Shown in pieces: positions 1 to 64,000 of a stretch of 64,000 bases of DNA. This stretch comes from Psilocybe cubensis. Taxonomy: Eukaryota. The notes beneath the pieces were generated by a model that did not search any database, was not told where the DNA came from, and was given only the letters and a program-made list of their open reading frames with translations. Both the position numbers and the translations under genes were made by a program. Positions within the stretch are counted from its first letter, which is position 1. Each line of letters begins with the position of its first letter. The stretch covers positions 1,736,001-1,800,000 of the forward strand of contig CM039007.1 of NCBI GenBank assembly GCA_017499595.2, in the 5' to 3' direction.

Positions 1-536
1 TTGCGTCTGAGTCAATGCCAGTGTACACTCCTGGTACCGTCACCTAGAGACACACTGTATCTGTAAAAATTGCAGGATAAAGAACACTTACAGTAGTGCA
101 AAATCCGGCGAACTTCCGCCGACAACTTGACGTCCGACTCAGAGGCTGCCAATGCTGGCTTGATATCCCTACTAGCGTTCCCAGGACACGAGCCAGACAC
201 AGGGAGACGCTGCGGTTTTTCGTTCGCATCGTACGACGGCTCACACTCTCCCTGGTTACCAATGGATGCATGGTCTGCCAGTGCTGCCTCAATCTCTTCA
301 ATAGCGTTCCCAGGACCCGGTTCAGACACAGAGAGCCGCTGCGGCTCTTCGACTACATCATCCGACGGCTCACATTTTCCTTGGTCAACGGTGCTCGCGT
401 CTTCAACGGTATCAGGCTCAGCCTCTACATCGTAGCTGTTAGAGGTATAGGCGCGCTCGGGCGCGATGGATTCGAACGTATCATGTTGCTCAGAGTTCTC
501 GTCTGCAGCCGCGGGGTTCGGGAGGATCACAGCCAT
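1..536 (-). CDS. Hypothetical acidic protein (partial, probably continues off the left edge) with a ~43-aa internal duplication
   Basis: ORF 12-536 contains two copies of QGxCEPSxDxxExPQRLxVSxxxPGNAxxxIxxALA. A probable intron with a CAG acceptor at 61-63 suggests the gene continues past the window start. No family recognised. Confidence 0.5.
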
Positions 537-935
537 TGAGGGCCAGATGTCGATGTTTACAGTTCTGTGGTGTTCTGTGGTTTGGTGTGGTTAAAGCTTC
601 GAGAAGAGAATTAGATGCTGTACTAGGCAGAGCCTGGGGGGTGTTCACTCCGTAGAAACGGGATCATATCAATGGGAATCCATCTGAAAGCTATTAATAG
701 CACTAACAATGATTCAAATGTTCGTGTAGAAGGGTAGCCATCTGACTCCCGTTACAGTGTTGGTCTTGGTAGGCAGCATTGATGTTTGAAGTGAGAAAAA
801 TAACAAAAAGAGAGTATTAAAAAATTGTACTACTCGGGATGAGATCATGATTCATGATACCTCAATTACTTATGCGATTCCGAGAAATTCAAGCAACATT
901 TGAAGTTCGTCGACTAGTAGTTGTGGTACTAATGT

Positions 936-1450
936 TTAACAACCGATTTTTACTATCACGACTTTGGCATTCCAGGGGACCCAAATGCTGACGTTGCACC
1001 CGCCACCCGACGGTATAGACATATTCTCCTCACCGTCTAAGCGCTGGTACACTTTCAAGTTCTCTCGTTCACTGCGAAGAATTTTCGCGCCTACAAAAAG
1101 AAAAGAAAATAAAAGACACGGTAAAAGTAGTCCGATGGTATTGTTAGCAAGAAATTCGCCGTCACAGGGGTAGGGCGAGGTGGGAAGGGTGAACGTACAT
1201 GTGTATGCCGTTCCGAGCGCGAATACAAAGACGGGTACAATCATCCCCCGAGGTATATTGGCACCTGGCGAAATTTGGCTGTTGGGAAAGAGCAGCACAA
1301 AGGCAGCATAGCCGGCTCCCACTGCAAAATTGAAAAAAAATCCAAGGCGCTCGCGTCAGCTTATTCTCTTGAAACAATGGGACATAGAAGAGGATAAACC
1401 GCCCAGAGGACAGCGAACGTACCGGCGTTGATGACGATGCACGTTTGCAT
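936..1450 (-). CDS. Small multi-pass membrane protein, unknown function
   Basis: ATG 1450. Exon 1 1450-1423 (MQTCIVINA), GTACGT...TTGCAG intron 1422-1322 in matching phase, exon 2 with 2-3 hydrophobic segments (VGAGYAAFVLLF; MIVPVFVFALGTAY; IGLLLPCLLFSFLFVGA). Confidence 0.55.
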
Positions 1451-3341
1451 GTTGGTGATGTGCACGGCAGTGGGGATGCGTAGATGGTTAGAATTGGGAT
1501 CTGTAGTCGTGTATCGGAACCCGATTCTTTTAAACGTACGATTTGTTGTTGCTTTTATCAGTAGGTGGCCTGAATATCTACGCGCTAGGGAAGAGGTAGA
1601 CTCACGGAGATGCCAAGATCAAAACACCTAGTATCACAAACAGCTCATAGAACATATACACAACCTGTATCGTTTTGACTGCAAGGAATAACATCAAATA
1701 GGTGTTAGCACCACCTCCCTCCACTCTCTTTAACAGTCACCAAAGAGCCATGGACGGCCCTGTAAAAAATAAAGACATACCTTCCCCTTTGTTCCATTCC
1801 ACACTAAAAAAAATCTCCAGAATCACCGCCGCGAAGAATAAATACTCCAGGAGAAATGCAACACCTTCCGGACATTAGATAGATAGAGTAAAGCGAGTCA
1901 ATGCGTACCCTCCAGTATCGCACACAGAGGCAAGCTGAATTACTCACAGTACGGTATAACACGCCGACCGTGACGCGCCAAATCGATGGCTTCTGATTCC
2001 GTTTTCGACGACATCCCATAGCGCTCGTCACCAGCACCGAGACCAAGTCCAGATTCAACATGCCCAACGGCATCTGTACCCCCCACAACGGGCGGGGTCG
2101 AACCTTCCGTCCCCAGGACCCGTTTCTTATCACCTACAAACACAGTGTCCATCGAGCGCCGAAGTATCGATGGTCAGATATTCCAATGTTTTACGATGTG
2201 CTAGCAAGATGGTGATGGGACCGTTTCCGTTCAAATCGCTGCCCAGTAAGGCCACTACTTGACTCATAAACGGGATCCAAATAGTCCGTGCGCTGTACAG
2301 CGTGCAATGTGCAATGTACAGCTGACAGCACCAACGATCAATCGCTCTAATGTACCAGTCACATCACATCTGATGTAGTTTCAGGAAAGCTTGATTTAGA
2401 GCCGTTTAATCTGACCAGGCAAACTCAAGCATTCAGCTGAAAACGAAGAAAATGAGAGAGAGAAAAAGAAAGAAAACATACTCTTTCAAAGATTCAAAAA
2501 TCCAAAAATCCGAAAATCCAAAACGAATTCACAAAAGGTACAAATGAAAAACGAACCAATGACCAATGGGAAAAAAAATGAATAACGATAATTTACAACC
2601 AACTACTACGTATCACTAACACTTAAACACTAACACTATCGCTATCGCTATCACTAACACATAACAATGTACCTACGTAACTACGTAAACAATCCTTATT
2701 GCAAAAAAAACAAAAAACAAAAATTTGAGGATACGATCCTCGAAAGTGGTACGGGGCAGGCATAAGGGTACAGCTTTAAGCAGTACGCAGCAATGGTATG
2801 CGGTATATGGGGGGAGGATAATGAAGGGAAAGAGAACGGAAAAACGGAGTCGAAAAAGGCAGAGAGACTGGGAGGGAGAGAGAGGACGGGAAGACTACGG
2901 ATGCAAAGAAAGGATGAAAGAAGGAAAGAAGGAAAAAAGATCAAGAGCAATAAGCCAAAAAGAAAAAAGAAAAAACCAAAAGATAATGAATAAGTTAACA
3001 CCACCGACAAAGCGAGCGAGGATATCCATTCATCGCCCGTGCCCGTGGTCGTGCTCATGTTATGCACGCGCCCGCGCCCGTGGTCGTAGTCACGCTCATG
3101 TGGGTGCGCCATAGTCGTAGTCGTATTAGTTGTAGCCGCCGTAATCCAATTCCCACACCAAAAAGTATGAACAGACGCACGCACGCACGCAATGAAAAAA
3201 TGACTATTCATTCTCCCAAGGATTCTCCCAAGGACGGGTGACGGGTGACGGAAACACCAATAAGCCAATAAGGAGGGGGTACCACGCGTCGCTGTTTCCA
3301 CACCCTCCAACAACTCCAACTCCAACTCCAACCAACCATCA

Positions 3342-6300
3342 TCAATCATCATTCTCCTGCTCCATAGCCTCCCTCTCCAACTTCTTCTTCATCGCGCTCA
3401 CTATATCACCACCAACAACAACAACATCCAAAATATGGAGCGAGAGACAAGGAAAGAAAGGAAGAAATGAAAGAAGAAAGAAAGAAGCTAGTCAGAACCT
3501 CCTCTAATCCATCAACGATAAAAATATAAAAAAAAAAAACGCACCATCTCTTGAAATTTGACCAGACGACATCCATCCATCGGGGTATGCACTCACAATC
3601 TACAAAAATCAAAAACCAAAAATGCGTCGATAGACGAGCAAAAAAGGCAGAAAAGCAAGGACAAACAAATGAAAAGAAACGTATATTAGCTCCCCATCAC
3701 AACACACAACAAACCAAAGCATTAGCATTAGCACGCACCTTTTGGTACAACACCTTCCTCAACCCCTGATCGCTGATCTGCACCACGGATCCTTCCAACG
3801 AGCTACGAGAAATGCGTGTGAGTACAAGGCTGAGGCGGGAAGCAAGGCGCGGGAAAGGAGGGTAAAGGGGGGAAAGGAGGGGACATGTAAAGACAAGAAA
3901 AGAAAAGGGAAGCGAAGGCCATCCCTAAACCTCACACCCCCAAATCCAAAATCCAAACAAACAACGAAGAAGTCATAATTGCACGGGAACGAGGGAGTGG
4001 GTCCCCATCCGCGTGTGAAGTTCCAAGTAAGAGGGTGAACGCACACACAAGCGCCAAGTATACCTGATATGGCAATCGAATGACCATATGTGGGAAGAAA
4101 GAAAGAAAGCTTCGAGATCTACACTCCCCCAAGACTAAGAGCGGGTGCCAAGTGCCAAGTGCCAAGGACGTAGTACGGAAACTGGTGACATGTCCAAAAC
4201 CACGCCCATCCATCCATCCCATACGACATACAACATAAAAAAGAAAACGAAAACGAAAACGAAAACAGAACCAGAACCAGAACCAGAAAAAAAAAGAAAA
4301 ACAAGGGAAAGAGGAAAGACTCACTTCTTCTCATTCTCCAACCGACAACACTCATTGCTCAACAACACAAGCTCCCAGACAATATTCTTCATCTGCTCCG
4401 TCATCCTATACCGTCTCGCAGGCGGATTATTCCCATGCTCTCTCTCCTTCCCCTCCTTCCCTTCCCCTTTCTCTTTATCCTTATCCTTATCCTTCTCTTT
4501 ATCTTTATCTTTATCTTTATCCTTATCCTCCTGTGTCCCAGAAGGCCCATCAACATCCATCTCCTCCGTCCCATGCCTCGTCGGCGCCTCACTCCCCGTT
4601 CCCGTCCCTTCATGTCCACCTGCAGCGCCGCCGCCGCCAGCAGCCTTGATCTTCTCCTGTCTTTTATCCCATGCGACGACGTTGCGCTCCCACTCCTCCT
4701 TGGCGCGCTCGAACCCGTCGTCTGCGAGCTGCTTGAGCTGCGCGAGGAGTGTGTCTTGTCGCTCGGTGAGCAGTGCGAGGTGGTCGGAGAATACAGTGCG
4801 TTTAATGAGTTTCTGTATTGATAAAGGGTGAGATGAGATGTGATCAATAGCAGATGAGCGAACAGATAGAATGAATAAGAGAGAATAAAACAACACGGAT
4901 ATGAACATGAACATGAAAAACTCACCGTCATCGTAAACTTATTATACGGAAACAAATTCGGCATCAACGAAAAAAAATCATCATCATACTCATCCAGCTT
5001 AATCGCCAACACCGCCATGCGCGCGAGCGGCGCCTTGAGCGCCGGCGGGAACTTGCCCTTATTCTCCCAGTTCTCCTTCTTAATCAGCTCGCGCATCTCC
5101 TTGAGCGCGGCTTGCAGAGACGGGTGGAAGAGCGTCTCGTCCACAACGCGTTTACGCTTGCCTGTCTCTGTGATAAAGCTATTCTGCCGCTTACGCTTCT
5201 GGCCCCCGCCTGCGAGGGGAGGTGGGAGGAGTGTGTGTGGCGGCACGTCCGGTGCGCCGCTTGTGGATATTGATGTCGAAGCAGTAGCAGCGGATTTGGC
5301 GCCGTTGACGCTGGTGGAAGTGGATCCTACGGGTGCGGAGATGGATGTGGATGCGGATGTGCCGGGTTCGGCGTCGATGGTGATAGGTGCCTCGCGGGTG
5401 CCCTCGATGCTCTTCCCCTTGTGCGCCGTGGTGGGGAGTGCCGCGGACAGCGAAGGCGGCAGGCCCGTTGCGAACGAAATCTTTTTCGATTTGGGCTTCT
5501 TTGGTGTCCTGCACAGGCGACGGTAGCGTGTGAGGGAGATGAGTACGATGAGCATGTGGATGGGGGTAGAAAGGAGTAGAGGAATAGACGCACTTGTCTT
5601 TGAGCAGCGCGACTTCGCCGCTGGAGACGTAGAACCCCTGTTGCTTCGTCTGCGCGAAGAACTGGCGCTCGTCGACAGCGAGCTCCGAGTCGTCGATGAA
5701 CGGGTCCGTCGTGTCGTAGTACTCCGACGCCGGGTTCTTTTTCTATCACACACAAACACACAGCGCACCATAAGCCCAACGAACAGAGTCGCAACAACGA
5801 CAACGCACCTTTTTCTTCTTCTTCGTCTTCCCCGGTCCGGCACTCGCACTCGCCCCGCCCTCATCCTCCTCGTCATCCTCATCGCTCGAGTCGGGCACAG
5901 CGCGCTTCACCACCACAGGCGGCGTCGGCGGGCGCTGCCCCGTTTCCTTCGCCTGGCGCCGGATATCGACCTCGTAGTTACTCGGGCCGCCGAGACGGAT
6001 CTCGAGGCGGATCGTGCGGAGGGGGATGACGGGCGGGGGCGGGGACGGCGATGGGGAGCGCGGGCGCGGGGGCTTTGTCGAGCGTGGTTTCGCGGACGAC
6101 GCGGGTTTCAGTGTTGTTGTGGAGGCGGAGGCGGAGGGTGAGGGGGCGGCAGCGGAGGACGGGGGTTTGGTGAGTGGTGACGAGGGCGTGGGGGCGGCGG
6201 AGTCGGCGGCGGCGGTGGGGGTTGTGGCTGGGGGAGGAGCGGAAGAGGAGGCGGAGGAGGGCGGGCCATGGGAGGGGCCGGGAGAGTCGGGGGAGGGAGA

Positions 6301-6429
6301 GTGGACGAGGAGCGGGATGGAGACGCTGGAGGGCTGAGCGTGGACGACAGGGACGGTGGGGACGGCGAAGGAGGAGCGGCGGCTTGTGGCGGGGGACGGC
6401 GAGGGCCGCATCTCGACATCGGAGGCCAT
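3342..6429 (-). CDS. HPC2: HIR histone chaperone complex subunit Hpc2 / ubinuclein-like protein (multi-exon)
   Basis: Spliced exon ~5743-5594 encodes SEYYDTTDPFIDDSELAVDERQFFAQTKQQGFYV (HUN/HRD motif). Later exons encode ubinuclein middle-domain-like sequence (KFPPALK...LFPYNKFTMTKLIKR; LRKVLYQK; AYPDGWMSSGQISR). Final exon SAMKKKLEREAMEQENDD, stop 3342-3344. Confidence 0.85.
4474..4527. repeat. Coding hexamer microsatellite (TTATCC/TTATCT)n giving an Asp-Lys run in Hpc2
   Basis: Tandem repeat visible directly; translates as DKDKDKDKDKEKDKDKDK on the minus strand. Confidence 0.85.
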
Positions 6430-8810
6430 GGTGTGCTAGGTGGAAGGGATGGGGACTGGGACGATGGTGATGATGATGATGTGGAAGAATGCCGAATCGG
6501 GAGAGGGCAGCCAACATGTTTGAACAACTCTCATCCCTTCTTTCCTCCGCGGAATTCTTCCCCCGCAAATTTTTTTTCTCTCTTTGGGCCGTGCCATCCT
6601 TGCCAAATGGTGACGCGACAACGCACGGACACACAACATCTCAGACATTCTCCGCGTGGGAACCCTCAAACCCACTCTCATTGGCTCGGCCTTGCCCGTG
6701 GAAGACACATACCCCAATCAACAAAATGGATCATTGAGCTCTTTATCCTGCGTCTTGTTGTCGAGGCCCAGAGAAAGCCTTCTCAAAGTTGAACCGGTCA
6801 ATAACGGTGTACATTCAGCCTAGTCCATGCTCCAGTCATAACTATGTCTATCTGCACGACTTATCCTAACTAACTCATCTCATCTCAGCAACATAGTATT
6901 GACCATGGCAGTTCAGTCTCCGAGCTAGCGTTCAGCATAGTTTCAGAGGTCTCGCTATTGGATTGCATGTGCTGAGTTGCTCGACATCGCTGCTGGATGA
7001 TGGTTGACCCAGATATCTGTAAGTATATGCGCATATATGCCATCTATTTCTCACTGTTATAGTTTCTTGTCAGGACATAGCGGTACACACACCATCTTGT
7101 GCTGAATTTAAGTACAGTGACGACCTAAAACTCTGGAACAATGTAATTCAAGGACCTCTACTCACTTGGTTTGTCCTCGCGGTACTGTCGATACCACATC
7201 ACAGAATACATTCTCACAGATATCATTTAACCTTCTGTGACGCGCACGACAGAGGACCCTCGCGTCTCCTCAGACATCATATATCAAGGTCCTGTCAAGA
7301 CTGTTTATGGTGGCACACCTCGGGTTCGATGGCGAGGCAATTTCGCCTTTCACATCAATCTCACGCAAACTCATTTGTAGTTGTGTCCCTCTTCCTAGCC
7401 CTACTGATACTGTGCCTCGATACTTCTCTTTATCCAGTCCTCCGACTCGTATGGTCATAGACTCTTCGTTTCGAAGCCTCCTAGAAACGAGGGAACTGAG
7501 AGGAACGAAAAACAACTTGATGGCCCGAAACACGCGCTTTTGATCAGAAGTGCATTAAAGAAGTTTTTCTCAAGATTCAATGGGAGTTCTAATGAACATC
7601 GTAAGTGGAAGTTATCTTGCTCGCTCTCAAGTTATGCGCAGATAAGGATGGTTGCTCCCTCATCGTTGAGTGAGGAAACGTCCTGCACGTTTCGGCTCAC
7701 CCGTTGCAATTTACATTTGCGCAGACAGGATATCCAGGAAGAATTAATTCATGCATTGGGCTACAATAAAACGTTTGCTCACTCCAATTGGAAACCATGT
7801 CGGCATCAGAATGATCAATGAGAGCTCAGTTAAATCCCAAACACCAACAACTACATACGAAACTCTGACTCTCACACAAAACATCCTTTCAAAGTACACA
7901 CTCAGGAATCAGCAAATTTCAATGTACCCATGCGCCAACAAAGATCTTTCGCGGGACAACCGACAAAGATAGACACGCATCTATAAGAATATCTCAGCTC
8001 ATTGTATTAAGCATACGGTACTCAGGCTGGGTAGGTGCTACACCATGTGGAGGGTGGGAAGGGGGGGATCAATCAGATGGTTGCTTTCGGGCGTCTAAAA
8101 ATGATTGCCCTCCGTCTTGCGATCATGTTTACATCTGCCCATCCATCCACACTGCGACGATGATCATTGATCCTCTCTGGACTGTTGAATTTGTACTCAC
8201 GTCAATGAGTGAATGATGTTTGTAATAGCAGAAAGGTGCGGGGCTGGATGGATATTTGTTCTTTACGACATTTCTAAACGGTGAACCGGCAGATGAGAAT
8301 GACTTTTAATGTTAAGAAATACGACAATGTCAGCTCAAACTACACTCATTCGTCCCATCCCACTTCACACCACCACACGCATGTTTCCGGCACATCATCT
8401 CCAAAAAAGGTGGCTTGACAACACCACATGCACCCCCAGAAACCTCCAACTGTTCTCCGTATCCTATGAACGATCTCATTCTCAACACAGAATGCATCAC
8501 AACAAGTTGGTTGGCACAACTTCGTATCCAGTCGGGGGGGGTAAACGCTATATCTACACCCAGAACTAGAAGTCGTTGCTTGTTAAGATTCCCCACAGAA
8601 CTGCGGCGGCGTTAATTAACTGAACTGTATAGATACTTAGCGCCGAGCGCCATTGACAACGTTTAATTTTCGACTCGCAGTTCAGCGCTAATCTGATCCC
8701 TAGAATAACCGATAACCCGGCGTTGTGACTACCGAGGTACGTTGTTTGCGTGGTTTTTTAGAGTATAGGCTTGTGTACTTACGGTTATTATGCTGCGTGT
8801 TAGTGATAAC

Positions 8811-10211
8811 ATGTCGCTTTCTGTAACAGAACCAACAGCGCTTGGTTTACCCTTCACCAGCGCTACGATCCCTGCTATCGCCCACCCCACCTCAACCACC
8901 CATATATCGCCCAACCACTCCATTCATTCGGTTCCCATCGCCAAGAGCTCGCAGTCTTTCTCCTCCTCCTCCAGCAGCAGCAGCGCCGTGTTCATGCACC
9001 TCTTCGCAGGCTCCGGGACCGCACTCTCACTCCTCTTCCTCTTTGGAATATACCACCTCCTACAACATGCCCTCGCCGCGTGCCGCCGCCGCCTTGGCCA
9101 TCGCCATTATCACCGCTCGGCGACCCAGCGCACGAGTATAAATGACCTGAAAAAGAGGATGCAGATGTACGGTCGTCTCGCGAGCCCTGTCCCTTTCCCT
9201 GTGAATGTGGATGTGGCTGGTGAGCAGCGCGGTGATCATGATAGCCGTGACGCAGGTGCGGACGATCGGGAGCGTGAGCGGGGGCGGGACTTGTCTAGTG
9301 CTAGTGTCGAAGATAGGGAACAACAAAGTTCAGCGCATGAGGACCGCGATGAGGATATCGAGGCTCAGGCCGGCATGCGCAGCGCGTTCGCGTATGCGGG
9401 TGGCGTTGAAAATGGAGGCGGGGGCGGGGGCGCCGCCGCCGCTGCCGCGCTGCAGGTATGCATATACCGCCTCGAGGCGCGCGTGCGGCACCTCGAACGC
9501 GTGCTCCACGAAAGCGCCGGCGGTGCCAATACCAGTACCAGTACCAGTACCAGTACCAGTACCACTGCGAATGCGAGTGCGAGTGCGAGTGCGAATAGGA
9601 ATACGAGTGCGAGTGAGATGCGCCCGGGATCAGTGGCGATTGCGGTGCATGCGCGGGCTGCGACGCCAATTCAACGTTTTATTGGCATGGACGCGGACGC
9701 GGGTGCGGGAGGGGCACCGCAAATGGATGCAAGGACGCGTGCAGGCGCTAGCGCTGGGTTTGGCGCTGGAACTTTCGAGTCTGCTTCTGCTACTGCTTCT
9801 GCTACTGCTGCTCCTTCAACTTCAACTTCAACTTCAAGTTCCATGACACGCGTACCCTCAATTTCACACGCACAAGAGAATACTAGCAACGCGCGAAGTG
9901 CCGCAGAAGAAACAGCACCCGCACCCGTACCAGCACCAGCACCAGCACCAGCACCAGCACCAGCACCAGCACCATCACCATCACCGTCCCCATCTCCAGA
10001 GCCACCAACAGCAAACGCAAGCGCTCTGAGCTACACTGCCGTGACCCATACGCGCCATGTGTCCACCGCAGAGAGTGTAGACTCACACTCCATCGGCAGG
10101 CGCAGCTCCCCGCCGGAGTACCGCTCGCGAGAGGGGTCGGTCATAACTGCGCGGAGTTTCGTTGGTGTTGAGGGGAGGCCGCCTTCGTCCAGTCACGGAT
10201 GGACAGTGTAA
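8811..10211 (+). CDS. Single-pass membrane protein with C-terminal PPxY motif, tandem paralog 1 of 4
   Basis: 5'UTR intron 8737-8803, then ATG 8811. Ser/Thr-rich N-terminus, TM (HLFAGSGTALSLLFLFGIYHLL), ACRRR, YGRL, RLEARVRHLERVL, SALSYT, AESVDS, RSSPPEYRSRE. Contains (TS)n and (PA)n microsatellite expansions. Confidence 0.8.
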   Translation: MSLSVTEPTALGLPFTSATIPAIAHPTSTTHISPNHSIHSVPIAKSSQSFSSSSSSSSAVFMHLFAGSGTALSLLFLFGIYHLLQHALAACRRRLGHRHYHRSATQRTSINDLKKRMQMYGRLASPVPFPVNVDVAGEQRGDHDSRDAGADDRERERGRDLSSASVEDREQQSSAHEDRDEDIEAQAGMRSAFAYAGGVENGGGGGGAAAAAALQVCIYRLEARVRHLERVLHESAGGANTSTSTSTSTSTTANASASASANRNTSASEMRPGSVAIAVHARAATPIQRFIGMDADAGAGGAPQMDARTRAGASAGFGAGTFESASATASATAAPSTSTSTSSSMTRVPSISHAQENTSNARSAAEETAPAPVPAPAPAPAPAPAPAPSPSPSPSPEPPTANASALSYTAVTHTRHVSTAESVDSHSIGRRSSPPEYRSREGSVITARSFVGVEGRPPSSSHGWTV

Positions 10212-12030
10212 TGATCAGTCGTGGATGAGTTGATTTGAGGTTTGTGAGAGATTGCAAGTGGGGAAGAGGGAGGAGGATTTGGTTGGCGAGGTTATATGGA
10301 TGCGGTAGGCAGGTGTATCCGCAGTTTGGGATCGTCGCGCTTGGGAATTGTCATGGACTCGAAATTACCCCGGAACTGTTCAACGTTCAACCATCACCAG
10401 ATCTGAGAGTTGATATCTCGGAATGAAAGGAGCCCAAAATGGCTTTCGGCGCTTAACAGTTTGCGAGTCAAGTACTCGACGATTTATTTTTTGGGATAAA
10501 GTTGAGCGCTGAGCACCGGAATGTTTTGATAATTTGAATCTTTTTTTTTTGCTTCTTGGATACCGTAACAGCTGAATAATTGTTTGAAGGAAATTTATAG
10601 TATATAGTCGATCTAATTTTTTCAAGAAAATATGTGCATTAATGTGACCGTATTTCATTTGCACACTATACCTTATTATCCCCATCCTTGTAGTACCTGT
10701 CGTTCAAGATACCAAAGCAGCATATTAGATTTAATTAATAGAAGTTCGAATAATTTGTACAGGTAGTATCTTCAACCAATCAGCGCATGCACTAGTGTAC
10801 AACAAAGCTTTAAATCACAAGGATTGGATACGGTAGCTTCAACAGAATCAGAAGTTGAACTAGTCGGCAATTTGCAAACACCAATAGACAAGACCTTTCC
10901 ACGAAACTGGGTCCTAGAATAATCGAACGATTCTGTCGTGTGTCATGCAAAAAAAATCTTGAGCAATTTATGCGGGTAAAAGGTCTACAGATCAGTTTGA
11001 ACACATGTACTGACGGCTGTGAAAATGTGATATCAAAATTCCTTTATGATTTTTTGTGATCAAACACACAGCCAGGCTTTTATGTTTATACGTTCATCCT
11101 TGAATGATACAGGTAAAACAGAAAAAATGTTCTCGAAAATTCTTCTAGGAATCAGTCCGGCGAGACGCAATGGGCGGGATGAGTAGATTTTGGTATATAT
11201 TAAATCTATACTAGGATGGACCAACTGCTGCAGTGTACAAATAACGATCTTTGGCAAGGCAACTAACAAAAATAGACTTGCATCAGGAAAATTTCAGTGT
11301 AGGATAGTAAACGTCATAGGCAACGATCTTCATTCAGACTGATGTGGGGATGCAAATGGGATCAACAATTGAGCAATCTTTCGGGCGCTTAAAAAAGATT
11401 CCCCGGCACTGCTCCCGGCATCACGTCTATCTATGCACATCCGCTTGAACAATCATTAATGCTCTCATTACAAGGCATATTGCATGTCAGTGCATGCTTT
11501 TCAGTTGGAAGAAATGCACATGAATCATTTCCTATGACAAATCCTGAATGGTGAACCCAGAAAAAAGCAAGAAAAAAGTCAGTTTTCGAGCAAAGCATCT
11601 ATCTGCATCTATCACATCCTTATTTACTCCTTTTTTACATCACACCCACCAAAACAAACATCGAAATCCAACATCATTTGAAAAAAGTGACTTGACAACA
11701 CACGAACTGCAACCCCAAAACCTCCTTGAACTGTTCTAGGTATCCTATGAACCATCTCTGAACAGAATCAAACAAGTTGGTTGGTACAACATATCCAGTC
11801 AAGTAATGGTATATCTACACTAGAAGTTGCTGCGTTGTATGATTCCCCAGAACCGCAGCTGCACACACAGCTCCGATTTTGAGCGCCAAAGCTTCTCTCG
11901 TTCAGCGCTAATTTGGTCCTTAAGCATCCCAGAGATATCTTCGCCGTACCACCAAGGTATGTTGCTTACGCCATGCCTCCTCAGAGAACTGATTTGTGTA
12001 CTTACACTTACGCCGGATGTTAGGAATAAG

Positions 12031-13230
12031 ATGCCGTATCTTTCAGCAAAAGTATCAGAGCTTCCCTTACCCTTATCCAGCGTTCATATTGCAGTCTATG
12101 GAGACACCGAGACAATCTCACAGAACCACCTCTCCTACACCTTTACAAGTACAACATATCTACCTCAGATAACCCATCAATCTTCTACAAGTTTGAAGGT
12201 ATTAGATATTTTCAGCACACCTACATCCGCCTCATCATTTTTTTCCACCGTCTCATCTGCCTCCATCACCACCTCAACGGCTTCAGCACTACCAAGCAAC
12301 TACCCCATTACAAGTCCTAACGTTAGGGACACGCAGCCTTTAGGGTCCTTCTTCAGTGCCAACGGCATGTTCCCGCACCTCTTTGCTGGTGCCGGGACCG
12401 CCGGCGCATTCCTCCTTCTCCTCGCAGCGTATCAACTCATACAACACGCCCTCGCAGCGTGCCGCCGTCGCCGTCGCCCCCCATCAATCCAGCTGGCTGG
12501 CATACAAAACATGAAAAAGCAGATGTATGGTCGACTTACAAGCCGCCTCTCCGAGAATCGCAATGATAATCGGGACTCCTCTGTAGAACAGGAGGAGCAC
12601 CGCGACAACGATATCGAAGCCCGGGCCGCGCGTGCCGAGGATGGAGGCGCCGTCGCGCTGCCTCTCACGCTGCAGATGTGTGTTAGCCGCCTCGAGGCGC
12701 GTGTGCAGCACCTCGAACGCGTCCTCGAAGGGCGCACTGGTGGTGCGAGTGCAATGCGTCCGATCTCAGTAGCAATCGCAGCGCAGGCTCGAGTTCCGAC
12801 GCCAGCTCAATGCTCGACTGGAATGAACACGGATATTGAAACGGAAACAGCAACAGAAATTAACAGGAGGATTGTTACGGGTATGGAACACGGGAGTACT
12901 GCGCCTAACGCTGCTAGTACTGCAGAGCTCACCACACCTTCCGTGGTGCGCGCACCCTCGATTTCGCAATGCAGGGAAGATAGTGTGGCCCAATGCGATG
13001 CCTCACCAGCAACCGCATCTCCACAGCCGACTATAACGAGCTTGAGCGCTTTGAGTTACACTACTGGTACCCGGCGCGAGTCGCGTGCAGAGAGTGTGGA
13101 CTCCATCAGCGGACGCAGCTCACCACCGGAATATCGCTCGCGAGAGGCGTCTCTGGTAGCTACACGCAGTCTTATAGATGAAAGGCCTTCTTCGTCACGG
13201 TCAAGCACTGGTACAGCCAATCGGGCATGA
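12031..13230 (+). CDS. Single-pass membrane protein with C-terminal PPxY motif, tandem paralog 2 of 4
   Basis: 5'UTR intron 11957-12023 (same 67-nt length as copy 1), ATG 12031. Same motif order: HLFAGAGTAGAFLLLLAAYQLI, ACRRRRR, YGRL, RLEARVQHLERVLE, SALSYT, RSSPPEYRSRE. Confidence 0.8.
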   Translation: MPYLSAKVSELPLPLSSVHIAVYGDTETISQNHLSYTFTSTTYLPQITHQSSTSLKVLDIFSTPTSASSFFSTVSSASITTSTASALPSNYPITSPNVRDTQPLGSFFSANGMFPHLFAGAGTAGAFLLLLAAYQLIQHALAACRRRRRPPSIQLAGIQNMKKQMYGRLTSRLSENRNDNRDSSVEQEEHRDNDIEARAARAEDGGAVALPLTLQMCVSRLEARVQHLERVLEGRTGGASAMRPISVAIAAQARVPTPAQCSTGMNTDIETETATEINRRIVTGMEHGSTAPNAASTAELTTPSVVRAPSISQCREDSVAQCDASPATASPQPTITSLSALSYTTGTRRESRAESVDSISGRSSPPEYRSREASLVATRSLIDERPSSSRSSTGTANRA

Positions 13231-15029
13231 AATCGCGAGAGATATGGACAAAGATGACTTGTTTGGCGAGGTGTATGTTAATGGATAAGGCATTATACTA
13301 ATGGCTGGTGCAGGTAGACATCCGCAGCTTCTCTCTTCTTAGATACCATAACAGCCGGAAACCGGTTAGAAGGGACTGCATATATACCCAACCTGATTTA
13401 CTAAAAAGTTACAAGTACATCACCGAGTCACTATGTGCCATTTAATTTACCCTCTATGCCATATTATACCCGTCTTCTGCGTACCCCTCGTTCATCGTTC
13501 AAAGTATCATAAAAGTATGCAAGATTTAACCAACAAGAGTGCGAACATTGTGAATTCTTAGAATAAGATTCTGCGACTTCACAGTGAATTTTGATGTGCC
13601 TCATTTATTCTTAATCAATTTCCTGCTAGCTCTGGGAGCAATGATCATATCACGTTTCCTCACCTGCATGTAATAGGGACACGCTTTTCGACATTGGTAT
13701 ACTACTACTTACAGAAAACAAAAAAGTAAAGAAAAGGTAATTTTTGCAGATGGGAAATGTATTACACGATGTCTGAGCTTCAGATTCTGGGTGAATAGTA
13801 TTAGAACCAGTGCACTTTCAACTTTTATTATGACAAAACAAAACCTCCAATCACTAAGATTGGAGATTGGATACCATAACAACAACGGGATCAGGTGGAG
13901 CTGCTTTCCAAAGAATAAATAGTACCTAAAATTTTCACAACACAATGTCCCAGGATATACAATTGAACATATAGAGTTTTCAACAGTTGATGCGGAATTA
14001 CTGATCAGTTTAAACACACTAAGAATCTAACTATCAGATTCAAGGTTTCTGTACTGCTTTTTTTATCAAATAAAACCATGTTTGCACTACCTCATACGGC
14101 CGTTCTGGGAAAATTCATCGCGAATAGAACGATATTTTTTATAAAACACTGCATAGAGTCTGTTATTGAAATTTGAAATAGCATTCGGTGAGATTTGTAG
14201 ACTCTGGACAAATAATCTATACCAAGGTGAGTCCACTTCTGAGTCCATCCACAACAAAGATCTGTACCAAGACAACCAACCGAGATATAAGCGCGTCAGG
14301 AAGATTTAAATTTAAAATAGTATGCACCACAGCCAAAGATTGGCGTTCAGGCTGATGTGGGGATGCAAAGGGATCAGCCCATCACTAAGCGATCTTCGGG
14401 CGTCTAAAAAGATTCTCCGGCATCCCCAGCATCACCCGTCTACCTCGAATGCCCATCCCCTTGAAGGATCATTGATCCTCTCATTACGAGGCAGATTAGT
14501 AGTCATTTCAGGCCTTTGAGAGTAACAAAAAAAGACAAAATCATTACATACTTTTTTCCTACAACGACTCCTGAATATTGAATGGTGAACCCAGAAAAGA
14601 GTCAGTTTTCGAGCAATACATCTATCGCATCCCTGATTACTCCTTTGTCCCATGACGCCCACCAAGACAGACACCGAATTCCAGCATCGTTTGAAAAATG
14701 ACCTAACAACACACTGCCCCAAAAATGTTCAACTGTTCTATGTATCCGATGAACAATAGGCTTTGAACAGAATCACAATAAGTTGGTTGGCACAACGTAT
14801 GCGCTCGGGATAACATATATCTACACCAGATGTTGCTGCGTTGTATGTTACCCCAGAGCCGCAGCTGCATACACAGCTCCGACTCTGAGCACTAAAGGTT
14901 CTCTCGTTGTCAGGGCGAATTTGGCCTCCCTCGAAAAAACGGTTGTTGTAGCACCTGGGTGCGTTACTTGAGTTCTGACTCATCAAAATAACCTCAAAGT
15001 GTATACTGATTCTGACTGCTGCTGACAAG

Positions 15030-16259
15030 ATGCTAGATTCTCCAACTCTACAGATCCACAGTTAAAAAACCCCTTCAAACTTCAAGACAGAATGGCGGTT
15101 ACATTTGCCGCCTCCATTAGCATTTTCAATCCGGTTTTGTATATTGTATCCTCAATACCGCAACCTTCTCTTCATACTGGTGAAACAGCAAGGATCTCGG
15201 ATAGGCCTGACTCGCTGTCATTTTCTACCACTACTACTGGCACTACCACCACTACCACTACCACTACCACTACCACTACCACCACTACCACCACCAAAAC
15301 TTCCTCCTCCTTTACGCCTACCTCCAGTCCCCATTCCACCTCTTCCTCTATCCTCATCTACAATCCCTCCAGCACCACCCACACCTACACCGCAATTATT
15401 GCAGTACCAGCATCATCAGGTAACACCATCGGCAGCGTCAACACCCCTTTCAGTTCCTTCTTCACCGGCGTAACACAGCCACCGGCTAGCCCCTCTTCCA
15501 ACAGCATCCGAAACATAAACAATAGCAACAAAAGCATTCTTCCTCTCCTTCTCGCCTGCTCCGGGGCCACCGGTGCACTTCTCCTCCTCGCAGCGTACCT
15601 CCTTCTAAAGCGCACTCTCACGACGCGCCGCCGCCGCCATGACCACGTCAGTGGCTCAGCAAACCAGCGCACAAACACATCGGACTTTAAAAAAAACATA
15701 TACGCCTGGCTCATGAGCTGCGTCAGGCTACGCGACAACGACCTCGAGGCCCGAGTGACGCGCCGTGCCAATGTTAGCGTGTACCCATATACTAAGAGTG
15801 AAGGTGGAGGCACACCAAATTCCCCCCTCCGAGCGCAGCCCTGCAGGTTGCGTGCTTGAAGCATACGGCGGTGCAAGTGCAACCGTCCCAATGGAAATGA
15901 ATACGGGCATAAAAACAGGCACGGGCGCTACAGGTGGTAGCACTGGGCCAAACGTTGATACTTCCGAGTCTACCGCTTCTGTGGCACAAGTACACTCAAC
16001 TTTGCGGACGGAGGAAAATAGCGCCAACCGACCCTCGCCAGCGAGATCTCCACAGCCAACAATAACAAGCCCAAGAGCTCTGAGCTACACTACCGAGACC
16101 CAGTGTGGGTCCCATGTCCGGATTGAGAGCGTGGATTCTGTCGGCGGGAGCAGTTCACTGCCGGAATATCGCTCCCGAGAGGTGTCAATAGTAGGTGGAC
16201 GAAATAATGTAGAAGAAGCGCTCCCTTCCTCAAACTTTGGTACGGCCAATCTGGAATGA
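15030..16259 (+). pseudogene. Frameshifted paralog 3 of the single-pass PPxY membrane family
   Basis: The homologous ATG at 15030 meets a stop after 11 codons. The Thr-rich + TM part is in ORF 15092-15859. The C-terminal part (VLEAYGGASA...ALSYT...ESVDS...SSLPEYRSRE) is in another frame (15765-16259). Most of the coiled-coil segment is missing at the frame switch (~15830-15846). Confidence 0.65.
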
Positions 16260-17997
16260 CATTACGACAGAGATGGAACCCGGGAAGACTTGGTTAACGG
16301 AGTATGTGTTAATGGACAAGAGATTATATGGCTGGGGCAGGGAGACATCCGCAGCTTGGATCGTTGCTCTCGGCCTTTGCCATAATAGCCCTATCATCCA
16401 ATCATCACCACATCTGAGATTTGTCAACACCTTGGATGTCATGGACGAAGCGAACGCCAAAAAAGCTTTCTATATTGCTCGTCGATTTCTTAATTGGAAT
16501 GAAGCTGCCTTTTGATGATTCAGAACTTTCTCTTTTTAGATACCCTAGCAGTAGAACAACAGTCAGTGGAAGGAAAAGCATATATACCCAACCTGATTCA
16601 TCGATGCCCACCAAGTACATCGCTGTGTCACCATATATCATCTGCATGCCATGTCATATTATACCCATCCTTCTGCGCGACCTCTCTCTGGAAGCTTTGT
16701 AAGCCATTGTGTTGCTTTCTCTTCTCTTTTACCAGTTCTTGCATTCCTGTCTTTAATTCTCTTTTTCGTAATTAGTTATGCAGTCGCTTTTCTTAAAAAA
16801 TATACCCTCTCATGGTTTTCGCTTTTTTTAGGTGTTGTTGGGCTGTGAGTGTTTCTCCTGTCCGAGGTTCGTCGCCATCCAAGGGCTCTTCTTGAATTCG
16901 TCCCGCAGTTTCTACGGCTTTTCCATCCGTTTCTCAGTCGACAAAGGTGCTAAATCTCAAAAGTTCATCAAAGTTCTGCGTCTGAATGTTTTGTGCTGCA
17001 TCTCGTCGGACTTGATAAGTTGATATGGTTCAACAACTCGAATACATACACGTCGATCGTGGTTGCCGCACATATTAATAAATTTAATGCTATCGGTCAG
17101 TTCGGTTACGATACATGATGATCAAACACAGGTTTTATGTGACGATCCTGACATGACCTGAGCACCATTTGAAGATAAGTTGAACAATATTCTTCACTTG
17201 AACTCGACTGTTCATCTACATGCACAAGATTCGTACATTCAAACGCATAGTTGTGGTGGAGAAGTTTCTAAACCTGCCGGGTGATGGATCCATATTCTGT
17301 CCCGAGTCATTGTCTGTTGCCAGTCGGAACCTACGGTGCCCGTTTAGGCTGATGCAAATCCAAGGATCTCGGTGATCAAAAGATTCCAGCCTTCTAAATA
17401 AAGATTCCTTGGGACAATGATCTAGGGCTACTCATCCTTATAGCCCTAAGTTCGATAGCATGGGGGATGCAGATTTCTGAGACACTAAGGCGAGAATGCA
17501 AGACTAGTCGCCTTCTTTTTCGCATGACATTTTTCTAGATACGGGAGATAGGCAATTTTTCAGCATTGCATTCATCGAACTTGAAGCACCAGTTTCAAGC
17601 CTTTTTTCCTGCACAAGTAACCTATATTCCAATACATCACTCAAAAATGTATCCTGACAACACCAATTTCTGACTGTTCCAGGTATCCTATTAACGATCT
17701 CATGCTATAATATCGTAACAAGCGGCTATTATGGTCATGCAACCCCTCTGATATCAGTATATGTACATACTACTCCACAGGTGTACTGGACCCCCGGAGC
17801 TGCAACATCGTCCATACTCCACAGCTCCCAGTGCAAAGTGCCAGGCGCCAAGTGCACAACTGAGTTTCTCCCAGCGCTAAACTAGGTAATCTGACCTTCC
17901 CAGAATACATGTCGGTGTGGCATCCGGGTATGTTCGACCTACAATGGCTCCTTAACGAAGACAAACATGTATACTTACGTTAACTATCGCTGATAAG

Positions 17998-18196
17998 ATG
18001 CCCTCTTTCATAGCACCAAAAACGTTGTTCGCACTTAACAAATTCAGTGGCCCCATCGGATCCGTACCGTCAAACTCAAGAAGCGCCACCCTGCTCGACA
18101 CCTCTCAAAACCAGCCAAACCGATTGATCAGTTTCCTTACTATAACGGACCCGAATCAAATTCAGTCCTTACGCACGGAAACGTTGCTTCAGTTCC

Positions 18197-18229
<33 letters not shown>

Positions 18230-19254
18230 CTACTACCACGATCACCACCACCATTACCACCACAAGCTTAACCACCAGCTTAACCACCAGTTTCACTACC
18301 AGCTTCACCACTACCAGTTCCACTACCACCAGTTCCACCACCAGCCCCACGAGCAGTAGCATTAGCGGCACCAACAAACCCACAATTACCGCCACATTAC
18401 CCGGAGTTCAACCTATGTCCAAATCATCAGGCCACCATCGTGCTACTATTTCCAGTCCCTCATCTGGCAGCAACGGCGTTCTACCACTCCTCTTTGCCGG
18501 CTCCGGTACTGCCTTTGCACTCCTCCTCCTCTTCGCAGCATATCACCTCCTACGACACATCGTCTCGACGTGCCGACGTCGCCGTCGCCACAGGGGACCA
18601 GCAAGTCAGAGCGCAGGCATTAAACGTGACCTTAGACAGAACACGTACGGCCGTCTCGCGAGCCGCGTCGGGCACCCCGCCTCGGATGACGATGGAGAGT
18701 CGATAACACAGGACAAGGACGTGCGCCGCGCAAGTGCCATCGCAAACTCGGGGAGTGAAGATGGAGACCCCGCCGCGCCACCCCTCGCACTGCAGATCTA
18801 CGTAAATCGCCTCGAAGAGCGCGTGCAGCACCTCGAACGTGTACTTGAAGCGCGCGGCGCTACAAGTGCAATGAACCCTATCTCACTCGTCGTGGCGGCG
18901 CGAGCGCGAGCTCCAAGTACATCTCAAGGTTTATTTGAAATGGATACGGATATGGAAACGGCCACTGGCACGGGCACCGCAGGCGGTGACAGCCAGCAGT
19001 TTGACGCTGCTGCGACCACTACCATAGCACGCGCACACGCAAACCCGTTTTTACAGGACGAGGAAGAGAGCCGCTTCCGACGCGACGGACTACCTCCATC
19101 TCCGGAGCCAGAGAGAACGAACGACAGCCCTCTGAGCTACACGACCAATACCCAGCGAGGGTCTCAGGCTGAGAGCGTGAACTCCGTTGGCGGGCGCAGC
19201 TCCCCTCCCGAATACCGCTCGCGAGAGGTATCTCTAAGGAGCAATGCAAATTAG
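17998..19254 (+). CDS. Single-pass membrane protein with C-terminal PPxY motif, tandem paralog 4 of 4
   Basis: Probable 5'UTR intron 17928-17997, ATG 17998. Ser/Thr tract, LLFAGSGTAFALLLLFAAYHLL, TCRRRRR, YGRL, RLEERVQHLERVLE, PLSYT, RSSPPEYRSRE. Confidence 0.85.
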
Positions 19255-19451
19255 TCGCTTTCTTCGTTGGACGTCAGAGGGCAGAATAGATAAGTAGACC
19301 GGTGCCATGGACACTTTGAAAATGATTGACAGCGACTTGAGATCCATCCAACTAGAATGTCCAGTCGGTGAAACGCCATAATATACACTGAGTGACCAAT
19401 GTAATTGTATAAATGTCAGTGACCTGTCAAGAAAGCTGGAATCAAGTTCAA

Positions 19452-20565
19452 TCAACATAGCAGGCAACCCGCCTTTGAGGGACCTGGTTCACCTGGAATA
19501 CGACGGGAAATCCATGCTGCCACTTCTACTAGCTCTTCGTTCACTATCGTGTGGCCCATCCCTTCGTATGAGCGAAAATGTAATCTCCCGCCATCATTTT
19601 GCATGTCATCATCGTTTTTAAAGCTAGTATCCTGATCCATAGCAGGAAAATCATTTGGGTAGTCACTTGTAATGAACGGAACAGAAAGCTGTTGGGCCAG
19701 GGTCTGAGCCAATTGCTTCCAGTCATCGATAGATACTAGTTGGTCGCCTGTTCCGTGACACCACAGTATGGGAATATTCTTGGCGTGAGGGGTCAAGATC
19801 TGGAATTTGTTAGCAAGTGCTGAATTAATCTCCATCCAAGTCTCGGTGTGTAATACTTGCCTCTGGAACCTTCCGCCTCAATGGGACATAGGTGCTCAAG
19901 GCAAACAGGCCGCCAAGAGGCTTCTCAGTGGTGATGGCGGTCAGTATCGATATTGATCCCCCTTGGCTCAAACCACCAATGATGATACGTTTTGAAGGGA
20001 TGTTGTGTTCTGTTTCTTCAATTCTTATGAGGTGCTTTATCCAACTGACAGCCCGCATAAGACCATCTTCGTCCTCCTGTCGATTGATGTAGTCAAATGA
20101 GTACACGTCGGCCCTGTTAAGAACGTTCAGACCATCTTATTGAAAGTCGACTTCGCTGATGGGAATGAATGTACTGACCAAGATGGCATGACCCTCCCCT
20201 GCATACCGGTGACAGACATCACAGGTCTGGATAATTTTGAAAAGATACACCTCATAAGTAGCTTTCTTACAAGCCACGCCGTGTCCATGTCACGGAATTC
20301 TTACGCTGAGGGTAATATGAACTTGACGTGACCAAGGTCACTATGGTCTTTAAGTTCTCTCAAGAAACGGCCAAAATTCTTGGCTGTATCTCCTAGTCCC
20401 TGGAAAAAATCAGTATATATATCTGACTATGTATTAATGACGACCGTGACTGACATGACTGATAATGACTGTAGCGGTGTGCTCTTTGCGCGCTGGGAAA
20501 ACTATGCATTCTGGCAATGCCTTTTTATCGATATCATTTGATTGGGGGGTTGAGGTGGCATCCAT
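19452..20565 (-). CDS. Acyl-protein thioesterase 1 / phospholipase-carboxylesterase family alpha/beta hydrolase (multi-exon)
   Basis: Spliced motifs HTATVIISHGLGD, HVKFILPS, MPSW, EDEDG, RIIIGGLSQGG (GxSxG nucleophile), WCHGTGD (Asp), YEGMGH (His). Confidence 0.88.
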
Positions 20566-22321
20566 TGAATCGATGGAAGAGAGAGATAAAATAAGCCTGG
20601 GTATCTTGTGTGCTTTCAAGTATAAAATGTATACGTGGGATTCTATGTGAAGTGCCGCAGTATGTCGGGAGCGAAAGGTAGCTGATCGTGTAAGGCAACA
20701 TGCCTAATGGCGAATGATTGATTGGCTGGCTAAAGATTTGATCTCCGAAATGTCTCCGACCTAAACCTGGGCGAACCTGTGAAACACCAATGAGGCTGCT
20801 TCAGAGTTATCTTTACAGTGGGCCGCGATTCTCTCAGTTTGCTTTCACGTTGAAGGGGGATTGCGGAGACTATGTGTTACTAGTATAAATTACAACGCGT
20901 TGGGCTCAGCCTCTGCAGCAACCTGCAACCTAAGCTCTCTGGATCCTGTCTGGATCGCATCAACAGCCTCGGTACTAGACTTGGGCATGTCGTCGAACTC
21001 TTACGTCTAGGCGTCCAGTATAATATATCTCTTACTATGCTCGTGACTGCAGCCATTGGAAACTATTTAGATTTTAAAAGGCTATTAAAAGTAGCTGACA
21101 GAACTTTGATTCTGCACATCAGACGTGCCAGGCATCCCGCGAGGTTTTTGCATTACAATCTTATTCGTCGACACGCCATCTTGGAGTTCGGAAAATTTGC
21201 CTGGAATGTTGGTGGTGGAAACTGACTTCTCTTTCCCCTTATACTCGACCTTTTTCTTTCAATTCATTGTGTTTTTCTTTTTTTTTTTTTAAAAAAAAAA
21301 GCAAAGACTAGCCTGCGAAGGTTTTTTCTTGCTTGCGAATTTTATATGTCATTGATTCAGACGCTCCTGAGCTTTGGTAGTGTATCTGCTAAAGGGTTAG
21401 AGAAAGCATCTGTTGTTCGCACCGCTTCTAAATTTAATTGATTTACAGACTGCAATTTGAATTGTCTGTCATTTGAACAAGTTTCCAGTTGATACCATTA
21501 GTCCAACCAAAAAATAATTGGTAGCGAAGAGTATGTATTGCAGTCAACCAGTAAAATTGTACGAGGATAAGCATGAGGACGAGTCGATAAAATTCAATCA
21601 AGATGCCCCAATTACGGAAAACTTGCTGATTTCCTGTTATCCCTGTCCACAGTAGGGTCTATCTTCCCGTATGATCTCTCGCTGGTTGCTGTGCAGAGTA
21701 TGCAACCGTCGACAGCCATCTGCACCCAGTGACCGGGATCACTAGCATGAATTGAACAATTTGCTGAATGAAATTTCCAATGACTTATTATGAGCAAGCG
21801 CCGGCAATCTGGCCACTGGACGACAGTTCGTTTGCAAGTCATGAAGAAGCTGACGGTCTTGTTATTCGATGCCAACGGGTGTCCCAGATTAGCGATATCT
21901 CTACTTCTGGGGTTGAATGATGCGCCCAGAGATACACATGCTCATACAGAAAGGGGACAGTTATCTCCAGGATATTCTCCAGACTCCAGAGTATAGCTAC
22001 GAGTGACGGTGATTCAATCGTCATTCAACCATTCGTGAGAGTTGGAAAACGGAGATCATACGGCGTGGCAGCCATGCCTTTTGGTTTGAAAAGGCACCAA
22101 AGTCCTGGCATCCTGTGGCGCGTCGTGCGAGTAATGGATTGGATAGAAGTATAATAGCGGGCCGCTGAGTGGGTGGGGAAGAAGTCCAATTTTGGACTCT
22201 GAAGGCCAGGAAAAGCCAAGGAGATCCGAAACGATGGTAACTGCACTTTGAATTTCCACCATTAATTCGGGTTCAACCAGAGCCTTGATGTCGACCTCTT
22301 CCTAACCGCCATATACCACTC

Positions 22322-24514
22322 ATGTCCTGGCCACCTCCCCGCGACGAACTCACATCGACAGTCTGTAATGCTGTCCAGCAGCTTACGCGTAATAGGAAGG
22401 CTAACTTCTTGTTGGATACTGCGTTGGCGCTGATTGAAGCCGGACAGTAAGTTCGAACGTCTTTGTGCGACTTCTATGCACCCCCTTTGACACGTCTCCG
22501 ATGATTCTGCTAGATATGGTGCAGACGTCGAGAATTACCTTGAAGTATACCTGAAGACACCCGGACTGTCGAAGGAGGACATAACTAGAGCCTTATTGGC
22601 TCGGGGTAACGCTCGAAAACGAGGTGGAGAAGGCTTAATAGCTAAAGCTCAGGAAGGTATGAGCCTGTAACATCTTCGCTGCGGGCGCAGCGTTCCGAAA
22701 CTCACAATATCTCAGACTTTCAGGCTGTTTTGAAACTGGATCCATCAAACCGGGAACTCCAACATACTCTCCGACGCAAAGTGGTGCGTCCATATGCATG
22801 AAGCCTCTCAATCACCCTTCAAACACAATGTATAGATCCATTTCTCAAACGAACCTGCATCTCAGCGGGCACCACTGGAAGTATGGGAAAGAATCGCTTC
22901 CCATATACCACGATACCATCTACGAACATGGCTCTTCCTTTCCTCGTTTCACCGAGATATTGCAGTTCGACACATCTTCCACACAGTGGACATCTATTTC
23001 GGGGATGACCAACAGGAAAACCTAAACAGAGGGTTGGATATCTTCGATCGAGCAAAAAACGACCCTGTCTTTGCCAGCCAAGTCAAGTCGTTGAGGTTGC
23101 ATTGGGCATACGAGGAAGGCGACATGCTGGATCTGATGACCCGTGAGTCGATGATTTTCTGCCGGTCGCCTCCATCATTTCTCACACAATGTCCCCCTCC
23201 CGCGTCAAGGCATCTTCAAAACTGCCTTGCCGGAGTTCAAAGCATTACGGGATTTTGAATGGATTGGATACCCCGAGATGCGTGCGGATATGGTTCAAGC
23301 TGTATACGCCAGCCACAAACATCTTCATGGCCTGGGACTCATGTCAGTTAAATCAATCAATTCCCACACAATTTGGACTGACGTTCTTTGATAATAGAGG
23401 GTGGCACTTCGACGCTGTTGGTGTTTCTGCATTCCGTAATCTACGAAAGTTCACTCTACGAGCCGAAGACGACGATGGCTTCGCGGACATGGGCGAAGTA
23501 CGGACGGTGCTCGATCAAAATGAAGCCACCTTGAAGCATCTCATTCTAGGAGCGTTCCTTGAGAGGCAGCACTCCTGGGACTCGGCTTTCCAGTCCGTGA
23601 CGATAAAAAATCTCACCCACCTCGACCTTGTGGACACTCGTATCTCGCACATCGTCCTTGCCCGCATCGCTCACGCACATAACTTGCAAAGTCTTACTTT
23701 GCACGGTACATTTGAAGAACCAAGCTCAGCGGCCGTCGTCTTTGCGAGCGACCACATCATCGAGGGCCGGCACACATTTTTACCACATCTCGAATCATTC
23801 CGCTTCCTCCTCGTGGGCCATGATGATGACCATGCATTATATAACTCTGTCACTCGGTTCCTGCGCCAACGCCAGAAGCTTAGGAGGTTAGATCTTGGCA
23901 ATTGTCCATGGGAAATGGTGCTCGCACTTTTACCCGACCTCCGTAATCTGCGCGTATTGGGTGTCAAAATTGCCAATGTCAGCCAAGCTCCCATAGATGC
24001 TCTCATAGATGCTCTGCCAGAAGAAATGCAAGCCATCAACTTATCGACTGTTGTCTCCGAAAAGCCTATAGTAAGTGCCGTTGTTCGCTGATTATTCTAT
24101 CAAATCTGATTAATCCTTTGTCATGCTTGATAGAATGAGTATGCTACATATTTCTCCGGCTTCCCCGCCCTCTCCTTCCTCCACTTCCACTGCGCCAACA
24201 AACGGCGTCCGAAACCCAATCTTATGTCCGAAAAGGACTTCCAAGTGCAGACCGATATCTGGATATCCAGCGCACGGAGTGTCGCCACCGCAATTCCTTC
24301 CCTCGATTTTCTCGGCTGGCACGGAGAACATTACGTTGTCGTTCGCACTGATAGCAGTAATGAGATGTACGGATGTGGTAGTGTTGAGCTTAAAGAGCTA
24401 CCAACGCGTCGGAGACTAGACTGCGGCAAGGGTGTTGATCTTGGCGGGGAGGATGCGGCGTGGCTGGAGAGGAAGGACGTTCCCATGGATTACGAGATGC
24501 CGGGCTTGGATTAA
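22322..24514 (+). CDS. F-box protein with an N-terminal TPR-like repeat and C-terminal leucine-rich repeats (multi-exon)
   Basis: ATG 22322. RALLARGNAR...DFQAVLKLDPSN (TPR-like), APLEVWERIASHIPRYHLRTWLFLS (F-box-like), repeated LxxLxL motifs (NLRKFTL, NLTHLDL, KLRRLDL, NLRVLGV). Stop 24514. Confidence 0.8.
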
Positions 24515-25121
24515 AATTGAGGATGGTCTTGTGTGTGAAGGAATATGCAAGGGAGAGCAATTCTATTGTTTGCTTGCGTGTATGCCCGTGTACGCTGGTA
24601 TACGTATCATGCACCGGTAGCTTACCCGCTTCTCTTGATACGAGCAGTTCGTGGGGAGCACGCTCCCTCTTCCGGAACCCGTTCGTTGCCTCACGCTTTG
24701 CGCTCCAGTGTTTTGCCGGTTAGTGCAGGTAGTTGATGAGGGAAGAAGTCCTCAGATGTCTAGATTAAGATGCCTTGTTGTAACGCTATTAGCTTTGTAT
24801 AACGCTCTCCTGTTGGTGGTATCTTACATGTATAGTAGTTCGTCGGTTGTCTTGTGCTGCTTGGTTTGAATCCTGCATTTACCTACATTTTTGGAGATAA
24901 AAATCATTGGTATCCTTCCTTTCCGACTGCAAGACTAACATTCCGTCCAATCTACCGCTTACGGCCTAGTTTTTGAAATTAAATAGGTAAGGTACAACAG
25001 GTCCACATCGTTAGAAAAAGATGCAATATTAGATACATAGGGTATCCTTCCATTGGAAAGGGAATAGACCGATAGTAGCACATGGACAAAGTTTCACAGA
25101 GACAGAATGGTGTGCAGAATC

Positions 25122-27745
25122 TCAAACCTGACTGACAGGTTCGTATCCCCCGCGACTGCTGCCCGCTCTTCCTAAACCTAAGCCCATGAAGATGCCTTTC
25201 CTGGTCGTTGGCTTTCTCGCACCATCGTCCTCCTCCTCCCTTTCCTTTCGGCGTTTCCATTCTCGGAACCCTTCCACAGGAACATCGTACAACTTATCAT
25301 ACTCCACTCCCAACTCCTTCCCGCCAGTCCAAAAGTCTTTACAATTTCCAACGATACCAATGTCGAATGGATTGCTAGCTTTGCTCGCACGAGTAAGGCC
25401 ATCCACCGCCTTGCCTTTCGTGAAGCGGTCGAATCCAAGCAGATTCATCAGGAACCCACTGCCGCAGCCTGCACACACGCCAGAATGGCGATGCACGACG
25501 CCAGTGGATGCGCTGCTCGTGTCGCTGACGAGAGCAGTGTCCTCGGTGTCGACGCCTGGGAGCACGCTGTCGTGCCGCGACTGGTGACGGTGGCCCATTT
25601 GGCCGGAGAGCGATGCACCCCCGCGTCCGCCCATGAAACCATATCGTCCTAGGTTAGAAACTTCCAGGGTGGTCATCTGTCGTGCGACTTGCCAAAATTG
25701 TGAGGCGAGTAGGATGGAGGTCCATGTAAGCTGGAGAGTAGCCCAAGCAGCAACGGAGACAAGGAAGCTGTCATGAGAGGTAATAGCACAAAGATCTTGT
25801 GGAAGAGGGCAGGAAGGTGAGATTTGTGAAGAGTCATTAGGTATAGGAATCGCTTTGAAATCTGGTAGCCCGTCATTATTGATGCAGAGAGTAGATATGA
25901 AATGTCAACATACATGCGTAAGTGAGATAATCAAAGAGACAGATTCCAATGACCAAGGTGGTAACAAAAAGAAGGAACTGGCGATGGTTGTTTGCTCCAA
26001 CTAAAACACAGATAAGTATCTGAGTGATAGATAAATAGTTTTGACTAACCGCAGTTCCACACCCATGGACAATGACTATAAAAGGATCAGATTGGTCAAA
26101 ACCAAGATAGCAGACTGAAAAGCTTACTGGTCACTTCGTGCAACGCACTTGTCGCAGACGCGACAATGTTTCGATCGCAGAGGTTTCCGTGCCATACATT
26201 GAATACAGAATGTCTGTCCATTGAGACGGCCTTCTGAAGCAAGATCTTCGATGACCTAATACAGACAGTCAGAGAATAGCTTTAAAAGATATAAATATGA
26301 CTAACAGATTTGAGCTCTTCGTCGCTGCTAGGCTTCGGGCAGGTTCCAGGATCCAGAGTGACAGCACGGAAAAAGTTGTAAGCGCATAATCCAACGGCCA
26401 CGGCGAACATAAAATGAGCAAAAGAGTGATATTGTGTCTCTGCGTCTCCATTAGTCCTCCATGAATGCGCAAATACTTAAAAAAGCTGACCTTGAACCAG
26501 TCTTGTGACCCAGCAGTACATGACCCACAACATAGAGCCGCTAATAATTCCAGCGAAATAAGGTGTTTGGCTGACGCTGTCGGTGTACGTTGATTTATTT
26601 AGAAGGACGCGCGTGACAATCTGTCCAAAGAGTCAGCCTAGCATTTGACACAGGAATGAGAAAAGGCATACATGATGCATGCCAAAGAATTCCGCAAGCG
26701 CAAGTATGATACCAGTATACCATGGGAGAAGCGTTAAAGTCATGAATATTAGATAGAAAAATATTGTGGGCATTATGAAAATGGCAATCTTTGTATTGCG
26801 CTGCAACAAATCTTTAGTACGGATGTATACCTAAAAAGTTTGAAGAAACTCACATCACTTAGAGGTCTCCCTCGTTTTACTCCATATTCGTCCATTCCTC
26901 CCTCCTCCAACGCTCGCTTCCATGCGCCCAGACTCTTGAGTTCGGCAGCCATGTCTCTAGGTGTTCTACCCTCTCCATCTTTCGCTCCGAGGTCAGCGCC
27001 CTTTTCGATAAGCCTTCTAATAGCAACACGGTTCCCTCTAACTACTGCCCAGTGGAGTGGTGTAAGTCCAGCGTCGTCTTTGAGGTTGGTGTTTGCCCCA
27101 TGCCTGAGTAGCAAATCGACAGAAAGAGCGTCGCCTTGGTAGGCCGCCCACATCAAAGAAGTATGGCCCTGAGAATCTCGTGAGTCCACATTGATGGGTT
27201 GGTGTAGAAGATATAGCAAGGGCATGATAGAGGATGAATGAGTGACAAGGTGTAAAGAATTGTAGCCCTGTGAATCGGTGATGGTGGGGTCGGCGCCATG
27301 GGCGATGAGAAGCTGGATAACATAGAGGTATCCATTGCGGGCGGCCCACTGCATTGGTGTAGCCACAAGGTCACCCCCCAGAGCGTCAACTTCAGCGCCC
27401 TGTTCTAGTAAATAGCGACACGCCGCGACGTGGGCGTTGATGGCCGCCCAATGCAATGGGGTGATATTTTGTGGGTCGCGGTCGGTAGCACTAGCTTTTC
27501 CCGAGGTAATAAGCTCGCGAATAAGCTCCAAGTCACCCCGTTGAGCGGCTACAAAGATGGAAGGCTTACAGACCACTTAATTAGCGAAACCAGTATAAGC
27601 ATCAGATGAATGAAAGACGCACCTCATCCGGCTGACTGTTTGGATCGTTGAGCGCTTGGGAGAAAGTCATATCTGTGGCCATAGCTGACTCCGTCGAAAC
27701 CAGCGACGTTGAGGGCGGGGATTTTATGTTAACGAGGTCATCCAT
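25122..27745 (-). CDS. AKR1: Ankyrin-repeat DHHC palmitoyltransferase Akr1 (multi-exon)
   Basis: Ankyrin repeats ([39 protein letters not shown]). Spliced Cys-rich domain [46 protein letters not shown] and NPFDIG motifs. Confidence 0.93.
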
Positions 27746-28729
27746 GGTCGTTGTTGCTTGCAAAGCGTTTCAGCATCTTCCAAGGACCAAGGTGCGATGC
27801 TATTGCTGTGCACTGATTAGTCAGCGTTGACCCTGCTCGCGGTCACGCCGCTGGCTGTCCATGTCAACAGCTGCCAAGTTCATGGTTTGGAACGACACTG
27901 TACATACTAACCAAGACAGACCAATATCCTGGCAAGTCTGCAGTGTATTTATAATTTATTCCTCCTCTTATAGCAGGAAAATGACACTACGCCTCTCAAT
28001 TCTAACTCATCTCCCAAGTACTTTTTGGCCTTGATAAAATTGCGGCATGTCTTTTGGCTCTCAGCTATTGGAAGGGAAATTGTTGTTTATGCACAGTCAT
28101 GTAGCGACTGGGATATGGCAAGTTTTCTCTATTTCAATGCAGATCTGACTGACCATCGACCAGCCTGATATTAGTGAGTTCCAACTTTGCACCACGTATA
28201 CTCGTCTGGCAAATTACGGACCTACCGTTGAGCACTCCAAGGCCACTGAATTCCACCGGCTAGGCTCCTCGAAGGGTTTCACAGCCTCTTCCAACCATTT
28301 GACATCTGTCAATTGTATCTGAACTGAAGTTGAAACCATCGACGATTGATTGACGACAAGTTGGGGAAGCAAGCTGGCAAGTGATAAACGGCATCTTATA
28401 ATTATCCGATTAAATCTCCGTTTTAAACTTTAATTTGATTGTGTTAAATTTCCCCAAAGGGCAAATACCCATCGGCCCTACCCTGTAGAGCGTAGGCTGC
28501 AGCTAGGTTTGCAACCACTTCATTCTGATGAGATTCGTAACTAAATAAACAATCGTTTTGTTAGTACCTACATCTACTATCTTCGTCTTTCATCGACGTT
28601 GCGGATTATAAATTTCAAAGACATTGGAGTCGTTCGAATTACAAGTTTGGTAAACTCCTTTTCGGCATGACGTAGTACCACGACCAGGCTAAGATTTCAC
28701 CGAGCGCCTTCTGATTGCGACAGTCAATA

Positions 28730-30313
28730 ATGGACCATGTGGGACCTACACCCATCGATTTATACCTTGGGTAGGTGAAAAGTGTTTTTTTGTGTAATTT
28801 TCTCATTCAGCTTCGCCAGACCACAATTGATCGGAACTTTGATCAACACAGTTTTGTACACAGTCGAGGTTTTGTTGGCAGCCACCTACTTTCGAAGCCC
28901 CAGAGGCAAGAGAGAACGAAGAGGGATTGCATTAGCTGTAATCTTCAATCTGGCAGTGGATACAGTAGGGAGTACTGTTGTGTGTATAAGCGCGTATACG
29001 GTACGTTTGTCTTCTGATTATGATGCTGCTGGAGTTTCGTTTGAGAGTGATCCACTCGACAGTTCTACGTTACATTCTGGGGTTGGTCTTCTTATCTTCA
29101 CATTTCTTTCTCTGACCATTTCCGATGCTTAGGCAATGCTAATAGCATATCGAATACACACTGGAGTCTTATCGTCAATATCATTACGAACGCAATTACA
29201 GCGTTCGTCGTTCAAGGCTTTTTGACATACCGTTTCTGGAAATTGTCGGTATCGAAAACGAATGAGGCCGTTCATTCGCCACGACGCTTTGCTTATCTAC
29301 CCACAAATGCAGCCATATGCATCACGATTGTCATTTTCTGCTTGATGCTCTTTGGGGTTTGTCCACTCAGTGCTAAGATTTGTTATCCTCTATTAACATA
29401 CGTCACCGCTTGTAGTGGGGAGGGGATATTCATCTAGCAATTAGGGCATCGCAGCCTCGACGCAGACCGGAAGACCGTCTGCGTGATACTCGCGACGTTA
29501 TGTACGTGCAAAAATCAGTAGGGTCAACACACCTTACTTATCCAACCATCAGTATGGCTCTTGCGGGGACTGCGGCGGCCGATCTTGCTATCACAGGGGC
29601 CCTCATATGGACGTTGTATGGAACAAAAACGTTCAATAAAATAACCCAAAGGTTTCTTTTCTATTTTGAATTTATTTCTTTATATATAGCTGATTACAGA
29701 GTTATAGTGTTGTCAGAAAAATCATGACAATGGCAATAATAACAGGATCTATAACTTCCGCTGCGGCCATTACCATCTTCATAACCTTTCTGGTACTACC
29801 CCTATCCAGAGGCAAGTATATCTCGTACCATTGACATTGATGATATACTCAATCCGATTTCAGTTCCAACCTGTTTTTCTTTATTCTTGGGGAGAGTATA
29901 TGCGCTGACCATGCTTTACGCTTTGCTCTATCGTGATGCTATCTCTCAAGGCTTAAGAAACGTAATAATCGATAGTGATACACTCCAACCCACCGTCGAA
30001 TCTGGTCAGCGTAGAAGAGGTAAGCCTCGGTAGCCATTGCTACAATAAATTGGATATTTAAGCAGCTATAGTGGGGCTCCCATACACGTCTTCACAGATA
30101 ACTGACGAAATTCTCTTTGCGCGGCCGAAGGTGTGTACACATCAGTAAGATGTTGCAGAAGGTTCTAATGCTGTACGTCTAATATAGAATTTTATTTCTT
30201 CAACACCGTCTCATTCTGTACCTGATTTGCATCATGAACTGGTGCCGCCAAGATCATTTTCACGCCAAAGTGATGCATGTAATACTCATAATCCTACTCA
30301 GAGTAATAAGTAG
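28730..30313 (+). CDS. Seven-TM integral membrane protein, DUF6534-like (multi-exon)
   Basis: ATG 28730. Exons encode seven hydrophobic helices with family-typical motifs GPQLIGTLINTVLY, VQGFLTYRFWKLS, AADLAITGALIWTL, ITGSITSAAA, LGRVYALTMLYALLYR. Last exon ends at TAG 30311-30313. Internal exon edges approximate. Confidence 0.7.
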
Positions 30314-30562
30314 CGCCCGGGGCCCGTTAGATTGTTAATATATAAATTCACCCCACCCTCGGTCAAAGTTTCGCTGGATTACACAGACATATAACTGATA
30401 TCTTGAGTATCATGTAGCCCACTAAATTGACGGTGGGAACTAGCGTCACTTCACAAAATATTATTTTCTATAGGGTTCTTCAAGATTTTCGGGGTACGTC
30501 GCGTCGTAGAGGGTGTAGCTTGTAAAGGTGGTTTATATCTGGTTTCGTGTAATACTATTCGT

Positions 30563-32512
30563 TTATTGTGATACACTTTCCGAGGTGACAGAAATAGTTC
30601 CTCCGTTCGAGCCTTCCCCATTCATGGTGACGCCATTCTGTCCGTTGGCAGTGATAGTCACCTTTGTCGGGCTCCCTGTACCAGCGAGGCCCGTCGATGT
30701 ATCTGGTTCTGTTGTGGTGGTACCTGATGGTACGGAGATCGTCCCTCCATTCGCTCCATTCCCGTTGTAACTCACGCCGCCATTATGTCCAGTCACAAAA
30801 ATCGGCTGGGCAGTAGGAGGCTTGTTCCCGTAAGTCGTGCTGGACAATTTTCCTGATCCGGAGTACAACAATGGTTGATTTCCATACCACCCCCAGAGGA
30901 GATTCCTAATGTCTGGACTACCTTGGAGCTTTTGAAGAGAGATAGAATCTTCGCGGCGGTTTATCGAGATCCGCCCTATGGCTGTCCGTTTGCACATTTA
31001 ATACCAATCATTAATCTTTTTGTCCCATACTTAGAAGTCTTGGACTAAGTCTTCCGATAAGTATATCTTATGGTGTCCGAAGATAGAAAAATGGCTTCCA
31101 ATCATAAAGATCCCATATCCACACATTTGTATATTGTAACCTTAGGTACAACTTTGAGTACCATACATATAGTTTTGGAGCCCACATATATATATTAGAA
31201 TCCCTTACATAGAAAACTCATGCCCTTTCATACATTTTTTGCTCCCCCACATATATCTACTGGTTCCAGCAATCTTAGATTTTACCTGTCGTCGTCACGA
31301 AGATATACAGGCGATTTTCGGCATTTTTTTATGCCGAGGCAAGCTTGCCTTCGTGCGAATTCGGCAAATATCGGCAATCAGCCAGACGAATCACAGCACA
31401 TTGCTGTTTTTTCACCTTGACACTGGCAGAGTAAGCACTGACAAAGTTTCAAATACTAACCGATTGTGAATGCTACAATTTAAGCTGAATACAGCATTAT
31501 TTCGTGTCTTTTCTGAGCCAAGCGCTGTGATGACAGCTAGTAGCGGATGTGTTAAGCTTGGTTAAGGTTAAATACACCTGAAAATGAGGTTATAGGTAGT
31601 CAACCTATTCAGTGTCAGCTATACGCACAGGTTTGGTGTTTTTTTTGTCAATCATGAAATTTTAAATCCATATTGTGAACTTAAAACACTCGCCTAGCTG
31701 CTCCACGAGTAGCTATCCACCCCAAAGCGGGGTACCAACATAATTCCCACACGGATTCGGCAGTGACGGCACGCACGATGGTCATCTCAACGACTGTATA
31801 TCTTCGGAAAAAATGTTAGATATATGGGGAGGTGGTTTCAAAGTATGGTATAAGATTTCCTATGTAGGGGATAGATGCATATATGTCCGTACCTTTCATT
31901 AAAGCTGAAGGTCCTGTAAATACAATGATTGGGATGATTTCCTCTATCTTCGGAAGCTAGTTCTCTGTGATCGGGACACCAATATATATAATCGGCATTG
32001 TGTAAAAATGTCCTTTATATGTATGGGACAAAAAGATTAATGATTGGTATTAAATGTGCAAACGGACAGCCATACCGCCCTCCATTCGCACCGTTCCCGT
32101 ATTGATTATACCCACCGTTGGCGCCGTATGCAGAAATTGGACCATTTGGTGGAGTATATGAGTTGTATATAGGGAAAAGGAATCCCGCTCCACGCCTACC
32201 CACAGAAATACTTCCGCCATTGGCGCCATTACCATATGCATTTTGACCACCGTTAGCGCCATTTGCGTAGATAGAGCTTCCTCCTCCTGCGTAATTAGCT
32301 ATACCAATGTATCCGCCGTTGGCACCGTCGCCACCGTAGTTGTAACCTCCATTGGCTCCAATTGCTGTAATTGGCCCATTCGTAGGTGTAAGGGGAGTCG
32401 GGTACCAGAAGTCAGTCCCTCGATGTTCCAAGACGGGACCAGAAATTGGCGAAGCAAAACTTCCGCCGTGGAAAATTGTAAGTATCAACGTCGCCTTGAT
32501 GAAAGACTGCAT
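30563..32512 (-). pseudogene. Secreted Kex2-processed repeat precursor 1 (GANGG-repeat family), interrupted by a transposon
   Basis: 5' part 32512-32075 (signal peptide MQSFIKATLILTIFHGGSFA, GANGG modules, RR site) and 3' part 30970-30563 join in frame (NGGRISINRRED) when 30977-32074 plus one TSD copy is removed, giving a 281-aa protein. 5'UTR intron 32574-32516; TATATAAA at 32634-32627. Confidence 0.85.
30977..32074. mobile_element. Non-autonomous DNA transposon (MITE-like), 1098 bp, 54-bp perfect TIRs, 6-bp TSD CCGCCC
   Basis: TATGGCTGTCCGTTTGCACATTTAATACCAATCATTAATCTTTTTGTCCCATAC at 30977-31030 and its exact reverse complement at 32021-32074. CCGCCC at 30971-30976 and 32075-32080. AT-rich interior with no transposase ORF. 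Confidence 0.95.
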
Positions 32513-34905
32513 CTTCTGCCAAAATATTTAAATCAATGCTGGTGTATGTACGTAGTTTTCAAAACTAAGCTCACTTGTTTTACGATTATGGGGTTGTGGA
32601 ATGAATATCCTGAAACCCCATTTGAGTTTATATACCCAGAATCCGGCCATATGTGCAACCACCTTCTAAATTCTCAGTTGTATTAACCCTATAGGAATAC
32701 AAGTTGAAGCGTTAGCTTGAATAATGGTTAGCTGAAATCGATTGAAATAAAATTCTTAGGTACCCACTAGGTGAAAGTAGTCGACGTAAATTAGGGAGCT
32801 AGATGACTCACAATCTTGTGGCTTTTAGAAAGGCGGTTCGTGAAGGTCGATAGGAAATGGAATAACCTTCAGCGGTACTTGTAATCATGACGCATTGGTT
32901 GTGTCAAACCGTAGTATAGGTAGTAAAGAATGAGCCGTCAATAATAAAGCATATTCCAACCTCCTGCACTTCTTCTGGCGGCTGTGGGGATGTGTGTTGG
33001 TCTGAGTAGGTTGGTGTGTGTGAGTTTGACAGCGTTTGTAGATTCGGAATGTGCCGAAATTCCTTTCCCCATCAGCCCCCGTCTCTGTAAGTACATGTTG
33101 AAGTGCCTTTTACGGTGACATCATGACGTGAAACTGACGCGATCAGCTGCAACTTAAGCGGAAGTAACATGCTTTAAATGAAAGGACATGGAGTCCTCTA
33201 GAAGTGAATCGGCCCTAGTTCCGATGTGTCGTTGGCATTTCATAGTACCGAACCTTCAGCTTCAAAGCCTCAGTCTATGTGGGCCCTAGAATGACCGTCG
33301 TTGAAGCTGCTAATGCCTGATGGATGATCCTCAATTCACTACACTGCCTAATACACGTTGCTCACTAGCGGGTCTGTACTAAGTATGCAATGTACTACAG
33401 GGCAAGTTGTAATAAACGGTGTTCAACATCAAACTCTTACTCCTTTGTGTAAAGTAATGGATTATCGTAGGTAGCAATGTATACAATGCCTCAGTAAACC
33501 CAGTCACTATCACTGCACTTCCGTCGTAGTGGAGGGCAATAACAAAAAGCTTATGACCTAGACTCAAGGGGGATGTGGAGGGTAACGAGACTTCAGTTTC
33601 TACTTGTAACCTATTCTGCATTAGCAGTTTCACGAAATGAATGGTAGATGCGCAGCAATTCTCATCCAGCCCGGCTTTGCATCGGCCAAACGTTCGAAAC
33701 TCGACAAGTGGGGCGACTTCTCCATCCGGTAAGCAATAACGTTTTCTAGGCAAAGATGTTTCCTGCCATTACAATGCCGTTACAAACTTCACCCGTGATA
33801 GGATTTTGCTTTCGCCTATGAATGTGTTCAGGGAGTACTTCCCCGGCCGTGCATCAGAGAAGATTCGTGCGGGTCGAAGAGATGATATCGTAGTAACATT
33901 AAATAGACCAAGTGTCTATTCATCGGTGCCGTTAAACCTTTGAAAATCGAGAATTGGTCAAGTTAATGAGGACTTAGTACCTTAGAAGCACCTTGGAAGC
34001 CTCCTGGTTCCGAGGAAAGATTCTCCTGGATTCTCCAATCCATATTTTGGACGTCAATCGGCAATCACCGGGTATGGGTTTGCCTGCTTTTTTAGTTTGC
34101 CAAGGGGCTAACCAAACAGTCAATTTTCCAAGTCCCGACTCATATCACAGAAACACCGTCTTCAATGATTTATTGTAGTGCAGCAAAGTTATCTTTTCTC
34201 AGTCTCTTATTTACTGGCCTATCGGATACCAGTACCTCAATCTGTCGCTCAATATTTACCAGCGTTATCGACGCGTAGTAGCCGTGCAAAGTTTTTCTCT
34301 CTGACGGGGCTTTGCTTACACGCAAACCTCTAGCACATCCAGCGGGAGATACCACAAATGAACCCCTTTCAAACGCCGGGAAAACCCAGCGACTAATTAG
34401 TCTTAGGTGAGAACATTTTAACTCGTCCATGAGCAGGTTAGAGCAGGTTAGAGGTTCAAAGTCCTTCAGAATTTAATGATTCAGCTCGGATGTAGGAAGT
34501 GTCAACTGTCATGAAGTGTGCGGTTCTCGTTGAAAAAAAGAAACCCAAGCCAAAATCAAAATGGTGAACAATGCAGTATGCGGCTATGTTTTTTATCAGA
34601 ACACATGATATATTCTCTTTGACATTTTGCTCTTAGTTTACCTTAGATATTCGCTATATTCAAGATACTGTTCTTCATAATCCTAAACATAATTTTGCTT
34701 TAACCATTTGCTCTTAGTATCTCTTAGCTTTTCATCTAATTCAATGCATATTCACTGAATGGGACTGGTAGCCCATGGAATGACCCTTCCTTTTTAACAT
34801 ATCATGCTAATATTACCGAACACTAGCATCCGTTCAGAATGCAAAGTTGGTGAGCAATAAATTCAACTAAACAGTTTTGCGGCCATCTCCCGCTGAAACT
34901 CGGGG

Positions 34906-34913
34906 TATTTAAA
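34906..34913 (+). promoter_or_regulatory. TATA-like box of precursor 2
   Basis: TATTTAAA ~55 nt upstream of the 5'UTR intron (34969-35038). The same box and downstream TTTCTTCAGTGAACTC are shared with precursor 3. Confidence 0.55.
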
Positions 34914-35055
34914 GGACCTCAAAGTCTTGTGTTTCTTCAGTGAACTCTTACAAGGCCTCACAACACAAGTAAGCCCTGGAAAACCATTTCCCATTTTTTT
35001 TTAGTAAATATCCCGCTAACTATCAGACTTTAACAAAGGCAATACAACCCAAAAC

Positions 35056-35871
35056 ATGCAATCGTTTGTCAAAGCTGCAGTTGCAATTGCCTTCCTCAGC
35101 GGTGGAAGTTTTGCTCTTCCCACTCAAACCAACACGGTAAACAGACGCGAAAATGACTTCTTCTTCCCAATCTGGATCCCCCCAGCTCCTGCTAATGGTC
35201 CCATTTATGCCAGCGGTGCAAATGGAGGTTACAACTATGGTGGAAGTGGCGCTAATGGCGGCAGCATCTCAATTAGTAGGCGGGAGACCGAAAGCAAGCA
35301 AAAGGACAATACCTTTTTTCCGCTCTTCCTAGGGTGGAATCAACCTCCTCCTAATGGAGCAATTACTGCAGTGGGTGCCAACGGCGGAACCAACATATAC
35401 GGAGACGGCGCCAATGGCGGGTCGATCTCCATCAACAAGCGCAAGGATGATTTTCTCTTCCCCATCTGGTTCCCTCCGCGTCCTACTGTCAATGGCCCCA
35501 TTACCGCTAGCGGCGCCAATGGAGGCTACAACTATAATGGAGACGGTGCCAATGGCGGTTCAATCTCCATCAACAAGCGAGGGGAAGATTTTTTCTTCCC
35601 AATCTGGCTCCCTCCTCCTCCTCCTGCCAATGGCCCCATTACTGCTAATGGCGCCAATGGAGGCTTCAACTATAACGGAAACGGTGCTAATGGTGGAAGT
35701 ATTTCGATTGGCAAGCGAGAGACCGAGAGTGAGAATAAAGATGGTATTCTTTTCCCACTCTTTTGGTGGAATCAGCCTCCCGCCAACGGAGCCATTACCG
35801 CAGAGGGCGCAAATGGCGGCACTAACATCAACGGAAACGGTGCGAACGGTGGAAGAATCTCTATCGGATAA
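35056..35871 (+). CDS. Secreted Kex2-processed repeat precursor 2 (5 GANGG-pair units)
   Basis: Signal peptide MQSFVKAAVAIAFLSGGSFA-LP. Five units of ~45-53 aa delimited by RR/KR, each with an aromatic FFPIW/FPLFxW head and a GxIxAxGANGGxNxxGxGANGGxISI module. Confidence 0.92.
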   Translation: MQSFVKAAVAIAFLSGGSFALPTQTNTVNRRENDFFFPIWIPPAPANGPIYASGANGGYNYGGSGANGGSISISRRETESKQKDNTFFPLFLGWNQPPPNGAITAVGANGGTNIYGDGANGGSISINKRKDDFLFPIWFPPRPTVNGPITASGANGGYNYNGDGANGGSISINKRGEDFFFPIWLPPPPPANGPITANGANGGFNYNGNGANGGSISIGKRETESENKDGILFPLFWWNQPPANGAITAEGANGGTNINGNGANGGRISIG

Positions 35872-36288
35872 TAATATTGGATGCGTGCAATTCATACCTG
35901 GAGGATATTACAAAAATATGCAGGAATAGCTTTATATACGTGTTGTTGAATCTGAAGAAACACAAAAAACAAAATTTAGCCATATTTTTTGATCTGAAAT
36001 TATGATCTACCTGATAAATTATCTTACTGCTCCCATGTTGGATTGTAACGTCCATCTAAGTCAGTCGGATATAGCATTCAAACAAAACAAGTGTGATGCT
36101 ATTTTCCATCAAAATGCTTGAAAAAATGCTATGTGGAGAGAAAGTTGGAATAAGATGGTACTTGCTACTCACAAAAATGACATCAATTGTGTATGAAATA
36201 TTGGAGAACAAGTAAGTGGGCTCAAGAATGTTTAAACGGTAATTGTTTTACCCAGGACGTAAAAAAGATCTCTATCAACTGCCAATGC

Positions 36289-37554
36289 TTACCCTTCACA
36301 AATGTTGAGTTCAAATACCCTGCAACGAACAAACTCTGCGAAGCTATCGCGAAGCTCATAGTCTAAATTCAAGTGGGACTCGAAAGGCAACGAAGACTCA
36401 AGTCCCAATGGTATAGTGGACCTGAGCCTAAGCGTTCTCAGCTTCCCAGATAGATAATCCTCCCTTGTTCGCAAAATCATAATCTCCAACAGTGTCTCCA
36501 GGTGGTCTTTTGTAAGTGGTCCTTCATATGTGAATACTCTGAGGTGCGGCACTAGAACAAGACGATGACTATACCCAGCAGGATAGAGTGCCTTGAAAAA
36601 CAAATCTCCAGATGTTATAGGTGCTTGATCTGAGCGATTGTTAATTTCCAATACTTCCAATACAGTCTGGGTGGAAATGGGATTAATGAGGGCCGTTATT
36701 CCGTCTCCAATTGCGAAATTGAGGTAGAGATGTGTGAGCTCGCATTTTGATCGCTCAAAAAACTTGTGAAGATATTTCCCCCCGCCATGAATGATGAACT
36801 ACTATCCGTGCGACTGAAAACCTCAATTTGCAGACGTTTTAGAGAAGGAGGATTGAGGCTTAATAACATATTAACGCAGGGTACCACATACTGAAACGCG
36901 ACGTGAAGTGTGTGAAGTCTGGGGGAGTTTGACAGGGAAATGCATTCCATGCCTATTCAGTGGGAATATGTTCCCTAAATGCACCTTTGTTAGATTTGGA
37001 AATGAAAGGAGAATGAGACGAGAATTAAATTCTCCGTCCAACAAGGATAGGGAAGTGGGACCAGAAAGGTTTACAGTGTTGGCTAGTCCTTTTAAGGGCA
37101 GAAGGTCACACCAATGGTTAGGTAGTCGAAGGCACAATGAGCGCCATTGCGGCCTGTGTTGTATAAGCACATCCATGACGTGGATAGGTTTGCAGCACTC
37201 TTCATCGCCCAACTTTTCAAGGAAGATGTCCAGATCCCGGCCCTTGGCACGACTTATCTATTCGTGAACAAGTATATGTTTCTCCTCACATTTTCCGTTT
37301 CCTAGATGTATGTCTATGGATTCCCACAGCTCAGAGTTGGACCAAGCTATTTCTCTCCAGCCTTTACAGACCCCACCGAGCGTAAATGGATGCAGCTGCC
37401 TTCGCCTGTGGACGTTTCCAGGGATGACCTCGCATGCCTCAGAGAAGATTAGAGCCATGATTTCGGGTGGTAAGGATATAGCCGTAGGAGCATAACTGCT
37501 CTGAGTGTGAGGATGGCTTGTGTCTAACGATATTATCGATGCGATTGTGGACAT
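36289..37554 (-). pseudogene. Degenerate agaricomycete-type F-box protein gene
   Basis: ISLPPEIMALIF...PFTLGGVCKGWREIAWSNSELWESI is F-box-like. In-frame TAG at 37258-37260 where Trp is expected (E*ISRAKG), then frame changes near ~36950 and ~36690. Confidence 0.75.
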
Positions 37555-38882
37555 TGAGCCTTGCTGGTTGGTTGTAGCCTCGAGTTTGATCACAACCAGG
37601 TTTTTAAATTGTTTGTTCTCAAGGTTCTAACCAAATAACTACTTTCTCGATGCGTGAATGTAAACACCATATTTACCAAACCATGCTGGCAATAACACAG
37701 AAAAGATGCATGCTCATTCTGCAAATACGTGCCTCATGTATACACAAACCCCAATTCTTCCGCTCGATATCTAATTCTCCCTATGTCTGTACGCACGTCT
37801 GGAAGGGAATTTAAAGCCACCAGTCTACCGAACCCCGTCGTTCCTAAATTTCCCTAGAAAGTCATCCTCTCTGATAGTACTTCATTTATACATTGGACAA
37901 CTTCACCAAAATCTTTACCGCGTTTGACACGAGATATAACCAACAACCCCCTTCGGAACACAGGAAACCCCAACGATCGATCGCTCGAAGACGAGAACAA
38001 CTCCATCGGACGCATGGGCAGGTTCAGTAGGAGGTTTGAAGTTCTTGGGTCCGATTTGGATGATTCGGCTTGGATGGAAGAAATGTCAACCGTAATGAAG
38101 CGTGAGGTTCTTATTGAAAAGGAGAAACCCAAGCCAAAGTCGAAAAAGTAGACGACGCGGTACGCCCTTACCAACACAAATAAGACAATCACCTTGACAT
38201 TTTGCTCTTGGTCTATATTATCCATTCACCTAATGCAACATGTCGTGTTTCACAATGCTATCGGTTACCCTGTCAGAATCTCATTAAACACATTAGGACA
38301 TTCAATTGCAGGTTTTAACTGCACTCTTTCCGGAGGTACTTGGTTGAAAATGCTAAATGAACCATATCTCATGCCTCATTCAGAAATCCATCGTGAGGTT
38401 TCTGCTGTCATTTTCATTGGTCATTGGTGTCGTCATTACTGTAGGGCAAAATAGGGTCAGTGGTCATTTACACTACTTGACGTCGATCCAAAGTGCTCAA
38501 TTAGCGCTGTTATTTCATTGACCATGTTCACCAGTAGATGTTCAATCGCGATACATATCTACTCCACACTTGATTTCTGCAATGCTTCAACCAATTTCAG
38601 GTTCATGGTTGCCCCGACGATGGCAATTGCTTGGTGCTATCTGTATGCTACTCACACCTTGAAAATACAACGTTGACCTCACATGCACCCAGTCTCATCA
38701 CACATGTAATCGTTCTGGCTTTTGGTAGGAGATACTAACGAGACCAAAAGTACTAAGATTCGTCCGAATGTAAACTTGGTGCTAATACATTCGATGTGAC
38801 AGATATGGCAGTCTGCTTCTACCTCTGGGCGGAAGTACCAACCAAATCAGTTGAACACCTTCGTGGTCACCTCGACTTTAGA

Positions 38883-38890
38883 TATTTAAA
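38883..38890 (+). promoter_or_regulatory. TATA-like box of precursor 3
   Basis: TATTTAAA upstream of the 5'UTR intron 38945-39007, at a position equivalent to precursor 2. Confidence 0.55.
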
Positions 38891-39025
38891 TGAATGGTAT
38901 GCTCTTCAATTTCTTCAGTGAACTCCTCCAAGACCTCACAACAAGTAAGTCTTAGAAACCACTCACCACTTAATTATAAATGTTCTACTAATCAATCGTT
39001 CTCAAAGGTAATCCAGTACAACAAA

Positions 39026-40189
39026 ATGCAATCTTTCGTCAAAGCTGCAGTCGTACTCGCCTTTCTCAGCAGTGGAAGCTTCGCTCTTCCCACTGAAAAC
39101 ACTGCTGAAGCGCAAAAGGAGTCCAAGTTTTGGTACCCAGTTTCCGCTCCCTCTCGAGGGTCAGTGACGGCGACGGGCGCTAATGGCGGATATAACTACT
39201 ACGGCAACGGTGCCAATGGGGGTTATATCGGGGTCGGTGGAATGCCAGGCGCCGATGTATATGCGAACGGTGCCAATGGTGGTGAAAACGGCTATGGAAA
39301 TGGTGCCAACGGAGGAAGCATCTCGGTCAACAGACGCGAGGAAGATTTCTTCTTCCCAATCTGGCGCCCTGTAGAACCTGCTAATGGCCCTATTTCTGCA
39401 AGCGGTGCGAATGGGGGTTACAACTACGGTGGCAACGGCGCCAACGGAGGAAGCATATCCATCAACAGGCGCGAGGACGACTTCTTCTTCCCAATCTGGC
39501 GCCCTGCACCTCCTCGCAACGGCGCCATTTCTGCCAGCGGCGCCAATGGCGGTGAAAATTACTACGGTGACGGTGCAAACGGAGGAAGCATCGCGGTCAA
39601 CAGACGCGAGGACGATTTCTTCTTCCCAATCTGGCGCCCTGCGCCTCCTCGCAACGGACCCATTTCCGCCAACGGTGCAAATGGAGGCTACAACTACGGG
39701 GGAGATGGCGCCAATGGCGGCAGTATCTCAATTGCCCAAAGGGACACTGAAAGCAAACAAGAAGAAAATTTCTTTATCCCATTCTTCGGATGGGGTCGAC
39801 CTTCGGCCAACGGTGCGATAACTGCAGAGGGCGCTAATGGTGGAACCAACTACTACGGTGACGGTGCCAACGGAGGAAGCATCGCGGTCAACAGGCGCGA
39901 GGACGATTTCTTCTTCCCAATCTGGCGCCCTGCACCCCCTCGCAACGGCCCTATCTCTGCTAGTGGTGCAAATGGAGGGTTCAACTACAATGGAGACGGC
40001 GCTAATGGCGGGAGTATCGCGATTGGCCAAAGGGACACTGAAAGCAAACAGGAGGGTGATTTCTTCATCCCTTTCTTCGGATGGGGTCGACCTTCGGCCA
40101 ACGGTGCGGTTACTGCTGAGGGCGCTAATGGTGGAACCAACTATTACGGCGACGGCGCTAACGGTGGAAGTATCTCAGTCGGACAGTAA
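39026..40189 (+). CDS. Secreted Kex2-processed repeat precursor 3 (8 GANGG-pair modules, 387 aa)
   Basis: Likely start is MQSFVK at 39026 after the 5'UTR intron. Signal peptide, then units such as EDDFFFPIWRPAPPRNGPISANGANGGYNYGGDGANGGSISI delimited by NRR or QR. Confidence 0.92.
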   Translation: MQSFVKAAVVLAFLSSGSFALPTENTAEAQKESKFWYPVSAPSRGSVTATGANGGYNYYGNGANGGYIGVGGMPGADVYANGANGGENGYGNGANGGSISVNRREEDFFFPIWRPVEPANGPISASGANGGYNYGGNGANGGSISINRREDDFFFPIWRPAPPRNGAISASGANGGENYYGDGANGGSIAVNRREDDFFFPIWRPAPPRNGPISANGANGGYNYGGDGANGGSISIAQRDTESKQEENFFIPFFGWGRPSANGAITAEGANGGTNYYGDGANGGSIAVNRREDDFFFPIWRPAPPRNGPISASGANGGFNYNGDGANGGSIAIGQRDTESKQEGDFFIPFFGWGRPSANGAVTAEGANGGTNYYGDGANGGSISVGQ

Positions 40190-40475
40190 TGAGATGAAAT
40201 GATTCAAGCAATCTGAAGTGCATGGATATTAGAGAATGATGTAGGGTTATGTAAATTCTTTTATGTGATGTAAGGTCTAAAGGAAAAAATCAATATCAAG
40301 CCAAATGTGCTTTAAATGCATGGTCTCTACGGCACATCATCTTGCTGCCTGAATATATTGGAGTAGTAAGCGTATAACACGTCAACATCGAAAATCATTA
40401 CTACAGGATCTGTTAGGTGATTCTCAAACAAGACGAATCGAAGACGTTGACAGGTCCTCCATTGCAACTCTTACT

Positions 40476-43400
40476 TCAAGAAATTTGGAGCCATTGACTC
40501 GCTTCAACAGGTTCGGTGACTGAGTAGGAATTCAAAGTCAGTGACATACAGGATGCACATAAACAGGAGTGATATCCTACCATGGACATTTAGATCGGTC
40601 CTATAGACGGTCATGACCCACTTCTCGTGCTTCATCTTGTCATACCATCCTTGACCAAGTTTCCAAGAAATCTCGCCCTTGTTGAAGTCTACGCTCTCTT
40701 GACTCAACAGAATTTGTACCTGAACATTTAGAAGCTCCTTATGGCCTTCGATGATGGATGAGATATTCTCCTCGAAAAAATCAGCATCAACATGAGACGT
40801 CGGTTTGAAAAACAGGAGGGAAACAATTTTTGAGAAGTTTGAGATAAGCTCTCTCCACATGTAAATCCTGAAATCTCGTTCAAGGTTGAACGGTTTGATT
40901 TTTGATTTAAAGGTCTTGACATCTGGAAGCGTGGGGTAATCTGAAGGCAGAAAGACTGGAAACGGAAGTGCCTGTCTCGTTTCGGCCAACATGACTTGGA
41001 GATCTGCTTGCCAAGCTTTGAGGTGAACCTTTCGAGGTCGGGACATCCGTTTTCTAGCCTCAGAACTCAGAACTGGAGTAGTCCCTTCATAAGGTAGAAC
41101 GTCTGTAATGAGAGTATCTGAGATAACGGACTGTAAGAAATCTCCGATCCAATGGGACGGGAATCCAACGCGGTGTAGGTGCACAAGTACGTTCAGGTAA
41201 GAACCGAGATTGGCTGGGAGATAGATACGCATGGGTGCGTGCACTGGCCTAGCGTTACAGAGTATACATAAAAGCAAATGAGCCAACCAGGCATGGAGTT
41301 CTTGTTTGGAGGCCAATTCATCCAATTTACGAGGAAGAGGGAGATTCTGCAGTGCGATGTCGTCAAAGATAAAACGAGAGGGATTTAAAATAGCGCAACC
41401 GAGGAAGCGCGGCAGGTCTTGCGCATTTAAAAGTGTATAGCTATGGGTTACCAGTGGATTTAGTCCCATGAATACTAGAAAATTATCAACCTTACTTGTA
41501 ACAAAAGTCGCCAATCGAAGTGAAAGCGCCGGGATTGACCATGCAATTCGACATTACTAACTCATTGGTTTCAACATACGGTACCAAATGTACTGCAGTG
41601 TTCAAAACTCCGTGTGTGTAATCCCTGTTACCACGCAAAAGCATGAATCTATGAGTCTTTCAATAGGACTAAGATAGACGTACGGGACATTGCTTAAAAA
41701 CATGCGCGAGTAGCATTGTGGAAAATCGTTTGGGCGAACGCCCAGATCCCCGTTCAGAAGCTTTGGCAGGCCTGTTATCACGTCTCCAACGATGATTTCT
41801 ACTTTAATTGCTCCCTCTAATTCCAACATTGCGTCGGCGACGAGGTCAAAAAATCCGCTTGAAGCGACAAATCCACAGCAGCCATTCGACGAAGGTGTGT
41901 GAGTCCCTTTAATCTCCTTGGTAAAATTGGCCAATGACGGCAAGATCTCGTAGGGGTGAGAGGGTTCCTGTGGGTAACCATCTTCAAACCCGCGATTTGG
42001 GCTTCCGGTCCTGCGGTCCTAGAAAATCATGACTCCAGTCATCATCATCAGGGAAGAAAATGGTACTCACAAACATGGTAGGATTTGGGATCCAAGTCTG
42101 TTCCACTTCAACTTGAGCTGCCCTAAACTGTGTCTTTTTAGCTCCACGGAATCCTTTGACGAGTTTGTCTAATGCAGTATGCCGCGATAGCAACGTTTTG
42201 GGAGGAAGAAGAATTGCGACCCGATCATAAATGTCCAACTCGGCATCAGGATCTGTGTAAATATCCGCCTTTGAAGCTTTATTTCCGGCAAGTAACTTCT
42301 TCATCGGGTCCAGCGGTACCTCGCTTCTCATTCTGTGGAACAATTTCTCTCTTGTGGGATTTCTCTGCAGCATCAGTGCGGTGGACTTTTTGAGGGGTGA
42401 GGACCACATCTGGAGGATATCAACGACAGCGGAGATGCTCCCTGGATTCAGGTAAAGACCTAGACATTTCAATAGGTTTCCCGTCCCTCCTTTTAAATCT
42501 TCTACGAGAGATTTGCAAGTGTCCATAATTCTGCAACGACGACATGAGCCGAATGTACAATGAGGATAGGAGTACAAAATCACATCTGACTCACATTTGA
42601 CAGCAATAATCAGGCATAATAATTGATATATAGAGATAAAGTAGTGTTGAATGGAGCTCGTCCACGCTGGTTTGGTCGTTCTTGGTACGTGCCACTAATA
42701 TTTTGTCGAGTAAAGCAAAAATAACGATGACTCTAGCAAGTGTAGCAGGGTGGATGTCAACGAGCGTCATATGAACGGAAAGTCGGTCTGTTTCATTCTT
42801 CCGTCGCAGTTTTTTGGCCATATCACCAAGGTGAATCATAGTCCCGAAGACATGGCGTCCTACATATGTGTAAAATTAGAAAGAAGTAATCAAACGAATA
42901 AATGTTATAAAAAAACAGTACGAAAACGGACGACTGACCATCACCAGAACCTCCGAAGAGGAACGTCCAACGGCGCTGATGTGCATATTTAGCTGTGTCA
43001 AGACAGTATGGATCATCTGAAGATCCGTTCAGTCCGTTCATCAAAGATCGGACAGCATCATGGCCGATCTACCAGGAAATGAACGAGTTAATCAAAAGGA
43101 GGCAGTGAGGTCAAAGACTTACTCTAAAGTACTCCATTGTTGGATCACTAAAGATGTAAAGAGTATTTACTTAGTAGCGAAAACAGGAAAGAAAAGCAAA
43201 AAAATTCAAGCTTACGGGGACAATTTAAGTATTGGGATCGCCCTCAGACGCATTGCAGCCGATGCATTGAGCCGATTGCACTCCTCAGCTGTATGCGTCG
43301 CACAAGAGTCTCTGAGACCTCGCCACTGGCTCCAAGCTGCATTCAAATCTTTAATCTTAGCATCACCACCTTCTTCCCTCTTCAAAGCCGCAAAATGGTC

Positions 43401-43899
43401 AATGTCCACATCCATATCTGCGTCTGGACCCGACAGATGAACGTCGTGCAGCGACGAGACCTTGCAGGCGACGGCGTTCGTGCTGGCCTTTGCGAAACGC
43501 GTCGCGAGTTTCATGGCCATCGGATCCGACGCGATGGGTGTAGATGGCTTCCCATCTATCGGATTTTGTGCCCTCAGGCGCGTCCAGGACTCGCGAATGG
43601 CCGCGATGGATTCTTGGTACTGGCCGAGTTCATACAGCACGGCGCTTAGATTGGATGGATATTTCGGTTCGTTGAGCCCTTTTCTCGTCGCCTTCACGTA
43701 CATGTAAGTATCATCATGGCATAATATCAGTATCTGTACAACTCTGACCTCTTGATAGCATCGTTTGGCGCTAAAAAAACACGGAAAACGAAAACAGTTG
43801 TACTTTCAAGCCTATCGATGCATGCTAAAACAGAACTTACTCGAAATGTTTCCCAGCCTTGTAATGTTTACTCCCTTCTTCATTGGCTAATTCAGCCAT
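40476..43899 (-). CDS. TPR + DUF4470 domain protein (multi-exon)
   Basis: N-terminal TPR (NEEGSKHYKAGKH...PKYPSNLSAVLYELGQY). DUF4470-type motifs GHDAVRSL, FLFGGSGDGRHVFGT, LVDIHPATLAR, RMFLSNVPDYT. C-terminal GFPSHW. Confidence 0.75.
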
Positions 43900-45427
43900 A
43901 CTCTAACTGAGAAATAGGCGTCGAAGGAAGGAAGAAAAAAAGACCTATAGTCTTTTTGAACCTGATTGCATTTTTACATAAAAGAAGGCCAACTTTTTAA
44001 CACGATGCCCCCCCTGACGGAGTTCTATTATGGTGTACATCACGTGGTGTATTTCACGCGTCGCGCCTCTACCTGTCAAAGGTAGACGCGTCAGTCTGGC
44101 GGAGTATGACAAAAGTCCGTGTAACTGCGCAAAATTAACCATTTTTTGGAAGCTCTTTATATAAAAATATCAGGTATAAAGAAAGCTGCGCCATCACGAA
44201 ATTCTCTTAACATTTAAAGCCTGGCATAATTGCGCGACGAAGGACGATGGCCGCTATACTTAGTCACATCCTGAAGCTGAATTTTCGCAGGGAGAATGTC
44301 CAGTAAAGTCGCTAATAGAGAGGCTTGGAGCAGGAATCATTTGATACATCAGCGGCAGAAATGTAGGGAGCAAATAGGCTTGTTTGCAGTTTTGATGAAT
44401 TTGAATGATGCTAATGCATCAATAATTTTTTTAGAATTATGTACAAGGGAACCGAATTGCTTTCGATCCAAAGCTATGCGTGTGTGTGTGCAACCAAAAT
44501 GTCCTGGTGTCCTGGCGAAGCGAAGAACGATTAATTTGCTATGCCAGTACCTGGCATGCTCTAGGTAGAATCTTGCCGCATCACAAACGTCGGCAGGTCT
44601 TGCTGGTAAGTTCGCACGGGGTGACGATCAAAACACTGGTGGATCACGTGTGCTTAAGCATTTTGGGTCCCCACCAGTACAAAGGGGAGCAAGCTCCCCA
44701 ATAATCGGATGGCATGGCATATCAAAGATATCCATACAGTGGACATGGCACATTGCATGCAACAGTGATCCTATATCGCTGAGTTCTCAGGTATTGCGTT
44801 GGACAGGAAGTTCTAGAGGCCGTGCTTTGTCACTGCAAAACTAATGAGCTATGATTCCTCAGGGCGCACCAAGCCGTTCACCGAGTCACCGACGGAGACA
44901 ACAACAATTTGCACCGCCACTGATAGTGATAGCGAAGCACATATCTCCTTCAATCACCGACAGAACCACGGATCGAACAATGATGGTAAGAATGTCGGGA
45001 TATCAATTCCATCATTCCATAGAGTCCGGCGTCCGTTCAATCAACATAGTCACCTGGATTACAACACAAGCCTAACGCCGACATACATGTCGGAATCTCA
45101 TACGAACAGTACATCAAACTGGCAAAAAAAGAAGAAAAAAAGGAACCCGAATGTAGAGCGATATAATTATTATACAATCGTACACACAAACAGAAGAGAA
45201 AAGAGTGACCAAAGAGCAAGGGGGGTAAGTGTAAGAATAAAAAAGAGAAGTAAGAACCACAATATTGTCAACGAGTATATGACGCGAAAGTCGAAGATGT
45301 ACGCGTATGAGGGGGGTTTATAGGTGACATTGAAGCGAAAGGTTAAAGGAATCACGAAGGTGCACGCGATAAAGAAGAGAACGCTACGTGCACGCGGTGA
45401 CATTATTTGGCTAGACGAAAGTATCCT

Positions 45428-46159
45428 TTACTCTTCGTCGTCGTCGTCATCACCGCTTCCTTTCTGTTTGTTCTAATAAAAAGGAAAGAATGTGAGCACA
45501 TGTATGGACCTAAGGGTGATGAATACGAACATCGTAAGCGGCCTTTTCATCATCAGCTCTCTCCTTATCACGAGCTGCCTGGTCAATGTATGGCTGAGAG
45601 CAGAGTCAGTACAGTGAGATAAGCGCAAAGATAAACAGAACAACAGACCTTCTTCTCGGCGTCATCGAGCTCCTTCCACTTGGCTCCTAGAAGCTTGCCA
45701 ACCTCGCCTATATAAGCAGGCACAGTAAGCGCATGTTCAACTTGAACCAAACAAGACGTCACATACCGAAACCAGCATCTGGGTTCTCAGACTTGATTCT
45801 CTCGCGCCAGTCCTGGCTGAAGAACATGTACGCTGAGAGAGCACGCTTCGGTGCCTTGGGGTCCTTCTTGGTCTTGCGCGAAGGCTTCTCCGCCTTCTCT
45901 GCGGCCTTGCGCTACGAAAGAGGGTGTTTGGTCAGCATACATACGTGAGACATTGCTTGACGACGTCAACGACGACGACGGCGCATATACGCATGCGAAC
46001 CACACGCCCCGAAAGCGCAGAGTAGATATGAGGTGCGCATATGCGCATACAAGGCACCAGGCGTGCCGAATGGGCAGGCCCGGATACCTCCCCTCAAGCC
46101 CTGACGTGTAAAATTGAACCAGGAGCACTCACTTTGGGTTTGGTGGCTTCCTTGGGCAT
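45428..46159 (-). CDS. NHP6: Non-histone chromosomal HMG-box protein Nhp6 (5 exons)
   Basis: MPKEATKPK / [35 protein letters not shown] / [19 protein letters not shown] / [13 protein letters not shown] / acidic tail. Canonical splice sites. Confidence 0.95.
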
Positions 46160-47574
46160 CTAGATGGGCGGCGACACGTTAGAATGCATTTTACGAGCAG
46201 ATTTGAGGGAAAGATGAGGCAAAAGTAGTGAAAAGGGAGATCGGTGCATGTTTTGGATGGTTGAAGATGACAACGACGAGCAGAGAGTCGTGAGAAGGGC
46301 AAACAGCGCGTAAATGTACTTGTTTTGTAGGTGACGATGAGCTGAGAGGCCCGTTGAAGAGAAGGCGCGACGCGCCATTAGGGGTCGGGCCAAACAAACA
46401 AAGCGTAGTTGGCGTACAGCACAGGTGCGGCGAGTGCTGTCGACAGCGATGGAAGGGGTTGGACGACGACGACGGGGAAAAGAAGGTGGATATATGCGCT
46501 ACAATGTGCGCGCAGAAGAGGGAATAATAAAGCGCAAAATAAAGAAACTCACTGTTATGTGTTGAAAAATAAGAAATATGTGGGAGGGAGTGCTGCACTG
46601 ATACTGCGCTGGCTGGCTGGCTGGGCTAAGGCTGGGGAAACAACACTGAGCTGCCCCTCAGTACAAGAGCATATCAGGTGTGAATTTTCCCGGCAAGTTC
46701 CGTGTGCACGGACAACAATCAACAAGCGGCCCGTGACCGGCCGCCATCATTCCACCCGAGTCCTGCCTTGTGTTTCTCTTGTTTTCCAGCTTGTCCATAT
46801 TCGCTCGAATGCTGCGTGTTTCACGACTCTGTGCTAGCCTGCCTGCAAGCCCTCCGCTGCTCAGAGATTAGGCAAAATAATGCTGGGCCACTGCTTCAAC
46901 GCCCTGTCAGCTTGTCATCGGCTCCTTAAGCCCTCTACCCAGGCCGCTATTAATAAGCCCACCATTCAAATCCTGACACGGCTCCATCCTCTGCACCCAA
47001 CAAAGCAGACAAACCAGTCTCCATACCAAACATGGTCTCATTTTTCGTCTCGGCGAAACCACATCATTCTCTTATCTTTAGCGCCCGCATTTGTCCTCCA
47101 ACTAGAGTAGTTTTGCGTCAGCAAATAACCCTGCCAACTGGCATGACCCACGAATGCCTGGGGCTAATGTATCACCCCTTGCATTTCCCAACAAATGTCG
47201 CGTAAATCCCATCATGAAACCAGTACTTCAAACACTCTGACTGCATCCACACAGTCTCCTGCACTGGAGATCAGTAGGGATCAGCAGTGCACATCCAGTG
47301 CCGAGATATAAATAGTACCCCATCAGGCTTCGAAAGCCAACGCAGTACGCCACGAGGTCATCCCGCTCACTGTCATTACCCGATCCCGAAACGGCATTCA
47401 GACCGTGAGGACCGACAAACAAGGCGGCCCGCTGGAGTTTGCCGGCTGTTGTCTTCAACGTTCTCTACACCGACGACAAGTAGATTATACAAATGATAAA
47501 AGATACAACACTACCGTACAAAGTTACACTAGGTGGCCAGTGAAAATGGATGGACATAGATATGGCGAAAAATA

Positions 47575-50500
47575 TCAATCTGACGAGGAACCGGCTGCTC
47601 TCTTCTTTGCCACCTCCTCAGCTGCCTGATCAACAAGTCGAAGGACCTCGAGTTGCTCTTCCGGACACATCGCAACACTGTACCAATAATGAGATTCTCC
47701 ACAAACATATTATATGTAATATGACATGAAATACGTACAACTTCTGCGCAAAGTCGTAAATGTCTGCTTCGCAATTTATCGCGCCCGAATCGACGAGCGC
47801 CTCACGTCTCATCTCAAGCCTAGACAACGCAAAAAATCAGCGAGAAAGAATTATCCAGCAGTCGACAGAAGATGCGTACTGGGATGGGACAGGCACAGTG
47901 GTCTTTTTACGGTTTTTCCCCCTATTAGGGGGTGGCCATACGGCAGCAGGCTTGGGTTTCTCTTTCTCTTTTGAGATCCCCTCATCCTTCTGTTTACCTT
48001 TACGTTTCCCGTATTTGCTCCCAGATGCTGCTGATCCCGCCTTTGCCGCCTTTGCTTCGCGCCTCTTCTTCTTTAGGTTCTGGTGAAAGCAAACGACGTT
48101 CATTTGGAGCCGGGGAGGGGTATATAAGGTAAAGAAAGAGATCTGGTAGACGCACCTCTATGCTTATTTTAAGCTGCATAGCCTGTACATGGCTCGGCTC
48201 GAGGATTTTGTCGTTGTGGTGAATGTATCGGACCCCAATTTGTTTGATTGTTTCGTCAATTGTATTGGAGCCTTTCTTGGGTTGGGGAACTATAGCAGCA
48301 CCGAAAGCGTTAGATAAGTCGCCCTTAGAAAAGAATAATACCCACCTGAGTCGTCGAAGAGTAGAGAACCCAATCCCTTCAAGGAGTCCTTCTACAAAAT
48401 TAGTACAGTATAGTTAGCAGTCCTGAACGTCTATTATATCAGTGTCAAGACTTACCTTATCCTCCTTGAGAAATACCGCTTCTTCCTCGTTGACGTGCGC
48501 CAGCTCATTGCTGCTCTTTATCTTCTTCCCCGTCTGTTTCTCCATGTTCGCAAGCGCCCAATCAAGCTCTGCAATATGTGCCTTTTCAATCTAAACAGAG
48601 TGCACCAAACATCAATACGAAGTAATAGAGGCAGGGATTATAAAAGGCCACATACCACATGCTTCGTCGCCACAGCTCCTTCATGCAGTTTGAATATATT
48701 CTCCAACCCAAACAACTCCCCCTTCTTCGCATTATCTCCCTGAACACCCTCAAAGTACCTGGTATACAACAGCCCATCAGCACTCAATTCCATAAAATTG
48801 TCATACCCAGGATTTTGATCCTGCCGCAAACACACACCTCGTCTGGATGCTCGCGTTGTACCCAATCGCCATTTGCTGCTGCTTGTAGATCTGCCGCGCG
48901 TAGATGAGCTCTTCGACAGAGCCGGCGGCGAGGAGGCGGTATACGGTCACGTCGCGCAGTTGGCCGATGCGGAAGGCTCTGTGAAGCATAGGAGAAATTG
49001 ATATTGGCTTTCTGGTTCTTCGACGATGGAGGGGAGAGTGGAATTACGAACCTGTCCATTGCTTGTAGATCGAGTGCAGGGTCTATAGGTTAAATTTGAT
49101 TAGACACCATGGTGCAACTCGCTAAGAGGAGAATACGTACTCCAATTTGGGTCTTGGGGGGACGTTTGTGGCGTTAGTACACCGGGAAATGGAGGTAGAC
49201 CATAGTACAGAAGCTCACCAAACACAACAACCTTGTTAGCACCTGCGGAACGATGTTAGAATTACTACAATATGGCATAGATTGATAGGTGTTTAATACC
49301 TGTGAGATTCAGGCCGGTCCCTCCAGCAGCAGTCGAGATTAAAAATAAGAAAATATCAGGATCCTTGTTAAATTTGTCAACGAGTCCCATCCCTATCAAA
49401 TGAAGTAAGAATATTGCGATATGGAAGAACTGAATCCACAAAATCAAACGTACGTAGCTCCTGCTTGGTGCTCCCATCCAACTTCAAATACGTGTATCGC
49501 ACTGCGTTTGAGATCAGTACGATAACTTTGATAATACTAGAAAATCAGGAGCAATAAACGCACATTTTGCTTTCAGATAATCTTCGACGATGTTGAGCAG
49601 CTTCACAGACTTGGTAAATACCAACACTTTGTTCGTTTTATCTTTCCGCCACTCGTTAAGTAGGGTATCAAGAACCTTCAATGAAGCAAATGTAAATAGA
49701 CGAAGGATGATTCGATGCACATTAGCAGGAAAGCGTACCGCCCATTTCCCACAAGTTTCAGTTCTCATCGCCGTCAGAGAGTACGTCGGGATACTACCAT
49801 CATCCGAAGGGAAAGCCATACGTGCTATCTCTCGACATGCCTCTGTCTACATATAGTTGATCTTTTGTTCAAAATTCAAATAGTAGAGCTGGGATTGGGA
49901 ATGGACGTTACCGTTTCTTTGCTATCATTGGGCACTGTTAACACAAGAGGCAAAAAGGGTCTAGTCAGTTTAAGTCCCTGTAGTGACATTTCGCCTGCGC
50001 TTTAGCACCGACACTTACTGGGCAGGATTAATGCCAAGTGGTTTGACATTTTGATCAGGATAGACATGAACCTGAATACGTCGGCAGCGACGAAGGGATA
50101 ATGACAGTTCTTTCGTCTACGTATAAAGTGTATTGTCAGCAAATTGATGAACCGGATTCAAGTGATACTGACGAATTTCGGGAGCCACATGAACATAACT
50201 CATCGCGCTTGATTAGGTTTTGCACTGCTGGAGTCGACAAAATGTTTTTGTATGCTCTGGCTTGCATTCGCGTCAGAGGACAAAACACCACCTGGTCGGT
50301 CTTCGTCGGCAGCTAATGATACCAACATCAATGAATACATGCATAAAGACTCATCGGAGGATGATGCACATACTTGATCTTTTATAATATCCTTAGTCCT
50401 CCGCAAGAAGAACTCGGGGAGCAATTTATCCCTTAAAACGGCAGCCACCGCACTTCCAATAACCTGTTCGTCTTCGGTCGCAGTGGCAGACTGCGCTTTC

Positions 50501-52734
50501 ACCAGCGGGGTGGTCACGTAATGCTTCCACTGCTTCAACGTGCCCACCTCGCCTGGATTGGTCCAGTCTAGGAGAGCCCAGAACTCATTGTAGTTGTTCT
50601 GAATCGCGGTTCCTGTAAGTCCGTACCGCAGCGGGGTTAGAAATCTGGAACAGGAGGTGGAAAGTTGGGTGTTCTTGTCTTTCAGGCGGTGCGCTTCGTC
50701 AATGATGATGCATGTGAAGGCGAGGTCGTAGAGTTCTTCGATATCTCTGCTGGCAATCTCGAAGCTTGTTACAACTGGATAGTGAAATGCAATCAATAAC
50801 AAAATCAATCCACAAGAGGGACAAATGCACTTACGGACGTCCAGGCGTCCGAGCTTGAAGTCTTTGAGAACATCCGCGCGTTTAGGTCCCATATACAGGC
50901 CAACTTCGAAGTAACCCCACTTGAAAAATAAAGTGTAAGAGTCTAGAGTCTTGAGCTAAGGACAATATCTGTGGCTCACCTTCCGAAATTCTTGTTCCCA
51001 GTTCCCCGTAACAGAGCTGGGAGCGATAATGATGCACGTAGGCCATTTTTTGTCTGCCTTGGGCATATGTTTGCGCCAATCTTTATTATCTTGCAGCCGG
51101 GAGACATATTGTTTACGTCGATGTTTGTCCGTTGAAAATCCAGTTTTCTTCATGATAGCAGACAAAAATGAGATGGTTTGGATTGTTTTACCTAGTAAGT
51201 TCGTCAATGATTGTCTGTATTTTAATTACTGCAGGAAAAACGAACCCTGAAAAATAAACATCAGAAATGAAGACTGGAATTACATTGTTGAAGCTACTTA
51301 CCAAACCCATATCGTCTCCCAAAAGACCTCCTTTCCCTGCTGCGTATTGCCGGTAGAGGAATTGTACGCCTTCCCTTTGATATTCTCGCAAAAAAGGGTT
51401 GAGCGTCGATGGTATCTTGGCGGTCTTTTGTTCATCTAGGTAATAAGACGCCAACTGCTGTCCTGGTTGCAATACAAATCCAGGCCTTCTCGATAGCGCT
51501 TTCTACGATAATATCAGACCATATTAAGAAGACGCGAAACAGAATATTCAGACTTACTGGTTTTGAGATTGGTTGAGGTTCGGATTCGGATTCAGATTCA
51601 GATTCAGTTACTGAGTCTGATTCTTGGGTACTGGCTTGAGGGCGCTTTCCTCGTGCTACAGCTGAGAGCATATAAGTAAGCCATAGGAGAGCAAAAGAGA
51701 CCTACTTACCAGACAAATAGTGAGACGCTTTCGTAGCTTTGGGAGGAACCTGGGACGCAGCTTCTGCATCGGACTCGGATTCAGTCACCGAATCAGGCTC
51801 ATATCCTGGCACAGAGTAAGTAGCAATAAAAAGGTGGGGAAGACACTGTTGCACCTTCAGTAGTCGTTTGTTTGTGAACAGGCGCCGATATGCGAGCACT
51901 CTGGTTCGCTTGAGATGTCTGAATCGAAGAACCTTCCGCACAAGATTCAGATTCTAAAGTAAGGGTAACAGACGTCAGATATAGTACCATTTTCAAGGGT
52001 GATGGCGTACCCGTGACAGAGTCTGTTCTGTTGTCTCGTTCTAACTCCTTCTTCAATGACCTTGCGGACAGGTTGAGAAAGCCAATGGGGTCCGATGTCT
52101 TCGACTCATCAGAGTATTTAGAATGATCTGAGGACTCTTCGTCTAGCTCTTGTTCATCCTCCTCGTCATCTTCGAAGATCACCAGCAGTTCCTCTACACA
52201 GTGATGCCATCGTTGAAAAACATTACAGAAAGCTTAAGAATGGGACAGAGCAAACCAAAATATTTCTGTAGAGGGTTGTGGGACATTAAGTTCCTCTTCT
52301 TCGATGTTGAAGCAACTGACGTTCAAAAAAATACACTTAAGCCACGGTGCTAAACAAACGAGAGCTGAAATAGACCAGAATTTACTTTTTCTTTCGTGTA
52401 CATTGGGTATAAATTCTTCTTCTTCATCAGATTCGATATTCTTCGTAGCCTTCCGCCTCTTCTGGGGAAGTGTGCTAGAAGAAGATTTTCTTGTCCTCTT
52501 CTTCGGCTTTGCCGGTGTTGGTATGTAAGGACCTGACTTGAAATCAGAATCGGAGTCGTCCTCTGTTTGAAATATACTGAGTGTTACTGCAAGGAGAGAA
52601 CAGAAATTCAAACAGACCGAGTGGTGCAGGAATGGAGTCCAAAAGGCCTGATTCTATATTCAGTGCTGCCCAGAAGACCATACCATAATAAGGCACCAAC
52701 GTTTGCTATACACATCCTTCTTTGGGGGGACCAT
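47575..52734 (-). CDS. SNF2-family helicase, ERCC6L2/Rad26-like (multi-exon; start approximate)
   Basis: [25 protein letters not shown] (Walker A), [55 protein letters not shown], and TRYFEGVQG...[10 protein letters not shown] as in the ERCC6L2 subfamily. Confidence 0.85.
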
Positions 52735-53334
52735 GGGTTCCTTCCTGGTAGTTCAGGGACTTGCTATTTAAGACATTGTTTGAAATATTTCGGTATATCG
52801 AAAGAGTCACCTTCAATCTGGTGTATGTCGCGTCGCGTCAGTGTTCACGTTCAAACAGTAGAAGGCACCGTGATTAAAGTGACTCACAGTTCTTGAGTTA
52901 TTGCAGGACAGTGCTTTACCGGTACCAGCCACACCTTACGCGAAAGTGTGTTACAACAGAGCTCTGTTCTCAGTGGAAGAAAGAGGACAGAAGAAAGTGG
53001 GGGTCTGAGACGATGAGGGTAGAAAGCAGAGGAGTCAAGAGAGTTGTTCATTGTGTTCTAAAAGTAGCGAGGGAACCCATTAAAATCTTCCCACGACCCA
53101 ATCCGGAGGGAAGCGGGATTGTGGCTGTACATCTCATGGCCTTAATTGGGTACTATATTGGGCGAGCTATCAGCCTTTAAATAAAACCGAGTCTCCTCAC
53201 AGTACGACGGAACTTGAAGCAGGGAAATACACTGCAGATAATCAGAAGAAGGGGATATTAGAGTGGTGTTTGAAGTATTTAATAATTTCAACTACGACAG
53301 CGATAAGACAACAGAGATGGAATACGCGGCAAAG

Positions 53335-54261
53335 CTACTCGAAGGCTTTCTCTGCACTCTTTCGCACCAGTCTTCGAACTTCCTTTTTATACGCTATCGC
53401 AACAGAGAAGGATTAGGAATACATAATTTATCCCAATGGAAACAGACAAACCTGCAGGATTTGTTCGAATCTGTTTGGCGACGTCGACGTTGGCAGGACT
53501 GTCAAGATTAGGTGTGTCCGATGAAAGGAGGGAGATAACGCTAACGAGCTAAGGACGGTAGGTTATAATCGGTAATAAAGGAGCAGTAGCAATACACACA
53601 ATGGACTCTGCAGTGTGAACGGGCATCCATCGCTCCCCAGCATCTTCATATCCGTACTGATCCTCACCAGGTGCGTGCTGTTGATGGTGCAAAGATCGTT
53701 AGAAAAGACTTTGGAAACTAGATTGACGAGGAGTCTCACAAGAATCGATATACACACAGTACCGTCCTTGTAAACTGTGAGAAAATTCTGTGAGTCAGCA
53801 TATCGCACTGCGAGTCAAAGATACAAGACACACTGTTTGGGTGATGCATTTCGGTAATGAATTGCATCTTGGGAGGAAGCAAAGGAAATTCTGGCGGGAA
53901 AGACAGGCGAGCTTCCAAAAATCCTCCTTCACTGGAGAGGATAATGAGCTTCGCGAAGAAGTGGATGTCGCGGCTTTGCACATACTAGAGGGTATCAGGA
54001 GGCCTAGTATGGGAAAGAGTCAGTTTCCAGGAGAGGAGAGCACAATGTCGTATTTGAACATACCCGATAATCAATACCTTCCACTCATAATAGTTGTCTT
54101 CCTCGAAGAGTCCTGGTTTCATATCGAAGGAATCAGCCTAGAGTGGAGATCAGATACAAGGATTCAGACTAACCTACTGAGAAACCCGAGTCTGGTTGTT
54201 TCCTGAGGGCCTCGAATTGCCTCGCCAAAAGCATAGTGGTTGAAGCTGATGATTTAGACAT
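53335..54261 (-). CDS. Ubiquitin-conjugating enzyme E2, UBE2G1/Ubc15-like (multi-exon)
   Basis: Spliced GFSVG, [73 protein letters not shown]. The acidic loop insertion is typical of UBE2G. Confidence 0.9.
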
Positions 54262-55096
54262 CGTTCAAGAACTGGCGTAGCGTATGTGATAGTAGATCAA
54301 GTTAGAGCAGACAATGGCTCAGCCCCTTCAGAGGGTCATTATATAACACAGGCATCACGGCACGCACGTGACATTCCAGGGGCAGTGTGCGCCCAACTTT
54401 TTTTGTTGATCTTTATTCGTATGTTGAACGATGACTGTCAGAGAGAAATATCATTGCATGGTTTATTCAGTCAGATAGCCAGAAGAAACAGCCTTTAAAC
54501 ATTTATAGAGCTTTGTCACATACAATTTGGTTGGTGATTCAGTTTTGGGGATATTTGCAGTGTTGGGGATGGGGAATAAAAGATTTTCTTTCTGGATATC
54601 TTCTTAAGTGTACTTACGCTTGTGTTTAAGTATGAGTCAATCATGAAAATGTACATCTAACTCTTTTTTTCAATGTATTTGAAACCGATGAACAATATGG
54701 ATCATCATGATGGGGGGTTTGAGAAATCGTTGCCTTAACATCACGAGCATATATTTAGCCTTTCAGTCCCCTCAAACTAATATTTCTCTACGATAAAGGT
54801 GATTTCTACCAGAGAAAACGCGGTTTTACCTGCTATGCAAAATGCGCGCTGCCCATAATTGACGCGACTCAAGTCACGGGATACGTGAACTACACCACGT
54901 GCATGATAAACTAGGAAATTTCTGCTTCAGACAAGACCCAGGAGTCAGATCCACCGCGACCAAGTTGTACATTCCACCTTTGTTCACCCCATATTTTTTC
55001 TTATACCCCTGATATATACCTTTTGGAATCTCACAAAGCTTATCTGTATCAGTCGTCATTTGACAACGACTGCTCTGACTTCGCTGGACTACCATA

Positions 55097-59352
<4,256 letters not shown>

Positions 59353-61083
59353 CCGCACTTCAAGATCTGACCTATGCCCCATAGATGCTGCTACCTTATC
59401 TATTTTCTATTCTCATCAGCCTCGTTCACTTGTAGATTATTACCACCATCATCTGTACAATTTGACATTGTCCAAAACTGACACGTTTTTACAATATCTT
59501 CCGACCTACCTACCGCCATCTGTTCTACGCATCGATATCGGTTACTCTCGCAGGTTTTACTACCCTCCTACTGGCTATACCCAAAAGGATACCGAATCTT
59601 GAATACCACTGGGGCTATTGGGGTCTTGAACCCATACTTTAGATTGCTGTCAGCATAGATGGGTCGCTTTGGTAAGAGTATCTTCGCTTTTGCGAACTTT
59701 GGCGTTTTGGTGCATACCTGCCGGTTAAGCATTGATCTCCTATTTGTGTAGGTCCTCCCCGTCGGCAAATGTTGGTCTAGATGTGCTCTATCTTTTGTGG
59801 AGTAATCATACAATTCAACATTTACGTCTTTAGGTCGAATCTCAAGGTGTTTTAGCTAGGATTGCAAGGCGTTCGGAACGGTGTTGCGAATGCACTGCGA
59901 TGAAGATGGGAGACCCTCAGGCACTTCGGCTCTACCCACATGGATTGTCATCTCTCATCCTCAACCTAGGGAAACAGGATTTGATATGTGACACGCTACT
60001 CCGATTCCTACCCTCTCGTGGCTGACAATCGTATCGGAACTTTGCGACTCCATTTCTCAATCTGGCGTATCTCTAAACTCGTTTGAACGAAACCAAGTGC
60101 TGCGCCTGATGGGCTAAGCCAGTTCTAAATGTACCCTGGCCTCTCAACGTTGAAGAATCCTCCCGCGATTCAATGACTGTTGATAGAAATAACCTTGCTA
60201 GTTTGTCTTCCTCTGCTACACATATTGTTCATGACTTTGTATTCAATCTAGCTTGTAGAGTCTACATTCAATTGAGAATCTATATCTGAACTCTTGGCGT
60301 TTGTGGTAGTGAATATACACCACCGGAAGCCTGGCTGTTCTAAAATATCTGTTTGATCATGAGTAAACGATGTAGTCACGCCTTGATTTACCTTTTGCAC
60401 TTAGAATGACAGTAAGTCTTGACATGCTTGTGCACAAGACATGTCCCGGCTTTCATTCTGTATAACCATGTCGACTGTTTAGACCAATGGACGTTGTGTA
60501 AGTTTCTACCCATAATGGACTTGGAAATTGGAATAACCTTCCCCCTTTATGTCGTCGTGTCGTAGGATACAAAATAAACAAATCATTGACAGGCCGGTAA
60601 TCAGCACATAGTTAGAAATCGTGTAATAAAACATATCGAAGGAGAAAGATCCATCTTCTCAAAGCGTGAGCGCTCAAGGTGCTTTTACAATGCTGCTAAC
60701 AAGATTGAAGAAATGTCCTCGCGTTCATAACGGAGGGCCGATGTGAGAAAAGCGTTCTGTTTGAACATGGAAAGCCACAAAAAGACATCATCCTGGTATG
60801 TTCCGAGACCCTAAATGTATGTTGCCAGAGAAAATATGCCGAAGGAAACAGTTGGTGTGAGCTCTAAGTCCAAGTGGCCGCACATCTCGCTCTTATCGGA
60901 GTCTATAAAAGCATCACTCAGCTATTTAGGGCTCTCGGCCAAGTAATTGATTCTTGATCACTCTCTTTCGCACACGTACGTACCCAATACTATACGGTGC
61001 TTACCTCTCAGTTATCCAGCAAATACAGCCACCGCCACTCACAGATCAGCAAACCACCGACTTCGGAGGCATAGCAATACAAC

Positions 61084-62192
61084 ATGGCAGGCAGGGACTC
61101 CAACAGCAAAACCGCACTTCGCCGTCTCATGACAGAATACAAGCAGCTGACTTCTGGAGGTCAATACTATTTCAGTTGCAGTTGAAGCTAAAGGATGAAA
61201 CTCATCTAATGATTTCGTTTCTTATTGGTTGGCACAAATTCGGACTTTGTAGGCTCGCCAGATGGGATGTTTACTGCAGGTGCGTCTAGTGTACCCCTCT
61301 ACAATCCGGCTTACCATGGCCCACAACTCAACATAATCCTCGTTTCTTCAAGGCCCGATCTCCGAGTCTGATTTCTTCACATGGGAGGCGCTGATTTGCG
61401 GTCCAAAAGATACACCTTTTGTACGTCAATGCACCTCTAAACTGCAGTTATCGCCATCCCCCTGACCTTCGATAACCGTCCATGTTCCACCTGGTACACA
61501 TCTTCTAACAGGAAGGCGGTGTGTTTGCCGCAAAACTTACATTCGTATGTGTTAACTCTTCATTTCTTGATTTCCCATTCCTGCATCGTCTCCACATCAT
61601 GTTGGAGCGTGTACGAGAAATCACTCCGAATTCTTGATATTCTAACCGGTGGTCTTTTCCCATACAGCCCGCCGACTACCCGCTGTCCCCGTTCAAGATG
61701 AAATTCGACCCGCCCTTATTCCACCCAAACAGTGAGAATCAGCTGCTTCGAATATGGATAAGTCAACGTTTAATCTAACGGGCATCCCTCTGCGCCCCTT
61801 TTTCTTTCTAGTCTACCCTGACGGAAATGTCTGCATATCAATTCTTCATACGCCCGGAGACGATCCCACGATGTACGAACAGGCTTCCGAGAGATGGAGC
61901 CCCGTGCAAAGCGTCGAGAAAGTCATTCTCAGTGTTATATCTATGCTCGCAGGTGGGTACCTTTTTTCTTTTGTTCAAAATACACTGTTGTGTGTGAAAC
62001 CCATTGCTGAACGGTTGCCGATGACATCGCCCCTCTTCTTTTGTTCAAAAATTCTCTTTGGATAAAAAACGAATTCTAGAACCGAATCTTGAAAGCGGGG
62101 CAAACATTGACTGCTGTAAATTATACCGAGATAATCGTCCTGAATATGAAAGACTCGTGCGAGAATCTATTAGGGAGCAATTAGGGCTGTAG
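61084..62192 (+). CDS. UBC7: Ubiquitin-conjugating enzyme E2 Ubc7/UBE2G2 (multi-exon)
   Basis: [93 protein letters not shown]. Confidence 0.93.
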
Positions 62193-62394
62193 GAAGGGTT
62201 GTCCTGTCAGAAAGTTTGATATACAAAGTTTGTACTATAAGTGTGGTTATCCATTGATAAGAAGCAAAAAAGATCTAAAGTTCATTCTTCGTCCTCGGTC
62301 GGGAACCCCAATAGGAGAAAATGGCACATCAAGGTATGGAAAAAAACATCTCCGCCCAAATGCGCTATTTTCAGAATAGGGATTTGGTACAGAG

Positions 62395-64000
62395 CTATGA
62401 GTCCTGGTGTTTCTTGTATACCCTCGGGTTTAACGGCTTTCCCATAATATGACGTTCAACATAGTCATTGCGAAAAATACCACTGGGATCAACCTTCTCC
62501 ATGACTTGTCTGAAATCATCGAAACGTGGGTATAATTTCCGTAGAGAATCGGGGCGCAGACGGTGAGCTTTGGCCCAATGTGGACGGCCGTGATGCTGGA
62601 CAACAATATCTTCGTATGCTTTGAAAAGCTTCCGATATGGCACATTGAATCCGTATGGTCTATTGAAATATAGGAGCCATGGATAAGATAACAAAACATA
62701 TAAAGACAAAAGTAGTTCGAACGCACTTATATTGGACGATTCCGATCCAGCATGTGCGCTGACCACTGCTCGGGCTCAGCCAAATGTCATCGCTGGCAGA
62801 GAATCGAATTTCGATGGGGAAATGTGGGCGAATTCCATCTGGATTCTGGTATTCTTTATTCAGATAATCGCGTAGTTCACGTAGACATGCTTGCGCGTTC
62901 TCGTAGGGAATAGCCCACTCTGTGGTGTGCTGGGGGTACTGCGCAAAATATTAAAAATCGCGTGATAATGACGTCAGTAAACCTGAGACTCACCCTGCAA
63001 TCGACGTTGAAAATCTTGTAGCTATCGTCGATCCCTACAGTATCCCCGCTTGATAACCAGGAGGCAAAGTTTGCAACCCATGTATTTAGGAAAAGGAAGT
63101 ATCGCCCCAGGAACAATAAGAATTGAACGACATGGTATCCCATCACCGTGTGCCACCACCAGCTACCTGCAGGTTTTTTAGGCTACGATCAAGCAGAAAA
63201 GTCAGTTAGTGAGAATAGAATGGAAAGAAAGATATCGGAAGAACCTCGTCTGTGCGATTAGCATAACTGCAACGTATCGTTCCATTTGATGGATACCACC
63301 ACAGGCGGACATGCTCAGCCGAATGCACAATTTTGTCCAGATTCTGTACAACATCGTCAAATGGCAATGTCTGCTGCAACTCTTTCAGTCTATACGCGGG
63401 CTCGACCTCCAGTTGAATGCTGAGAATGATGCCTGTCGTGCCGAGACCGCATATCGACGCCAAAAAGAGATCGGCATGCTCGTTGCGAGAACAGGTGATT
63501 CGAGACCCGTCTGCGAGCAGCAGCGATAGGGCCATTACATTTGTCGAAATGACGCCATAGGTCATCCCGGAGCCGTGCGTCGCGGTCGTTACGACGCCAG
63601 CCAAGGACTGCTCGGATATGGACCCGAGGTTGATCATCGCGAGGTTGTTTTTCTGAAGCTGCGCGTGCAGGTCGTTAAGGGTGATCCCTCCTTGAGCGAC
63701 GACGTATCGTTTCTCTGTGTTAACCTGTATGTGTCAAATGAGGCCCGATATATGATAAAAACAGTCAAAGCAGACGCACCTCGAGAACCCGATTGAGCTT
63801 GGTAGTGCGCAACATGAATTCGTTCGTGCAAGCGAGATCGCTAGGACTATGGCCGACACCAGCTACTCTGAGTGTCTTCCCCTCCCTGCGAGCAAGCTCT
63901 AGAACGAGTTCGCACTGGAATTCGTTCTCTGGCTCGAAGATAGACGACGGTGTACAGACAAAAGTACGACCCCAGTTGGTGAAGCGTGCATGTTCCTTGG
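62395..64000 (-). CDS. ALO1: D-arabinono-1,4-lactone / L-gulonolactone oxidase (FAD-linked), 5' end outside window
   Basis: FTNWGRTF, GVGHSPSDLAC (FAD-linked His motif), NLGSISEQSLAGVVTTATHGSG, HFPIEIRF, GRPHWAK, DPSGIF. Confidence 0.9.

Follow-up and report, generated by a model that had tools for sequence, protein, structure and literature searches.

Kex2-processed repeat proteins (KEPs) of fungi are defined in silico by a signal peptide, at least four KR/RR fragments, at least three similar repeats, and repeats covering at least 15% of the protein length (Le Marquer et al., 2019, PMC6339444). They are catalogued as an architectural class and not as a homology family, comprising 838 types alongside 2560 proteins that stand alone (Umemura, 2020, PMC7329392). 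Rep1 of Ustilago maydis is described as having a signal peptide and 12 repeats, with Kex2 sites that yield 10 peptides of 34-53 residues and one 229-residue product, and its peptides form amphipathic amyloid fibrils in the wall or on the hyphae (PMC3133707). Experimentally cleaved Kex2 sites are reported to be enriched in acidic residues at P1', P2', and P4', and one third of the predicted proteins in a Kex2 substrate test remained uncleaved, accessibility being decisive (PMC2515848).

In a 64-kb window of Psilocybe cubensis (the whole stretch of DNA analysed), we found three adjacent paralogous genes encoding signal-peptide proteins, g1 (32512-30563, minus strand), g2 (35056-35871, plus strand), and g3 (39026-40189, plus strand), exactly where a preliminary description of the locus had placed them. 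Their ORFs start alike, with MQSF[VI]KA...GGSFA/SGSFA, as that description had also claimed, and a tblastn search with g2 matched these three loci alone in the window. The signal peptides were called by reading the n, h, and c regions by eye and from the N-terminal helix in the structural models (residues 2-14 and 2-15). Neither g2 nor g3 contains a single Cys or N-x-S/T sequon, and the predicted products of the three genes are secreted, cysteine-free, Gly/Asn-rich polyproteins of a small lineage-restricted family. The proposed TATA box is borne out by a TATA-like octamer conserved upstream of all three ATGs, namely TATTTAAA for g2 (34906-34913, +) and g3 (38883-38890, +) and TATATAAA for g1 (32627-32634, -). 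Conserved intron-like GTAAG/GTGAG...AG signals also lie 5' of each ATG, and from these sequence signals alone we predict 5'UTR introns of 70 nt in g2 (34969-35038, +; GTAAGC...CTAAC...AG), 63 nt in g3 (38945-39007, +; GTAAGT...CTAAT...AG), and 59 nt in g1 (32516-32574, -; GTGAGC...AG). Spliced-RNA-like contigs cover g1 (depth 531) and g3 (depths 3595-6836, spanning 39378-40108); they come from run X4, which has patchy cover (15 of 30 bins) and, in a neighbouring gene, GT..AG joints missing from the DNA runs, and the depths are not suited to ranking genes.

The g2 gene is a complete ORF of 271 aa, identical to the stored protein P0001, in which a predicted signal peptide (residues 1-20) precedes a pro-piece of 11 residues closed by RR and, after it, five units on the plus strand (35149-35283, 35284-35442, 35443-35580, 35581-35718, and 35719-35868). 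The 387-aa ORF of g3, the exact sequence of which is absent from a collection of 15 billion proteins, starts with a signal peptide and a double GANGG module without internal cut site, followed by six units (39338-39472, 39473-39607, 39608-39742, 39743-39898, 39899-40033, and 40034-40186, +). Within each unit, 45-53 residues long, an acidic spacer is followed by an FFFPIW/proline head, and this by a GANGG...GANGG-SISI module. Aligned with one another, the 11 units that g2 and g3 contain gave 17 invariant columns, a mean column identity of 70%, and the consensus EDDFFFPIWxxPxPPANGPITAxGANGGxNYxGDGANGGSISIxxR, which is close to the one proposed earlier. At the DNA level, Tandem Repeats Finder detected 2.2 copies of a 138-nt period (85% matches), 3.1 copies of a 135-nt period (79% matches), and 2.1 copies of a 291-nt period (88% matches). 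The invariant columns fall mostly within the module, which is as conserved as the head; the head is highly conserved and the most hydrophobic part of the unit, with F35 and P38 invariant in an alignment of 13 family members. The dN/dS ratio was 0.05-0.17 in nine of ten pairs of 45-residue units (dS 0.6-2.9; dS was saturated in the tenth pair), so the units are under strong purifying selection and the peptide sequence, head included, is maintained.

The g1 gene had been taken for a simple repeat array, which it is not. In its 5' coding part (32075-32512, -), the signal peptide and a double module are followed by an RR site and a single unit of head plus module. Its 3' part (30563-30970, -) opens with the last stretch of a unit, with an RR site, and continues as a divergent Ser/Thr/Pro-rich tail; the C-terminal ~130 residues hold two GANGG-like modules and neither aromatic heads nor dibasic sites, and the two RR are the only dibasic sites of the gene. 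Between the parts lie 1104 bp (30971-32074), made up of a 1098-bp element (30977-32074), whose terminal inverted repeats are 60 nt long and 97% complementary, and a 6-bp duplicated target, CCGCCC. With a longest ORF of 98 aa inside the insertion, we classify it from these features as a non-autonomous DNA transposon, and its sequencing depth, many times that of the flanks, indicates that it is multi-copy. One contig in each of the runs X1, X2, X3, and X4 (X4 RNA-like, the other three DNA) skips the insertion and joins the 32075 side directly to 30970, which leaves an open frame of 281 codons with the same architecture as the Logan protein P0010. The g1 gene is split by a transposon in this assembly, and the three DNA runs are without the insertion.

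In-silico cutting at KR/RR gives six fragments for g2 and five for g3, each with at least three similar units, so that the KEP architecture claimed for the cluster holds, by the published in-silico definition (PMC6339444), for these two genes but not for g1, which gives only three fragments. Likewise, the sites said to be RR/KR throughout are so at all five Arg boundaries of g2, but the six of g3 comprise four RR and two QR. Altogether, the preliminary description is partly confirmed and largely real as to observation, the g1 array and the g3 boundaries excepted, and partly supported as to interpretation. Among the 13 Arg boundaries of the three genes, 11 are dibasic, all have Ile or Val at P4, and acidic residues occupy P1' at 10 and P1' or P2' at 12. 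Across 13 family members, the Arg columns at the boundaries vary little or not at all; before the acidic spacer, homologues have 10 single-Arg boundaries (TR, AR, SR, QR, GR) against 15 dibasic ones, and none of the boundaries of the homologue P0008 is dibasic.

AlphaFold2 models, built on 13 sequences only, stack the GANGG modules, with three strands each, as one beta-solenoid of five modules in g2 (mean pLDDT 64.7, pTM 0.61) and eight in g3 (mean pLDDT 62.5, pTM 0.59). In ten-residue blocks, module pLDDT reaches 74-88 for g2 and 71-80 for g3. Disorder is modelled for heads and spacers, where pLDDT mostly stays below 50, which suggests that the predicted cut sites lying inside them are exposed. 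In the same models the uncut precursor can also fold as one continuous solenoid. Fold searches with these predicted models, all at high rmsd (7.6-8.6 Å) to CsgA, ranked the E. coli CsgA fibril first for g2 (8enq_A: Z 9.5, rmsd 8.6, 108 of 111 residues aligned; runner-up Z 6.9) and Pontibacter CsgA first for g3 (8c50_A: Z 14.6, rmsd 7.6, 190 residues aligned), tied in the latter case with SufBD-type beta-helices (Z 13.7-14.2). Foldseek returned nothing at E <= 0.001, and neither the Pfam curlin family nor, for the unit profile, any PDB sequence matched at E <= 1. By modelling, rung is predicted to lie upon rung, as in the repeats of curli CsgA.

A search of 5.8 billion clusters recovered 14 family proteins, from Psilocybe, Galerina, and environmental contigs; HMMER, run exhaustively on 1.84 billion representatives, found seven, all within these 14, and no relatives of the unit were detected beyond them. 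The proposal of an undescribed family is plausible, as the three proteins match no Pfam family and their accessions and motif strings gave no match in the searchable literature (the supplementary gene lists of the KEP catalogues lie outside this search), but it is tempered by catalogue type #165 (label P-3), listed for Galerina, Psilocybe, Coprinellus, and two ascomycete genera with 'W accompanied by P' (Umemura, 2020, PMC7329392), which may or may not be the same family. The repeat unit is uncharacterised, and the overall design of secreted, protease-site-separated repeats is of a known fungal kind.

We infer, with about an even chance of being right, that the three genes encode secreted polyproteins, of which g2 and g3 are cut by a Kex2-type protease to release self-assembling extracellular or wall-surface units, in the manner of Rep1 repellents. 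After removal of the signal peptide, a late-secretory kexin would cut g2 and g3 after the Arg following each GANGG module, in a context of Ile/Val at P4, mostly Lys/Arg at P2, Arg at P1, and acidic residues beyond the cut. In each of the freed peptides, ~43-51 residues long and about a dozen in number by the preliminary description, a short tip of acidic residues would accompany a hydrophobic head of aromatic and proline residues (FFFPIWxPxPP or FFxPxFxW) and a single beta-solenoid rung of three strands (ITAxGANGG-xNY-GxGANGG-SISI), and the predicted curli-like stacking of such rungs makes self-assembling material the most likely role. Conceivably, though with lower probability, the products stay whole or merely nicked as beta-solenoids with a core of GANGG modules, secreted or wall proteins whose heads are surface loops binding, for instance, wall polysaccharide or other surfaces, and in which structure or solubility, not cleavage, accounts for the conserved Arg and the acidic spacers. 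Such loops would not be expected to match the core in conservation, with F35 and P38 invariant, and the RR or KR at 11 of the 13 boundaries, in disordered segments with favourable P4 and P1'/P2', should be cut in Golgi transit unless selected against; yet all five (g2) or eight (g3) modules are placed in one solenoid (pTM 0.61 and 0.59), the matching solved structures are adhesins, S-layer proteins, and curli subunits, and 10 homologue boundaries are monobasic. Moreover, the Galerina protein P0013 and the C-terminal halves of g1 and P0010 have contiguous modules without heads or dibasic sites, which suggests that the module is useful without cutting, and the third of predicted Kex2 substrates left uncut in vitro (PMC2515848) fits intact solenoids as well.

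The conserved, strongly hydrophobic head also invites an unlikely reading, in which FFFPIWxPxPP is the active core of a bioactive or signalling peptide, perhaps modified as in RiPPs and freed from a GANGG carrier by further trimming, which would serve defence or signalling or act as a toxin. [quoted passage not shown] Furthermore, no match to DUF3328/UstYa, tyrosinase, P450, methyltransferase, or prolyl-oligopeptidase was found in 40 scanned window ORFs, of which 25 came from the 73 that are 130 aa or longer and 15 from the 92 of 75-129 aa between 20 and 50 kb. Amatoxin-type processing was set aside because the precursors bear a secretion signal. Alpha-factor-like mating or developmental pheromone precursors are disfavoured and highly improbable: the fit is confined to the general design of signal peptide, pro-piece, and RR/KR-separated repeats, against which stand units of 45-53 residues compared with the 9-24 residues given for ascomycete alpha pheromones (PMC6339444), the missing Ste13 signature, and the predicted solenoid fold of the Gly/Asn module.

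Among known systems, dikaritin/ustiloxin-type RiPP precursors have a signal peptide and Kex2-delimited repeats in common with g2 and g3, but the cores given for them are tetrapeptides (YAIG, YVIG, YVIP; ustiloxins, phomopsin; PMC7329392), and neither DUF3328 nor tyrosinase turned up as a neighbour among the 40 ORFs scanned; a DUF3328 neighbour is in any case listed for no more than 6.1% of basidiomycete KEPs (PMC7329392). KEPs as catalogued resemble the cluster in the signal peptide, the near-identical tandem units, and the KR/RR between them, with repeats filling most of the protein as in g2 and g3 and unit sizes in the 25-50 aa and over-51 aa classes (PMC6339444; PMC7329392), and they differ in that g1 yields too few fragments and some boundaries of the GANGG family are monobasic. 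Curli CsgA likewise has Gly/Asn-rich strand-turn-strand repeats stacked as rungs, an arrangement predicted for g2 and g3; CsgA, however, is one uncut chain with a dedicated bacterial export system, whereas g2 and g3 are signal-peptide precursors in which heads and spacers of 19-27 residues, bearing predicted protease sites, part the rungs. Rep1 differs in that no sequence kinship with the GANGG family was detected in the scan of 1.84 billion representatives, and in the aromatic/proline head, for which the Rep1 description (PMC3133707) states no counterpart. Nevertheless, the Rep1 peptides and the present units are of the same size range (34-53 and 45-53 residues), the large uncut tail of g1 recalls the 229-residue product, and the cysteine-free modules, predicted to stack cross-beta in a solenoid-like manner, recall the Rep1 amyloid (PMC3133707). 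By analogy, the design appears closest to that of the Ustilago Rep1 repellents.

Three paralogs with a common leader had been placed in this region by the preliminary description, and the standard-code ORF listing bears this out, with the same leader in all three ORFs. The genes are g1 on the minus strand (32512-32015, continued at 30997-30563), g2 on the plus strand (35056-35871, 271 aa) and g3 on the plus strand (387 aa from the leader-bearing Met at 39026 to 40189, in an ORF that opens at 38894); a tblastn search of the window with g2 as the query returned g2-like loci at these three places only. The leader, which is conserved in all 13 aligned family members, runs in g2 as M-Q-S-F-V-K, a hydrophobic stretch and S-F-A before L-P, with small residues at -3 and -1; read by eye, it is a candidate signal peptide, and the AlphaFold2 models begin with a helix, which spans residues 2-14 in one and 2-15 in the other. 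Behind the leader, Tandem Repeats Finder detected DNA repeats with periods of 138, 135 and 291 nt and matches of 79-88%. Cutting after [KR]R divides g2 into a 31-residue signal-plus-pro piece and units of 45, 53, 46, 46 and 50 residues, whereas g3 falls into an N-terminal piece of 104 residues, two pieces of 45 and two of 97, the long ones each consisting of two units joined by QR. The claim of units of 45-53 residues delimited by RR/KR is thus accurate for g2 but has to be amended for two g3 boundaries.

The five units of g2 occupy residues 32-271 of 271, and the six units of g3, which has a double module besides, residues 105-387 of 387. Aligning the 11 units of both proteins gave 17 invariant columns and an identity to the first unit of 56-84%. 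There are two unit classes, both present in g2 and in g3: class A units of 45-46 residues with the head E/D-D-D-FFFPIW, and class B units of 50-53 residues with the spacer D/E-TESKQ and the head FFxPxFxW. Neither protein contains a cysteine or an N-glycosylation sequon. Between the five 45-residue units, dS was 0.6-2.9 and dN 0.07-0.20, with dN/dS of 0.05-0.17 in nine of ten pairs and dS saturated in the tenth. The units are old copies with a maintained peptide sequence.

The third gene, g1, is interrupted in this assembly. Contigs of four public runs were aligned to 30300-40400; the three DNA runs, which are of even depth (X1, X2 and X3), and the RNA-like run X4 have one contig each that joins 30970 straight to 32075, skipping 1104 bases. 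The skipped stretch (30971-32074) comprises an element of 1098 bp, whose terminal inverted repeats of 60 nt are 97% complementary, and a 6-bp target duplication, CCGCCC. The longest ORF in the element is 98 aa, no second copy was found elsewhere in the window, and contig depth within it exceeds the flank depth many times over, as of a multi-copy sequence. The insertion is a non-autonomous DNA transposon, and it is polymorphic or heterozygous because contigs of the three P. cubensis DNA runs and X4 bridge the flanks without the element. Across the empty site, 281 codons of g1 read as one open frame; the annotated model (JR316_0010819, "hypothetical protein" of Psilocybe cubensis) is 277 aa, four residues shorter, and removes roughly the transposon stretch as an intron. 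The order in g1 is a double module, RR, one head-plus-module unit, a second RR and a Ser/Thr/Pro-rich tail, in which two GANGG-like modules lack both heads and dibasic sites; the layout of a Logan protein (P0010) matches that of g1. Among the 14 strain differences listed for g1 (32075-32512 and 30907), seven are synonymous and seven residue-changing when taken singly, and two fall in one codon; the runs carry 269 differences beyond those listed. X3 and X4 both lack 3 nt of g3 at 39482, a deletion that keeps the frame.

The upstream regions of the three genes can be aligned with one another. Each carries a TATA-like octamer before the ATG, a sequence signal in keeping with the TATA box described earlier as common to the paralogs, followed by a conserved short leader ending in ACAAG, a GTAAG/GTGAG donor and an AG acceptor 6-19 nt 5' of the ATG; a CTAAC/CTAAT-like branch site lies upstream of g2 and g3. 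These signals alone define the 5'UTR introns, which are putative. In X2 and X3, 24 extra letters are present at 32533-32540, within the putative g1 intron. When aligned to 30300-40400, X4 covers 15 of 30 bins, and it contains spliced RNA because GT..AG joints in a gene at ~37.7-38.6 kb are missing from the DNA runs. It covers g1 with an 862-nt contig (depth 531) and g3 with three pieces (depths 3595-6836), contig depth not being usable for ranking genes. The contig over g1 stops at 32508, short of the putative 5'UTR intron, and X4 contigs are absent from g2 and from 38725-39061, the 5'UTR and putative intron of g3, so that X4 is uninformative on g2 expression and on 5'UTR splicing.

The spliced gene lies just 5' of g3 and is separate from it (~37686-38600, plus strand, joints 38333/38382 and 38454/38537); an F-box-like gene (36289-37626, minus strand, PF12937, E 6.6e-7) lies between g2 and g3. 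Our Pfam scan of the neighborhood took in 40 window ORFs, namely 25 out of 73 with 130 aa or more, and 15 out of 92 with 75-129 aa from 20-50 kb, a set which split exons can escape. The matches were ubinuclein, ankyrin, LRR (weak), F-box, DUF4470 (weak), SNF2, RNA polymerase Rpb2 and an ALO-type oxidase; these 40 ORFs gave no match to DUF3328, tyrosinase, P450, methyltransferase or prolyl oligopeptidase.

The cluster consists of real genes of a real, very small family. With g2 as the query, 8000 candidates scored from 5.8 billion clusters yielded 14 proteins at E <= 0.001: g2 and g1 of the window, two from Galerina marginata (GALMADRAFT_881522 and the more distant GALMADRAFT_159649), eight from JGI contigs of ~0.9-1.8 kb and two from Logan assemblies. 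A profile built on 13 members recovered the identical 14 proteins and no longer or fused form of 679-2000 aa, the latter being weak evidence. In 1.84 billion representatives, phmmer/HMMER returned seven proteins at E <= 0.001, four of them at E <= 1e-30, all among the 14. Pfam gave no family above cut-off for four window ORF products and five homologues. Without a Pfam match, and with the profile search staying within the 14 proteins, the unit may well be of an undescribed family, as had been suspected. Scans of metagenome contigs with the family alignment and with one homologue (P0003) gave no confirmed member. The exact g3 protein, as 387 aa or as 431 aa from the upstream ATG, is absent from a collection of 15 billion proteins; public annotation probably lacks g3 or gives it another gene model. 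In the searchable literature, there was no occurrence of GALMADRAFT_881522, of JR316_0010819 or of JR316 together with 'Psilocybe cubensis', nor of the motif strings FFFPIW, FFFPLW, GANGGYNY and GDGANGG; the string GNGANGG has single occurrences in four papers with unrelated titles (biogas acetogens, dairy-cattle breeding). Two members differ in layout. In GALMADRAFT_159649 (P0013), about six GANGG-type modules follow one another directly, free of aromatic heads and of dibasic sites in between, and this may be an uncut ancestral form of the module. P0014, from a 995-nt JGI contig, has the family leader, a head and a degenerate module, then a region with a sub-threshold match to Ribonuclease PF00545 (E 7e-4, 20.5 bits vs a cut-off of 24), and could reflect a gene fusion or a chimera in the contig.

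At the boundaries between units, the pattern after each module is I/V-x-I/V, two residues and Arg. By regular expression, the window boundaries comprise 10 dibasic sites, two QR, three without Arg, which belong to double modules or to the g1 tail, and three chain ends. With the g2 pro-piece counted, Arg boundaries number 13. All have Ile or Val at P4, 10 have an acidic residue at P1', and 12 have one at P1' or P2'. Kex2 prefers aliphatic residues at P4. The same expression applied to ten homologues gave 15 dibasic and 12 single-Arg boundaries, seven with neither and five ends; two of the 12 single-Arg boundaries lie within double modules and 10 precede an acidic spacer, and the boundaries of one homologue (P0008) are all single-Arg. 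At Kex2 sites proven to be cleaved, Asp/Glu and small residues are enriched at P1', P2' and P4' (Bader et al., PMC2515848). The same work reports that Kex2 can process sites with a non-basic P2, and that accessibility decides cleavage, with one third of predicted substrates left uncut (PMC2515848).

AlphaFold2 models, for which a 13-sequence alignment was used, had a mean pLDDT of 64.7 and a pTM of 0.61 for g2, and 62.5 and 0.59 for g3. Every GANGG module in both models forms three short strands, with pLDDT in ten-residue blocks of up to 74-88 in g2 and 71-80 in g3; pLDDT is mostly <50 over the pro-piece, spacers and heads. Foldseek against the PDB returned nothing at E <= 0.001, the weak rows being mostly beta-solenoid proteins. 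With an aligner independent of Foldseek, for which Z below ~13 in repeat proteins may mean a common arrangement only, the top match for g2 was the E. coli CsgA fibril (the curli subunit), at Z 9.5 and rmsd 8.6 over 108 aligned residues, ahead of the next match at Z 6.9. For g3 it was Pontibacter CsgA, at Z 14.6 and rmsd 7.6 over 190 aligned residues, in a tie with SufBD-type beta-helices, which had Z 13.7-14.2 and rmsd 3.6-4.3. The models are therefore read as stacked beta-solenoid rungs that resemble curli in composition and size, with no homology implied, because a low Z for repeats may reflect arrangement only. The ESM Atlas gave no usable match by features, with structure rows at TM <= 0.43, and no PDB sequence matched the unit profile at E <= 1. 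A predicted four-copy complex of a 43-residue unit, modelled without an alignment, scored 0.02 against a mark of 0.32, which speaks neither for nor against self-assembly.

On the main reading, kexin would cut the g2 and g3 precursors into peptides of 43-51 residues, each released peptide being an aromatic/proline head with one solenoid rung. The dibasic sites in exposed segments of the models, their favourable flanks and the family-wide conservation of Arg argue for such processing, to which we give even or slightly better chances. In the main rival, the solenoid protein stays whole or is at most nicked. The models of g2 and g3 also support an uncut solenoid, the homologues have monobasic boundaries, and in P0013 and the g1 tail the modules are contiguous; we regard this rival as possible but less likely. 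A repellent-like, self-assembling role for the predicted peptides, suggested by the models and by analogy, is a tentative and rather unlikely proposal. Further still, and quite doubtful in our estimation, the family could be a eukaryotic counterpart of curli, in which Kex2-freed rungs of ~45 residues would polymerise outside the cell as a functional amyloid with one head-lined face. Such an amyloid would form a hydrophobin-independent surface coat of Psilocybe and Galerina hyphae or fruit bodies, evolved apart from the Ustilago repellents, and the family would have arisen from a P0013-type ancestor, an uncut contiguous solenoid, into which heads and dibasic sites were inserted from rung to rung.

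Several known classes of precursors and surface proteins were considered and set aside. A dikaritin/ustiloxin-type RiPP precursor is unlikely, as neither DUF3328 (UstYa) nor tyrosinase was found among the 40 scanned window ORFs. An alpha-factor-type pheromone precursor was rejected on the lack of Ste13 XA/XP dipeptides and on unit length (45-53 residues vs about 9-24); the residues after the g2 and g3 dibasic cuts are EN, ET, KD, GE, EE, ED, DT and GA. Hydrophobins have eight conserved cysteines, and g2 and g3 have none. The secretion signal of g1-g3 does not fit an amatoxin/MSDIN-like precursor, and for an antifreeze protein there were generic solenoid matches only. CsgA resembles g2 and g3 in predicted fold only; the curlin repeat has no sequence match, g2 having no Pfam match at E <= 1 and g3 none past the curated cut-off.

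To our knowledge, Kex2-processed repeat proteins (KEPs) have been catalogued by the thousand, with a known product or function for very few. The published in-silico definition takes a signal peptide, at least four KR/RR fragments, at least three similar repeats and repeats making up at least 15% of the protein (PMC6339444). By their sequences, and with the candidate signal peptide taken as one, g2 (six fragments) and g3 (five) fall within this definition with sufficient repeats, so the KEP architecture proposed earlier stands for these two but not for g1, which gives three fragments over the empty site. The family is an addition to the putatively processed KEPs, unusual in that its unit can fold and is predicted to stack. 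KEP surveys took in Psilocybe and Galerina genomes, and Table 2 of Umemura 2020 gives a type #165 (P-3; 7 KEPs) from Fonsecaea, Cladophialophora, Galerina, Psilocybe and Coprinellus, described in the text as 'W accompanied by P'. Compared by description only, type #165 may be a different protein, because no ascomycete or Coprinellus relative of the g1-g3 family was found in the protein searches (5.8 billion clusters; 1.84 billion representatives). The KEP products detected in Agaricomycetes are a handful of short peptides of 7-19 residues, unrelated to the g1-g3 unit (PMC9769878).

The nearest functional precedent for g2 and g3, by analogy, is Rep1, the repellent precursor of Ustilago maydis, which has no sequence homology to the family in 1.84 billion representatives. 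Its 12 repeats are cut by Kex2 into 10 peptides of 34-53 residues and one 229-residue product, and the products form amyloid fibrils in the hyphal wall (PMC3133707). The g1-g3 family offers a concrete, testable hypothesis, with a unit long enough for the predicted fold, a fold predicted to be a stackable solenoid rung as used by bacterial functional amyloids, and RNA-like contigs of X4 on at least two of the three genes. If the peptides stay unreleased, the genes would still define a new small secreted beta-solenoid family. If they are released and assemble, the Rep1 strategy of cutting a polyprotein into surface peptides that form amyloid would have another, independently evolved example and, if true, its first in mushroom-forming fungi, in a species of current biotechnological interest.
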